This document shows, piece by piece, positions 1 through 64,000 of a DNA stretch of 64,000 nt (position 1 is the first letter of the stretch; each line of letters starts with the position of its first letter). Position numbers and translations under genes: made by a program. The notes under the pieces are model-generated. The model was not told the origin of the DNA, did no database searches, and saw nothing but the letters and a program-made list of their open reading frames with translations. Origin of the DNA: Bdellovibrionota bacterium (lineage in GTDB: Bacteria > Bdellovibrionota_C > UBA2361 > CAKMMH01); assembly GCA_050952645.1 (NCBI GenBank), contig JBMNLI010000009.1, positions 9,037-73,036 on the forward strand, read 5' to 3'.

Positions 1-701
1 ATAGAAATTTTATCTCTTATAGCGAGCGCTTGCTCAAAAAGTAAATCTTTAGAAAAGTTTTCCATTTTTTTATTTAACTCTTCTAGCACATCTAAGGATT
101 TTCCCTCTAATATTTTTATAGCTAAATTTATATACTCTCTATACTCTTCTTTGCTTATTAAATTCTTGCAAGGTGCTAAGCATCTTTTTATCTGGTATTC
201 TAAACAGGGACGAACTCTATTTTTAAAGCTAGCATCGCTACAAGTTCTAAGCGGTATAAGTTCTCTTATTAGACTTAAAATTTCTTTAAACTTTGCACCT
301 TGAGAAAAAGGACCAAAGTAAAGGCTTCCATCGTTTTCTATTTTTCTAACACTTTCGATTTTTGGAAAATCTTGTTTGATATCTATTTTAATACTTAAGT
401 AAGCCTTATCATCTTTTAATAAAACATTATATTTAGGCTTATGTTTTCTGATAAGTTCTCTTTCTAATAAAAGTGCCTCTTCTTCATTTGAAGTGATAAT
501 GTAATCGAGCGAAGCAACTTTACTCATTAAAAAATTAACCGTTATTCGTTTATCTTGTCCTAGATAATAATTTTTTATTCTATTTTTTAAATTTTTTGCT
601 TTTCCTATATATATAATTTTAAGTGCATCGTCTCGCATAATATATACGCCAGCGTTTTTAGGAAAATTTTTTGCTTGTTCTAAAACTTTTTTACTTATCA
701 T
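1..701 (-). CDS. uvrC: Excinuclease ABC subunit C, N-terminal part (runs off the window start)
   Basis: Manual translation from ATG at 701: MISKKVLEQAKNFPKNAGVYIMRD..IIYIGKAKNLKNRIKNY (GIY-YIG), later RPCLEYQIKRCLAPC; directly downstream of uvrB. Confidence 0.93.
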   Translation of the reverse strand, partial: MISKKVLEQAKNFPKNAGVYIMRDDALKIIYIGKAKNLKNRIKNYYLGQDKRITVNFLMSKVASLDYIITSNEEEALLLERELIRKHKPKYNVLLKDDKAYLSIKIDIKQDFPKIESVRKIENDGSLYFGPFSQGAKFKEILSLIRELIPLRTCSDASFKNRVRPCLEYQIKRCLAPCKNLISKEEYREYINLAIKILEGKSLDVLEELNKKMENFSKDLLFEQALAIRDKIS

Positions 702-797
702 CTTTATTATTATTACTAATTTTATTATTACTGTTTTTATTATTATTATTTTTTAGCTATTTATTATATTATAATATTATAGCTAATAACCGTTTTA

Positions 798-2819
798 TTA
801 ACCATTAAGGAGCAAATTTTCAAGATATGAAATTTTATCTCTTAATTTTATAGCTTCTTCAAATTCTTGATTTTGTGCCTTTTGAAACATTTGTTTCTTT
901 AATGTATCAAGTAATTTTTGAGTTTCTTCTTTCGATTTTAAAGTAGCAACATCTAGAGACAAGCCGTAATCTTCAGGGTATTCTATTTCCTTTTCTATCG
1001 CTATTGGTTTAATCATTATGCTTCTAGCCGACTTAGGGATAATGTTATGTTTGTTATTATATGCTTCTTGAATTTTTCTTCGTCTTTTTACCTCGGCTAC
1101 TGCGTTTTTTATCGAGCGTGTTTCAGTGTCGGCATACAAAATTACTCTGCCGTTGATATTTCTAGCGGCACGCCCCATCATTTGGATAAGCGACCTTTCA
1201 GACCGAAGAAAACCCTCTTTATCGGCATCTAGAATAGCTACTAAACTTACCTCTACTAAGTCTAAACCCTCTCTTAATAAGTTTATTCCTATTAGGACAT
1301 CAAACTCCCCCTCTCTTAAGGCTTTTAAAATTTCTATTCTTTCTAACGTATCGATATCAGAGTGGAGATACTTGGCTTTAATACCTAACTCTTGTAAGTA
1401 GCTAGATAAGTTTTCTGCCATTTTTTTAGTTAAAGTTAAAACTAACACTCTTTCATTATTTTCTATAGTTTTTTGTATTTCAGAAAGCAGATCGTCTACT
1501 TGAGTAGCTACAGGTTTAATCGTAACGCTAGGGTCTAAAAGTCCAGTAGGTCTATTTATTTGCTCAAATACCGCTTTAGAGCTTAGCTCTAGCTCTTTAT
1601 CTCCTGGCGTTGCTGAAACGAAAATTACTTGCGATACTCTCTCGAAAAACTCTTCGATGCTTAGAGGTCTATTATCTAGAGCCGAGGGGAGTCTAAAGCC
1701 GTATTCTACTAAATTACTTTTTCTTGCTCTATCTCCTCTATACATAGCGGCAAGCTGAGAAACCGTAACGTGGCTTTCATCTATGATTACTAAAAAATCA
1801 TCTGGAAAGAACGATAGGAGCGTCCCTGGGGGCTCGCCTTGCGCTCTACCGTCTAAGTGTCTAGAGTAGTTTTCTATTCCTGAACAAAATCCTATCTCTT
1901 TTAGCATTTCTACATCGTAAAGAGTTCTTTGTTCTAATCTTTGAGCTTCTAGGAGTTTTCCTTCGTTTGTTAATTCTTTTAATCTTTCCTTTAATTCTTC
2001 TTTTATAGTGATTATTGCTCTATCGATATCTTCTTTAGGCGTTACGAAGTAGCTCGTAGGGTATAAAGAGTAGTAATCTATTTTTGCTAATTCGTTTCCA
2101 GTTATAGGGTCGATAAGCGCTATTTTTTCAACGCTATCTCCCCAAAAAACCGTTCTTACAGCTAGTTTTTCTTCATCTGGGGGAAATACATCTACGCATT
2201 CTCCTCTTACTCGAAACGTTCCTCTTTTAAATTCGTAATCATTTCTTTTGTATTGCATATTTACTAGGGATTTTAAAAAATCATCTCTATCTAGCTCCAT
2301 GTTAGTTTTTAAAAAGAACATCATTTTTGCATAATCTTTAGGGCTTCCTGCGCCATAAATACAGCTTACGCTCGCTACTACTATGCAATCTCTAGCTTCT
2401 ATTAAGGCTTTAGTAGCTTTATGACGAAGCCTATCTATTTCATCGTTTATTGCGGCATCTTTTTCTATAAAAGTATCTGTTGAGGCTATATATGCTTCGG
2501 GTTGGTAGTAGTCGTAGTAGCTTACAAAATAGTGAACTCTATTTTCTGGAAAAAACTCTTTAAACTCATTATAGAGCTGACCTGCAAGAGTTTTATTTGG
2601 TGCTATTACCAAGGCTGGGCGATTTTGTTTTTCTATAACGTTTGCTATTGTAAAAGTTTTTCCCGAACCTGTTATTCCTAGTAGAGTTTGGTAAGCGTTT
2701 CCATCATTAAGGCTATCGTTAAGTTCTTTTATAGCCTTTGGTTGGTCTCCGCAAGGTTTATATGAAGAATATATTTTAAAATCTCTTTGTGTTTTATATT
2801 TATCGAAAAATCGTTGCAT
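798..2819 (-). CDS. uvrB: Excinuclease ABC subunit B
   Basis: GITGSGKT Walker A, YYDYYQPEAY, DESH, GFRLPSALDNRPL motifs; C-terminal UVR domain. Confidence 0.99.
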   Translation of the reverse strand: MQRFFDKYKTQRDFKIYSSYKPCGDQPKAIKELNDSLNDGNAYQTLLGITGSGKTFTIANVIEKQNRPALVIAPNKTLAGQLYNEFKEFFPENRVHYFVSYYDYYQPEAYIASTDTFIEKDAAINDEIDRLRHKATKALIEARDCIVVASVSCIYGAGSPKDYAKMMFFLKTNMELDRDDFLKSLVNMQYKRNDYEFKRGTFRVRGECVDVFPPDEEKLAVRTVFWGDSVEKIALIDPITGNELAKIDYYSLYPTSYFVTPKEDIDRAIITIKEELKERLKELTNEGKLLEAQRLEQRTLYDVEMLKEIGFCSGIENYSRHLDGRAQGEPPGTLLSFFPDDFLVIIDESHVTVSQLAAMYRGDRARKSNLVEYGFRLPSALDNRPLSIEEFFERVSQVIFVSATPGDKELELSSKAVFEQINRPTGLLDPSVTIKPVATQVDDLLSEIQKTIENNERVLVLTLTKKMAENLSSYLQELGIKAKYLHSDIDTLERIEILKALREGEFDVLIGINLLREGLDLVEVSLVAILDADKEGFLRSERSLIQMMGRAARNINGRVILYADTETRSIKNAVAEVKRRRKIQEAYNNKHNIIPKSARSIMIKPIAIEKEIEYPEDYGLSLDVATLKSKEETQKLLDTLKKQMFQKAQNQEFEEAIKLRDKISYLENLLLNG

Positions 2820-3083
2820 AAGGTGTATTATAAATTTATCTTTAGCTTATGTATATGAGTATTTAATTATTTTATTAGCTCGCTCTTAAAAAAACAAATT
2901 AAGATTAAAAATCATTTTAAAAAAAAGACTAAAAGGATATTAAAAGGATTAAATAAAGTCAAGCAAAGTAAATTAAAACAAAAGTAAAATAAAGTAAAAA
3001 ATAAAAAAGAAATTATAAAAAATTAAATAGGATTAACTAAAATTAAAAAAGATTAAATAGAATAAATAAAAATAAAAAAAGAC

Positions 3084-3118
3084 AGGAAAGAAAGCACATT
3101 TTTGCGCTTTTCTTTCCT
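3084..3118 (-). terminator. Probable intrinsic terminator downstream of ORF 3203-3691
   Basis: Imperfect inverted repeat aggaaagaaagc...gcttttctttcct, followed by a T-run on the minus strand. Confidence 0.5.
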
Positions 3119-3202
3119 ATCCAATGTATGCGAACGTGTATAACACGCAAAAAAACCCTAAGGCCAAAAAACCCTAAGGCAAACCTTCTGCTTTGGGCAG
3201 TA

Positions 3203-3691
3203 TCACAAAATCGTTAAAGCCATGTGAATACATGCCAAAATGCCAACCAAAAGTAGCCCAACTTTCCAAAATGCCACAAAAAAGCAAGACACAAATGAGA
3301 AAAGTAAAGGCGCTTCATCTTGGTGGCCTTCGTCCTTTTTGCATTTAGGTGCAAACGACGGACGGCGAGACCAACGGCAATAAAACCAAGCCAAAGCAAG
3401 ATGCAGAATGAAAATGGAAGGCCAAATCAAGAAGAGTTGTTGGTAAAACCTCTTCAACCTTTCTGTATCAATCGGTCTAGCAGGAAGCGAGTCTAGCGAG
3501 CAAGTTTCCTGCCCTTCATTAGCCTCTATTTCGGCAACAGCGACGTTCTCTTTTCCGCTAGCCTCTTTAGAAGCGTATTGCTGAGCTTCTAAAGGTTCCA
3601 TTGAGGTTAAGCCCCAAGCTCCGTTCGTTGCAAGCGATAGAATCGCTACCAAAAACAGAGCGATAGTGGCAATTTTAATACCGTATTTCAT
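3203..3691 (-). CDS. Hypothetical exported/membrane protein (signal peptide plus 2-3 TM helices)
   Basis: 162-aa ORF, AAAGGA RBS, hydrophobic N-terminus and C-terminal TM segments; visibly more G+C-rich than its flanks. Confidence 0.6.
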   Translation of the reverse strand: MKYGIKIATIALFLVAILSLATNGAWGLTSMEPLEAQQYASKEASGKENVAVAEIEANEGQETCSLDSLPARPIDTERLKRFYQQLFLIWPSIFILHLALAWFYCRWSRRPSFAPKCKKDEGHQDEAPLLFSFVSCFFVAFWKVGLLLVGILACIHMALTIL

Positions 3692-4050
3692 TTTATAGTC
3701 CTTTCTATATAGAACTACTTAAGTATTTTTGGGTGTAAACTAGTCAGACTTACCGACTAGTCCCCCATTTGACTAAAATATTTATCTTTACAACTAAGCG
3801 ACATGCTTCAGAATGTTTAAAAAACATTCATAAAATTTTAGACTTTAAAATTTCTATCTTTGAAAAAATACTACTGCCTCTATTATTTTTTTATAAATTA
3901 TAAGTAATAAATTAAGAAAATAGAGAATAAGGAAATAAAGAAACTAAGAAAACTGAAAGAAACTATTTTTAGTTAAAATATATGCTAAGGATTATTTCTA
4001 AAACTATATCAAAATACCTACTTTTTTTCTCTTACTTTTAAGTTTTTCGA

Positions 4051-5355
4051 CTACTTAGAACTATTATAAACTTGCAATTTTTTAGATTGTATATAGCCAA
4101 AATTCTTATTATCTTTAGATGCTATCTTATAAAACTTTCCACGTCTTCCTACTACATGCACCCTATCGCCCTTTTTAAAATAGCCTACCACCTTACTATC
4201 CTTACTCGGAGCTATTCTAACGGGAGTTTCCTCTAAAATTTGATACAACCCTAAAGATAAAATATTTGTTTTTTTTCTTCCTCTCTTAAAGCCCTGCTTT
4301 TTTAACTTTTGACTCGTTAATTTTCGATTTGTTTTACTACTTAAAGATTTATCTAATATTTCTATCTTTTCTAACTTTTCTATCTCTCTAGTTTTATCAC
4401 TATCAAAATCTATATCATAATCTATCTTCTCTAAACTAATATAATCTTTCTTTTTTATTTTTCTTAATTCAAACTTTTCATTTACATAAATTATAACTGC
4501 ACCAAAAATTAAAATTCCGAAAAATATTATCCAATATATTCGTTTCCTAAATTTATTATGCGTAAATTGCTTTGAAAGTATTACCTCTTCTACATACTCT
4601 TTAGCCCTTTTAGAATGGGCTTCAATCGCTAAATTTTCATTTTTATTAACAGCAAAAATATTCTCATATTTTTTAAAAATTACTAGCAAGCTTTCTTCAT
4701 TTAATTTAGTTAATAAACTAAAAAATTTATCATAAATAATTTTTCCTAAAATAAGAGTTTCATTTATATTACTATTTTCGTTGTTTTCATTTTTTTTGCC
4801 ATCTGCTAAAAGTTTTTTAAGATTTTCACAAGCCTCGCCAAAAGGAGCAAGAAGAACGAAACTTGGGAGCTTCTCTTCTTCAAGATTTAATAATATATCT
4901 AAGAACTGTAAAAATATTTTAGTAGCACACTCATTATTGTTTTCATTATCGTTTGCATTATTATTTTTATTATTACTTTCTTTATTACTTTCTTTATTAT
5001 TATAATTATCTTTTAACTGAAACTCACTAAGCTTTTGTCTTATAATATTAAACTCTTTTTTGTTATATAAATCTAAAAGAGCCGAACTCGAAAAATCTTT
5101 AGTAGAAAAAGGTAAATTAGCTTCTAAAGTGTCGCTTTTATTCTCATCTTTGCTAAAACTCTCTTTAGAACTCTCTGAACTCTCTTTATTAAAACTCTCT
5201 TTATTAAAACTCTCTTTAAAACTCTCTTTAAAACTCTCTTTATTAAAGCTCTCTTTGCTTTTAGCCTCAATTTTAGCTTCATTTTTAGCTTCATTTTTAG
5301 CTTTAGCCTCGTTTTCTTTTTTTAATAAATCTTCTAAGCCTAGTTCTACGGTCAT
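4051..5355 (-). CDS. Membrane-anchored protein with C-terminal SH3b-like domain and low-complexity N-terminus
   Basis: One TM segment (IYWIIFFGILIFGAVIIYV); C-terminal VRIAPSKDSKVVGYFKKGDRVHVV..GYI matches the bacterial SH3 pattern; KESFN repeats. Confidence 0.7.
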   Translation of the reverse strand: MTVELGLEDLLKKENEAKAKNEAKNEAKIEAKSKESFNKESFKESFKESFNKESFNKESSESSKESFSKDENKSDTLEANLPFSTKDFSSSALLDLYNKKEFNIIRQKLSEFQLKDNYNNKESNKESNNKNNNANDNENNNECATKIFLQFLDILLNLEEEKLPSFVLLAPFGEACENLKKLLADGKKNENNENSNINETLILGKIIYDKFFSLLTKLNEESLLVIFKKYENIFAVNKNENLAIEAHSKRAKEYVEEVILSKQFTHNKFRKRIYWIIFFGILIFGAVIIYVNEKFELRKIKKKDYISLEKIDYDIDFDSDKTREIEKLEKIEILDKSLSSKTNRKLTSQKLKKQGFKRGRKKTNILSLGLYQILEETPVRIAPSKDSKVVGYFKKGDRVHVVGRRGKFYKIASKDNKNFGYIQSKKLQVYNSSK

Positions 5356-5555
5356 ACTAATTTTATTACTCTTTTTTAAATTTATAACTAAAAAATTTAC
5401 AAATTAAATTACACTATAATATATAATATCAATATATATATATCGAAAATATTTGATAAAAATTACTTATCTTTAACTACAACTAATAAATTTTACACGC
5501 TTTTTACTTCTTATCAAAATTTTAAACCTTATTTTTAAACCTTATTTTCTTAATT

Positions 5556-7262
5556 TTATTTTCTTAATACTTTATTTTTAATTTTAACTAACAACTTAGC
5601 TGCCTCTCTTATCTCTTTTATTCTTAACAAATGCGATAAAACAAAATAAGAAATAAATGCAAATACTACCGATAATATAAGCTTTAAAAGAACTGATGTA
5701 TTTAAACTAAACGCTAAACTAGTAAAGTAATACATTCCAATAGATGCTAAAAACGATTTTATCGTGCAAGAAAAATACCCATCAAACTCTACAGCCTTAT
5801 CTTTTAATTTAAAAATAAAAAACAATATTAAAAATCCCATACTAGAGGAAATACTAGCAGAAAGTGCTAGTCCAATATGTCCTAAATCTATAAAAGGAAA
5901 ATAATTATATAAAAACTCTTGGTAATAATATAACATTTTTGCACTTATAGAATTACTAAACTCGAGCTTGCCACACATTAAAAGCGAAATATGAAAATGT
6001 AAAATTAACATAACCATACTTAAAACCGTTGGCGTTTTAGTATCCTTTTTAGCTAAAAATGCTCGAACTAAAATCGTATATGAACTTATTCCCCAAATAC
6101 CTATCGCATAAGCCTTTAGCGCAGATGCAGTATTAAGCGTTGAAACGCTATCGAACGCTTTTCTTTGTAAAAAAACTTGAATACAAGGCTCTGCAATTAA
6201 AAATATATAAAACGATACGGGAACTATAAAAAAACTAGTGTAAGATAATGCATTTTTTAAACTATCGTGAAACTCTTTTTTTTGCCCATTTACTACAAAC
6301 TTTGAAAGACTAGGAAGAAGCACCGATGCTAGCGAAATAGTAAATATGCCTATTGGAATTTGTGAAAACCTATCGGCATAAAAAAGCCAAGAAACACTCC
6401 CCTCGCTAAGCATTGAAGCTATAACGGTATTTATAAAAATCGTAAGTTGGTAAACACCAGCTCCTACGATAGCAGGTAGCATAAGTTTTATAAGATTTAA
6501 AATTAGCTTATTAAATATGCGAAACGATGGCAAAAGCGTTAATTTAACTCTTCTTAAATACCTTACTTGTAATAGACACATAAAAACACCAGACACTATG
6601 ACGGATATCGCCATAAGGTGCGACGCCTTGTATGGCGTAAAGAAGAAACCTAAAAATGCGAATATAATCATTATTATATTCATTAAGATTTGTGAAGTAG
6701 CAGAAACTCCAAAAATTTTAAAAACGCTTAAGGCTCCATTTGCAAGCGATACAAAACTGATAAATATAATGTAAGGAAACATTATTTTAGTAAGATTGCT
6801 TGCAAGGGCTAATTTACCTGAAACATTTTCAAACCCAGGGGCAAAAAATAGCGTTATCTCTTTTGCAAATATAATTCCAAGCACGCTTAATAGCGACGTT
6901 ACTAACAATAGAAATCCCCCAACCTCTCTAAAAGCTTTTCTAGTTTCCTTTTCCCCTTTTTTCACTTCTTCAGAAAAAAGAGGAACGAACGCAGATGTTA
7001 AAGCTCCTTCTGCTACGAAACTTCTTAACATATTAGGTATTTTAAACGCTACGAAAAAAGCGTCGGCATACATTCCGGAACCAAACAGACTAGCAAAAAC
7101 TAAATCTCTAAAAAATCCCGCTATCCTACTTACTAAAGTTAGAATACCAACTATGCTAGTGCCTTTAATTATAGTTTTATTCTCATTTTGCAATGTAGTA
7201 TTTGCTATATTTGTTTCTTGATTTGTTTCTATTTCTTTTTTTGTTTCACTTTCATTATCCAT
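5556..7262 (-). CDS. murJ: Lipid II flippase MurJ (MviN)
   Basis: SRIAGFFRD, ADAFFVAFKIPNMLRSFVAEGAL, LFYADRFSQIPIG motifs. Confidence 0.97.
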   Translation of the reverse strand: MDNESETKKEIETNQETNIANTTLQNENKTIIKGTSIVGILTLVSRIAGFFRDLVFASLFGSGMYADAFFVAFKIPNMLRSFVAEGALTSAFVPLFSEEVKKGEKETRKAFREVGGFLLLVTSLLSVLGIIFAKEITLFFAPGFENVSGKLALASNLTKIMFPYIIFISFVSLANGALSVFKIFGVSATSQILMNIIMIIFAFLGFFFTPYKASHLMAISVIVSGVFMCLLQVRYLRRVKLTLLPSFRIFNKLILNLIKLMLPAIVGAGVYQLTIFINTVIASMLSEGSVSWLFYADRFSQIPIGIFTISLASVLLPSLSKFVVNGQKKEFHDSLKNALSYTSFFIVPVSFYIFLIAEPCIQVFLQRKAFDSVSTLNTASALKAYAIGIWGISSYTILVRAFLAKKDTKTPTVLSMVMLILHFHISLLMCGKLEFSNSISAKMLYYYQEFLYNYFPFIDLGHIGLALSASISSSMGFLILFFIFKLKDKAVEFDGYFSCTIKSFLASIGMYYFTSLAFSLNTSVLLKLILSVVFAFISYFVLSHLLRIKEIREAAKLLVKIKNKVLRK

Positions 7263-7383
7263 ACGAATTTAATTATATCTTTTTTTATAAAATTATATAT
7301 ACTAATCTTTTATACACTAATCTTTTAAAGAAAAAAATAATTTAGATATTTTAAAAGGCAATAAAAATTTAAGGATAAAAAAA

Positions 7384-7794
7384 ATGGGATTATTTAGAAA
7401 GAAAAAGCATAAACTACCATCATTTCCAAAAACCATAAAAAAAACGTTTAAAGAGTATTGCGTAAATGTTTCCTTAGATAAAATAGATAGATTAAAAGAA
7501 AAAGTTTTAGAACAAATAGAAGAGGCAAAGGAAAGAGCAGGACAAGGACGCCTAAGCGATGTTCAATTAGCAAAAGAAATCTCAGAAAGATGCCTCTATC
7601 TCTTAGACCACTATGAAGACTTTTCACCTAGAGAGCAGAAGCTTATAACTGGGGCAGTTTGCTATTTTGCAATAAGTGATGACCCGATAAGCGAAGAAAT
7701 TTTTGCTTGTGGGTATGATGATGATGCGCAAGTTGTAAATTACGTATTAGAAGAATTAAAAATCGATAATATGTATATACTAATTGCGGATTAG
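7384..7794 (+). CDS. YkvA/DUF1232-like protein
   Basis: GAVCYFAISDDPISE...GYDDDAQV resembles the DUF1232 motif AxxYxxxPxDxIPD..GxxDD. Confidence 0.65.
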   Translation: MGLFRKKKHKLPSFPKTIKKTFKEYCVNVSLDKIDRLKEKVLEQIEEAKERAGQGRLSDVQLAKEISERCLYLLDHYEDFSPREQKLITGAVCYFAISDDPISEEIFACGYDDDAQVVNYVLEELKIDNMYILIAD

Positions 7795-7809
7795 TAAAAA
7801 GTTAAGATA

Positions 7810-8931
7810 TCACCTTACTACCGTTAGGCTCGCAATCTCATCTTTGTACGGCCTTCCAGTTTTTCTTATAATATTCGTATCGGTTACTACTACTCTCATC
7901 ACATTTTCCTTATTTTTTCGCTTATCAAAAACTGATGCAACGGCATGAATAATGTAATGCTTCCCACCTCTTTTCCCTAAATAAATCATTATATGTCCAG
8001 GAAAAAAAACTAGACTTCCAGCTTTTTTATTATCAAAAACCTCATTTAATTTAGCTCTACTAGAAATAATAATAGCGCTATTATTTAAATTTTGTTGTTG
8101 AAATGAATTCCTTGGGAATTTAAAACCAAAAACACTATAAACATTTAAAACGAAACCGCTACAATCTACACCATTATAAAGCCCACCCCAACCGTAAGGA
8201 GTGCCTAAATATTTAAACGCTTGTCTTATAAGATTTCTTTTAGTGTAGGCTAGATAGCCAATATGAATTTGAGATTTTGGCAATTTTACTTTTTTATATA
8301 TTAAATCTCCTTTATCAGATTTTTTAGGAAATTTTACTACTACAAAATCTTTCTCCTCTTTTATAAGCGCTAGCTTCACTCCCATATCTAAAACTTCTTC
8401 TTTAACTTTTATTAGAGGTTCAGACACCACAACGAAATTCTCTTCATCTAAATATTTTAAAAACTGTAAATAGCTTTCAAAAAACGCAATGTTTTTTATC
8501 TCTACCCAACCTTGCACATTATAAGTGGAAATTAAAGCCCAGCTTCCTAAGGTTCTAAGCAAAATTACGGGCTCTCCAAGTTTTAACTCTTTATATTGAT
8601 GCTTATCAAAATGAGTATCATCTTTATCTTCAAATTTCGGTTCATTAGATGGATATCTTCTTAAATTACTTTTATGAATTACAGCAGCAAATTTTTTGCT
8701 TTTATTTTTTCTAATATATTTAGGTAGATTATAAAAATCGACTAAGCTCTTATTATTTTTAAAAAGTTTATAATTAAAATCTTTTATCTCATCACTTAGC
8801 AAAATAATTTTATTGTTATTATTATAAAATGCTTGCCAGTATTTTTTTTCAAAATCTTGATTTTTTATACTACTAGAAGAAAAACATGCACTTAAAGCAA
8901 TTAAAATTATTATTAAAAATCTCTTTAACAT
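7810..8931 (-). CDS. NlpC/P60 cell-wall endopeptidase lipoprotein with SH3 domain
   Basis: YLGTPYGWGG..DCSGF and GHIMIYLG catalytic motifs; start moved to ATG 8931 (AAGGAG RBS, lipobox LSAC). Confidence 0.9.
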   Translation of the reverse strand: MLKRFLIIILIALSACFSSSSIKNQDFEKKYWQAFYNNNNKIILLSDEIKDFNYKLFKNNKSLVDFYNLPKYIRKNKSKKFAAVIHKSNLRRYPSNEPKFEDKDDTHFDKHQYKELKLGEPVILLRTLGSWALISTYNVQGWVEIKNIAFFESYLQFLKYLDEENFVVVSEPLIKVKEEVLDMGVKLALIKEEKDFVVVKFPKKSDKGDLIYKKVKLPKSQIHIGYLAYTKRNLIRQAFKYLGTPYGWGGLYNGVDCSGFVLNVYSVFGFKFPRNSFQQQNLNNSAIIISSRAKLNEVFDNKKAGSLVFFPGHIMIYLGKRGGKHYIIHAVASVFDKRKNKENVMRVVVTDTNIIRKTGRPYKDEIASLTVVR

Positions 8932-9092
8932 ACTCTCCTTTAACTTTTTTGTCCTTGCATTACATTTCTCTTTAAGAGCATAGACGAAAATTTTTATAAA
9001 AAAAAGATGCAAAATAGAAAGGTATTTAAAAAACGGTCGATACAATCACTTGCCTTGGTATAAATAGAGTGCCACTTTCATGGAGGAATTTT

Positions 9093-9239
9093 ATGAATTA
9101 TAAAGAAATACATACTTTAGATTTTATAAAAAACGAAACCATTATTTTAAAACTTTTTTCTTCTCCACCTAATAAGGAAGAAACGGTATATAAAAAACTA
9201 TCTGAAACTCTTGATGTGATAATTAAGGGACAAAACTAA
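9093..9239 (+). CDS. Small hypothetical protein, 48 aa (below the ORF-track cutoff)
   Basis: GGAGG RBS just upstream of ATG; MNYKEIHTLDFIKNETIILKLFSSPPNKEETVYKKLSETLDVIIKGQN*. Confidence 0.45.
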   Translation: MNYKEIHTLDFIKNETIILKLFSSPPNKEETVYKKLSETLDVIIKGQN

Positions 9240-9287
9240 TAAAAAAAGGTTAACGCTCTAATTTTATTATAAAACTCCATTTTCTAT

Positions 9288-9314
9288 TAAAGATTATTTA
9301 TTTTTTACCGATAG
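9288..9314 (+). promoter_or_regulatory. Sigma-28 (FliA) promoter of fliD
   Basis: TAAA-N15-ACCGATAG versus consensus TAAA-N15-GCCGATAA, about 55 bp upstream of fliD. Confidence 0.8.
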
Positions 9315-9367
9315 TATAAATTAGAAAGTAGAATTTTATTTTAATTTAAAATGGAGTTTAAATAAAA

Positions 9368-10756
9368 ATGTCGAGCATTACTTTTTCAGGATTAGCTTCA
9401 GGGATTGATACATCAACTTTAATAACCTCGCTAGTATCAAGGGAGCGAAGTGCTAAAGTTGCTCCGCTTGAAAATAAAATTTCAAGATATGAAGACACTA
9501 AAGATAGTTTAACTAAGTTAAAATCTTTGCTTAATAATTTAAAAAGTAATGTAGAAAAATTTAGAACTCTTTCGGGAGGTATTTTATCAAAAACCACTCT
9601 CTCATCTGATGAAACTATACTATCTACATCGACCTCAAATATTGCGGGGCAAGGAAATTACGATATAACTGTAAAAGAGCTAGCTAAAACTGGGAGTTTC
9701 TCTTTTAGTTCTAGATTTTTAACGGCATCGGATAAAATAGCTCCTGAACTTGTAGGCTCCGATACGATAACTATTTCCGTTGGTACGGAAGAAACAGAAC
9801 TTACCATAACTAGCGAAACTACTATTCAAAACGTTATAGATGGATTTAATGCATTAAATAAAAATGGGCAAGCTTCTTTAATAAATGTTGGAACTAGCAC
9901 ATCTCAAAGTCTCGCTTTAATGGTAACTAGCAAAGAAGCAGGGCTTACAAAAGGAGAGATTAGCATAACGGTAGGTGAGAAGTTAAAAGCTAGTAATCTG
10001 AGTTTAGACCCTACGCTTGGGAAATTATCACAGGCACAAAATGCCAAACTTAGCATAGCTGGTCTTGCAGATGATATAGAAAGAAGCTCGAATACTATTT
10101 CAGATTTAATTCCTGGGATTAGTTTTAAATTAAACGCCATAGGCACTGTAAATATTTCTACTAGCGTGGACACTGAAAACACTTCTTCCGTTGTAAATGA
10201 TTTTGTAGATACCCTAAATGAGGTCGTTTCATATATAAAAGAAAATGATTTAATTTCTACTACACAAAATGGTAAAGAAACTAAAATAGTGTATGGTTCT
10301 TTATCCTCTACGTCGATAGATGAAAATGTTTTATCAGCCCTAAGGGCTTCTCTTTCAAACTCTAGAACTTCTGGGGGGAGTGTAAACATATTATCTGAGC
10401 TTGGAATTACTACTAAAAGAGATGGCACTTTAGCTTTTGATGAAAATAAATTCAAAGAAGCGTTAGTTAAGGATAGTAATTCGGTAGAAAGAATTTTTAC
10501 TAATTTAGGAGAAGATTTAGGTGGCGTTAATGGAAAGATTTATCAACTAACGGGGTTTAATGCCATAATCGACCAAGGTATAAACACGTTATCAAATCAG
10601 ATTAGTGATACTAATAATAAAATTAGCTCTATTGAAAGTTCTTTAGCAAAGTATGAAGCTAGACTTACTAGAAAATACGCAGGACTTGAATCGCTCGTAG
10701 GAAAATTAAATGCTCAATCTTCTTCGCTTATCTCTTTATTAGGTAGTATGTGGTAG
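9368..10756 (+). CDS. fliD: Flagellar filament capping protein
   Basis: N-terminal ITFSGLASGIDT, AQNAKLSIAG..IERSSNTISDLIPG, LSELGITT..DGTL, C-terminal coiled coil. Confidence 0.95.
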   Translation: MSSITFSGLASGIDTSTLITSLVSRERSAKVAPLENKISRYEDTKDSLTKLKSLLNNLKSNVEKFRTLSGGILSKTTLSSDETILSTSTSNIAGQGNYDITVKELAKTGSFSFSSRFLTASDKIAPELVGSDTITISVGTEETELTITSETTIQNVIDGFNALNKNGQASLINVGTSTSQSLALMVTSKEAGLTKGEISITVGEKLKASNLSLDPTLGKLSQAQNAKLSIAGLADDIERSSNTISDLIPGISFKLNAIGTVNISTSVDTENTSSVVNDFVDTLNEVVSYIKENDLISTTQNGKETKIVYGSLSSTSIDENVLSALRASLSNSRTSGGSVNILSELGITTKRDGTLAFDENKFKEALVKDSNSVERIFTNLGEDLGGVNGKIYQLTGFNAIIDQGINTLSNQISDTNNKISSIESSLAKYEARLTRKYAGLESLVGKLNAQSSSLISLLGSMW

Positions 10757-10778
10757 AAGCAAAAATTTAAACCATACT

Positions 10779-11396
10779 TTAAAATTTAAGTTCCTGGCTA
10801 GCTAATAAGATTGCTAAGATTGAGTAAGACTCTTTTATTGTTCCATCATTTATCATTTCTAATGCTTTTTTAAATGGCACTTTAATAATGGAGATATATT
10901 CAGAGGCATCTAACTTTTGAAGATTTTGAGACGCTATATCTCTAACTAAAAAGATATTTCCTCTAGACGTTACTAAACTTGAGTTCGTTATAAAATTACT
11001 TAGTAAGGGCTTAAAACTATTTGCCACGACTCCTATTTCTTCTCTTACCTCTCTTTTAGCCGCATCTAGTGGAGTCTCTCCCTCTTCTATTGCACCTTGA
11101 ACTACCTCGATAGTATATTCAAAAAGGGGATGGCGATACTGTTTTACTAAGTATATTTCATTATTATCATCGATTACTACTGCTGTAATAAAATCTCCTT
11201 TTTTAACGTAAGTATAAACGTAATCTTTTTCATCTGGAGTTTTTAGGCTATCTCTTTTTATCTCTATCCAAGGGGTTTTATGGATACTTTCCGAGGCTAT
11301 AAGCTTCCAATCGCTCTTTAAATCGATGCGATCTATTTTATCTAGTTTGTTTTTAAAATTACTTTTATCTGTAATTTTTCTATTATCTCGCTTCAT
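10779..11396 (-). CDS. NUDIX hydrolase (ADP-ribose pyrophosphatase-like)
   Basis: GAIEEGETPLDAAKREVREEIG Nudix box; LVKQYRHP. Confidence 0.9.
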   Translation of the reverse strand: MKRDNRKITDKSNFKNKLDKIDRIDLKSDWKLIASESIHKTPWIEIKRDSLKTPDEKDYVYTYVKKGDFITAVVIDDNNEIYLVKQYRHPLFEYTIEVVQGAIEEGETPLDAAKREVREEIGVVANSFKPLLSNFITNSSLVTSRGNIFLVRDIASQNLQKLDASEYISIIKVPFKKALEMINDGTIKESYSILAILLASQELKF

Positions 11397-11422
11397 AAGT
11401 TTTACTATCTTTATTTTTGTTT

Positions 11423-11998
11423 TTATTTTTTTTCTTTATTTAAAGCTTGATTAGCTAGTAGTATTCCGACTATTGAGAAAGCATCTTTTATTTCTCCTTG
11501 GTATACTAAGGATACTGCTTCCTTGAAAGGAATTTTTTTAACTGCGATTTTCTCGGTAGGGTCTAAATTTTGTAAGCCTATCTCTTTTATATCTCGGACT
11601 AAATATATAACTCCTCTTTCGCTAGTTATGCAATTACTTATATGTAAGTCTTTAATTAAAAGTTCATAGCTATTAGCTATAATCCCAGCTTCTTCTTTAA
11701 TCTCTCTCTTGACTGTTTCTAGAGGGTCTTCGTTTTCTTCTATCCCTCCTGCTATAATTTCCCAAGTATATTCGTCCATTGTGTAGCGATATTGTCCTAC
11801 TAAGAATATTTCATTTTTTTCGTTAAGGATAACTGCCCCAGCTCCTCCTTTTTTTTCTATAAAAGAATAAGTGCCATTTTGTCCTTTTGGAGTTTTAACA
11901 TCATCTTTTCTAAATTTAAACCAAGGGGTTTCAAGGACTACACTAGTTTTAAGCGTTACCCAAGGATTAGTTGTGTCTACATTATCATTTAATTTCAT
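11423..11998 (-). CDS. NUDIX hydrolase (ADP-ribose pyrophosphatase-like), tandem paralog
   Basis: GGIEENEDPLETVKREIKEEAG Nudix box; LVGQYRY. Confidence 0.9.
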   Translation of the reverse strand: MKLNDNVDTTNPWVTLKTSVVLETPWFKFRKDDVKTPKGQNGTYSFIEKKGGAGAVILNEKNEIFLVGQYRYTMDEYTWEIIAGGIEENEDPLETVKREIKEEAGIIANSYELLIKDLHISNCITSERGVIYLVRDIKEIGLQNLDPTEKIAVKKIPFKEAVSLVYQGEIKDAFSIVGILLANQALNKEKK

Positions 11999-12022
11999 AG
12001 GAAAGAATTTTAAAAAAATAAA

Positions 12023-12787
12023 TTATATATTTAACATTTCATTAACATAAAAATCATATAAACTATTATAGCGCTTTATAACTAATTGATTTAATATTGT
12101 CATTTCTCCTCCACTTTTTTCCCACATATTATAACCACCAATTTCAAAAAAACTACGATAAAATTCATTTTACCATTCTAACGGAATAAAATCTATTTTA
12201 ATATATTCAGATTTATAGTCAATCCACACTGTATTTATACCAACCTTTTGTGCTGGTAATATATCATTCTCTATTCTATCACCTATATACAATATTGAAG
12301 ATGCTTCTTCGCCCACTTTTTCGATCATATATTGAAAAAATCTAATATTAGGTTTGCTAATTCCTAAATGGGAATCAAAAATTATCTGCTTAAAATAATC
12401 AACTATTTGATACTTAATAAATAAATTTAAAGTCTCTTTTGGTTGATTAGCAAAAATAAAAATATCATACAAATTAGCCATTTTCGCTACAGTTTCTAAT
12501 GCGTTGTTAATTGGCACATTAATGTTATGCCAATTTTTCAATACATAATTCCACGCATTAGCTGTTATTTGTTTAGAATTTAACTGCTCTATTTCATTAC
12601 AATAATCTGTAAGTCAATCTAAGTTGTTATTTTTATAGCCTTCTAATCTTCTTTCAAAAAAATTCTTTCTTTTGTAGCTACTAAGATTTTTATACACTTC
12701 ATAAGTGTAAACCATTTCTACTGCGCAATCGTGAAAAAGTACATTTCCTACATCTAAAATGATATGTTTATATTTATCTAGGGTCAT
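12023..12787 (-). pseudogene. HAD-superfamily hydrolase with two in-frame stops
   Basis: MTLDKYKHIILDVGNVLFHD (motif I) from ATG 12787, in-frame TGA at 12614-12616, then SKP and YIGDRIENDI motifs, in-frame TAA at 12170-12172, then 48 more codons. Confidence 0.75.
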
Positions 12788-13608
12788 TCTTTAATCACTT
12801 TTACAATTCCTTGGCTAATTAGCTCATTTATTAAATAGCATCCATCATTTTCATTTATACCAAAAATATTCATAAAATTATTAAATGAAAAATTTTTCTT
12901 AATTAACTGTTTTGGAAATTCAAAAATTCTAAAATTATTTTCTTCTGTTAAACCAATGCTATTTACTTTCTCATTGTTATCTGTATATTCATAAATTCGT
13001 TCATCTTTTCCCCATAACTTATTTATTTCATAATTTTTATTATAACATTGCTCAACTTTCAATGGATTATAAAATGCTAAACCTAAACTGGTCCACACTA
13101 TATGGTGGCAATCATATTTCAACAAACGCGTACATTTTTCAAAATTAAACTTTAGATCCCAAGGAAGAGGATCGCACTCTCTATAATCAAGAGGAATAAC
13201 ATCTAATGATAAGCACTCCTTTAACACATCAATGTTTTCAAAGTTTGAATTACATCTATATGTACACAATAGAAGCCCCATTGGTTTTAAATTAACATGT
13301 ATATTGCTCCAATTCAGCTTTATGTCTTCATATATAATTACACTATACTTTTTTTTATCAGTAATCGTTTGAGTAGCTGAATAAAAAACATTTTTTTTGG
13401 TAGGATATTCAGACTTAAAGATTTGAAACAATCTCTCAGAGCCAATTATCAAAATATCTTCATAAGCATCAAAATTTTAAAGCGTGCATAGCCAAGGATA
13501 TTCCCATATAGCTCCATAATAATCATTCGGATGGCAAATACTATTTCTCTTATTAAAAAGCTTAAACGAATCTGAATAAACTGATTTAAATGACATCCAG
13601 CTATACAT
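12784..13608 (-). pseudogene. Hypothetical, possibly degenerate SAM-methyltransferase-like gene with an in-frame stop
   Basis: ATG 13608 gives MYSWMSFK..IWEYPWLCTL*NFDAYEDILIIGS; TAA at 13477-13479 is in frame with ORF 12784-13452. Confidence 0.55.
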
Positions 13609-13616
13609 TTTTTACT

Positions 13617-14249
13617 CTATAAAATAAATAAAATATTTTTTTTTATATCTTCTTTGCTAATAGTTTTTACTACAAAGTGCACAATTTTAGAATCATACTT
13701 ATACCTTTTATAATAATTCTCTGAGTGTATATGTGATAAATATTTTTCAGTAGACATTTTTTTACAGTCCTTGACATTTAATATATCTATTAAAAATATA
13801 GCATAAATAGCCCACTCACTAAAATGTAATTTCTCTAATAATGTATTAACCTTTTTAGGAACAATATCTTTCCAGCCATTTTTATATATCCTTTCTATAT
13901 ATTGGTTAAGTTGACTTAAATAAGATTTATTGAAAACTATAAGCTCCATTATAAAGTCTCCCAAAAGATATGATTTCTTAGGGACGGTTTTTAGTATTTT
14001 CGCCATATTTTTGAGTCTTTTTCTTTCATAATCTAAATGAATAGATGGATATTTATTCCTATTATAATAAATAATTGGATTATTATTTTTCACTAAATCA
14101 TCAAAATAAATTTTTTCAACAAAATAGTATCTGCTCCTATAATACAAATGTTTTGTGTACTGCATAAATTATAAGATTTTAATTTTATACTTCTTAAATT
14201 CTTCATATCTTCTCTCACATATATTTTCATAAATATAAATACGTATCAT
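13617..14249 (-). pseudogene. Hypothetical gene with an in-frame stop
   Basis: ATG 14249 gives MIRIYIYENICERRYEEFKKYKIKIL*FMQYTKHL; TAA at 14169-14171 is in frame with ORF 13617-14165. Confidence 0.5.
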
Positions 14250-14504
14250 ACATTTCTACAATTTTATTACTATCGTTTATTTTATAGCTATATATGCCTC
14301 TTTACTATAATGATTTAATTTCATTATATATTTAATAATAAATTTTATTTTTATAATGTTTAAAATATAAAAAACATTTAATTTGCACAAAATAACGTTA
14401 TATTTTAATAATATTAATCACTAAAAGTAATATTCCAATAATTTCATAATATTGTATAATAACAAAGTTAGAAACTTTCTTTACTTTTATATAGGAAAAA
14501 AATT

Positions 14505-15617
14505 ATGCAAAAATCTAAATGGACATTTGTGTTTTTTATGCTTACTTTTTTATTGTCTGCATTTTTATCATCAGTATTTACTCTAAATGCTTACGCTGAT
14601 ACAGATAAAAAAAATGAGAAACAAACACCCGACTCGCTAAAACTATATAGCCTTAAAGATTTTTACGGGAAAAATAACGATGCAATCGTATCTTTTAATA
14701 ATGTAGATAGAGCGCTAAAAATTTACAAATCAAAAAATAATAAACTTGAAGTTGAAGCTTCTCAAGAAATTCCACAATTTTTATCTAACCTTTGTCTCTA
14801 TGAAAATAATGGCAAAAAACAAATAGTAGTAGCTCTAGGCTGGGGAAGAGGCGACCTAGATGCCCCGATAAAAATATTCCTTACAGATGGAAAATTTGAT
14901 AATGCTACGCTTATATACGAGGTAGAAAGCAAAAGAAGCGAGGTGTCTTTCTTAAAACAAGTAGGAGAAGATATTTACATTAGCTATTTTAACTCGAAAT
15001 ATAACTCGGTATTTGGAAAACTTATGCAAGTTGCAGAAGATAAATGGGATTTTATAGAAATTGCAAAGGTAAGGCTTGGCATGGCAGTAGATATCGATAA
15101 AGATAGTAAGAGCGTAGTATTTGCTAGACCTTATAAAGACGAAGAGAAAAAACTTTCCGAGGTTATCTTATTAAATAAAGATAAAAAAATTATAGAACTT
15201 CCATCTTTTCGTGGCGCTAGCTCGGTAGCATTTGCAAATATAGATAACGATAAAGAAAAAGAAATTTTAATAGGCGACGGTTGGCACCAAAATTATGCAG
15301 CAATGGCTGAACCACGCTTTAGTTATATAAAAATAAATCCTAAAACTAAAAAATACGAGTTAAGTTTAATATCAAATATAAAAGGACAACCATCAATCGA
15401 TAAGATAATCCCATTTAACGCTAATAATAAAGATTACATTTTAACTGTTGGGGAAAAGTTTATAAACCTTTACGAGCCTAAAAATAATTGGAAGCAAAAA
15501 ACTATCCTTGAAAAAACCGGAGATGCGTTTCAAACTTTAGATGCAGTATTCGTCTTATTAGATGGAAAGCCAAGAATCGCCACTTTCGATAAAAAGTTAG
15601 AGATAAAAACTTTCTAA
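14505..15617 (+). CDS. Secreted beta-propeller/FG-GAP-like protein
   Basis: Signal peptide (..AYA-D); VAFANIDNDKEKEILIG is an FG-GAP/VCBS-like repeat. Confidence 0.6.
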   Translation: MQKSKWTFVFFMLTFLLSAFLSSVFTLNAYADTDKKNEKQTPDSLKLYSLKDFYGKNNDAIVSFNNVDRALKIYKSKNNKLEVEASQEIPQFLSNLCLYENNGKKQIVVALGWGRGDLDAPIKIFLTDGKFDNATLIYEVESKRSEVSFLKQVGEDIYISYFNSKYNSVFGKLMQVAEDKWDFIEIAKVRLGMAVDIDKDSKSVVFARPYKDEEKKLSEVILLNKDKKIIELPSFRGASSVAFANIDNDKEKEILIGDGWHQNYAAMAEPRFSYIKINPKTKKYELSLISNIKGQPSIDKIIPFNANNKDYILTVGEKFINLYEPKNNWKQKTILEKTGDAFQTLDAVFVLLDGKPRIATFDKKLEIKTF

Positions 15618-15898
15618 ATTAATAAAAAAGTTAATAAATAAGTTAATAAAAAAGATAATACTAAGTTTCACTAGTATTCGCCCCTTTTTTACCGATTTTA
15701 CTATATTTTTTTAATATTTATTGGTATAATCAAAAAGTTTTTTGCTAACTTTTTAATTATTAGAAAACTTTTATAAAATTTTATCATCTAATTAAACGCT
15801 TGTAGAATTTTGCTAAAGTTTGTAAAAAGTTAGTAAAAATTTATTTTTATTTTTTAATTTATTTATTACTTTTATTTTATATTAAAGGAGATTTTTAT

Positions 15899-16621
15899 TT
15901 GGCATACCCAAACAATAATAATTACGGACAAAACAAAAGATATAGAAATTACAATAATCAAGATAAAGATGATGAGCATAGAATTAATTTAAAGATACGA
16001 TGCCCCGAAGTGCGCTTAATTGGGGATGACGGCGAGCAATTAGGAATTTTACCAACAAACGAAGCAAGAAAAATTGCAGATGAAAAAGGACTAGACCTAG
16101 TAGAGGTAGCACCGAATGCTAAACCACCAGTTTGCAAAATTATGGATTACGGCAAATTTAAATACCGTGAACAAAAAAAGGAAATGGCTGCTAAGAAAAA
16201 AAGAAGCGAAACTGAAACTAAAGAACTAAGAATTCGCTATAGAACTGATAAAGGCGATCTTCAAACGAAATTAAAACAAGCAAGAGGATTTCTTGAAAAT
16301 GGTGATAAGGTTAAATTTAGTATGCGTTTTAGAGGACGTGAAGCTATGTATGTAAACCTTGGTGTTGAAAAGTTTAATGAGATAACGGAATCACTTTCAG
16401 ATATAGCCATTATAGATGAGCAATCGAAAATGCAAGGAAATAATATCTATATCGTTTATGCGCTAGATAGAAGTAAAAAAGCCCCGACTACTAATAAAGA
16501 AAGCAATAAAGAAAATAATAAAGAAAAAAGCGAAATAAATGAGACAAAAGCTGAGACAAAAGCTGAAATAAAAGCTGAAACAAGAAACGAAAACAAAAAT
16601 AATGTTTCACTAGAAAGCTAA
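15899..16621 (+). CDS. infC: Translation initiation factor IF-3 (TTG start, low-complexity terminal extensions)
   Basis: RINLKIRCPEVRLI, LDLVEVAPNAKPPVCKIMDYGKFKY, RFRGRE motifs. Confidence 0.97.
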   Translation: MAYPNNNNYGQNKRYRNYNNQDKDDEHRINLKIRCPEVRLIGDDGEQLGILPTNEARKIADEKGLDLVEVAPNAKPPVCKIMDYGKFKYREQKKEMAAKKKRSETETKELRIRYRTDKGDLQTKLKQARGFLENGDKVKFSMRFRGREAMYVNLGVEKFNEITESLSDIAIIDEQSKMQGNNIYIVYALDRSKKAPTTNKESNKENNKEKSEINETKAETKAEIKAETRNENKNNVSLES

Positions 16622-16669
16622 ATTCCTAAAAATAATTAAAGTTTTTAAAAAGTCTTAAAATAACTAAAA

Positions 16670-18073
16670 ATGACGAAAGTTAAAGATACCCTAGGTAGTG
16701 AAATAGAAAAAAAAGAAAAGGAAACGAGTTTAGTAAACGAGTTTTTACTTATAGACCCAAAGCATTTAGCTAAAGCTATTTTTAATGCCGAGCTTCCAGA
16801 GCAAGTCGTTAGAGAAATCCCACCATTAAATTTATATATGGCTATCGAGCAAAACGGTCTTATCTCATCCGTCGATTTAATCGACATAATGACTGTCAAA
16901 CAAAGACGCATCGTTTTAGATTTAGACTGTTGGCAAAATGATAAATTTAATGAAGCTAATTTTTTTTCATGGCTTAGCCTAACTGATGAAGAAAATTCCC
17001 TTGAGCTTTTAAAAAAGATTTTTGCATCATCAGATCTAAAACTCGTATCTTTCCTTTTAGGAAAATATTTAACCGTTCACTATCAAACGGAACCGACAGA
17101 CTTACCACCTGCAGGGGATTTTTACACTCCAGATAAGGGCTACACTTGGATAAAAGTAGAAACGAATAATATAGATTATGATTTTTTATTAAAAAGACTT
17201 TTAGCTTTAATTTTCGATATTAGCAGAGAACTTTTTTATCAAATAATATCGGTTCAAACGGTATGCACGCCATCGGAACTTGAAGAAACTGCATACAAAG
17301 AAAAATCGGACAGATTGGCTAGCGAAGGGATTCCTACCTTTGAAGAAGCTATAGAAATAAATAGACCTATAACTAAATCGAAAATATTAGAAAAAATTAA
17401 AAAGATAAAAAAACCACCTAGAGAACCACTAATAAATATTACGCCTCTATCTATAAAAGATGATATGGACGAACCTTTAAAATCTTTTATAGCAAACATA
17501 AAAGATATCCATACAGCACTTTCCGAACTTAGTAGAATTTTAAATGCTAGCATAGTTTTCTATGAACGATCTTTTAATAATATAGAAAATATATATGCAC
17601 TAAGTGAAAAAATAAAAGGCATTTTAAATATAGGATTAGAAAAGCTTTTAGAAGATAGTGAAATTAAAGAACGCATAGATACCATATATCCTATCGTAAA
17701 TTTACAAGACATATATAAGTATGGATTAAATTTTGTAAGAGATTTAAGAAATAAAGCATTAAAAATTTTAAAAGAAAAAGAAGACAGTTTAAGTTTGATA
17801 GAATTAGAAATAGTAAAATCACTTTCAGAAGCAATTCCAGCACTTCCTTCATTCGTTAAAAATGAAAATGAATTTATAAAAGAAACCTCTTATAGCCAAG
17901 TTAGAGGTAGTGGTAATAGAAGCGATAATAGAAACGATAACGAAAGTAATAACGAAAATAATAATAAAAGTAATTATGAAAATATTGAAAGACTAATAAC
18001 GGGTAAAAAGGCTTTAAGAAATTATAACGATATAATTATATCAAATAGACTTTTAGAAAAAATTAACTCTTAA
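16670..18073 (+). CDS. Conserved hypothetical protein (DUF6178-like)
   Basis: LDLDCWQNDKF and ELEETAYKEKSDRLASEGIPTFEEA patterns, recalled from a deltaproteobacterial DUF family; assignment not verified. Confidence 0.5.
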   Translation: MTKVKDTLGSEIEKKEKETSLVNEFLLIDPKHLAKAIFNAELPEQVVREIPPLNLYMAIEQNGLISSVDLIDIMTVKQRRIVLDLDCWQNDKFNEANFFSWLSLTDEENSLELLKKIFASSDLKLVSFLLGKYLTVHYQTEPTDLPPAGDFYTPDKGYTWIKVETNNIDYDFLLKRLLALIFDISRELFYQIISVQTVCTPSELEETAYKEKSDRLASEGIPTFEEAIEINRPITKSKILEKIKKIKKPPREPLINITPLSIKDDMDEPLKSFIANIKDIHTALSELSRILNASIVFYERSFNNIENIYALSEKIKGILNIGLEKLLEDSEIKERIDTIYPIVNLQDIYKYGLNFVRDLRNKALKILKEKEDSLSLIELEIVKSLSEAIPALPSFVKNENEFIKETSYSQVRGSGNRSDNRNDNESNNENNNKSNYENIERLITGKKALRNYNDIIISNRLLEKINS

Positions 18074-18211
18074 ATCTCATCTGCACCTCAAACGTGGACT
18101 AAAAGAAAATTGAATTTAAAAAATTATTCTTTTACATCTAAAAATGACTTTAAGTTCTCAAAATTAGCATTCCCCTTACCTAGAGGAATTCAACAAAACA
18201 AAAAATGATAA

Positions 18212-19687
18212 CTATTTAAGCTCCGTTAGCCTTTTAATAACGCTACAAAGCAAAGTGTTAGCTTGCGTGCTGTCGCTAGCTTCAACGTAGCATCTAAACT
18301 CAGGTGCATTTCCAGACGGTCTAAGATGAACGATAGTATCATCTTCAAAATACATTCTAAGTCCATCGGTTAAGTCGGTTTTAATAATTTTAGAAGTTAA
18401 AAAAGGAAACTTAATTTTTACATCATCTAAATTATTTTTCAAATCTTCTATTATTTGTTTACTCTTTGCAGTTTCAAAATTTTGCACTCTATTGCTTATC
18501 GCAACTCTAGCATTTAAGCTCGAAACTATTTTTGAAAGTGATAAGTTTTTATTTAATAGTAAGAGTAAAGCTAAATGCACTATCGCTGCATCTCTAGTAG
18601 GAAGCGCCTCTAGCTCTTTCCCTTCAATATTAACCTTAGTTTCTAATAGAAAGCCTCCATTTGCTTCGTAGCCAACTACTATATTTTTACCATCATTTAA
18701 GCTTTGCATAGCTTCTATAACGAAAGGCGAACCGATCTTGGTTCTTTTTATAATATTAAATTTTTGACTAGTTTCAAGCACGCTATTTGCAGACACTGGA
18801 GCGCAAACCGCATTGGCCTTTAAGTAAGAAGCTACAAGCACTCCTAAAATATCACCTGAAATAAAGTTTCCATTTTCATCAAAAACTAAAGGTCTGTCGG
18901 CGTCTCCGTCCGTGCTTAAGATAATATCGGGGTTATATTCTTTAGCCCATTTTTTAGCTAACTTTAAATCTTCTTCTCTAACCGCCTCTGTGTCTACTGG
19001 AATAAAAGTTTCCGAGCGTCCAACTCTTATAACGTTTGCCCCTAACTTTTCGTATATATAAGGAAGCATATCACGTCCAACGCCTGAATGTTCATAAAAT
19101 ACTATCTTTTTATTTTTTAGTGCATCTTTGTAAAATGCATTTAAATATCTATCTATGTATGCGTTTTTTATTTTATCAGAGTTTTCAAAAAGTTCTTCGG
19201 TATATTTTAAATTACCATTTTCAAATAAATTTTCATCAATTTCAACTCTAGTAGCTTTAATTCCTAGTTCGTCTTTTTTTAATATTTCTCCCGTAGGTAA
19301 ATTATATTTAATACCATTTCTATCATCTGGAATATGACTACCCGTAATCATTATAGCAGGGATACTATTTTTTATACCGTAAAATGCTACTGCTGGAGAT
19401 GGTGCAAACTCTCCCCCTACTACTTCAAAACCGCTATCTACGCAAGCCTTTGCTACCGCCTTCATAATTCTTGGTGTACTTTTGCGTAAATCACCAGCTA
19501 TTGCGACCTTGTCTTTTTTAAAACCAAGGGAGAGCATATATTGCAAAAAGCCCTTAGTGTAAACGTAAGCTACTCTATCCGTGATGCTATCTGCAAGACC
19601 TCTAGCGCCACTAGTTCCAAACTTTACTCCCGATGTATCCATTAAATCTGAAATCAATATACTAGCCATATCAGAACGTATCTCCAT
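18212..19687 (-). CDS. manB: Phosphomannomutase / phosphohexomutase
   Basis: FGTSGARG, ITGSHIP, DGDADRP, GYEANGG, RPSGNAPEFRCY motifs. Confidence 0.92.
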   Translation of the reverse strand: MEIRSDMASILISDLMDTSGVKFGTSGARGLADSITDRVAYVYTKGFLQYMLSLGFKKDKVAIAGDLRKSTPRIMKAVAKACVDSGFEVVGGEFAPSPAVAFYGIKNSIPAIMITGSHIPDDRNGIKYNLPTGEILKKDELGIKATRVEIDENLFENGNLKYTEELFENSDKIKNAYIDRYLNAFYKDALKNKKIVFYEHSGVGRDMLPYIYEKLGANVIRVGRSETFIPVDTEAVREEDLKLAKKWAKEYNPDIILSTDGDADRPLVFDENGNFISGDILGVLVASYLKANAVCAPVSANSVLETSQKFNIIKRTKIGSPFVIEAMQSLNDGKNIVVGYEANGGFLLETKVNIEGKELEALPTRDAAIVHLALLLLLNKNLSLSKIVSSLNARVAISNRVQNFETAKSKQIIEDLKNNLDDVKIKFPFLTSKIIKTDLTDGLRMYFEDDTIVHLRPSGNAPEFRCYVEASDSTQANTLLCSVIKRLTELK

Positions 19688-19876
19688 AAAAAAACAGGTT
19701 CTTTAAAAAAATTAAAAAAATGTAAAGATAAATTTTTTTAAACTAGAAAAATTGTATATTAAATAAGGCTTTTTTTCAATTAATGAGTGCCGCTAAGTAA
19801 AATATGCAAAAAAATTTTAGTTTCTTTTTTTTACTAGGGTAATTTTATACTAAGATGATTTTATGCTAAGATAATT

Positions 19877-21130
19877 TTATGCTACGGATGATACAGAACC
19901 GATATCCTCTATAGTTCTTAATATCACATTTATCATATCTTTTACTTGAAATTTTTTGATACCTTTTTTTATAAAACCTCCAGCTCTTTCTTTGTGTCCT
20001 CCTACATTTTCCTCACCTATGGCACTTTCTAAAATAAATTTAGCCATATTTTTATACGAGCTACCTTCACTAGTGCGAATAGATATGTCGTAGCCATCTC
20101 TTTTTTGAAGAATGTAAATTAAAAAATCGTCCTTTTCATTAGATAAATATTTAGCACGTTTTCCAGCATCTGCCGTTGCAACTCCTAAAGCTTCAATGTC
20201 TTTTTGGTCAATATAAGTGTAAAGTACGCTAATTCCATTTTTTAATTTCTCACTTTTTTTATTTTCCAAAAACCTTTTTTCTAACTCAGGGCATTTAGCA
20301 TATTCTCCAAAATCTTCTAAGTAGCGATCGATAGTTTCTTTAGTGCATAACTTTTCTAATCGTTCTTTTATTTTCATAGTATTTTGACTATTTTTTTTAA
20401 AATCGCTCGTATCTACCTTTATTCCATGGTATAAACCACAAAGTGCCTCTTTAGTTAATAAACTTATATCGACACCTAACGCCTCTGCTAAATGGTAAAC
20501 GGCTTCGCAAGTCGATGTTGCCTCTTTACGCATACATACCTTATTGCCTACTATTGATAGGCTATCATTACTTTTAAACCTATTATTTTTAAAATGATGA
20601 TCGATGCTTATTACTTTAGTTTCTGCTTTTGTTAATTTTTTCATCGTTTCTTCACCACCTCTTTCAGGTCTATCGCAATCTAAGTAGATGGCAAGGTCAA
20701 AGCTTGAAGCTCCTTCTAAATCAATCTTTATATCATTTATGATATCCTTTGTGCCATTTAAAACTTTAAAACCTCTAGGGACGCCATCTTGCAAAACTAC
20801 TGAAACTTTTTTCCCAATTTTTTCTAACACTTCTTTAACGAACACTAAAGAGCCTACACAGTCTTCATCGGGAAGCAAATGTCCTATAAGCACTACATTA
20901 TTACTGTTTTTTATAGCTTCTATTAAACTAGACTCAAACGAGACTGGTTCTATTTTAGGATTTGCAATTATTTCAATTTGTGGAAGTAGAGAGTGTGATA
21001 AAAAATCTTTTGCTTTCATATTGCCTCCATTAGCGTTATGTGTTTTAACTGTATCTCGGAGGGGAGCTTTCTTAGCTTCAGCTTGCTTAGCCCCAGCTTT
21101 ATTAGCATCATTTTGCTCTTGGGCAGGCAT
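19877..21130 (-). CDS. DHH-family phosphoesterase (NrnA-like)
   Basis: GHLLPDEDCVGS, SIDHH, GIKVDT, GGHKERAGG motifs. Confidence 0.85.
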   Translation of the reverse strand: MPAQEQNDANKAGAKQAEAKKAPLRDTVKTHNANGGNMKAKDFLSHSLLPQIEIIANPKIEPVSFESSLIEAIKNSNNVVLIGHLLPDEDCVGSLVFVKEVLEKIGKKVSVVLQDGVPRGFKVLNGTKDIINDIKIDLEGASSFDLAIYLDCDRPERGGEETMKKLTKAETKVISIDHHFKNNRFKSNDSLSIVGNKVCMRKEATSTCEAVYHLAEALGVDISLLTKEALCGLYHGIKVDTSDFKKNSQNTMKIKERLEKLCTKETIDRYLEDFGEYAKCPELEKRFLENKKSEKLKNGISVLYTYIDQKDIEALGVATADAGKRAKYLSNEKDDFLIYILQKRDGYDISIRTSEGSSYKNMAKFILESAIGEENVGGHKERAGGFIKKGIKKFQVKDMINVILRTIEDIGSVSSVA

Positions 21131-21449
21131 AATTTCTCCATAAGTATAAGAAAAAGATTAATAGTAAATATATCAAATATTTGAAAATAGTTAAAAGATA
21201 AATAATAAAACACGCCTAAAAACTTAGAAAAATATAAAAATTCAAAATTAAAAAAACATGAAAAAAAATAGGCACTAATATATAACACTAATATATAACT
21301 AATATATAATCGTTTAGTAGCGATAATTTGCTTCAATAAAATACTTATTATAAGGTAGTTTTATTTTTAAAACAAATATAATATTATTTTGTAGTTTATA
21401 AATTTTATAGTTTAAATATTTACTTACTTATTACTTACAAAAGATTTAT

Positions 21450-22313
21450 ATGAAAAAGCCTGTTTGGTTTAAAAAAGCACCACTTGGAAGAGAAATTGGA
21501 TCGAAAAATTTTATAGAACTTAAAAATATTATAGAAGATAGAGGTATTTTTACTGTTTGCAGGGAGGCAAAATGCCCAAATATAGGCGAGTGTTGGACGC
21601 ATAGGACTGCAACTTTTATGATATTAGGCGATACTTGCACTAGAAATTGTGCATTTTGCTCAATCAAAAAAGCTAGTGATGGGCATAAGTTAGCTTTGCC
21701 GAGCGATAAAGAGATAGAAAATATATCAAAAACTATTTATGAATTAAACTTAAAACATGCAGTTATAACGACCGTTACTAGAGACGATTTAAAAGATGGA
21801 GGAGCTATGCATTTTTATAAATTATGCATTAACATTCATAAGCTTCTTCCCTCGTGTACAATTGAGCTTTTAATTTCAGATTTACATGGCAATATAGAAT
21901 CTTTAAAAACTATTTTATCTGCCCCCATTTCTATTTTAAATCATAATATTGAAACCGTGCCGAGCCTTTATAAAAAAATTAGACCGATGGCAAGTTATGA
22001 GCGTTCTTTAAAAATACTTAGCGAGGCTAAAAAAATATCTCCTAAGATTCGCACGAAGTCTGGAATGATGCTAGGGCTCGGAGAAACTAAAGATGAGATT
22101 TTAAAAACTATGGACGACCTGCTTAATGCAAACGTCGATATTTTAACTTTAGGACAATATTTACAGCCGACTAAAAACCAAGTTCCCGTAAAAGAGTTTA
22201 TCCCCCCAGAGCAATTTAACGAATATAAAAAAATTGGACTACAAAAAGGCTTCGATATCGTTGAAGCTAGCCCTTTTACTAGAAGCTCTTATAATGCTAG
22301 AAATCATGTATAA
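21450..22313 (+). CDS. lipA: Lipoyl synthase
   Basis: CREAKCPNIGECW, CTRNCAFC, RSSY motifs. Confidence 0.98.
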   Translation: MKKPVWFKKAPLGREIGSKNFIELKNIIEDRGIFTVCREAKCPNIGECWTHRTATFMILGDTCTRNCAFCSIKKASDGHKLALPSDKEIENISKTIYELNLKHAVITTVTRDDLKDGGAMHFYKLCINIHKLLPSCTIELLISDLHGNIESLKTILSAPISILNHNIETVPSLYKKIRPMASYERSLKILSEAKKISPKIRTKSGMMLGLGETKDEILKTMDDLLNANVDILTLGQYLQPTKNQVPVKEFIPPEQFNEYKKIGLQKGFDIVEASPFTRSSYNARNHV

Positions 22314-22318
22314 AAATT

Positions 22319-22634
22319 GGTTCTTCACATTTTAGGTGGGTTAGAAAAATTGTTTTTGGAGGTTAGCTTAAAAGAAAATTGGAGCTAGCTAAAGCTAGCG
22401 GAGATTTTCTTTTGGGCTTCGTGGGGTTGGTGATACTAATTTTAAGGCCCAAAACCTACCTTAAAACGTGAAGAGCCTTGTTTTTGGGGTTTGATAATGC
22501 TTATAGTAAAGCTTATCCCTGAATGTATTTTTAAAAAGCTTAAAATGTAAAACTAGAAAAAAATAAAAGGTTCTTCACGTTTTAAGAGGGCTTAGAAAGA
22601 TTGTTTTTTGGGTTACCTTAAAACGTGAAGAGCC
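22319..22634 (+). mobile_element. Composite MITE (family A): units 22319-22477 and 22569-22634
   Basis: Both units run ggttcttcac..tttta / taaaacgtgaagagcc; 8-bp direct repeat taaaaatt at 22311-22318 and 22635-22642 flanks the pair. Confidence 0.85.
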
Positions 22635-22808
22635 TAAAAATTTAAAGTCTAGTAAAAAACAATAAGTTTAAAACTTTTATATTTCTATACGCAAAATTAT
22701 TTGATATATTTCTATTAAATCATCTAAAAAAAAGAAGAGAGACATTTACAAAATAAACTTTTGTGTCATCTTTAGATTCATTTAAAAAAATTCTATTTGG
22801 AGGAATAA

Positions 22809-23192
22809 ATGCAAACGAAAATTTTAAGAAAAATTTTAATTTTCTCAATACTTTTAAGTTTTACAGGTTGTGGCTTTGTTTACAATGAAAAAACTCTTAA
22901 AGATTTAAAAGATCCTTACGCATCACAAAATTGTAGCTACGAAGTATTATTAAACGTTAAAAACGACCCTAGAGATGCTAACTACATCGCATCACAAAAT
23001 TTTCAAACTATCGGAGTTTCTACCGTTAATAAGTTCTGGGTTTGGCCTTGGCCACCAACCATCCCTTATTATAGAAAAGATTTTAAGGCTTTAGTTTGTG
23101 AAACTGGTGCAGATGCGATAGAAGTATATCGTGGTGTAGGAACACCTCACTTTAGAAATGCAAGAATTAGACTATTAAAGCGTGCAAGATAA
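22809..23192 (+). CDS. Hypothetical lipoprotein
   Basis: GGAGG RBS; lipobox FTGC. Confidence 0.7.
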   Translation: MQTKILRKILIFSILLSFTGCGFVYNEKTLKDLKDPYASQNCSYEVLLNVKNDPRDANYIASQNFQTIGVSTVNKFWVWPWPPTIPYYRKDFKALVCETGADAIEVYRGVGTPHFRNARIRLLKRAR

Positions 23193-23260
23193 GTAAAAAA
23201 ATAATTAAAAAAGTAATTAAAGAAAAATAATAAACTAAAGAAATAAAAATTTAAGATTTT

Positions 23261-23297
23261 AAAAAGGAAAGCTTATTAAAAAAGGCTTTCCTTTTTT
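23261..23297. terminator. Bidirectional intrinsic terminator
   Basis: aaaaaggaaagc-loop-gctttcctttttt between convergent genes. Confidence 0.7.
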
Positions 23298-23302
23298 ATC
23301 TT

Positions 23303-23373
23303 AAACTTTCCCTTGTTTTACGTATAAAATTTAATTTTAACTTTATAACCTACTCAAAATAATTTAAAAAATT
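23303..23373 (+). mobile_element. Left-end remnant of MITE family B
   Basis: aaactttcccttgttttacgtata-aaatttaattttaa..aatttaaaaaatt aligns with 28535-28605. Confidence 0.65.
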
Positions 23374-23440
23374 CTTTCTTTTTAAATCTTTCTTTTAAAA
23401 AACTCTACAATACTATTTTATACTTACTATTTTATACTTA

Positions 23441-24118
23441 CTACTTTATACTTACTACTTCTTTGTTTTTTTTAGAAACTAAAATCTCAGTTGCGAAATT
23501 AGTAAAGATGCCATTTTCAACCACCCCAGGAATGCTATTTATCTCTTTTTCAAGATCGTCTTCTATTTTTTCAAATTCTACATCGTAAATTACATTTCCA
23601 AACTCCGTGATAACTTCTCCATGTTTTTTTTCAGCCATTCTTAAACTTATATTTTTTATATTAAAATTTCTTTCTAAAATTTTTTCTACACTCCTTATCG
23701 CTAAAGGATTTACCTCGATAGGAACTAGCGATTTTTTGGCAATGTTTTTAGCAAGCTTCGTCTCATCTACGATAATCACGTAATTTTTAGAAACGCTAGC
23801 TAAAATTTTTTCTCTTAACATTGCTCCCCCTTTGCCTTTTATAACTCTTTTCCTATCATCTACGGCATCTGCGCCATCAAAAGAAAAATCGATGCTATAA
23901 GGCACAATATCGGAAAGCACACGAATGCCTAACGCTTCGCAAAATCTCGTCGTAGAAATAGATGTTGAAATAGCGCTAACTTTAAAATTATTTTCTAGTG
24001 ATTTTTTCGCAATTTCTCTTATCGCATAATCGACGGTCGACCCTGTGCCTATACCAATTAAGCAATCTTTATTTATTCTTTTTGCTATCTCTAGCCCTAA
24101 ATTTAATTTTAAATCCAT
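23441..24118 (-). CDS. rpiA: Ribose-5-phosphate isomerase A
   Basis: GIGTGSTV, DGADAVD, IKGKGGAMLREKI, PGVVENGIF motifs. Confidence 0.97.
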   Translation of the reverse strand: MDLKLNLGLEIAKRINKDCLIGIGTGSTVDYAIREIAKKSLENNFKVSAISTSISTTRFCEALGIRVLSDIVPYSIDFSFDGADAVDDRKRVIKGKGGAMLREKILASVSKNYVIIVDETKLAKNIAKKSLVPIEVNPLAIRSVEKILERNFNIKNISLRMAEKKHGEVITEFGNVIYDVEFEKIEDDLEKEINSIPGVVENGIFTNFATEILVSKKNKEVVSIK

Positions 24119-24168
24119 AATAAAAATTTATACCTTAATTTTTTTAAAATCTTTTTTTTTAGCTTTTT

Positions 24169-25470
24169 TTAATTTTCATAAGAGAGAATATAATTAAATA
24201 TTTCCTCCATGATAACTTCCCCTCTATTTTTAAGTAGCTTTCCATTTATAAAAACAAAGGGCGTCCCAGGGATATTTAAAGCCTTTGCTTCTTCAATATC
24301 CGATGCGAGTTTATCACTATATCTTTTAGCCTCTAAACATTCTTTAAAAGCTACCTCATCTAATCCCAACTCGAGCGCTATCTGTTTAAATTCCTCTTTA
24401 ACTAAAGCATCACTTTCATTTTTAATAAGCGTAGGCATCGAGTATACGCTATCCATCGCCTCCCAGTATTTGCCTTGCTCTCCTGCACATAAACTAAAAA
24501 GTGAAGCAAAGCATGCGTATTTATGGTAATCGCCTTTTATCATCGAATTACATTTACTATCTAGTGGAAAATGTTTATAGACAAATAACACTTTACCTTC
24601 GTATTTTTTTAAGAAATTTTTAGATAAATTATAATACACTCTGCAGGCTGGGCATTGGAGGTCTGCGTATTCTACTATTTTTATTGGGGCATCTTTATTC
24701 CCCTCATAATATACGCCATCTAAATTTTTAGTCGCATTTAGTGCGATATCCTGAACTGGCTCATCTATCCAATTATAAAATCCTTTATGATGGCTTTGAT
24801 AATTTTCTTTTAAAAGCTGTGATTTATTGTAATTGCTTTTTATCTTAGGAAGTAAAATATTATCAGGTAAAAATAGCAAGAAAGCCCCTAAAAGAACGCC
24901 CGAAACGCTCGATATTATAGCATCTTTTCTTAAAATATGTTTACTTTTTCCGCTAATTCCTAAAACTATAAGTGGAAAATTTATTAAAGCGATTACACCA
25001 TCTATAAATCTCTTTGTCATACTAGTTTTTCTATCAAACATAAGAGCTACGAACCATTGCAAAAAGTTTGCGGCATACATCGCCATACAATTTAAGCATA
25101 ACGTCTTAATTATAAATTGCGAAACACAAAAAAGAGCTATTGAATACAAAACTGCACAAGTAGAAAGGACTAAACAAGTATTAAAATATACATTATCTTT
25201 TAATTTTTTAGATTTATAAAAATATATGGTCCAAAAAAACATTACTAAATAATATAAAATACCAAAAGATGCGATAGGCACGCCTAGAAATTCAGCAAAC
25301 TTACTCTCGTTGACTTTATCGCAATTAAACGCATCGCTTATATTGCAAAAAGATGGCGATATTTTTAAATCGTTTACTAGCTCAACGTGTTCATAAAGTG
25401 AAATAAACGCAAAGATTGCTCCTAAAACAGAACCTATTATCATTAGACTTAATAATTTTTTATTTTTCAT
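24169..25470 (-). CDS. VKOR-DsbA (thioredoxin) fusion, disulfide-bond formation
   Basis: FCNISDAFNCDKV and CLNC in the TM VKOR domain; EYADLQCPAC and GTP in the DsbA domain. Confidence 0.92.
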   Translation of the reverse strand: MKNKKLLSLMIIGSVLGAIFAFISLYEHVELVNDLKISPSFCNISDAFNCDKVNESKFAEFLGVPIASFGILYYLVMFFWTIYFYKSKKLKDNVYFNTCLVLSTCAVLYSIALFCVSQFIIKTLCLNCMAMYAANFLQWFVALMFDRKTSMTKRFIDGVIALINFPLIVLGISGKSKHILRKDAIISSVSGVLLGAFLLFLPDNILLPKIKSNYNKSQLLKENYQSHHKGFYNWIDEPVQDIALNATKNLDGVYYEGNKDAPIKIVEYADLQCPACRVYYNLSKNFLKKYEGKVLFVYKHFPLDSKCNSMIKGDYHKYACFASLFSLCAGEQGKYWEAMDSVYSMPTLIKNESDALVKEEFKQIALELGLDEVAFKECLEAKRYSDKLASDIEEAKALNIPGTPFVFINGKLLKNRGEVIMEEIFNYILSYEN

Positions 25471-25492
25471 AATTTTTACATAACCTTTAATA

Positions 25493-25870
25493 TTAATTTT
25501 TCATTTCATATAGTGCATGTTTATTATCTCTAAATAGTAATAAAAAATCATTACTTTTGAATAATTTTTTATCGATACTACTTTTACCATCTACTAAAGT
25601 GTATTTAGCTTTTTCTTTTATACTGTACTGTTTCATATTATCTGATGATTTAAGAGATAAAAAGTAATTTTTATAACTTTCTTCCCCTAGTAGTGTATTT
25701 CTATCATCGATAACGGGCTTAACGCCATCTCTTAGGTGCCATAAAAAACCTGGGTCGTTAAAAAAATTTTGCGATTTTAACATTAGTAGCAGGCAAAATA
25801 ATATTGTAGCTACTAATATGGTAGCAAGACTTATTTTAAATAACTTTTTTTTATCTTTCTTTAATATCAT
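25493..25870 (-). pseudogene. Internally deleted remnant of a polytopic (GT-C-like) membrane protein
   Basis: N-terminal DPGFLWHLRDG is fused directly to C-terminal PVIDDRNTLLG; from recall these motifs are normally hundreds of residues apart. Confidence 0.5.
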
Positions 25871-25951
25871 TTAGAGTTATTTTTATTATTTTGTAAAAAT
25901 ATAAAATTTTAGTTCTTTACATTTAAAGATATTTTTTAATTATGCACACGT

Positions 25952-26035
25952 ATGCTTAATATTATATGCTTAATATTATATGCTTAATATTATATGCTTA
26001 ACATTGCACGCTTAATATTGCACGCTTAATATAAA
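25952..26035. repeat. 14-bp tandem repeat x6 (aYgcttaatattRY)
   Basis: atgcttaatattat x3, atgcttaacattgc, acgcttaatattgc, acgcttaatataaa. Confidence 0.9.
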
Positions 26036-26123
26036 TGTGGAGTGTCAATATTTTGATGATAAAAAGCAAAGAACGTTTCTAGGAAAAGACTTTAATTCTT
26101 CACGTTAAAAGATGGTTAAAAAA

Positions 26124-26157
26124 AAACCCCAAAATAAGAAAACTTATTAAGGGGTTT
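26124..26157 (-). terminator. Probable terminator of the HU gene
   Basis: aaacccc..aataag/cttatt..ggggttt imperfect hairpin with a T-run on the minus strand. Confidence 0.55.
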
Positions 26158-26215
26158 AGAAGAAATAATTAAACTAATACGTTATTTAAAATTGCATTAG
26201 TTTAGATATGTAAAA

Positions 26216-26605
26216 TTATAATGCCATATCTTTTAATCCTTTAAGAGCCGTTACTTTAATACGAGTAGAAGCTGGCTTAGCAGGGATGTCCATTAATTCC
26301 CCTGGTTTAAAAGGATTAGGAACTCCTTTTTGAGCTTTTCTAGCAGCTACTTTCTTAGTTGAAATCTTTAAAAGACCTGGTAATGTAAAAGTGCCAACAG
26401 CATTTTTCTTAACGTGGCGTTCTATTTGAACTCCAAGCTCATCTAATACTGATGATACTTGTTTCTTATTTAAACCAGTGTTAGCAGCGATTTCAGTTAA
26501 CAACTCATTTTTAGTCATGCTTTTTGATACAGCAGATACTTTTTGTTTTTTTGCACTAGGACATGCGCTTGCGCATGATTTTGAACTTTTATTTGATGTT
26601 GCCAT
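26216..26605 (-). CDS. HU-family DNA-binding protein
   Basis: MTKNELLTEIA, FTLPGLLKI, NPFKPGELMDIPAKPA. Confidence 0.93.
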   Translation of the reverse strand: MATSNKSSKSCASACPSAKKQKVSAVSKSMTKNELLTEIAANTGLNKKQVSSVLDELGVQIERHVKKNAVGTFTLPGLLKISTKKVAARKAQKGVPNPFKPGELMDIPAKPASTRIKVTALKGLKDMAL

Positions 26606-26889
26606 ATTATCTCCAATAAAAAAAACGTAACCAATAAAAACACTATTTTTTACGGCTACAAATAAAGTTTCAAGAAAGTAATTTCTTTGAAACTTTTAAA
26701 ATGTTATATATATTTTAAACTTTGCGCAATACTATATTTACAAAGTATTTCACTTTTTTTATTTTTTTACTCCTGTTTTAATGGGGTAAAACTACTTAAG
26801 CCTAGCAAGAAAAGGGTATTGACAAAAAGAAAAATTAGTTGTTCATTTTTTTTAATTCTTTGCATAATTTTAATATACGCACAAACAGC

Positions 26890-28055
26890 CTATTTTAACA
26901 CTTTCCACTCTAGGTCTTGTTTAGTGCCTACTTGCTCAATATAAGATTTTTTTCTAAGCGATGCTAGTGTTCGTTGAACGGTTCTTGCAGTTTTAGAAAT
27001 CTTATCTGCCAACTCCTGTGTCGATAGGGTAGGGTTTTGTTTTAATAGAGCATACACCGCTTTTTCAGTGCCATTTAAAGTCGCATCTAAAGTAATTTTT
27101 GAAATATCGCCTTGAATTAAAGGGCGATAGATTATAAATTTAAATCCGTTTTCTTTATTTTCATAAGCATACTTGATTTTTGAATCTTTACACAAACTAT
27201 CTATTCTCTTAAAACCACTACCAAACTGCTCTATGTATTTACTTAAATATAAAATTTTTGAGATTGTCGCATTTCTTATTTCAGACTCAACATTTCCTTT
27301 TATATAATCTTCAGGTTTATGCTTACTAGCATAATTCCCAGGGCTATATATAGTTATCATACTCGGGTGAATACATATCTCATGGATAGTCTTACTTCCA
27401 TATAATGCATGAGCAAACCCATTTGCTAAAATCTGGTTCTTCACGTTTTAGGTGGGTTAGAAAAATTGTTTTTGGGGGTTAGCTTAAAAGAAAATTGGCT
27501 TTTATAGAAAACTATCTATAGTTTAAAGAAAAATTACAACTATATTTAAAGTAATTTATTTTATGCAAATTTCTTTAAAGTCAATTTTCTTTTGGGCTTC
27601 GTGAGGTGAGTGATACTAATTTTAAGGTCTTTAGCCCACTTAAAACGTGAAGAGCCTAAAATCTCTCTAATTACCACAGTCGGAACTTCTGGAATTTCAA
27701 TTCTTTCAGAGCCTATAATTTCACTTTTCCATCTAATGTTTTTAAATATATAATCTTCCGCCTTACTTAATAAATTATAAATATTATCTTCATATAATTT
27801 CATATCTAGTATGGTTAGTTTTTCATCCGTTGCAAATATACCAACTTTTAACTGCACGGGATTAGTGCTACTAAAAAGAACCTCCCCGGCATTAATTAAA
27901 TACTCATCTTTAACTAGACCAAATTTATTTAAAATCATTGGGACGGTATACTTACCATCGGGCAATCTCCCTGCCTTAATCGCTTTTTGCCAAAAAGATT
28001 TCACAGCCTTTTTATCAACTTGGTTCGATAAAGAGGTAGATTTTCCAAGGTTCAT
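26890..28055 (-). pseudogene. HATPase_c_4 ('RecG C-terminal-like') plus wHTH regulator, split by a MITE and lacking the usual N-terminal AlbA/Schlafen domain
   Basis: Removing 27435-27656 plus one TSD copy restores ..VVIREILANGFAHALY..; RNATIS, IEQFGSGFKRI motifs; C-terminal wHTH (ELADKISKTARTVQRTL). Confidence 0.85.
27435..27656 (+). mobile_element. MITE family A, full-length 222-bp copy (ISL3-like ends)
   Basis: TIRs ggttcttcacgttttaggtggg / cccacttaaaacgtgaagagcc; perfect 8-bp TSD taaaatct. Confidence 0.95.
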
Positions 28056-28080
28056 TTTATATCTCTCCTTTTTTTTCTAA

Positions 28081-28900
28081 GCGACACTTTTGTCGCCAGT
28101 GACGACATTTTTGTCGTCACCTTTTTTAAACAAAATAAAACTTTGTCTAGTTTAATTTAGCAATTATACATTCTCCTTTAATAACAATATGTTATGCCAT
28201 TTCTAAGGCGTTTTAAACTAAAATTTTTTATAGATTATAGCCATAAACTAAACACTTTTTTTAAGCTATATGCGACACTTTTGTCGCCAGTGACGACATT
28301 ATTGTCGCCTATAGCGACATTTTTGTCCATCTCCTTTTTTAAAGAAAAGAAAGCTTGTCTAGTTTAATTTGGCAAATATATATTCTCTTTTAATAACAAT
28401 ATGTTATACCATTTCTAAGGCGTTTTAAACTAAAATTTTTTATAGATTATAGCCATAAACTAAACACTTTTGTCGCTATATGCGACACTTTTGTCGCTAG
28501 AGGCGACACTTTTGTCGCCCTCCTTTTTTAGTTTAAACTTTCCCCTGTTTTACGTATACAATTTTAATTTTAATTGCATAACTCACTGAAATCATTTAAA
28601 AAAATTTTTAAAAGTGCTTGCACAAAATGCTAAAATAGCATACGTATTATACGTATACCCTTAAGAAACGACAGATACCAGCCTTAGGCTAAATTTTAGG
28701 CTCTTAAAAAACTATAGTATACGTAAAACAAGGGAAAGTTTGGGATAGATTACAGCCATAAACTAAACACTTTTTTTAAGCTATATGCGACACTTTTGCC
28801 AACTAGTGACGACATTATTGTCGCCTATAGCGACACTTTTGTCGCCACTTTTTTTTAAAAGAGAATAAAACTTTGTCTAGTTTAATTTGGCAATTATAGT
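28081..28900. repeat. Tandemly duplicated ~190-210-bp modules with 21-bp-phased CGACA-N4-TGTCG palindromes
   Basis: Intact palindromes at 28081, 28102, 28272, 28293, 28482, 28503, 28809, 28830; degenerate ones at 28314, 28461, 28787. Confidence 0.9.
28535..28741. mobile_element. MITE family B (25-bp TIRs)
   Basis: aaactttcccctgttttacgtatac / gtatacgtaaaacaagggaaagttt (1 mismatch); second partial copy at 23303; no clear TSD. Confidence 0.7.
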
Positions 28901-28942
28901 ATTTTGTTTATTTTTAATATCTTTTTAATTATACTACTTAAT

Positions 28943-29545
28943 ATGGAATTTAAAATTATAGAAACAACTTTTATAGGTGGCTACAATGTGCTTTCTAAAA
29001 TGCCTACAAACTTACCACAAATAGCACTTCTTGGGCGCTCAAATGTGGGAAAATCAACGCTAGTAAATAAATTATGCAAAAGAAACTCGCTAGCTAAAAC
29101 TAGCAAAACCCCAGGACGCACTAAAGAGTTTAACTTCTTTGAAATCACTTATAAAATTGATGAAACTAAAAATAAATTCCACTTAGTAGATCTCCCAGGG
29201 TTTGGATTTGCTAAATTTTCAAAAACAAAACAAATATCGCTTAACAAAAATATCGTCAAATACCTAGCCTCAGATTTACCACTTCTTGGCGTGTTTCTCC
29301 TAAACGATTCTAGAAGAACACCTAAAGAAGATGAACTAGCCATTCAAAAATTATGCTTTGAAAATAATAGATTCCTACAAATTATTTTAACTAAAATCGA
29401 TAAACTTAAAAAAAATGATATAAAAAAGCAATTATCCATTATCGCTGCTAGCTACAACTTAGAGCCACAAGATTTACTACTAAGCGGAAACGATATAGAC
29501 ACTAATAATATTTGGAAAAGAATTTTTGAAAGTGGTTTCTTATAA
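28943..29545 (+). CDS. engB: Ribosome biogenesis GTPase EngB/YihA
   Basis: GRSNVGKSTL, SKTPGRT, DLPGFG, TKIDK; ATG 28943 preferred over TTG 28904. Confidence 0.95.
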   Translation: MEFKIIETTFIGGYNVLSKMPTNLPQIALLGRSNVGKSTLVNKLCKRNSLAKTSKTPGRTKEFNFFEITYKIDETKNKFHLVDLPGFGFAKFSKTKQISLNKNIVKYLASDLPLLGVFLLNDSRRTPKEDELAIQKLCFENNRFLQIILTKIDKLKKNDIKKQLSIIAASYNLEPQDLLLSGNDIDTNNIWKRIFESGFL

Positions 29546-29587
29546 AACTTTCATAAACTAATGGTTGATATTAAATTTTAAAAAGCC

Positions 29588-31015
29588 TTAAAAATCAAAC
29601 TCTGGAGTGATTAGTCCTAAATCTTCTTTAGCCATATTTATTTTACTTACTATATGCTCACTACACCAAAAATTATCAAAAAACTCTTGCGGATTCACGG
29701 CGTAGCCATTAACTCTAATCTCAAGCAAATATTCCCTATCGACCGTAGAAATACCACTTTGCCCTAAATTTAAAAGCGCCTGCCCCACTGAAACTTTATC
29801 TCCAGTTTTAACTAACGGACTTCCTGCCATAGCGTAAAGCACTACTACATTTCCACCGTGTGCTACCCCTACAACATTACCGTAGTAATCCATTTTTTTT
29901 ACAAAAATTACTACACCATCTGAAATGGAGTTTACCGTGCTTTCATCTTTCGTTAATAAAAATGTAGTTCCACTCTCTTTCTTTTCTAACACTACCTTAT
30001 CAGAGTAAACGTAATGCACTCGTGAACCAAAATTTCTTAGAATCGTAGCCTTTTGTATCGCAAAAGGAAGCTTTAAACTTCTCTTAAAAACTACATTATG
30101 AACAATATCAAAAATTTCTTTCGATTCCTTTTTATGTTGCGTCTTTAAAACTCTAATTAAAAAATCATTTAAACTTTCATCTTGCTTTTTTTCTAATCTC
30201 TTTGAGATAGTATTTACAAAATACGAAGTAAGTTTTAATGTATGCTCCCCTACTCGTCTTTTTATCTTCTTATTATAAAATTTTCTAGTAGTAGTATTTC
30301 CAACATTATCTTTTGCAACGACTAAAGGTGTGATTTTTTTATTACCACTAGACGTTTTTTCGCTATCTAACACAGAATAAAAAGCACAGTAAACGCTCTC
30401 ATCTTTTATACTATCGTCTAAAAGAATTAAAGGAAAACCTTGAAAAACTTTATTCCCAACCTTTACTCCATGTTCCTTTAAATTATCGTCTTTAGCCTGA
30501 TAAATTACTAGTTGCACACCATTTAACAAAAGATTATGTTGAGTGCTAATTACTTTTAATTTTGGATATCTAGCATCTACATCTACATTAAACCTTACTT
30601 CCTTATGATTATTCCAAAAACTTTTATCAAATGCTTTAATAGTTATACTAGCAACACCTTCAGTAAGTTTTAACTCATTAAAGCCTAAAGGAATTTTAAT
30701 AATCTTTTCTTTTTCACCATTTAATTTACCATTATCTAATTGTATATGACGATTTTTTTGAGTAAGGCGAACGGTATATCCATCTAACCCAGCGCCAGTG
30801 TCTGAGATTTTTATTTCTAGCGTTTGAGGCTCGCTTCCGATGCCTTTTATACTACCTTTTTTTACCGTAATAACAGGAGGAGTTTTTTCAAATATTTGAT
30901 CGTATAGTTTGCCGTCTTTGTAATGTTTTAGAAATAAAAAAAGCAAAACACAAAATATAGATATCAACACGAAAAATAAACATAAATACTTTATCGATTT
31001 TCTTATTATTTTCAT
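29588..31015 (-). CDS. M23/LytM-domain protein, apparently lacking the Zn ligands
   Basis: DGVVIFV..YYGNVVGVAHG..VKTGDKVSVGQ..GQSG..EIRVNGYAVNP; HxxxD and HxH absent. Confidence 0.8.
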   Translation of the reverse strand: MKIIRKSIKYLCLFFVLISIFCVLLFLFLKHYKDGKLYDQIFEKTPPVITVKKGSIKGIGSEPQTLEIKISDTGAGLDGYTVRLTQKNRHIQLDNGKLNGEKEKIIKIPLGFNELKLTEGVASITIKAFDKSFWNNHKEVRFNVDVDARYPKLKVISTQHNLLLNGVQLVIYQAKDDNLKEHGVKVGNKVFQGFPLILLDDSIKDESVYCAFYSVLDSEKTSSGNKKITPLVVAKDNVGNTTTRKFYNKKIKRRVGEHTLKLTSYFVNTISKRLEKKQDESLNDFLIRVLKTQHKKESKEIFDIVHNVVFKRSLKLPFAIQKATILRNFGSRVHYVYSDKVVLEKKESGTTFLLTKDESTVNSISDGVVIFVKKMDYYGNVVGVAHGGNVVVLYAMAGSPLVKTGDKVSVGQALLNLGQSGISTVDREYLLEIRVNGYAVNPQEFFDNFWCSEHIVSKINMAKEDLGLITPEFDF

Positions 31016-31053
31016 ACTTTAATTTCCACTTTAATTTTAATTTATATTTTAAT

Positions 31054-32055
31054 TTAAATAGCCCCATTATAATAATCTGCTACCTCTTTAAAATTCTCGT
31101 TTAAAAATTTCCTTAATTTTACTTTTATCTCATTTTCAATCTGCCTAACTCTCTCTTTGCTAATATTTAACATTTGAGAAAGATCTTCTAAAATTACTTT
31201 TTCAGAATTTAGTAAACGTTTTTCAAAAATTACTTTTTCCCTTTCAGTCAATGTTTCTTTAAATTTATTAAATCCAAGAACAATTAAATCATTTATTTGC
31301 TTTTGCGCAAGGAGTTCTTCAGCGGTCTTTCCTTTTGCAGGTATTACATTTGCTGGGGTAGCTAAAGTGTCGCTACTTAGTGGAGCATCTAAACTTAAGT
31401 CTCCAAGGTGTAGCCTTTTATCCATTTCTATAACTTCATGTTCTTTAACATTTAGCCTTTCTGCTAAAAGTTTTGTAGTAGGATAAATTCCTTCTTTCTC
31501 TAATTTTTCTTTTTCTTTTCTTAAATTAAAAAATAATTTTCTTTGTGCTTGCGTCGTTCCAATTTTCACTAGACGAATATTTGCCATAATATATCTAATA
31601 ATGTAAGCCTTTATCCAAAGCACTGCATAAGCTGGAAAATTAGCCCCCTTGTCGGGATCAAAATTTTTTACAGCTTCCATAAGCCCTATATTGCCCTCTT
31701 GGATAACATCTAATAAATTTCTTGCTATACTCTCATAATTTCTTGCAATGCGAACGACTAACCATAAATTACTAGAAATCAGTTTATACGCCGCTTCTAA
31801 ATCATTTTCTTCTCTATACGCCTTTAAAAGCTTAATCTCCTCTTCACGAGTTAGTCTAGAATACTGTTTTATCTTAATAAGGTATGCTCTAAGTGCATCA
31901 AAACTTGCTAACTCTCGCCCTCTAGCGGCAGGTAAAAGGCTAGTAGTTTGCTTTTTAGGTAGCAGTTCATCCCTATTTTCACTAGGTGGAAGCACTTCCA
32001 TGTTTTTATTATCAAAATCTATATATTTATAGTATTTATCATCTTTTAAAGCCAT
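31054..32055 (-). CDS. rpoH: RNA polymerase sigma factor, RpoH family
   Basis: DVIQEGNIGLMEAVKNFDP, RpoH box TTQAQRKLFFNLR, ISKERVRQIE. Confidence 0.88.
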   Translation of the reverse strand: MALKDDKYYKYIDFDNKNMEVLPPSENRDELLPKKQTTSLLPAARGRELASFDALRAYLIKIKQYSRLTREEEIKLLKAYREENDLEAAYKLISSNLWLVVRIARNYESIARNLLDVIQEGNIGLMEAVKNFDPDKGANFPAYAVLWIKAYIIRYIMANIRLVKIGTTQAQRKLFFNLRKEKEKLEKEGIYPTTKLLAERLNVKEHEVIEMDKRLHLGDLSLDAPLSSDTLATPANVIPAKGKTAEELLAQKQINDLIVLGFNKFKETLTEREKVIFEKRLLNSEKVILEDLSQMLNISKERVRQIENEIKVKLRKFLNENFKEVADYYNGAI

Positions 32056-32214
32056 ATCTGCTTATTTTACCAAGTTTTAAATTATATTGCTATATCATTA
32101 ACTTTTCTATTAAGAAAAATTTTATAATATACCGATTATATTAAGGTAAGTTAAATAAAATTTAAAAAAGTTTATAAAAAATTTTTATATACTATAAAAA
32201 GGCTAGGAGTATAG

Positions 32215-33909
32215 GTGCATACAAAAATTGGCGACTTGCTACTACATAGCGGTTTAATTACCGAAAAACAGCTTGAAGATGAGATGAGCAACAACTCGTC
32301 TTCTATTAGCTTAGGTCTGAATTTTATAAAATCAGGGATTATCTCTGAAGAAAAATATCTAAATACTTTAAGCTCGCAATTTGAAACTGAAATTATAAAC
32401 TTAGACAATATTACTTTCGATGATGAAGTATTAAATCTTATTCCATATAATATTTATAAAAAATATGGAGTTCTTCCAATTTCAAAAACTAACGACAGAA
32501 TAACAGTAGCGATGGTAGACCCATCAAACATTGCAGCCCTAAACGATATTAAATTTATTACAGGACTAGAGGTTAATATAAAACTTGCATCTCCTGTAAA
32601 AATGAAAGCTACTCAAGAAAAATTATTCGATAAAAAAGTTTCTTATGAAAGCATTATAGACGACCTAGAAGAAGAAAGCGTCGAGTATATAAAAGACGAT
32701 GAAAATATAAATCTTTCTGAATTAGAAAAACAAACCGAGGATGCACCAGTAGTAAAGCTTGTAAATGCAGTGCTAACCGACGCCATAAAAAAAGGCGCAT
32801 CAGATATCCACATAGAACCTTATGAGAAAGCGTTTAGAGTTCGATTTAGAATAGATGGAGTGCTTTATGAAATTATGAAGCTTCCTATAAATTTAAAAAA
32901 TGCTATCACTTCGAGAATAAAAATTATGGCTAGTCTCGATATAGCGGAAAGACGACTTCCACAAGATGGAAGAATAAAACTAAAACTTCAAGAAAATAAT
33001 AAAGAGATGGATTTTAGGGTAAACGTAGTGCCTACACTTTTTGGAGAAAAGGTTTGTTTAAGATTATTAGACCCCGATAGCTTACAACTAGATATGACTA
33101 AACTAGGATTTACTGAAAATCAAATTTTAGATTTTAAAGATGCCATAAATAAACCTTTTGGAATGGTTTTAGTAACTGGGCCTACTGGTTCAGGAAAAAC
33201 TACCACTCTCTACTCTGCTCTTTCTGAGCTTAATCAAATAGGCTCTAACATTAGCACTGCGGAAGACCCCGTAGAGTTTAACCTTATGGGAATAAATCAA
33301 TGTCAAATAAATGAAGATATAGGATTTGATTTTGCTAGCGCTCTAAGAGCTTTCTTAAGGCAAGACCCCGATATTATAATGGTAGGTGAAATAAGAGATT
33401 ACGAAACTGCGCAAATAGCAATTAAGGCCTCTCTTACTGGGCACTTAGTGCTTTCTACACTTCACACGAACGATGCCCCATCAACCATAAACAGGCTTAT
33501 CGACATGGGAGTTGAACCTTTTTTAGTAGCCTCTTCGACTAATTTAATATTAGCACAAAGACTTGCAAGAAAAATTTGTTCTAACTGCAAAGTAGATGAT
33601 AGTGAAATTACGAAAGATTTATTGCTCCGTGCGGGAGTTCCTAAGGAAGATATCGAAAACTTTTCTTGCAAGCGAGGTGTCGGTTGTGATGAATGCTCGG
33701 GAACGGGCTATAAAGGAAGAATAGCGCTCTATGAAGTAATGCCGATAAAAGAAGAAATTTCAGAACTTATTTTAAAAGGTGCAAATTCGGCAGAAATAAA
33801 AAAACTAGCAAAATCTTTAGGGATGTTAACGCTAAGAGATAGCGCTCTTTTAAGATTAAAGGAAGGGTTAACCTCATTTGAAGAGGTTGTCAGAGTTACT
33901 AGTTTATAG
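32215..33909 (+). CDS. pilB: Type IV pilus assembly ATPase PilB
   Basis: ASDIHIEP, ERRLPQDGRI, GPTGSGKTTT, LRQDPD, TLHTNDA, tetracysteine motif. Confidence 0.95.
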   Translation: MHTKIGDLLLHSGLITEKQLEDEMSNNSSSISLGLNFIKSGIISEEKYLNTLSSQFETEIINLDNITFDDEVLNLIPYNIYKKYGVLPISKTNDRITVAMVDPSNIAALNDIKFITGLEVNIKLASPVKMKATQEKLFDKKVSYESIIDDLEEESVEYIKDDENINLSELEKQTEDAPVVKLVNAVLTDAIKKGASDIHIEPYEKAFRVRFRIDGVLYEIMKLPINLKNAITSRIKIMASLDIAERRLPQDGRIKLKLQENNKEMDFRVNVVPTLFGEKVCLRLLDPDSLQLDMTKLGFTENQILDFKDAINKPFGMVLVTGPTGSGKTTTLYSALSELNQIGSNISTAEDPVEFNLMGINQCQINEDIGFDFASALRAFLRQDPDIIMVGEIRDYETAQIAIKASLTGHLVLSTLHTNDAPSTINRLIDMGVEPFLVASSTNLILAQRLARKICSNCKVDDSEITKDLLLRAGVPKEDIENFSCKRGVGCDECSGTGYKGRIALYEVMPIKEEISELILKGANSAEIKKLAKSLGMLTLRDSALLRLKEGLTSFEEVVRVTSL

Positions 33910-33926
33910 AAAGTTTAAAAAAATAT

Positions 33927-34736
33927 GGTTCTCACGTTTTGGGTGGGTTAGAAAAGTTGTTTTTGGGGGTTAGCTTAAAAGAAAATTGGCTTTTATAGAA
34001 AACTATCTATAGTTTAAAGAAAAATTACAACTATATTTAAAGTAATTTATTTTATGCAAATTTCTTTAAAGTCAATTTTCTTTTGGGCTTCGTCGAGGTG
34101 AGTGATACTAATTTTAAGGTATAAAATCACCTTTAAAAGTGAAGAACAAAAGTTGTTTTTGGGGGTTAGCTTAAAAGAAAATTGGCTTTTATAGAAAACT
34201 ATCTATAGTTTAAAGAAAAATTACAACTATATTTAAAGTAATTTATTTTATGCAAATTTCTTTAAAGTCAATTTTCTTTTGGGCTTCGTCGTGGTGAGTG
34301 ATACTAATTTTAAGGTATAAAATCACCTTTAAAAGTGAAGAACAAAAGTTGTTTTTGGGGGTTAGCTTAAAAGAAAATTGGCTTTTATAGAAAACTATCT
34401 ATAGTTTAAAGAAAAATTACAACTATACTTAAAGTAATTTATTTTATGCAAATTTCTTTAAAGTCAATTTTCTTTTGGGCTTCGTCGAGGTGAGTGATAC
34501 TAATTTTAAGGTATAAAATCACCTTTAAAAGTGAAGAACAAAAGTTGTTTTGGGGGGTTAGCTTAAAAGAAAATTGGCTTTTATAGAAAACTATCTATAG
34601 TTTAAAGAAAAATTACAACTATATTTAAAGTAATTTATTTTATGCAAATTTCTTTAAAGTCAATTTTCTTTTGGGCTTCGTCGAGGTGAGTGATACTAAT
34701 TTTAAGGTCTTTAACCCACTTAAAACATGAAGAGCC
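33927..34736 (+). mobile_element. MITE family A tandem array (4 x 196 bp) between pilB and pilC
   Basis: One left TIR at 33927; units start at 33952, 34148, 34344 and 34540; right TIR ends at 34736; flanks aaaaatat/aaaaacat (7/8 TSD). Confidence 0.93.
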
Positions 34737-34773
34737 AAAAACATTTTAAGAGTTTAAATTAAAGGAAAAAATT

Positions 34774-35994
34774 ATGCCTGTTTTTTTGTGGGAAGGAAGA
34801 GATGCAAAAGGAAATATAGTTTCTGGCGAACTTGAAGCTTTAGATAAAATTGCCGTTTTTAATTTATTAAAAGCTAGAAATATAAACGTCAATACTTCTA
34901 AAATACAAGAAAAAGGAAAAGGAATGAATAAGGAAATAAAAATTCCTCTTCTAGCTCCTAAAATCAAAGAAAAAGATATTTCAGTTTTTACTAGGCAACT
35001 TTCTACGATGATCGATGCTGGGCTTCCATTAGTTCAAGGGCTAGGTATCTTAGCAAAACAATCCTCAAATCCTGCATTTACGAGTATGATTGAAACCGTA
35101 AAAAATGAGGTCGAGTCTGGAAAAACATTTACAGAAAGTTTAAAGCTATTTCCTAAGCATTTCGATGCGCTTTATGTAAATATGATAGACGCTGGTGAGA
35201 ACGGCGGTATTCTAGATGTAATCTTAGATCGTCTTTCAGTTCATATGGAAAAATCTATAAAATTAAAACGTGAGGTAAAGACGGCTTTAATCTACCCTAC
35301 CGTTGTAATAAGCGTAGCAGTGATAGTTACTGCCGTTTTACTAATTTTTGTTATTCCAACATTTGCTGAACTTTTCGAGGATTTTGGTGCAGAACTTCCA
35401 GCCCCTACGCAAATAGTAATAAATATATCAAATTTTTTCGTTGCCAACTTAGCGTTTATCGTATTTGGATTTCTAGGCTTGATTATAGGATTTTTTAAAT
35501 TTTCAAAAACGGAACGTGGGCAAAATGTTTTACACCCTATTTATTTAAAACTTCCTGTGTTTGGAGATTTAATAAAAAAAGTAGCGGTAGCTAGATTTAC
35601 AAGAACGCTCGGAACGATGCTTTCATCTGGCGTGCCTATTTTAACCGCATTAAATATTTGTTCAAGAACTGCTGGAAATAAAGTAGTAGAGCATGAAGTG
35701 CAAAAAGCTCGTTTCGCAATCTCGGAAGGAAAGCAGATGGAGGCTACACTTAGCGAGTCGAGCGTTTTTCCACCGATGGTAACTCAAATGATAGGTGTAG
35801 GTGAAACTAGTGGAGCGCTAGATCAAATGCTAAATAAAGTTGCCGATTTTTATGAAGAAGAAGTTGAAAATGCCGTAGGAGCTTTAAAGCAACTAATCGA
35901 ACCTATAATGATTTTATTTCTAGGAGTCGTTATAGGGGGACTAGTTATTGCTATGTATCTACCTATATTTAAACTTGGGGCTATTACAGGGTAA
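34774..35994 (+). CDS. pilC: Type IV pilus platform protein PilC
   Basis: FTRQLSTMIDAGLPL, AGENGGILD, ARFTRTLGTMLSSGVPIL, GETSGALD, AMYLPIF. Confidence 0.96.
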   Translation: MPVFLWEGRDAKGNIVSGELEALDKIAVFNLLKARNINVNTSKIQEKGKGMNKEIKIPLLAPKIKEKDISVFTRQLSTMIDAGLPLVQGLGILAKQSSNPAFTSMIETVKNEVESGKTFTESLKLFPKHFDALYVNMIDAGENGGILDVILDRLSVHMEKSIKLKREVKTALIYPTVVISVAVIVTAVLLIFVIPTFAELFEDFGAELPAPTQIVINISNFFVANLAFIVFGFLGLIIGFFKFSKTERGQNVLHPIYLKLPVFGDLIKKVAVARFTRTLGTMLSSGVPILTALNICSRTAGNKVVEHEVQKARFAISEGKQMEATLSESSVFPPMVTQMIGVGETSGALDQMLNKVADFYEEEVENAVGALKQLIEPIMILFLGVVIGGLVIAMYLPIFKLGAITG

Positions 35995-36054
35995 AATCAC
36001 AAGGTTAAAGTTATAAGGTTAAATCATAAGGACAAATTGACTTTTTGTTTTTTC

Positions 36055-37977
36055 TTAACTTTCCAAAATCTCTTTTATATCTAAAGGTATATCTAAAGGT
36101 TTTGTAATTATTTTTTTTACTCCATATTTTTTATATTCATCGATATCTATATTAGTTTTTCCAGTAAGGATAAATACATCTACACTTATCTTCTTTTCTT
36201 TTAAAAACTCTAGTAAAGTATCTACCCTTTCTTTTCCTATATAATAATCGCTTATAATTAAATCCACACTATTTGATAACAAAAACTTTTTAGCATCTTT
36301 TATATTAAAAAAACTTTGAACTAAAAAATCGTAAGCCTCTAATAACCTTTTAGTGCTTTCTAACAACTCTTTATCATCATCTATAAGCACTATCTTTTTT
36401 GCTTTTTTATCTTCTATAGCAAGTTTATTTATACCACTTACCTTTTCTTTAATAAAAGGCATTTTAAGTGTAAACTCACTTCCTTTATTTTCAGTAGAAA
36501 CCACGGATACCGTTATATCGTTTAAATCTGAAAAAGCTTTAACCATAAAAAGCCCGAGACCGTAGCCATCTAAATGTTCAGCGTTCTCTCCTCTTTTAAA
36601 CGAAGAGAATATTTCTTGCAAATTTTCTTTCTTTATTCCTATTCCAGTATCTGAAATTTTTATAACTATATTATTTTTTGCGTTCGTGCACTCTATATCG
36701 ATATGTCCTTTTTCAGTATACTTAATAGCATTAGAGATTATATTATTTATAATCTTTTTAAACTGCCTTTTATCTGCGTATATAATTTTATTTTTAAGGT
36801 TATCTTTAAAATTTATTTTCAAATTCTTTTCACTAGCTCTTAAATAAAAATTATTAACGGCATACTTAAGTTCATCACTAACATTTACGTTTTCTTTAAA
36901 AACTTTTAAATCCGAATTTTTATACTTTGAAAAATCTAGCAAGTCTTCTAATAAAAGCGAAATAGAATCGCAATTATTTAGCGCTATCTCTATAAATTCT
37001 TTTTTATTTTCTTCATCAGAATTTATCTCTAATAATTTTAACACTGCTACTAGGTTTGCAAGAGGTGAGCGTAAATCGTGAGATACAAACTCTAAGTATT
37101 CACTCTTTTTTATCGCTTCTTTAGTCTTTTTTTCAATTTCATTCTTAGCACTTTTTAATTTTAGATACGTTTCATACTGGTTTCCTATTTCATAAGATAA
37201 ATTATTAAATAAATTTTCCTCTTTTAAAAAACTTATATCATCTCCAGAAATACCAAACCATAAATATATTATAGTATTACTATCATTTGAAAATTTTATT
37301 TTTTTTATAATCGCTCTTTGGTATCCAAAAAGTGATAAATCTTCTAAAACGTTAGAAACGTTATAATAACTTACAACGCCTTCTTTTATCTCCTTTTCGT
37401 TTGCTATACAATTTAAAAACATTTGTTTTAAAAACATTGAAACGTGTTTATTAGATGAAAGCGAACTTAGAGAAAAACAATTACCACTTTCTTTATCGTA
37501 ATAAAATAAAACTATCGCATTTTTTTGGTAAAACCCAGAAAGTATATTTAGTATATTTTGAAAAAAACTTTGTTCATCTATTTCAGGATTGATATCCATT
37601 TTTTTAAGAAAATTTATAGGATTGTTTAAATCTTCATTCTTATAATCTTCACTATCTTTTTTTAACAAAAAAACTTTTCTCTCTAAAAACAAAAGATACT
37701 CATTTAATGTTTTTCCAATTGGAGTGCTATATTTAACGTCTTCTTTTTTTCTTGTAAAAGTATTTATAGTTTTTATAAAGTTAGCAAATTGTTTTTTAAA
37801 CTTACCTATATCATCAAAGCAAAGTAAAATTACTACTAAAAGCGTATATAATACAAAGGCTATTAAAAATAAGATTTCACTCTTACTAGCTAAATGTATA
37901 TTTACTAAATATAAAAGATACGTAATTAAAATGCCTATTAGCACGGTAAATAATTTTATTTTTGTTATAAATTTCAT
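36055..37977 (-). CDS. Hybrid sensor histidine kinase with C-terminal receiver
   Basis: SHDLRSPL H-box, NIISNAIKYT, DTGIGI, GYGLGL; receiver IDDD..ISDY..TG..KP. Confidence 0.93.
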   Translation of the reverse strand: MKFITKIKLFTVLIGILITYLLYLVNIHLASKSEILFLIAFVLYTLLVVILLCFDDIGKFKKQFANFIKTINTFTRKKEDVKYSTPIGKTLNEYLLFLERKVFLLKKDSEDYKNEDLNNPINFLKKMDINPEIDEQSFFQNILNILSGFYQKNAIVLFYYDKESGNCFSLSSLSSNKHVSMFLKQMFLNCIANEKEIKEGVVSYYNVSNVLEDLSLFGYQRAIIKKIKFSNDSNTIIYLWFGISGDDISFLKEENLFNNLSYEIGNQYETYLKLKSAKNEIEKKTKEAIKKSEYLEFVSHDLRSPLANLVAVLKLLEINSDEENKKEFIEIALNNCDSISLLLEDLLDFSKYKNSDLKVFKENVNVSDELKYAVNNFYLRASEKNLKINFKDNLKNKIIYADKRQFKKIINNIISNAIKYTEKGHIDIECTNAKNNIVIKISDTGIGIKKENLQEIFSSFKRGENAEHLDGYGLGLFMVKAFSDLNDITVSVVSTENKGSEFTLKMPFIKEKVSGINKLAIEDKKAKKIVLIDDDKELLESTKRLLEAYDFLVQSFFNIKDAKKFLLSNSVDLIISDYYIGKERVDTLLEFLKEKKISVDVFILTGKTNIDIDEYKKYGVKKIITKPLDIPLDIKEILES

Positions 37978-37989
37978 ATAAAATATTTC

Positions 37990-39093
37990 CTAACTTAAAA
38001 AGTTTTTTACTATATCTTGTAAATATTCTAAAGAAAAATCGTTTTCTATATAATAGTCAACCCCGTAAAGATATGCTTCTATTTCATTTATATTTTCATT
38101 TGCAATTAAAATACTACGCATTTTTTTATTATTTGATTTAAAAACTTTCTCTTCGTTTTTTAATGTTTCTTTATCTAAAGATATGATTAGCACTTTAAAT
38201 TTATAATTTTTATAATCATTAAATAAATCGAAAAAACTTTCATAGTTTCTCACGAATATATTACTATTCTTAAACGCATTAAAAACTTTTTCTCTTAACT
38301 TTTCATCTTTTGAAACTAACGCAATATTATTAGTGCTAGCTAAAACTTTTTTAGGAATTGCCCAGCTCAGCATTATAACGTTTCCTAAATTATTTAATTT
38401 TATCTTCCGAACTTTAAAAAAGTTATCTTTTTTTATTTTATAAAAAAAATTACTCTCTAAATTTAGCCAAAACTCGCTTAAATCTTGATTGATAATATTT
38501 CCTTTCTTCCACTCTTTAGCTTTATCTTGGTAACTATAAAAAACCTTATTTTGAGCATACTCGAAAACTAGCCTAGAAATATGTTTTTCTTCACACTCTA
38601 TAATTAAAGCTTTTAATGTCTTTAAAAAAACATCACTTGCGCCATCTTTTTTATTTTCACCGCTTTCAAGTAGTGATAAAAATTCTGTTATATCATTTCC
38701 TAGCGTTAAATAAATTTTAACATTTTCATCTATATTAAATTTTTCAAATATCAAAAAAGGGTTTGATGATATTATTGCTATCAACTTAAACTCATTTATT
38801 ATTGGACAAAAACCGTATTTTTTTAACACATCAAAGTTTTTAATATTTTTTTTTATCTCTTTAATATTTAAATCGTTAAGTCCTATTTTATAATCGATAT
38901 TAGTAAGAGTTTTAATATTTTCAAAAAACTCTATCTTATTTAGATTAAAAGAGTTTATAAAAAAATCTAAATAATATCTTTTATCTATCTTATAATTAAA
39001 TAGACTATCTTTATAATACACTCGGTATAAATTTTTTATTAAACCTTTTAAAGATGTAATTCCACATTTTTTTAGTTTTACAAAGTTTTTCAT
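37990..39093 (-). CDS. Hypothetical protein: PilB/GspE N-domain-like region plus degenerate receiver-like domain
   Basis: KKYGFCPII..IISSNPF and LKALIIECEEKHISRLVFE align by eye with PilB in this window; C-terminal ILIANE..EAYLYGVDYYI is receiver-like. Confidence 0.5.
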   Translation of the reverse strand: MKNFVKLKKCGITSLKGLIKNLYRVYYKDSLFNYKIDKRYYLDFFINSFNLNKIEFFENIKTLTNIDYKIGLNDLNIKEIKKNIKNFDVLKKYGFCPIINEFKLIAIISSNPFLIFEKFNIDENVKIYLTLGNDITEFLSLLESGENKKDGASDVFLKTLKALIIECEEKHISRLVFEYAQNKVFYSYQDKAKEWKKGNIINQDLSEFWLNLESNFFYKIKKDNFFKVRKIKLNNLGNVIMLSWAIPKKVLASTNNIALVSKDEKLREKVFNAFKNSNIFVRNYESFFDLFNDYKNYKFKVLIISLDKETLKNEEKVFKSNNKKMRSILIANENINEIEAYLYGVDYYIENDFSLEYLQDIVKNFLS

Positions 39094-39096
39094 TTT

Positions 39097-39603
39097 CTAA
39101 AATTCATAAGTTACTAATATTTGCTTAGTTTTAATAATATCATTTGGCATTAGATTTAAAAAATCACCGCCCATTCTTGCGCATTCTTTGAAATTCATTT
39201 CACTTTTTAAAGTTATAAAATACTGCGGAATGTTTCTTTTAACTAAAGTGTCTTCATAATTTTTAGTGCTTTTAATTAACTTAAAATCGTACTTAATTTC
39301 GCAGTGATTATTTTCTCTAAGCTTCCTTAGCTTATCATTTATTAAATTTTTAATATTATCTTTACTTTCTTTTATTACTGTAAAATTCTCATCAAGTTTT
39401 AAAACGAACTCTTTTCTATTACCGAACGCATTATCTACCTTTTCTTCTAATAAATAGCTAAGCCTATAATACTCCATAATACCTAACACGTTATAAATAA
39501 AAGGAAGTAAAACTGCCATTGCAACGCAAAACTCTAGCAAAGATAAGCCTTTGTTAAATCTACAAAAAGATAAGAGAAAACGTTTATTTTTCTTTATCGC
39601 CAT
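39097..39603 (-). CDS. TadE-like pseudopilin
   Basis: Class III signal KG/LSLLEF plus hydrophobic helix; in the tad operon. Confidence 0.7.
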   Translation of the reverse strand: MAIKKNKRFLLSFCRFNKGLSLLEFCVAMAVLLPFIYNVLGIMEYYRLSYLLEEKVDNAFGNRKEFVLKLDENFTVIKESKDNIKNLINDKLRKLRENNHCEIKYDFKLIKSTKNYEDTLVKRNIPQYFITLKSEMNFKECARMGGDFLNLMPNDIIKTKQILVTYEF

Positions 39604-40985
39604 ATAGAACCTTCCTTTTTATTTAACCAAATAAAATCTCTAATATCATCGGATAATTTTTCACTAGAGTTTTGATGTAATAAAAAAAGCTTTATCGTTT
39701 TATCTTTTTTATTATATCTTTTAATAAAGGTTTTATGTTTAGAAATAGAGGCACTACTTAAGCCTGGCACTTTATTAGTTTGAAATAAAACGTAAATAAT
39801 ATTTAATTTAAAGTTTACTCCTTTTAAGATCTCATCTAAACCATCTAGCGAGGTTTCTATGGCGGTTAAATCAAAAGTATGAAGATTAGAAGAAAAAATA
39901 AATAAGTTTTTATTTAAATCTTCTGAAAGAGTATTCCTATCTGCTCTCCCCTTAGCACTAATTAAAGTTCTTCCTGCACTTTCTAATACATTTATAAAAT
40001 TAGCTTTATATCCTTTATGAACTGGTGTTGACCAAATGGAGGTTAGCACGCTTGCTTTACCATCTTCAACACTATTATTTTCTAAATTATTTATAATTTT
40101 ATAATCATCTCTTACTAAAGGAAACCGATATCTTATCTCTTGCAACTCATTTAGAGCAGCATTAAAACAGTCTAAACTTTTAAAGCCATCGTCTGACGTA
40201 TAATATAAAAACTTTGCCTCATTATTTAAAAAAGAAGCTGCACTGATATTTTTTATATACTCTATATCTCTCTTATAACTTCCTCCTGGAAAAACTCCTA
40301 CACCTACCGAGTTTAAGTGAGTGCTACCGTAAAAATTATAAGTATCTATTAGTATATTTTTTAATGGGGAAAATACTTCATTAAAACATTGCTGTGTATA
40401 ATATCTAGGGCTACTAGTAAACTTATCATCGTTTTGTTCAAAATACATAGCGCTTGGTGCCTCTCCTACGCTTCCCCATAATTTTTTTTTATCATTTGGT
40501 GAGTTATATAAGTTTCTATCTAGTAAAAGTAGCACATCACTTACACTAGGGGTTGCATAAGAAAAAGCATTTAGTGGGTACGATATAATAGTTTTTTTAT
40601 TACTACCTTTTTCATTACTACCTATAAAAAACTTAGTAAGGTTTGAAAACAACAGCTCGTAGTTTCTTTTATAAGATATTCTTATTCCAGTATCATCGGC
40701 GATAATTTCTAAACTATCATCTTCTAATCCTTGATTTAAAAGATAGCTTCTCGTTATATTTAATGCATAATCTTTATATGGATAAAATTTAACGCCTTGC
40801 AAACTAGCTTCATCTAAAATTTTTTGCACGCTTCTTTTTGCAGTATACAAAGAAGCAACATCGAATGTAATCATAAGTAAGAATGATAAGGTAGGAATAA
40901 CAAATAAAACAAAGAAAATTAGAGTGCTTCCATTTTGATTATAAGTTTGATTATATCTTTGATTATTAAATAATTTATTTATCAT
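39594..40985 (-). CDS. TadG-like pseudopilin/adhesin
   Basis: NG/STLIFFVL..FDVASLYTAKRSVQKILDEASLQG; vWA-like DVLLLLDR. Confidence 0.7.
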   Translation of the reverse strand: MINKLFNNQRYNQTYNQNGSTLIFFVLFVIPTLSFLLMITFDVASLYTAKRSVQKILDEASLQGVKFYPYKDYALNITRSYLLNQGLEDDSLEIIADDTGIRISYKRNYELLFSNLTKFFIGSNEKGSNKKTIISYPLNAFSYATPSVSDVLLLLDRNLYNSPNDKKKLWGSVGEAPSAMYFEQNDDKFTSSPRYYTQQCFNEVFSPLKNILIDTYNFYGSTHLNSVGVGVFPGGSYKRDIEYIKNISAASFLNNEAKFLYYTSDDGFKSLDCFNAALNELQEIRYRFPLVRDDYKIINNLENNSVEDGKASVLTSIWSTPVHKGYKANFINVLESAGRTLISAKGRADRNTLSEDLNKNLFIFSSNLHTFDLTAIETSLDGLDEILKGVNFKLNIIYVLFQTNKVPGLSSASISKHKTFIKRYNKKDKTIKLFLLHQNSSEKLSDDIRDFIWLNKKEGSIWR

Positions 40986-40998
40986 ATTTTTACATTTC

Positions 40999-41796
40999 CT
41001 ATTTTGGCATACTTTCCATAGTCATTATTTGAGTTAAAGGAACCGATAAGAAAAATATAATAAGTCCAATAAATGCGCAAAGAAGCGGTAAGGTTGCTTT
41101 TACAGGCAAAACGGCGATTTCTTTTTCAACTAATTGTTGGTAGTACTCCTGCGTAGAATCGCTTAGCTCTTCCATAGGAGCTACTATTTCTCCCCCCTCT
41201 TTTTGAGCTATTCCAAGATGCAAAAAACCGTGTCTTATAGAAGTTAAATTTATAGAGTTAGCGACTAACGCTAAACTATCTTCAAAGCTAATTCCAGACC
41301 TATTTTTTTTTAATACCATATCTAAAAGTTTAGTTACGGGGTCTAGGGAGCCATTTTTTTTACTTAACTCTACTACTATATTTACTGCTGAATACACATC
41401 GTTTCCGCCTTGCACAGCCATTACTAAACGCTCCATTACTATAGGTAAATAAAAATCGTATTTTTTATATACGTTTTTTACTTCTCTATTAGCTAGTATT
41501 CTAATAAAAATATAAGAAAGCGAAATTGAAAAAACTAAAGCTATAATAAAATTAGTTAATGTTAAAGAAAAAAAGATCATTAAGATAGCAAAAATTATCA
41601 ATGATAAAATTAAAAAAGTTATTTTTTGTTCTAATGTAAGTTTTATATTTTTTTCTTTTTCTTCTTTATCTTCTTGTTCTTTAGAAATTTCATCACTACT
41701 AATCGAATAGTATTTTTCAAGCTGGTCATAAGAAAAGGTATTATATAAATAACATACAATAAGAAATATTAGTAATGCTATCAATGTGTAAATCAT
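40999..41796 (-). CDS. tadC: Tad pilus inner-membrane protein TadC
   Basis: T2SSF domain (LPIVMERLVMAVQGG..GISFEDSL..GGEIVAPMEELS); operon position. Confidence 0.8.
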   Translation of the reverse strand: MIYTLIALLIFLIVCYLYNTFSYDQLEKYYSISSDEISKEQEDKEEKEKNIKLTLEQKITFLILSLIIFAILMIFFSLTLTNFIIALVFSISLSYIFIRILANREVKNVYKKYDFYLPIVMERLVMAVQGGNDVYSAVNIVVELSKKNGSLDPVTKLLDMVLKKNRSGISFEDSLALVANSINLTSIRHGFLHLGIAQKEGGEIVAPMEELSDSTQEYYQQLVEKEIAVLPVKATLPLLCAFIGLIIFFLSVPLTQIMTMESMPK

Positions 41797-42626
41797 ATTT
41801 TACCCCTTGCAAGATAAAGCATCCACGCTATACCAATAAATACTAAGACTGTGCCTAAAGCCATAAGCCTTATTCCTAAAGGCGTAGAAATAGCATTAAA
41901 AAAATGCTCTCTATTCATTATCATTTGAATAAACGCTATAAAAACGCCACTACCTAAAATACCGAATGCTGAAACTTTTTGCATAGCGATAGCAGATTGA
42001 GTTTTTCTTCTAAATGATTGCCTTTGCCGAGTAACTTTAGTTAAACGTCTTAGAGGTTTATATAGCCCACTTCCCTCTTTTCTAGAAAGGATAAATGCTA
42101 CTTTAAATAAATCTATATCGGGGTGTTTTATATCTTTTGCAAAATTATTTATCGCTTCCTCTTCAGACATTCCCTCTTGAATATCTAGTAAAACATCTAG
42201 TAATTTTTCTTTTAATATACTCGTTTCTAAAAAAAGATCTTTTACTATTAAAAGCGCCTGCAATGGGTCTTTTCCGCTTTTAACGCAAGATGCTAAGGAA
42301 ATTAAAAATGCTGGGTAATCTTCTTCAAAATTTTTAGCACGTAAGATAACTTTTTTATTTAACAAAAAATATTCTATTATTAAATATGCAATTACTAGAA
42401 ATAATGAAATGTAAAATTTAAAAAAGAAGATAGAAATAAAAAAAATACATACAGATAAAATAATACATCTTAAAATTAATTTTTGTTTTTCCTTTTCGTT
42501 AATTCCAGCGTAATAAAAAATATCATCTAGACTATTTTTAGTATCTCTAGAAGATTTTCTATTGATACCAAAAAATCCAGTGCTTAATAATTTTAATCTT
42601 TTTATATCACTTTTAAATCTCTTCAT
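41793..42626 (-). CDS. tadB: Tad pilus inner-membrane protein TadB
   Basis: FEEDYPAFLISLASCVKSGKDPLQAL..GMSEEEAI..GSGLYKPLRRL; follows tadA. Confidence 0.82.
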   Translation of the reverse strand: MKRFKSDIKRLKLLSTGFFGINRKSSRDTKNSLDDIFYYAGINEKEKQKLILRCIILSVCIFFISIFFFKFYISLFLVIAYLIIEYFLLNKKVILRAKNFEEDYPAFLISLASCVKSGKDPLQALLIVKDLFLETSILKEKLLDVLLDIQEGMSEEEAINNFAKDIKHPDIDLFKVAFILSRKEGSGLYKPLRRLTKVTRQRQSFRRKTQSAIAMQKVSAFGILGSGVFIAFIQMIMNREHFFNAISTPLGIRLMALGTVLVFIGIAWMLYLARGKI

Positions 42627-42649
42627 ATATTTTTTTTATATTTTTTTAT

Positions 42650-43975
42650 TTAATCGATAACTAACTCATCTTTTAAATTTCTTAAATTTACATCTATTTT
42701 TTTCTTTTTAAAATCTTCTTCAAAACTACTAGTCTTACTTACTACTTTCCAAGTCGCTTTTTGGTTTTGATAAGAGTATTTAAATATCTCTCGTTGACGC
42801 ACGACATTATCTGCCATCGATGTTATCTCCCTAACGTCCATAATTCTTCTAAATCCAGAGTTATGACAAATATCGAGATGCACTATTATTTGAACTGCGC
42901 TAGCGATTTGTTCTTTTAAAATATTATTAGCTACCATTTTTTGAGCTCTTCCTAAAAAAAGCTCTAGTCTCGATATAGCATCAGCCGAGGATTTAGCATG
43001 AATAGTCGACATTCCAGAGTGCCCAGAGGCGCAAACATCTATAAAAGCCTCAGCAGCTCTAGCATCTCTAATCTCTCCAAAAATTATTCTATTCATAGCC
43101 ATACGCATTCCAGCCCTAATACATTCTGCAGGAGAGATAAGCCCAGCATTATCCGTGTTTGCCTCTCTTATTCTTAAATATCTTACGTGCGGATGCTCTA
43201 AGATAATTTCGGGAGTATCTTCTATAACTAAAATAGATTCTTCTTTAAATATACTAGATGCGAGTGCTCGAACGAGAGTAGTTTTTCCAGTGCCAACCTC
43301 GCCTGCTATAAAAATAGTAAGCCCAGATTTAACGGCAGCATTTAAATAATCGAAAACTTCTTTTGGGGCTAGGGAGTATTTTATTAAATCTTCTACCTTA
43401 ACTTTTGAAAATCTGTTTATTCTTAAAGTCAGGTAGGGACCTTTTTCGCATATCGATTGATGCACGGCATGCACACGGACAAATCCTCCTATAGTGCCGT
43501 CTGTAATCGGGTGGGCGGTAGAGTAAGTAGTGCCGGCTTTTTGAAGCAACCTTTCTACGTAATTTATATAACTTTCTTTATTTGGAAAGGTGATATCTGT
43601 TTTATAGTTCTTTCTTTTTTGTTGAACGGAGACATCATCAAAATCTGTAATAATAATATCGCTAATTTCAGGCGAGTCTACAAGAGATTGTAAAACCCCA
43701 AAAGGTTTTTGCTCTTTTTCTAATTGTTCTAAAATCTCATCTCTTTCAAACGATGAAAGTTCAAATCCGTGGCGAACTGAAATAATATCTATTAAATCGC
43801 AGAAATCTTTTTGAGTATACTCGCCCTCATCTTTTGAAAAATCTTTTCCAAGCTCTATTCTAATTTCTCTTATTATATACGATAGTGCAGGAGGAAGCCC
43901 AGTTTTTACCACGGTAGGTTCTTTTATAATCTCTTCACCAAATTCTTGTTTTATACTTCTCCAATCTCTTTGCAA
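42650..43975 (-). CDS. tadA: Tad pilus ATPase TadA/CpaF
   Basis: GEVGTGKTT, IEDTPEI, RIIFGEIR, SGHSGMSTIHA. Confidence 0.93.
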   Translation of the reverse strand: MQRDWRSIKQEFGEEIIKEPTVVKTGLPPALSYIIREIRIELGKDFSKDEGEYTQKDFCDLIDIISVRHGFELSSFERDEILEQLEKEQKPFGVLQSLVDSPEISDIIITDFDDVSVQQKRKNYKTDITFPNKESYINYVERLLQKAGTTYSTAHPITDGTIGGFVRVHAVHQSICEKGPYLTLRINRFSKVKVEDLIKYSLAPKEVFDYLNAAVKSGLTIFIAGEVGTGKTTLVRALASSIFKEESILVIEDTPEIILEHPHVRYLRIREANTDNAGLISPAECIRAGMRMAMNRIIFGEIRDARAAEAFIDVCASGHSGMSTIHAKSSADAISRLELFLGRAQKMVANNILKEQIASAVQIIVHLDICHNSGFRRIMDVREITSMADNVVRQREIFKYSYQNQKATWKVVSKTSSFEEDFKKKKIDVNLRNLKDELVID

Positions 43976-44005
43976 AATTTTCTCCTAAACTTATCTTATA
44001 TTTTT

Positions 44006-44110
44006 GGCTCTTCACGTTTTAAGGTAGGTTTTAGACCTTAAAATTAGTATCACTCACCTCGACGAAGCCAAAAAAACAATTTTTCTAACCCACCTAAAAC
44101 GTGAAGAACC
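44006..44110 (-). mobile_element. MITE family A, internally deleted 105-bp copy
   Basis: ggctcttcacgtttta...taaaacgtgaagaacc; perfect 8-bp TSD atattttt (43998-44005, 44111-44118). Confidence 0.93.
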
Positions 44111-44215
44111 ATATTTTTTAATTTTACTTTTAAAATTCTAAGTTTCTCGTTTCACGTTTTTTTATTTTACAATTTTATTTTATATTTTTATTTATCATTA
44201 ATTATTTATCATTAA

Positions 44216-45106
44216 TTATTTATCATCAATTATAAAGCCTTTAGGAATAGAGTTAGACTTTACCCATTTATCTCCTGAAAGAGCAAATATCTTATCTGCA
44301 TTTCCCCCTTCTCCTTTAACTGAAACCACAGCTTTTATAGTATCTTTTTTACTCCCTCCGATAGGTCTTCCCTTTAAATTATCTGGACTAAAGATATTTT
44401 CTTCCCAGTTTGCCTCATCGTTTGCACTTCTTAACGCAAAAGCTATGCGTCCTAATGGAATCGCAGTGTTGATCGCTAAGCATTGTTTTTGAGTTACTAA
44501 AAGAGTAACGGTGCTTGGGATATTTGGTGATTTTTCACTAGCAACTGGAGCCGTGGAGCGTTCCTGAGAAAGGATTTTTACTTTCTCTGCTATAACAGAT
44601 GTTTTATGTTTTTGAACGAGCAAAACGTCTACTAAGCTTCCCGAACCTGCCCAACCCTCCACAGAGGATGTAGCATCTACTCTTATAGTCATAGCACGCA
44701 TACCTTTAGGAATTTTATCTACTACTGGGTTTTGAGGGTAGGCTGTAAAACTAAAATTAACATCGAACACTGGCAAGTTTGCAGGAAGTTTAGTTAGTGC
44801 TATAGCTTCTTGCATTCCACTTAAATCTAAAAGAGCACCTTGTGGCACTTGGTGTTTAGGAAATGATACTTGTTTAAATTTTATATCTCTTACTTTAGTT
44901 CCCATAGGAACTAGCGTAGCTGGAACGGGAACTTTTACGGTATTAAACTCTGCTACTACCGCTACATTTTCTTTGGCTTTCTTATTAACGCTATTAGAAA
45001 TAATAATGGAAGATATTATTAAAGATAAACAAATTATTAGCACTATTAATAATTGGTTTTTTCTTTTATTTCTTTGATTGATATAAGAATTTTTTCTTTG
45101 AACCAT
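44216..45106 (-). CDS. cpaB: Flp pilus assembly protein CpaB/RcpC
   Basis: IPKGMRAMTIRVD..VEGW..GSLVDVLL..TVTLLVT..ALRS. Confidence 0.9.
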   Translation of the reverse strand: MVQRKNSYINQRNKRKNQLLIVLIICLSLIISSIIISNSVNKKAKENVAVVAEFNTVKVPVPATLVPMGTKVRDIKFKQVSFPKHQVPQGALLDLSGMQEAIALTKLPANLPVFDVNFSFTAYPQNPVVDKIPKGMRAMTIRVDATSSVEGWAGSGSLVDVLLVQKHKTSVIAEKVKILSQERSTAPVASEKSPNIPSTVTLLVTQKQCLAINTAIPLGRIAFALRSANDEANWEENIFSPDNLKGRPIGGSKKDTIKAVVSVKGEGGNADKIFALSGDKWVKSNSIPKGFIIDDK

Positions 45107-45248
45107 AAAATTACTGCCTCTTTATAGAATTCAATTACCATCTTTTTTTAAAAAAAAAATTTTATATAGAAAGCCAAAGCTATTTTTAAAAAATTACTTT
45201 TAAAATAATACTTATAAATAATACTTATAAACAATATAAGTAAGATTT

Positions 45249-45287
45249 AAGAGAAGATGTTTAAAAAGATTATAAACATCTTCTCTT
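45249..45287 (-). terminator. Hairpin between flp and cpaB (terminator or mRNA stabiliser)
   Basis: 15-bp perfect stem aagagaagatgttta / taaacatcttctctt. Confidence 0.7.
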
Positions 45288-45336
45288 TACTACTTACATT
45301 ATTACTTACATTTATTTATTAAAACACACGCTACTT

Positions 45337-45561
45337 CTAATTACCGCCACCAGAACCGCCGCCAGTAGTGCCTGCATCTAAAGTAATCCCTGTAGGTAAA
45401 TCACCAGAACGGTCTACAGCCCAATCCCCAATATTAGTAGCTGCTGTTTGAAGTTTTCCGCCCATTGCTTGCAAAACTGCAAATACGATAACTGCAACTA
45501 CAGCAGCACCTGCACAATATTCAAGTAGTGTTAATCCTTTTTGGTTTCGTTTTCTTAACAT
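45337..45561 (-). CDS. flp: Flp pilin
   Basis: KG/LTLLEY Flp motif plus hydrophobic helix; AGGAG RBS. Confidence 0.9.
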   Translation of the reverse strand: MLRKRNQKGLTLLEYCAGAAVVAVIVFAVLQAMGGKLQTAATNIGDWAVDRSGDLPTGITLDAGTTGGGSGGGN

Positions 45562-45610
45562 ATATTCTCCTTTTATAAGAAAAAATAAAAAATTAAATTT
45601 AAAACTAAAT

Positions 45611-47044
45611 TTAAACTGCTTTAGTAAAAAACTTTTTTTCTTCCTTTTCTTCTCTTTTTTCTCTTTTTTCCTCGTCTTCTTTTATATCATATTTTTGAGC
45701 TTTATAGTCTATAGTTTTTTTAGGCTCTGCTATTTTTTCTAAATTTTTATCTTCTAACATCTTGCTACGTTTATCTTCTTTACTATTTTTATAAGTATCT
45801 ATAAAGCTACTAAATATTGTAGCAATCTTTTTAATATATCCAAGTATTATTTCTTTTATTCCAATTTTTGAAATCTCATATTTACGATTATCTATTTTTT
45901 CACTTAATGCAAAGAGTATATCTTTAAGCCTTTTATCCGCTTGTGAATAGAATGTAGCGCCAGACCCTGGCCATCTTCCGTGGGATGGAACATAGTTTAT
46001 TGCGTAAGGAAAAAAAGCATCTTCTAATAATAAAGAAGAAGTTAAAACCTCATTTTTTAATATATCAGATGAAATAAGCGTTCTTTCATGTCTATTTTCT
46101 ACGATATATAACTTTGCATCTGATGATAAATAATTTTTTGCATTTTTTATAAGTTCTAAGTTTGCAAAAATAGATGCAGGATCATTATTTATAATAACTA
46201 AAAGCACATCACAAACTCTATATAGACTAGTTTTTAACACTCCTTTAAAACAAGCTAAATCGATTATTATATAATCAAAATAAGTATCTAAATTTTCTAA
46301 TACCGATAAGAAATTTTTATAGTATGAAGATTTAATAGAGTATATATTTTCAACCTCAACGGTTGGGGTCATACAATATAAATTTTCCTCATCATCCCAT
46401 ACATTAAAATAACACTCCTTTAGTGAGTCTTGAGTTATAGGTTTTAAACCGTCTAGAATCAAACCTAAACTTTCATTTATAAAAGGACGCACTTGTAAGA
46501 ATCTGCTTAAATCTTGGCTTTCTATATCGCAATCTACTAGTAAAACTTTCTTTCCTTTATCTAGATAAATCTCTCCTAATGCAGAAACGATGGAAGTTAC
46601 GCCCGAACCTCCCTTTCCACTATCTACTACTATTATTTTTGAATTTTGTTTTTTATTTGTTTTCCTTACTAATATAATTAGTTTTCTAAAAAAATCGTTT
46701 GAGGTAATGTTATCTAGAAAAATATCAGTAACTCCAAGCCTAGCTAGTTCTTCGATAATAAAAAGTTTATTTAAACTCTCATCTATCCAAGCGATTATAA
46801 TAATATTAGGAAATAGTGTTTTGATATCACTAATAATACCTCTATCCTCAGAGAGGATCTCGCTTCCTAAGAGAATTAGTTTTGGGGATTTTTGAAAGCT
46901 AAGCTCTTCAATAGAAATAGATTTAACACTTATCCTTGGGATAATATCGGCACTTTGTGAGCCTGCATATATAAAATCACACAGTCTATTTCTTATTTTA
47001 TTTCTAGACTCAGCACTCTTATCTAAGATTAATAATTCTAACAT
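45611..47044 (-). CDS. CpaE/TadZ-like receiver-MinD ATPase
   Basis: N-terminal receiver-like domain; SGKGGSGVTS deviant Walker A; LLVDCD, YIIIDL. Confidence 0.85.
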   Translation of the reverse strand: MLELLILDKSAESRNKIRNRLCDFIYAGSQSADIIPRISVKSISIEELSFQKSPKLILLGSEILSEDRGIISDIKTLFPNIIIIAWIDESLNKLFIIEELARLGVTDIFLDNITSNDFFRKLIILVRKTNKKQNSKIIVVDSGKGGSGVTSIVSALGEIYLDKGKKVLLVDCDIESQDLSRFLQVRPFINESLGLILDGLKPITQDSLKECYFNVWDDEENLYCMTPTVEVENIYSIKSSYYKNFLSVLENLDTYFDYIIIDLACFKGVLKTSLYRVCDVLLVIINNDPASIFANLELIKNAKNYLSSDAKLYIVENRHERTLISSDILKNEVLTSSLLLEDAFFPYAINYVPSHGRWPGSGATFYSQADKRLKDILFALSEKIDNRKYEISKIGIKEIILGYIKKIATIFSSFIDTYKNSKEDKRSKMLEDKNLEKIAEPKKTIDYKAQKYDIKEDEEKREKREEKEEKKFFTKAV

Positions 47045-47319
47045 ACAAGCCCTAAAATTAGTTTTATATTAAATTTTATTAGAAAGTTTTCGCCTTAAAA
47101 AAAGCGTTAAAAGATAAATTGAAAAAGCACACGTATACTTTAATTATATAATTTTTCAAAATCTATAGCAAATAAAACAATGTTTTATATAACCTTATAA
47201 TAGACTACTTCTTCCTTTTATCAAAATAAATTTACGTGCAATTCTTAAATACGTATTATTTTAGCTTCTTTTTTTAATATTTTTCATATATATAATAGAT
47301 AAGTGAGTTTATTAAAGTT

Positions 47320-49317
47320 ATGAAAAAGAGACAATTTTTATTTATTTTTATAATATTTATAGCCTTTTTAGTTAGGTATCCTTTCGTTGGTGCAGGGCTA
47401 CCCTACTTTCAAAATGAAGATGAAATGCATCACTTTAATAGAACTGTAAGAATGGTGCAATCAGGTTCCTTTAACCCGAATTATTTTTTAAAGCCAAGCC
47501 TCCATTTTTATATGCGTATTCCCGTAGTGGCTCTATCTTTTATTTGGAACGTTAGAAAGGGACACGTTAAAACGCTATCAGATATAAAAATTACTAATCC
47601 ATACGGCATCGCATCGCACTCTAGCACCGCTTCTCATATAGGTATAGTAAAGTGGAATAGAATGTTTAGCTTAACGCTTAGCATTTTAACTTTAGTTTTA
47701 ATATTTTTTATAATAAAAGAGCTTACTAATAATTATTATACATCCGTTTTAGGTTCTTTACTCTTTGCTTTATCACCTCCACAAATAGAATTATCTACGC
47801 AAATAAATGTCGATGTCCCCGTGATGTTTCTATGTTGTTTTGCAGTTTTTATCGCTATAAAAACTTATAACAAATTTTCAGTTTCAAATTTAATCTTCCT
47901 TTCTATAATTTCAGGTTTTGCGATTTCGACTAAATATAATGCAATGCCAATCTATTTTTTACCTTTTTTTACTCTTATCGCTAGCAATAAAATAAATTTA
48001 AAAAATTGCTGTATCGCTTTTATAACTCCTATAGTAGCATTTTTTATTGCATCTCCTTATGCATTTATAAATTATAACTTATTTCTAGACCATTTAGCTT
48101 TTGAGGTAAAACATTATGGAGTAGATGGACACGTTGGGCACTTAGCAGACCCAGGGCTTCAGCAACTTTTGTTTTATTCAAAATGGTTTTGTGTAAATGC
48201 TATAGGGTGGATACCTTTTATATGTTTCTTATATGGAGTTATTGTAGTTTGCGCTAAAAGTTTTTCTAAATCTATAAATAAATTTTCTATACAAAAACAT
48301 TTGTTAGTTTTATCATTTCCACTTCTTTTCTTAACTCTTATGATATTTCAAAGAGCAAACTTTACTAGAAATATGTTAATGGCACTACCTTTTGTGTGTA
48401 TTTTTGCGAGCATTGGTTTTTCAAAAATTTTAAAAATTTTTTTACAAAAAAACTTAGAGAAAAAAAATAAGATAATTACTATTTGTATTCTAGTTTTTTT
48501 CGTGCAAGTAGCCGTTCAAACATTTTTTGTAGAAAAAAAAGTTTTAAATATAAAAGACACTAGAACCGATGTTAGTGCTTGGGTTAGAGATAATCATAGC
48601 GGTGATTATAGTATATTTGTTAGCGGCAAATTAGACTTAGAGCATAATATTTTTGCTTATCCTAATATTATTAGAATAGATGAAACGACTTCACCTCTAA
48701 AGTTATATAATAAACATGGTAAATATTTAATTTTACCTAAGTATATAAAAAATCCTTACGAAAATTTTTATAAGGAGTATAAGGTATTTAATGGGCAAGA
48801 AAAGGATCCTAAAAATAGATTATATGTAAATCCAAATATAGTTATATATGAAAAAGTTCCACTAGAAAATCTATCTATCGATGATATAAAGACGTCTGCG
48901 TTAGATGTATCAGATATGTTTAATATTTACTCAAATAAGTATTCAGTTTCTATAAAGTGTGATAATAATAAAAAACTAAATGAAAAAGATGTGGACAAAA
49001 AAATAGATAAAGATTGTTGGCTCACATCTAATATAAATAAGGTAAGTCTTAAAAAATTTAATATTTCTAATAAAACATTACATTTTTCTTATATGAATCC
49101 TTGGCAAAATCAAAATGTAAAAATACTAGTAGGAGATAAGGTTATAGATGCTACTTGTAAAGATATTAAGCCTTGGGAGGTTTGTAAAAAGGAAATTAGT
49201 ATTCCTAAAATAGATGGTAATGCTGAGAATATTTATATATTAGTGCAAAAACTTATATCCCCATATTACGCTAAATATAGCCAAGATGAGCGTTTCTTAG
49301 GAATTTCAGTTAAATAA
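47320..49317 (+). CDS. GT-C glycosyltransferase (ArnT/PMT family)
   Basis: NEDEMHH after the first TM, PNYFLKPSL, NVDVP, STKYN; many TM helices. Confidence 0.82.
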   Translation: MKKRQFLFIFIIFIAFLVRYPFVGAGLPYFQNEDEMHHFNRTVRMVQSGSFNPNYFLKPSLHFYMRIPVVALSFIWNVRKGHVKTLSDIKITNPYGIASHSSTASHIGIVKWNRMFSLTLSILTLVLIFFIIKELTNNYYTSVLGSLLFALSPPQIELSTQINVDVPVMFLCCFAVFIAIKTYNKFSVSNLIFLSIISGFAISTKYNAMPIYFLPFFTLIASNKINLKNCCIAFITPIVAFFIASPYAFINYNLFLDHLAFEVKHYGVDGHVGHLADPGLQQLLFYSKWFCVNAIGWIPFICFLYGVIVVCAKSFSKSINKFSIQKHLLVLSFPLLFLTLMIFQRANFTRNMLMALPFVCIFASIGFSKILKIFLQKNLEKKNKIITICILVFFVQVAVQTFFVEKKVLNIKDTRTDVSAWVRDNHSGDYSIFVSGKLDLEHNIFAYPNIIRIDETTSPLKLYNKHGKYLILPKYIKNPYENFYKEYKVFNGQEKDPKNRLYVNPNIVIYEKVPLENLSIDDIKTSALDVSDMFNIYSNKYSVSIKCDNNKKLNEKDVDKKIDKDCWLTSNINKVSLKKFNISNKTLHFSYMNPWQNQNVKILVGDKVIDATCKDIKPWEVCKKEISIPKIDGNAENIYILVQKLISPYYAKYSQDERFLGISVK

Positions 49318-49452
49318 TTAAAAAATATACTTGTTAAATAAATATAACGATGTATTATTGAAAAACGTTTCGTTTAAGGAGGTTTTAAGAAATACTTAAA
49401 CCAAAACTAAAAGAGAAACCCCCAAAAAAAGACAAATAGAAAGGGTTTTATT

Positions 49453-49881
49453 GTGGGCGACACTAAATGGAAAGATGGTCCTTTACAATTAAATGGGGCT
49501 GATGTAAAAGAAACTGTTGCAAATAGGTCAGAGGTTGGTGGATATCTGGTTTTTTGCATTCGCTTTACAAAGCTTCCTAGTAAAGTAGAGGGTAATTTGC
49601 CACAAACGATCGCAAGACTTTTAGACGACATGCTCGAAAGAGGAACGACGAAAAAGGGAAATGACAAAGAAAACGAGTCGTTTAAAAAACCGATCGTCGT
49701 TGTATACCTTAGTGAGTATTACAAAGAGCAAGCGCAAGAAATTGTAGACGCCCTTAAAAATTACTTAAAAGGGCGAACGGCTGGCTTTGCATACGTTACT
49801 AATGGCGCTATCGGCTCTAATAGTTTTGCGTATAGCAATATAAATGATGTGGCAGGGGTTTTTAGTAAGCTTGGCTTTTAA
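49453..49881 (+). CDS. Hypothetical protein, possible STAS-like fold
   Basis: 142-aa ORF followed by a 16-bp hairpin; weak similarity to the next ORF. Confidence 0.55.
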   Translation: MGDTKWKDGPLQLNGADVKETVANRSEVGGYLVFCIRFTKLPSKVEGNLPQTIARLLDDMLERGTTKKGNDKENESFKKPIVVVYLSEYYKEQAQEIVDALKNYLKGRTAGFAYVTNGAIGSNSFAYSNINDVAGVFSKLGF

Positions 49882-49893
49882 CCCTAAAAAAAA

Positions 49894-49935
49894 TTTAACG
49901 ATTAGGCTAAATTTTTAACTAGCCTAATCGTTAAA
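49894..49935 (+). terminator. Perfect 16-bp-stem hairpin
   Basis: tttaacgattaggcta / tagcctaatcgttaaa just after the stop codon. Confidence 0.65.
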
Positions 49936-50026
49936 GTGTGTCCCTTTTAGTTTTACTTATGTATTACCAAAGGTTTTACTAAAAAAATACTCTAACGCTA
50001 CAATGTAGCAGGAGGAAAAAATAAAG

Positions 50027-50479
50027 ATGCCTGACGATGGGAATGAAAGTACATTAAGTCTTGATCGAGAACGAGGAATCGATGTATTTCGGTTAAAACT
50101 TAGTGGTGATAAAAAAGCGAATATTCTTTTAGTATTTTTAAAATTACTTGAAGAAAATTTTCCATCTATCAAACCAGAAAAGAAAAAATCTCCTAGGATT
50201 CTCGTGATTGAGTTTAATGAAGCTTATAACTATGATAAGCAAAATAAAACTCAAAATGAGCAAGATAAAACTCAAGATGAGCTTCTAGAAGAACTTATTA
50301 AAGGCGACTTAAAAGGTTTAGTCGATGCTATTGTTTTTTGTTATCTTGATAAAAAATACGATACGTATTTTATACTAGATGGCAATAACCCTAACTGTGA
50401 AGAAATCGAAAAACTTATAAAGAAAAAAACTCGGCTCATATCTCGTATCATCTCGAGGATAAGGAAATTTTTTCTTTAA
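50027..50479 (+). CDS. Hypothetical protein, possible STAS-like fold
   Basis: AGGAGG RBS; RERGIDVFRLKLSG..LLEE..PRILVIEFNEA resembles the STAS pattern. Confidence 0.6.
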   Translation: MPDDGNESTLSLDRERGIDVFRLKLSGDKKANILLVFLKLLEENFPSIKPEKKKSPRILVIEFNEAYNYDKQNKTQNEQDKTQDELLEELIKGDLKGLVDAIVFCYLDKKYDTYFILDGNNPNCEEIEKLIKKKTRLISRIISRIRKFFL

Positions 50480-50645
50480 AACGAAACTATAATACAAGGC
50501 CTTATAAGCTAGAATACGTGTTGCGCGTGATAAAACACACATGCGTGGCGTAACCTCTCGCTATAAGGCTATTTTTTTTAACTTTAGTCTTAATAAAAAA
50601 ATAAAGAAAAATTTTTCAACTCTTTAAACTTAAAATTTTATTTTA

Positions 50646-53339
50646 CTAGTTTTTATTTACCTTACTAGTTTTAGAATTACTAGTTTTAGAAGTATTAGCC
50701 TTAGTCTTGCTAGTTTCTTTTTTAGCTTTTTCTTTTTTATTTTTTTCTTTATTGTTTTTTTCTTTTATTTCACCTTTCTCTTCACTCTCATTTTCTAAAC
50801 TAGCAAGTTTTATAGCTCTAGCTTGTAAAAGTGAAATAGCATCATCTAAACTTATCTCATCTATATTATACCCAACTGGCACTGATGCATTTATTTTTCC
50901 ATTAGTCACGTATGGACCATAGACACCAGATTTTAAATATATAGTTTCCTCAGATACTAAATCTTTTCCTAACTCCTTATTTAACGTGTTTTTTCTTCCC
51001 CTACCACGCCTTTTAGGCTCATGTAAAATAGAAATAGCCTCGTTTAACGTAATCTCAATAGGAGAAATATCCCCTAAACTTCTAGTCTCCTTTCCAGCTT
51101 GAATATAAGGACCAAATTTGCCATTAGCAACTATTATATCTTCATTATTATCGGGAAAAACACCGAGAATTTTAGGAAGCTCTAAAAGTTTTAGCGCTAC
51201 ATCTAGAGAAACATCTTCAAGTTTCATATTTGAAAGAAGTGAAACCATCTTAGGTTCTTCATCGTTCTCACCAAGTTGAACGTAAGGACCAAAACGCCCA
51301 GTTTTAACGTAAATGTTTTTCCCATCTTTTCCCTTTCCTAAAGACACTGGGCCTTTTCTCGCTATCTCTAAAAGCTCCTTTGCTTTTTCGAGCGTAAGCT
51401 CATCTGGGCACATCATATTAGGAAGAGCAGACGTTACCTCACCATCGGTTAAAAAAGGACCAAATTTTCCTATCCTTACCTCTATAGTTTTTTCGCCATC
51501 TTTCCCTATAAATATTCCACAAGCAACCTTAGGGTCTATAACCTCTTCACCTCTTTTAACTAAAGCTTCTAAACCTAAAGTAGAATTGCCAAAATAAAAA
51601 TCACTTAAATAATTTATATTATTTTTTTCTCCCCTAGCTATAGCATCTAAATCATCTTCTAAATTAGCAGTAAATTTATAATCCACTAACTCACTAAAAT
51701 CTTTCTCCATTAAACTAGTAACCGCCATTCCTAAAAATGTAGGAACTAAAGCGTGTTGCTTTTTAAAAGCGTAAGTCCTTGAAAGAACCACATCGACTAT
51801 AGTCGCCCAAGTGCTAGGTCTTCCAATTCCCCTACTTTCAAGCTCTTTAATTAAACTTCCTTCAGTATATCTATAAGGTGGCTCGGTGTCGTGTGAAAGC
51901 GATGTAAGAGAATTTATATTTAACTCTTCACCTAACTCTAGCTTAGGAAGCATGCCTTCTGCTTCCTCTCCCTTAGCTTTATCTCCCTTACTTTCATCTT
52001 CACTATAAGCCCTTAAATGCCCTAAAAATTTCACCACCTTTCCTGAAGCTTTAAATATAGCATCTCTGCAATTTAACTCTACATTTACACGCTCTCCTAG
52101 GGCATCTTTCATTTGGGAAGCAAGTGTTCTTTTATAAATCATCTCATAAAGTTTAGAAGCCTCAATTCCAAGTTTAGCCTTAACTTCACTTATAGGGGTA
52201 AATGATGAGCCAGCAGGTCTTATAGCCTCATGAGCTTCTTGAGCATTTCTTACTTGCGTCTTATACACACGGGCATTAGGCGATAAATATTCCTCTCCAT
52301 ACTCTTTTTTAATAAGCGTTTTACAAGCACTTAAAGCCTCAGTGGAAAGATTAGTCGAGTCGGTTCTCATATACGTAATAAAACCGTTTTCATATAGAGA
52401 TTGGGCTACTTGCATAGTCATTTTTGCTGTAAACTTTAATCTTTTATTTGCTTCTTGTTGTAAACTAGACGTTACGAACGGTGCTTGCGGTTTAGTTATA
52501 AAATCTTTTTTTACTATCGAAGATACTACTACTTTTTCTTTTTTTAATTTAGCTTCTAACTCTTTTGCGCTTTTCTCATTTAATAAAATTACATTATCAC
52601 TATTTAATAATTTACCAGTTGTAGGTTCAAAATCTTTAGAAAGCGCTACTTTTTTACCGCCAACGCTAGAAAGCATAGCCTCAAAACTTTCGCCCTTTTC
52701 TTTTTTAGAAAAAACTCCCTTTATATCCCAGTAATTTGCAGATTTAAAATTTATGCGTTCCCTTTCTCTTTCAACTAATAGTCTTATCGCAACGCTTTGC
52801 ACTCGCCCAGCACTTAAGCGTGGCACCATTTTTTTCCAAAGTAGCGGAGAGACAGTATAACCAAAAAGTCTATCTATAAAACGCCTAGTTTCTTGAGCTT
52901 TAACTAAATTATCATCTATTTCTATAGTATTATTTAACGCTTCATCGATAGCTTTTTTAGTAATCTCATTAAATAGCAATCTTTTTACAGGAACTTTTGG
53001 TTTTAACACTTTTAGTAAATGCCAACTTATAGACTCTCCCTCCCTATCACCATCAGTTGCTAACAATAAATAATCTGCTTCTTTTAATAATTTTTTAAGC
53101 TCTGCTACCTTCTTTTTTTTACTAGCTGGAATTACGTATAATGGCTCAAAATTATTCTCAACATTTATACCTAATCTAGTCCATTTTTCCTTTTTAACCT
53201 CTTCTGGGATTTCACTAGCATTATTAGGTAAATCTCGAACATGCCCGAAAGAGGCTTCTACTATATAATTATCTCCTAGAAACTTTCTTATAGTTTTTGC
53301 CTTAGTAGGCGACTCAACTATTACTAACGATTTTGACAT
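50646..53339 (-). CDS. topA: DNA topoisomerase I with C-terminal repeats
   Basis: IVESPTKAKTI, ATDGDREGESI, SAGRVQS, ITYMRTDS, GIGRPST, GxFGPY repeats. Confidence 0.98.
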   Translation of the reverse strand: MSKSLVIVESPTKAKTIRKFLGDNYIVEASFGHVRDLPNNASEIPEEVKKEKWTRLGINVENNFEPLYVIPASKKKKVAELKKLLKEADYLLLATDGDREGESISWHLLKVLKPKVPVKRLLFNEITKKAIDEALNNTIEIDDNLVKAQETRRFIDRLFGYTVSPLLWKKMVPRLSAGRVQSVAIRLLVERERERINFKSANYWDIKGVFSKKEKGESFEAMLSSVGGKKVALSKDFEPTTGKLLNSDNVILLNEKSAKELEAKLKKEKVVVSSIVKKDFITKPQAPFVTSSLQQEANKRLKFTAKMTMQVAQSLYENGFITYMRTDSTNLSTEALSACKTLIKKEYGEEYLSPNARVYKTQVRNAQEAHEAIRPAGSSFTPISEVKAKLGIEASKLYEMIYKRTLASQMKDALGERVNVELNCRDAIFKASGKVVKFLGHLRAYSEDESKGDKAKGEEAEGMLPKLELGEELNINSLTSLSHDTEPPYRYTEGSLIKELESRGIGRPSTWATIVDVVLSRTYAFKKQHALVPTFLGMAVTSLMEKDFSELVDYKFTANLEDDLDAIARGEKNNINYLSDFYFGNSTLGLEALVKRGEEVIDPKVACGIFIGKDGEKTIEVRIGKFGPFLTDGEVTSALPNMMCPDELTLEKAKELLEIARKGPVSLGKGKDGKNIYVKTGRFGPYVQLGENDEEPKMVSLLSNMKLEDVSLDVALKLLELPKILGVFPDNNEDIIVANGKFGPYIQAGKETRSLGDISPIEITLNEAISILHEPKRRGRGRKNTLNKELGKDLVSEETIYLKSGVYGPYVTNGKINASVPVGYNIDEISLDDAISLLQARAIKLASLENESEEKGEIKEKNNKEKNKKEKAKKETSKTKANTSKTSNSKTSKVNKN

Positions 53340-53668
53340 ACTTAACTTTAAATCCTAATATTTAATAACAATTTTAATAATCTAATAAAAATTACAACTT
53401 TTTTAAAAAAAAACAAAAGTGGATTTTAACAAATAAAAATTACTTAGTATACTATATAAATAACTTTAAGAAAAAAATGTCAACCATTTATATTTAATAT
53501 TTACATTACTAAATAATAAATTTAAAAATTAAACTTAGCTATAAAAATAAAGTTATCAATAAAAAAAATTAACTGTGGATAATACACATAACATACTATT
53601 ATTAAATAGTTTTTTACTTTTTTTTACTATTATATTAAGGTAAAAATTTAAGGCTTTTTATAAACTTA

Positions 53669-54763
53669 TCAACAAGCTTCGGTAAGTTTTCCACAGGAGA
53701 TGTGGAAAACTTTTGATATATCTTTCTGCTCTAGAAAATCTAATATATTCTTATTAACACCACTTATAAACACTTGTTCAGTCTGGTTAAATATAGTAGC
53801 TACTAACATTTCTCGCCTTTTATCGTCTAGCTCCGAGTCTACATCATCTAAAAGCACTATTGGGGATTCTTTTAAAACCTCTTCTAATAGCTTTAAAACG
53901 CCTAGTTTTAGCGATAACACTATACTTCTTACTTGCCCCTGAGAAGAATACTTTTTAGACTCTCTATCACCTAAAAACATTAGTAAATCATCCCTATGAA
54001 CGCCTACTAAAACTCTTTTAAACATAAGCTCTTGTCTTAAGTAGGAATTATATCTATTAAAAAGCCCCTCTTTAGATACTTCATTTTTAAAATTATTCTT
54101 TAAAACTAAATTTAGCTTCCCATCGTGTGGGGCTATAGTTGAATATATATCCTTAGCCTTATCCTCTAAATTCCTTAAAAATTCCACTCTTTTTTGCTGT
54201 ATAAAAAATCCACACTCGGCTAAAATCTTATTCCAAGGAATCACCTCTTTTTGAGATGCTCCTTGCTTAATAAGTATAATTTTATTTCTTAAAGCTTTTT
54301 TATACTGCAAAAGATAGTTTAAATATAGTGGCTCATAATCACTAATATGCTTATCTAAAAATCTTCTTCTAAGTTCAGATGCCCCCCTTACCATCAAAAG
54401 GTCATTAGGAGAAAAGGAGATGCAAATTAAATTTCTTATAAAATTATTTAAAGACTTTTCTTCCTGATGCTCTATAAAAAGTTTTCTGCCTTGGTTTCTA
54501 AAAAAAGATACACCAATATTTTTAGTAATATCACCATCTTTAATATCGGCAAACACTGAGGCTTCATTGTTTGGAAATGAGATAAAATCCTCAGTTTTTG
54601 CCGGTCTAAATGATTTAGTAATAGAGAGTATGTAAAGTGCTTCTAGTAAATTAGTTTTTCCCTCTCCATTATTTCCATAAATTAAATTTATCTTATTAGA
54701 AAAGTTTATATTTTGATCTTTTAAATTTCTAAATTGATATAAATATAATTTATCTACTATCAT
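53669..54763 (-). CDS. recF: DNA replication/repair protein RecF
   Basis: GNNGEGKTNLLEA, GVHRDDL, SSQGQ, LLDDVDSELD. Confidence 0.97.
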   Translation of the reverse strand: MIVDKLYLYQFRNLKDQNINFSNKINLIYGNNGEGKTNLLEALYILSITKSFRPAKTEDFISFPNNEASVFADIKDGDITKNIGVSFFRNQGRKLFIEHQEEKSLNNFIRNLICISFSPNDLLMVRGASELRRRFLDKHISDYEPLYLNYLLQYKKALRNKIILIKQGASQKEVIPWNKILAECGFFIQQKRVEFLRNLEDKAKDIYSTIAPHDGKLNLVLKNNFKNEVSKEGLFNRYNSYLRQELMFKRVLVGVHRDDLLMFLGDRESKKYSSQGQVRSIVLSLKLGVLKLLEEVLKESPIVLLDDVDSELDDKRREMLVATIFNQTEQVFISGVNKNILDFLEQKDISKVFHISCGKLTEAC

Positions 54764-54783
54764 TTAATATTATCTAAAATTAT

Positions 54784-55923
54784 CTAATTTACATTAATAC
54801 GTATAGGCATTAAGTAAGCAACGCTCGATTTATCCTCAGGAGAGAAAATCTTTATAGGTTTTAATTGACCGAAAAGCTCAAAAACTACCGTTTCACCGCC
54901 TAAGTATGAAACTAAATCGAGTAAGTATTTTGGGTTAAAACCTAAGTCTACAGGGTCTTTATTATATTTAATTTCTATTTCATCTTTTGCCTCTCCAATC
55001 CCAGGGTTTGTGCTAGTCATAGTTAAGCAATTGTCTTCAAAGTGAAATAGCATTTTTTTATCTTTCTCAGAGTTCATTATAGTCATTCTTTTTAATGAGT
55101 TCATTATTACATTAGTATCAAACTCTACTTTAATAGATTTTCCCTTAGGCACAGCGTAATTATAATCAGGGAATTTCGCATCTATTAGGCGCATTCCCAT
55201 TTTTTGCGTTTCAGTTTCTACTACTAACAAAGAGTCCGTTATCTCTATAAGTATTTCTTCGTCGCCTAACTCTTCTAAAATCTTCTTTAACTCAAAAACT
55301 CCCTTTTTAGGAATTATTATTCCATCTTTTAAACAAGGTATTTTTACCTCTCTAGTCGCTATGGCCAATCTATGCCCATCTGTTGCAACGGCCCTTACGA
55401 CCTCTTTTTTATCGTCTTCTTCTAATGTTCCTTTTTCTAAAAACACACCATTTAAACTCCATCTAGCCTCATCATTAGAAACTGCAAACGAGGTGCTATC
55501 AAACATACTTAACAAAACCGATGCAGGTATTTTATGCTTTGCTTTTATATCGTTAGTTGGGAAACTAGGAAAAGCCTCAGAACTAATACATAAGATTTTA
55601 AGTTTAGCTTTAGCCGACGTTATAGATAAAATCTCCCCCTCTTCTAACTCTAATAAAATATCTTCTTCGGGAAGTTCTTTTATTATATCGGAAAACATTT
55701 TTGCATTAACTGTCGTGCTTCCATTTTCTATAACGTTTGCTTTAATCTTTGAAATTATAGTTATCTCCATATCAGAAGAAGAAACCGTTAAAATACCATC
55801 TTTAGCATCTAACATGGCATTTTGTAGAATTGGCATGGTAGAGCGTTTTTCTACAATATTTTGACTTACTTGCATTACTTTATTGATATCTTGTTTTTGA
55901 ATAACTAATTTCATACTTTTCAC
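54784..55923 (-). CDS. dnaN: DNA polymerase III beta clamp
   Basis: STMPIL, VATDGHRLA, RLIDAKFPDY, GFNPKYLLD, LMPIR. Confidence 0.98.
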   Translation of the reverse strand: MKSMKLVIQKQDINKVMQVSQNIVEKRSTMPILQNAMLDAKDGILTVSSSDMEITIISKIKANVIENGSTTVNAKMFSDIIKELPEEDILLELEEGEILSITSAKAKLKILCISSEAFPSFPTNDIKAKHKIPASVLLSMFDSTSFAVSNDEARWSLNGVFLEKGTLEEDDKKEVVRAVATDGHRLAIATREVKIPCLKDGIIIPKKGVFELKKILEELGDEEILIEITDSLLVVETETQKMGMRLIDAKFPDYNYAVPKGKSIKVEFDTNVIMNSLKRMTIMNSEKDKKMLFHFEDNCLTMTSTNPGIGEAKDEIEIKYNKDPVDLGFNPKYLLDLVSYLGGETVVFELFGQLKPIKIFSPEDKSSVAYLMPIRINVN

Positions 55924-55929
55924 CCATTT

Positions 55930-57270
55930 AAGAAAACATAAAAGAAAAATATATAATATTTTAGGAGAATACTAACACAGGATAATATATCAAAAAATAA
56001 ACTAATTTTAAAGCAAAAAAAGAAAGATAATTAACAAAGTTATTAACAATTGTGAATAACTTTGTTAATATATTGAAAATATTACCATCTTTTTAATAAA
56101 TAATTTTTAAAATTACCAAACAAATCATATTTTCTACATATTATATACAGAATTTTTCACTTTTTCTTAACATACAAAATATAAAGATTTCAATATATTA
56201 TACCACTTATAAACAGATATAGTGTCCTATATAAAGAAACTATTAACAAATAATAAACGCTTTTCACAAGTTTTTATATAAATTGTTTTAAAAAGTTATA
56301 CACATCGTTATCAACAATGTTGATAACTTTTATAACTTATTAAATTATTTAATTTTTAGATGTTATTTTTGGTGTGTAAAATATGATGATAAACCATACT
56401 ACCTTATCTTATCAACATTTAATAACAAAAAACTAACAAAGTAGTAAACACTTTATAAACAAAAAATATATAATATTTTCAATGTTATATACTACTTATA
56501 AACAATAAAGGAAAATATCATTTAATTTTATAAACACTTAAAAAAAACACTTATTCACAATAACTATTTGTTTTTATTAAATAATTTTCTATTTTCTATT
56601 ACTATTATTATTAATATTTATATATATAGTAGTAATAGTAGTAGGGGGAGCGATTTTCTGTTGAAAAGTTAGTTAATTATTTAATTCTATTAGATAAAGT
56701 TTGTAAGTAAACTGTTTGTTGTAATTAGAATAATTTTAGAAGTTTTTCACAATTTTAAAGGTTTCTCCACAACTCTATTTTTTTATCCACATTTTACGCT
56801 ATTTTCTCCCAAGCTTTTACAAATGTTATCCAATAGTTATTAACAACTTTTCCACTAGGAAAAAGCGAGTAAAAATAGAGTAAAAAAAAAGGTTCTTCAC
56901 GTTTTGAGTGGGTTAGAGAGTCTGTCTTCTAATGCAAATTGACAAAATTATTTTATAATACTGTTATTGTTTTATTAAAATAATAGTTAATTTTATTGGT
57001 AAAATAAATATTAGAGTTGTTAGGAAAAGTTATCCATAACTGATAACTTGACCTAGCAATTAAAAGCTAAAAGTCGAGCTGTCAGGCTGTTTATAACTTT
57101 CACAAAGACTCCGTTAAACAAAATGGCGTTTTGTTTCTCCTCGGAGGCCATCCAAAACGTGAAGAATCTAAAAAAAGGAGTAAAAATAAAAAGTAAAAAA
57201 AGAAAGAGAATTATTAGTTTTAGTAAACCCTAGGTAAACTTTAAGGAAGTTTTTATAACTTTTATAAAGC
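55930..57270. other. Probable oriC (dnaA-dnaN intergenic region)
   Basis: 1.35-kb AT-rich non-coding gap with DnaA boxes: tgtgaataa 56051, ttatacaca 56296, ttattcaca 56551, tttttcaca 56743, ttctccaca 56763, ttatccaca 56783, plus several ttatcaaca. Confidence 0.88.
56891..57168 (+). mobile_element. MITE family A ends enclosing an unrelated ~230-bp interior
   Basis: ggttcttcacgttttgagtgggttag ... ccaaaacgtgaagaatc; t(a)n on both flanks. Confidence 0.75.
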
Positions 57271-57274
57271 TTTC

Positions 57275-58835
57275 TTAACTTAGTAAGCTTTTTTCTATCT
57301 CTTTTATAATATTAGCAGTTTCAGGTTCTTTTTCTAATTTTTTAGAAACAACGTTTGTAGCATGTATAACGCTTGAATGGTCTCTTCCTCCAAACTTGCC
57401 TCCTATTTCTGGGTAAGAGCAAGTAGTATGTTTCCTACAAAGGTACATTGCGATATGTCTAGGAAATGATAAATTCCTAGTTCTTCTTTTTGAAATAATA
57501 TCTGATACTTTTATATTAAAGTGGTTTGAAACTGCGCCTTTAATATCATCTATGGTGATATTTATTTTTTTTGGCTTGTATAGATGCTGAAAAACATTTT
57601 CTGCTAGCTCAATACTAATTGGAACATTTTGTAAGCTACTAAAAGCGTGAAGCCTAGTTAAAGCGCCTTCTAACTCACGCACATTAGTGAAAATATGCTC
57701 AGCTATCCAATAAGCGACGTCTTCATTTATAGAAAAGCCTTCACTCTCAGCTTTTCTTTTTAAAATAGCTACTCTAGTTTCAAAATCTGGAGCTTGCACA
57801 TCTGCAATAAGTCCCCAAGAGAACCTAGTTAAAAGTCTTTCTTCGATTAGGGGAATATCTACGGGCATTTTATCCGATGTAATTACTATTTGATTTTTTG
57901 CATTATATAAAGCGTTAAAAGTGTGGAAAAACTCCTCTTGGGTGCTATCCTTTCCTACAAGAAATTGTATATCATCTATAAGGAGAACATCTATATTCCT
58001 TATAACTTCCCTAAAATTAGCCATCTTGCCAATTTTTATTCCCATTACAACATCATTTACAAAATATTCCGATGGGATATAAACTACCTTGTAATCTGGA
58101 TAATTAGCAAGGATTTCATTACCTATGGCGTGTAAAAGGTGCGTTTTTCCAAGCCCAGAGCTACCGTAAATAAAAAGAGGATTGTAAGTTTTCCCAGGAT
58201 TTTTTGCTACCTGCTCTGCTGCTGCGTGGCAAAATTGGTTATTATTTCCTACTACAAAATCTGAAAATCTGTAGTTTGAATTTAATAGCGAGGTTAATAT
58301 ATTCCATTTGATATCGCTAGTAATTCCTGATTGCATTCGCTGTTTTCATTATTTCTAGTCTTGTTTTTATAAGTATTATTGTTATATGAATCGTTATTAT
58401 ACGGATTGTAAGCGTTATTAGTAGATAGGTTCTCTTTTGTATTTTCACTATTAAAACCGTTTGGAGACTGAAGGTTTTTAATATTATTATATTGAATGTT
58501 ATTTGGTGCAGGGCGTTTTACTACTGTAATAGGTGGTTGTTTCTTTTTTATATTAGGATTTTCTCTAAATTTTAAGTTTACATCATACCCTAAAATTTCA
58601 TTTAAATTATTTGTGATTAAATACTTAAACTGTTGGTCTACATATTTTGATATAAATTTACTAGGTGTGTAAATTATAGCGGGTGCACGATGCTTCATCA
58701 AAATCTTCTATAATTAAATTTTCTATATAAGATTTAAAAACTTTGTGGGTTTAATTGTTTACTAAGTTTGATTAGACATCGATCCCAAGCATCTATAAAG
58801 GATGAAGATATAGTTTTTAATGTATTATCCGTCAT
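57275..58835 (-). CDS. dnaA: Chromosomal replication initiator DnaA (at least 3 frameshifts in the 5' part, probably sequencing errors)
   Basis: YNPLFIYGSSGLGKTHL, LLIDDIQFL, NVRELEGAL, GGRDHSSV; N-terminus MTDNTL..AWDRCL from ATG 58835. Confidence 0.95.
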
Positions 58836-59348
58836 TACTTAAAGTTAAATTACTCTTAAAATATTACCCTTAAAATATATGTAAATTAAAATATATAAAT
58901 CAAATGTAAGCTATAAAATTAAAGTCGTTTTTTTTTGTATTTTGTGGAAAACTTTTCTGTAAAAACTTTTTCTAAAGTTATTAACACCTTGTTAATAACC
59001 TGTGAATATTTATTATTTATAAAACTATAAAGATATAAAGAGGTTAGATTAAATATCCACAAATCATAAATGTTATTAAACCTGTTTTTATATAATTTAT
59101 CAAGTATAAAACAAAAAAATTTTCAAATATGGCGTAAGTTATTATAAATAAAAAATAAAAATAAATACTAGTAGATTTTTAGTATTTATTATATTCTTTG
59201 TTTTAGTTGTTTTTTTTTAATGACTTTAGTAGTTTTAATAATTTATATATAATCTTAAATTTTATTTATTAAATAAAGGTAAACGATTTTTAAAATATAT
59301 CATCTAAATTTATATTATCTGAAGTCTAGGTTTTTATAAAAAAATTAT

Positions 59349-60073
59349 ATGAAATAAATTAATCGATGGACATTATACATATTTTAATAGTTTAGTTGAG
59401 GCAGGAGTTTTAACTCCTCCAAAAGTAAAAATGGTAATTGCTATTATTTTAGGGTTATTCTTATACTTATTAGGGTGCTCTCTAAGAAGAAGATTAAATA
59501 GTGAAGAAAAAATAAAAAAAGAAATTATACCGAGTGGAAAATTTACTGGATTTTCATTTTTCGATTTTTTTATAGGAAAATTTATGGGTTTTTATGATAC
59601 CGTTTTAGGTGATAAAGAGAGAGTGCATTTACCATTTATAGCGACAGTTTTTTATGTTTATTCTTTTTTCAAACTTGTTAGCCTTAATCCCTGGGATGCC
59701 TGCTATTACTACTACAGTACAAGTTAATGTTGGTATGGCACTAGTTACGTTTATATATTTTAATTACCAAGGAGTTAAAGCTCATGGATTTTTGGGATAT
59801 TTAAAACATTTTTGTGGCCCGATGCTCGCAATCGCTTGGCTTATATTCCCATTAGAAATTTTTAGCACGACATTAAGAATATTAACTTTAAATTTAAGGC
59901 TTTATTGGAACGTCACGGCAGACCATGTAATGCTTAGTGTTGTTACGGATAATGTATGCAAATATTTTGCTCCTAGTCTTCTTTATATTTTAGGAGTGTT
60001 TGTATCTTTTATGCAGGCATTCGTTTTTACAACGCTAAATATGATATATATAAATCTTGCTACAGACCATTAA
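59349..60073 (+). CDS. atpB: ATP synthase F0 subunit a (2 frameshifts, probably errors)
   Basis: FILFSNLLALIPG, LTLNLRLYWNVTADH, MQAFVFTTLNMIYI; ORFs 59431 and 59654 are consecutive parts. Confidence 0.9.
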
Positions 60074-60273
60074 AAAGCTTTAATATACTTTAAATATTCT
60101 AAGCGAAATATACTAGATGAAATATATTAAGTTAAATATACTTAAGTGTGTTTTTTTGCTTTATTTTTTTAAATTTTTATTTTGTAAAATACCAAGTAAG
60201 GTCTTTAAATAAAATTTTTGAAAAAGATTTTTTTGGTTATTTTGTGGTTTAATTATTTTAGGAGTATTTTAAG

Positions 60274-60609
60274 ATGAAAAAAATATTTTAATAAGTTAGC
60301 GTTGTTATTAGTAGCAATATCTACTTCACCTTTAATGGCTTTTGCGCAAGAAGAACTTGCCGATGCAGCTAGCGAGGTTGCCCAAGGTAAAGACTGGGCA
60401 GTAATACTTTCCGGTGCTGCAGTGATGGCAGTTGCGGTAGTTGCTGGAACGGTATCTCAAGGAAAGGCTCTTTCGGTTTGTTTAGAATATATTGGAAGAA
60501 ATCCTGAAACTGCTAGTAAGATGTTTACCCCCAATGATTATCGGTTTAGCTATGATTGAGTCTTTAGTAGTTTTATCTTTCGTTATTGCGATTTTAAACC
60601 ATTCTTTAA
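60274..60609 (+). CDS. atpE: ATP synthase F0 subunit c (frameshifted, probably errors)
   Basis: AGGAG RBS; QGKAL..IGRNPE..MIIGLAMIESLVVLSFVIA. Confidence 0.9.
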
Positions 60610-60623
60610 TAATAAAAATAATT

Positions 60624-60757
60624 AATTCTTTACGTTTAAGGTGGGGTTTAAAAATTTTTTTTAGGTTAGCTTAAAAATCAATTTTCTTTTAAACTTCTTA
60701 AGATGGTTTATAATGCTAATTTTAAAATCTAAAACCATCTTTAAAACGTGAAGAATT
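60624..60757 (+). mobile_element. Degenerate MITE family A copy
   Basis: aattctttacgtttaaggtgggg..ggttagcttaaaa..caattttctttt..ctaattttaa..taaaacgtgaagaatt. Confidence 0.75.
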
Positions 60758-60827
60758 AAATTAATTTAAAAAAAGCTTTTTACTTTGCAAGTTTTTTGTT
60801 TAGGGAATTTGTAAGGTAGAAGCTTTT

Positions 60828-61747
60828 TTAGTTTTTACTAATCCACTTTTTTACTTCATAAACTACCTCTGCCCCACTAGCGCAAGCCGTTACTATTTGT
60901 TTAGTGCTTCCTTCTTTTATATCGCCAGCAACAAAAACTCCGTCGATATTAGTCATAAAAGAGTTATCGCTAGTAATAACTAAACCATTTTTAGTAGTGC
61001 TTATTTTATCTTGCAATAAAAGCATATTGTTTTCATAATTATTTATATAAAAAAAACCGTCTATATTTAACTCTTGCTTTTCCTTAGTTAAGTTATTAGT
61101 TATAAGAAGCGTTTCTAATCCTTTTAAACTATCTCCTTTAGCTTCAGTTATAGTAGTGTTATCTAAAATTTGAATGTTATTATTATTTAAATTCTTATTC
61201 TTAAATTTAAAATCTTTATTTTCTGTAATAAAAATAATCTTACTAGTAATCTTTGATAAATATAAAATATCCTCTTCTATATCTTTTGAATTTCCATAAA
61301 CTGCGATAGTTTTATTTTTATAAAAAGGGCCCGTCGCAAGTAGTGCAAGTAGAAACGCCTTTTCCTAAAAAATCATTTATATTTTTTATAGTGCTTTTGC
61401 TTTGGTTAAGCCCAGTAGCAAAGATAACTGCTTTTGTATTATACTGAGTGCCACTTTCACCTATTAAGATTTTTTTATCTTTTAAAACGTAAAAATCTTT
61501 AATAACATCATTAACTATTTTAGCTCCACTATTTATGGCTTGTTCTTTCATATTACTAATCAACGTTTTCCCGTCGATAGGATTAGCAAATCCAGGATAG
61601 TTTTCTATATTTTTAAGTTTTGCAACTACACCGCCAAGAGTTTTTCCAGTAATAATTATCGGGTCTAGTTTAGCTCTACCAGCGTAAATTCCAGCAGTTA
61701 AACCACTAGGCCCAGAGCCTACGATTATAAGATTGTTTAGTTTCCAT
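60828..61747 (-). CDS. trxB: Thioredoxin reductase-like protein (2 frameshifts, probably errors)
   Basis: IIVGSGPSGLTAGIYAGR, IENYPGF, GVSTCTTCDG, GVFVAGDI. Confidence 0.85.
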
Positions 61748-62286
61748 ATTTTGTATTTTTAAAAAGTTATCCACAGCTTTATAAACAACTGTTGATAGTT
61801 TCAAGCAGTTTAAAGTAAAAAAAATAAATTTTTATTTTATAGTATATTGCTTAAAATTATAACAAAAAGTTATTTTTTTTATATAGTTTATTAAAGTAAG
61901 CACTATTTAATATATTTCAACTATAGTTTTAGAAGTTTTTAAGTGTAAATTTTAAATATTTGTGGATAATTAGTTTAAAAAATGTATAAAAAAAGTTTAT
62001 TATTAGTAATAATTTATAATAAAAACAATATATTAGCTATGTTTTTAAACATATTTATCAACACCTGTTGTTAATTTTAAGTTTGTTAAAGTAATAAAAG
62101 GTAATTTTATATTTTTCTTTTAAAAAAGTTTCTCACTTTTTTAGAAAGATTTTTTAAAATATCATTAAAATTTAAATAGTTAGAGGTGTTTTTTTAAAGA
62201 GTTTTTTTTGTTGTAAACACTGGTGTTTTTTTTTAAATTTAAGTATCTAGTTTAATTTGACAATTCGTTAGCTTTACTGATTTGCG

Positions 62287-63840
62287 CTAATTTAAGAGTG
62301 CCTCTATTAACTCCTCACGGCTAGGATGCATAATAGGTATAAATTGTTTTTTATCACCTAATATGGCTGCTTGTTCTTTTTCTTTTCTTCTTAAGTTTTT
62401 ATAAATTAGCTCATCTACTTTTGCTGAATGTAAAGAAATAATATTAACGGTTCCTTGTTGACCAATCCTGTGAATTCTATCTATAGATTGAAGCCAGTGT
62501 TCTGCATTCCAAGTTTTATCTAAGTATATAGCAGTTTGCGCAGCGTGGAGCGTTATTCCAACTCCCCCAGCTGCTGGAATTCCGATTAAAATTTTTATAT
62601 TTCCTAGAGGGTTTTGAAAGTTATCTACTATTTCTTGTCTCTCTTTAATTTTTATATCACCGTAAAAAGGAGCAGTGCCTAATTTTTTATATCTTTCAAT
62701 TAACTCATCTACATTCTTTTTATAATTAGTCCAAATAACTAACTTTCGTCCATTTTCTTTTACTAATTCCTCAACTATATCGTCTAGCTCTAAAAATTTC
62801 ACTGGTTCTCCTTTCCAGTCTTCATCTAAAAGTCTAGGATTAGTAGCTATTTGAACGGCACGTAAATATTGCTCTAGTATGCTATCTATTTGCTTAGTGT
62901 AAGTCTCTCCGTCCATATTTTTTAGTTCTACTAAAAGCTCTTTACATAAACAATCGTATTTTGCTTTTTGCTCACCTACCATAGTTAAATCACGAACTGA
63001 AAATAATTTTTCAGGCAGGTTTACCACTTCTTCTTTTTTACGCCTTAAAAGAATTTCAGAGACTCTTAAAATAACATCATTTACTTTATCAACTTTAAAT
63101 TTTCTAACAGCAAACTCACTCCATTTATTCCCAACCTCTGCAATTTTAGTAAGCCAAGAGTAAAAGTTTTTACCAAACCTTTCTCCATCATCTAGTATTA
63201 GCATTTGCGACCAAATATCTACAATATTGCACGGTATTGGAGTTCCGCTTAAAAGTATTTTTCTTTGTGCATGAAGTGCAATTTTTCTTAATGCTTTAAA
63301 AGTTTTCGAGGTTGGATTTTTTAATTTTTGTGATTCATCAAAGCAGATTAAAATCTTTTTCTTTTTTGCGATTTCTATTAGTTTTTCAGTTATATCATCT
63401 AGCCTTGCACTTTCATAATTTATGATTCCTATCTCTACACCTTGAGTTAAAATTTTATTTAAAATTTTACCTCTTTTACTTTTAGTTCCCGTTATAAGTT
63501 TAGTCCAAAGCTCAGGTGTCCAATACTCGGCTTCTTTTTTCCAGTTAGTGATAAGGCTATTCGGGCAAATTACTAGCATTAAATCTATTTCTTCTTTTTC
63601 TCTTAAATATTTAAATGTAGAAAGAACGGTTAATGTCTTTCCTAATCCCATATCATCGCCTAAAAGTGCATTCTTAAATTCTAATAGCCATTTAATCCCT
63701 ACTCTTTGATGTGGAAAAAGTTTTGCTTCAAATTCTTTATCATTAAAATTTATAGTAGCATCTTTTAATTTTCTAAAATACTCACATCTATCTACTAAAA
63801 CTTTTCGCTTTTTTAAATCTTGTAGTAGCTCTAAAAACGA
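62287..63840 (-). CDS. SNF2-family (DEAD/DEAH) helicase; true start unclear
   Basis: Frame is open upstream of the track ORF (LFPHQRVGIKWL..LGDDMGLGKT) up to an in-frame TAA at 63841-63843; DESQ, LSGTP, QSIDRIHRIGQ motifs. Confidence 0.85.
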   Translation of the reverse strand, partial: SFLELLQDLKKRKVLVDRCEYFRKLKDATINFNDKEFEAKLFPHQRVGIKWLLEFKNALLGDDMGLGKTLTVLSTFKYLREKEEIDLMLVICPNSLITNWKKEAEYWTPELWTKLITGTKSKRGKILNKILTQGVEIGIINYESARLDDITEKLIEIAKKKKILICFDESQKLKNPTSKTFKALRKIALHAQRKILLSGTPIPCNIVDIWSQMLILDDGERFGKNFYSWLTKIAEVGNKWSEFAVRKFKVDKVNDVILRVSEILLRRKKEEVVNLPEKLFSVRDLTMVGEQKAKYDCLCKELLVELKNMDGETYTKQIDSILEQYLRAVQIATNPRLLDEDWKGEPVKFLELDDIVEELVKENGRKLVIWTNYKKNVDELIERYKKLGTAPFYGDIKIKERQEIVDNFQNPLGNIKILIGIPAAGGVGITLHAAQTAIYLDKTWNAEHWLQSIDRIHRIGQQGTVNIISLHSAKVDELIYKNLRRKEKEQAAILGDKKQFIPIMHPSREELIEALLN

Positions 63841-64000
63841 TTAGTAGTAGTGATAATATTCAAAACTCCAGCTTGGTTTTAAGGCGATATTTAATTTTTT
63901 ATATTCATCTTCAATATTTCTTTCGTTAAATGTAAAAATAATAATGATTTTTATAAACGTTATGCAACTCTTTTTTTAAGTTTAAAAAAGTTTTTATTGT

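Follow-up and report, generated by a model that had tools for sequence, protein, structure and literature searches.

The DNA analysed here (the window, a stretch of 64,000 nucleotides from a Bdellovibrionota bacterium) contains an array of eleven 16-bp palindromes beside a divergent gene predicted to encode a Schlafen (AlbA_2)-GHKL ATPase-winged helix-turn-helix (wHTH) protein. Comparing this locus with its relatives, we conclude that the array probably represents the adjacent gene's autoregulatory operator, in which TGACA has likely become CGACA alongside an Arg-to-Thr substitution in the wHTH, and which was then probably multiplied neutrally. Because the Schlafen gene is now broken, the array is likely a relic.

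The palindromes share the frame GCGACA-N4-TGTCGC; eight are exact and three are degenerate. They lie in four clusters. Cluster 1 (28081..28117) contains two palindromes with a 21-bp period, starting at 28081 and 28102. Cluster 2 (28272..28329) has intact palindromes at 28272 and 28293 followed by a degenerate one at 28314, cluster 3 (28461..28518) has a half-degenerate one at 28461 followed by intact ones at 28482 and 28503, and cluster 4 (28787..28845) has a degenerate one at 28787 followed by intact ones at 28809 and 28830. Half-sites recur at 21 bp ten times and at 22 bp once. An earlier note on this DNA had reported this count and spacing, and we recovered all of it. The note had also described tandem modules of about 190-210 bp and had placed the first palindrome 25 bp upstream of the start of the divergent gene. 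We found modules that repeat at 189-212 bp and are 83-92% alike (TRF: period 212, 2.1 copies, 88%), and the ATG at 28055 confirms the distance of 25 bp. CGACA-N4-TGTCG occurs in the window eight times exactly and once with one mismatch, compared to 0.13 expected and a maximum of one in 100 shuffles. A scan of the 1.95-Mb genome, as the note had suggested, placed all eight exact copies in the array, and CGACA/TGTCG arms with other spacer lengths (0 to 11) were absent throughout that genome. The note had considered that the modules might be a plain dispersed repeat; the palindromes and module bodies are confined to this locus and only a short motif (motif B, described below) is dispersed genome-wide. 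Three overlapping contigs from run X2 of a second study span 27910-28438 with zero differences. Modules 1 and 2 are therefore not an artefact of assembly. Between clusters, the body of the module is present as copy 1 (28118..28271) and copy 2 (28330-28481). Copy 1 contains minus-strand TATAAT boxes at 28239-28234 and 28168-28163 that face the Schlafen gene and, although lacking a good -35, may serve as its promoter. The second palindrome (28099-28120) has 9-bp perfect arms with both sides changed (ACGACA..TGTCGT), as arm-to-arm copying would give.

The Schlafen gene is encoded on the minus strand in two pieces. In the 5' piece (27665..28055), the native start MNLGK is fused in frame to the equivalent of residue 138, showing that about 133 codons encoding the AlbA_2 nuclease domain have been lost. 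The 3' piece (26890..27432) encodes a HATPase_c_4 (GHKL) domain (PF13749, E 2e-10, 41 bits with a cut-off of 26) and a C-terminal wHTH for which both HTH_24 and HTH_11 score above cut-off; its recognition helix is KTARTVQR and the Thr codon of helix 2 lies at 27021-27019. The pieces are separated by a 222-bp ISL3-like MITE (MITE A, 27435..27656) flanked by an 8-bp target duplication (27427-27434 and 27657-27664). MITE A has 163 hits in the genome, 44 of them at least 150 bp long, and the genome contains one ISL3 transposase. Elsewhere in the window, between pilB and pilC (33952-34708; C9:42988-43744 in contig coordinates), MITE A is part of a tandem array with a 196-bp period and 3.9 copies that are 99% alike. 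The loss of the nuclease domain and the split frame bear out the earlier proposal that the gene has been inactivated. The proposed identity of the gene held in part. A wHTH is present and HTH_11 passes its cut-off, but the gene is a nuclease-less Schlafen-GHKL-wHTH gene and not a WYL/HTH_11 regulator; a WYL domain is absent from the window's protein and none was found in the 94%-complete genome. The homologues are 444-residue proteins with SLFN_AlbA_2, HATPase_c_4, and wHTH domains that are 75-80% identical to the window's protein; named homologues are few and largely from Firmicutes. The SLFN_AlbA_2 domain with its Ex4(E/D)xK motif, deleted in the window's gene, is present (PF04326) in these homologues, and matches to PF04326 in this genome are on contigs C6, C10, and C15 only. 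PADLOC gave only weak partial hits. The wHTH was modelled as three helices and a wing (pLDDT 84-91) with Thr50 at the first turn of helix 2. A fold search with this domain matched generic wHTHs, none at E 0.001 or better; searches of solved structures with the wHTH or the close homologue P0001 alone found nothing, and those with a profile or fold found generic wHTHs. Both gene pieces have dN/dS near 0.1 relative to the nearest homologues, so the gene break is recent on that scale.

The locus is flanked by host genes, with an HU-like gene (hup, 26216..26605, minus strand) on one side and the GTPase gene engB/yihA (28943..29545, plus strand; TIGR03598 above cut-off) on the far side of the array. 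In a genome of the same genus (G001), the gap between hup and engB is only 465 bp and has no palindromes. Judged by this gene order, the Schlafen gene and the array arrived as an insertion of ~1.9 kb between hup and engB.

We examined 80 metagenomic loci encoding close homologues, 75 of which had a mapped start. Exact CGACA-N4-TGTCG was found upstream of none of the 75. These genes instead carry GTGACA-N4-TGTCAC, with a second, half-degenerate site 21 bp on. The check on homologues outlined in the earlier note therefore failed for the exact motif and revealed TGACA-N4-TGTCA in its place. Among the 75, the TGACA-N4-TGTCA dyad was present in 42, an N5 dyad in 11, and a 21-bp half-site period in 44. 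A 37-bp two-site consensus that ends 18-24 bp before the ATG was matched by 45 of the 75; it lies over the gene's own promoter, with GTGACA serving as the -35 and TATAAT 17 bp on. Cluster 1 occupies the same position in the window. Pairs of sites in the window match this consensus at 22-26 of the 37 positions and keep its loops; in cluster 4, the segment 28809-28845 matches at 26 of 37 with the loops in ancestral order. The arms in the window depart from the consensus in concert, with C replacing T on the left and G replacing A on the right. Here the proximal site is now perfectly palindromic, and the ancestral embedded -35/-10 has been lost. An N4 loop was seen in only 1 of 59 distant family loci (0/17 of CGACA type, 1/20 of TGACA type, and 0/22 of GGACA type). 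The shared position, consensus, and loops, together with the near-absence of N4 in distant loci, argue that the array descends from the gene's own operator. The linker of full-length homologues also carries GTGACA/TGTCAC copies; these are kept in 58 of 60 and are lost in the window, where GCGATA and GCGAC are found instead. Across the family, a repeated upstream 7-mer was shared with the gene's own linker in 61 of 131 genes, compared to 8 for mid-gene DNA and 17.8 (maximum 31) for shuffles.

We wished to relate the base that differs between these operators to the protein. The family set contained 167 loci, all but one from searches of Clostridia and Bacilli, with four genomes left unscored. 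Of these, 132 were intact enough to use after 16 with short frames, 15 without a clear N-terminus, and 4 with short flanks were dropped, and 67 of the 132 showed a dominant xGACA half-site within 150 bp upstream. At position 4 of the recognition helix, Lys occurred with GGACA in 22 of 24 loci and Arg with CGACA or TGACA in 34 of 37. The first residue of helix 2 then separated the latter two classes in 34 of 34 loci (TGACA: R11, I3, V2, K1; CGACA: S10, A4, T2, Q1). In 2000 label shuffles the best column never equalled this rule (mean 0.43, maximum 0.80 bits). In a phylogeny from which the wHTH was excluded, the base switches five times and the residue class follows in 5/5 independent pairs (p 0.0625), or in 6/6 (p 0.031) when the window is included. 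A held-out set of 97 further loci, 62 of them usable, contained 11 that were scoreable, and all 11 fit the rule; these loci are kin of the training loci and the rule was chosen after inspection of the data. In thirteen held-out loci that share the Arg helix, no xGACA site was dominant. The rule rests on 34 of 132 intact and 11 of 62 held-out loci and on five independent switches apart from the window.

The close homologues also follow this rule, with Arg and TGACA in all 52 that were scoreable. Arg is at the start of helix 2 in all 114 parsed proteins among 120 hits, and the window's protein, which sits inside the TGACA clade on starred branches of the tree, is the only one among its close kin with Thr. 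From this Thr the rule predicts CGACA, as is seen in the window. The last 75 residues of the window's protein have a dN of 0.23-0.27, compared to 0.09-0.13 between homologues. No close relative that combines Thr and CGACA was found. We also asked whether a Val-to-Ala substitution in the recognition helix (KTVR to KTAR) could explain the shift from T to C, and rejected this idea, because GTGACA sites accompany proteins with ISAR and VSAR helices, and because NVT linkers occur in two KTARTVQR proteins and an NVA linker in one VTARTVQR protein. In the available portions of a report on DriD of Caulobacter crescentus (PMC10853764), Arg37 and Arg41 of the recognition helix read guanines, the outer C is read by Glu40, and the DNA contacts given do not include helix 2. 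Since the equivalent base in DriD is read by Glu40, the helix-2 residue in our family may act indirectly or mark a linked change.

Position, geometry, and the residue-to-base rule all agree with the earlier suggestion that the palindromes are a predicted operator for the adjacent wHTH. Thus, the array is likely the cognate operator of this gene after a specificity switch. In the mechanism we propose, a wHTH dimer would use its R-x3-R helix to bind each palindrome, in the manner of DriD, and would repress its own promoter to keep the predicted tRNase low. Hairpin-driven copying between arms could have put the new base into both arms, and unequal recombination may have produced the four modules; the specificity switch would have come first, followed by nuclease loss and then amplification. 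More generally, we lean toward the view that the family uses a small, rewritable code in which Arg or Lys in the recognition helix specifies (C/T)GACA or GGACA, the first residue of helix 2 specifies T or C, each gene has a private operator, and the locus in the window records one such switch. If each gene evolves a private operator, several nuclease paralogues in one cell could repress themselves independently. In line with private operators, neighbouring family genes on one contig each have a different half-site (G504:C12, G721:C4, G562:C11, G425:C1, and G1059:C1).

The amplification calls for a separate explanation. The array has 20 exact CGACA half-sites in 850 bp, twice the number at any other locus examined; none of 51 close homologues had more than 6, and no other family locus, where flanks were shorter, had more than 10. 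An upstream duplication of at least 80 bp was found in 1 of 188 family upstream regions. This exceptional load of sites, which is more than pure chance duplication requires, could mean that the array was selected as a multi-site platform (a sink, loop, or roadblock) for the nuclease-less protein that tunes its own level or the divergent engB promoter. Consistent with this, all sites are phased at 21 bp (once 22), 8 of the 11 palindromes are perfect though the module bodies drift, and the gene pieces have the low dN/dS noted above. However, the low dN/dS may predate nuclease loss, and the putative binder is split by a MITE here and seemingly deleted in another strain. A second MITE-like element (element B, 28535..28741; 207 bp with 28-bp inverted ends; 37 genome hits, 10 of at least 150 bp) lies inside the array, where it separates clusters 3 and 4 and occupies the place expected for a module body. 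G001 expresses engB without the array. Duplications of this size are also common in the genome, where we counted 59 tandem arrays with a period of at least 60 and 46 clusters of local direct repeats (unsorted, coding repeats included). We therefore consider a selected platform unlikely. For the same reasons, and with parB genes on other contigs, the titration, looping, or partition platform put forward in the earlier note is not supported. The four modules are probably the product of unselected local tandem duplication through unequal recombination.

Sequencing runs also differ at this locus. In run X3, one contig joins 26957 to a palindrome, with 30 letters on the short side. Such a junction, which could have formed through 15 bp that are identical at 26947-26961 and 28070-28084, would delete nearly the whole Schlafen gene, and the gene therefore seems to be gone from this strain. 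Run X3 also contains a module flanked by cluster-4-type units, and run X6 contains a variant cluster 4. In runs X5 and X7 no contig fell on the array, an absence that carries no weight. Module content thus differs between runs, and the amplification looks to vary between strains.

The earlier note had proposed promoter-like strings directed at engB. Such strings exist, but they lie within a dispersed motif and are at chance level (8 promoter-like sites in the region compared to 5.4 +/- 2.8 in shuffles). This motif, motif B (19-24 bp, core TGTCTAGTTTAATTTGACA), contains TTGTCT and is found in the array at 28144..28162 (plus strand), 28356-28374, and 28874-28892. The genome contains 18 copies at three or fewer mismatches, compared to 3, 0, and 2 for shuffled motifs. 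They are intergenic and lie between ordinary or housekeeping genes; those in the window start at 28144, 28356, 28874, and 62244 (C9:71280). Motif B was absent from the five other genomes and the viral contigs searched, and no transposase or inverted partner was seen beside 14 copies. It may represent the end of an element or a binding site of the host.

This genome contains four more Schlafen-GHKL-wHTH paralogues with different helices, at C1:2849-3892 (minus strand), C6:320-1615 (plus), C10:91338-92731 (minus), and C15:8014-9399 (plus). The C6 and C10 paralogues are interrupted. The C15 paralogue is intact and has TGGCACCGAT repeats upstream, with an apparent MITE A remnant between the repeats and the start. 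The C1 paralogue, like the window's gene, has no AlbA_2 domain. An alternative explanation is that the array is read in trans, most plausibly by the C1 paralogue (helix VSVRTIER, with Ala in helix 2), or derives from a wHTH gene that has since been lost. The C1 frame is open over GHKL and wHTH, its recognition helix has a DriD-like Glu, the rule predicts CGACA for it, and its linker has four CCGACA copies. By contrast, C1 relatives (VTKRTIER and similar) use N5-N7 dyads and 10-12-bp direct repeats, with N4 in 0 of 17, and the loops, spacing, and position of the array fit the subfamily of the adjacent gene. A WYL protein that might act as the reader was not found in the 94%-complete genome. Taken together, these data make a reader in trans quite improbable, although the C1 protein could bind these sites today.

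The clusters might also act as plus-strand intrinsic terminators or RNA hairpins, with the match to the protein being incidental. Every cluster ends with a hairpin and a run of 6-8 T, there are 10 terminator-like sites compared to 0.6 in shuffles, and folding z-scores are -5.6 to -7.7. However, any palindrome folds, the T runs correspond to an A-rich flank or ribosome-binding stretch of the minus strand, and there is no upstream gene on the plus strand to terminate. Rfam gave no match to the array. A terminator would also have no need for arms whose sequence changes in step with the protein, as is the case here, and we regard this explanation as very unlikely. Still less credible is a partition site, CRISPR-like array, coding remnant, or plain dispersed repeat: although the 16-bp palindromes are clustered, the minus strand reads as 7-residue repeats (GDKSVAY-like), and one 19-24-bp part of the module is dispersed, ParB_N is on C11 and C17 only with no parAB beside the array, the spacers are 5 bp, no open frame of at least 70 residues crosses the array, the palindromes are limited to one locus, and 60 loci elsewhere with two palindromes at 21 bp have mixed neighbours.

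Those 60 loci came from a search for palindrome pairs at 21 bp in which each species was represented by one genome. Their context was TetR, HTH_36, AAA_14, peptidases, and coding repeats; for 33 of them we scanned the neighbours, 65 proteins in all, and found neither AlbA_2 nor HATPase_c_4. In 40 relatives, lone palindromes were scattered and about as frequent as in controls. Several of the loci have features of their own. In L107 and L153 (also L117, L124, L138, L139, and L160), CGACA..TGTCG repeats at 21 bp lie inside reading frames; the L107 and L153 proteins have an N-terminal HTH_36, which recalls iterons inside replication-initiator genes. In two Acholeplasmatales genomes (L125 and L143), AAA_14(/DUF4143) ATPase genes are preceded at a distance of about 370 bp by a CGACA-N4-TGTCG pair with 21-bp spacing. 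Four Marinimicrobia loci (L118, L135, L140, and L163) and L122 have a conserved palindrome pair in a divergent intergenic region before M16 peptidase or histidine kinase genes, and these pairs are probably the regulon of some factor. Proteins P0128, P0135, P0137, P0156, P0175, and P0185 have 5-8 tandem wHTH repeats related to the DNA-binding tail of the Schlafen-GHKL-wHTH family.

The amplified array itself, probably a relic beside a dead gene, is less important than the earlier note hoped. The lasting value of the locus lies in the predicted code by which the proteins of a large and little-studied candidate defence family would recognise DNA; Schlafens that combine a GHKL ATPase with an HTH tail rank among the most frequent in bacteria. 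If the code is correct, binding sites of thousands of such proteins would be readable from sequence, and one residue, both operator arms, and the intragenic copies would all have changed in one lineage. The locus and its relatives would thus form a natural before-and-after pair for a change in DNA specificity, which is rare. Our literature searches, which covered listings and the opening parts of abstracts, returned no paper on operators of the Schlafen-GHKL-wHTH family, and these look-ups gave no prior description of the residue-to-base rule.

Type II toxin-antitoxin operons and the C proteins of restriction-modification systems provide examples of autorepressed toxic genes with operators over their own promoter. 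The Schlafen family resembles them in having two phased dyads over the -35/-10 of a nuclease gene and orthogonal sites between paralogues. It differs from them in that the nuclease and the putative repressor are one polypeptide and copies of the site lie in the coding linker. The insertion that broke the gene resembles ISL3-type MITEs, with GGCTC-type ends, an 8-bp target duplication, and one ISL3 transposase in the genome; this likeness concerns only MITE A, which was classed by its own ends. Among prokaryotic Schlafens (pSlfns), the HisKinase-HTH class makes up 19.2% of 5,930 proteins according to the available text of PMC13056530, in which defence by this class is not demonstrated. From what is accessible of a second report, the "Schlatpase" with a C-terminal HTH (bioRxiv 10.64898/2026.05.29.728809) is the same family, with Pfam domains PF04326 and PF13749 and a wHTH. 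The available portions of these two sources (PMC13056530; bioRxiv 10.64898/2026.05.29.728809) assign the HTH neither an operator or binding site nor a role, and "operator" and "palindrom" have 0 matches in the former. Homologues at 75-80% identity have all three domains of the HisKinase-HTH class, whereas the window's gene keeps GHKL and wHTH, has no nuclease domain, and is split. The closest parallel for the binding site is DriD, a wHTH-WYL-WCX protein that, in the accessible parts of its description, is an ssDNA-sensing activator with a regulon and binds CGAC-N7-GTCG through an R-x3-R helix (PMC10853764). The statement in the earlier note that HTH_11/WYL-type regulators bind CGAC-Nn-GTCG sites was thus right in kind. 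DriD differs from the window's protein in its spacer (N7 compared to N6) and in its WYL domain, which the window's protein does not have, and the sites in the window are at one locus only. As far as the same source extends, the two are alike in having a CGAC..GTCG dyad with an AT-rich centre, an R-x3-R helix (R37/R41 in DriD, R62/R66 in the window model), and a site in their own promoter, which in homologues lies about 17 nt before the start.
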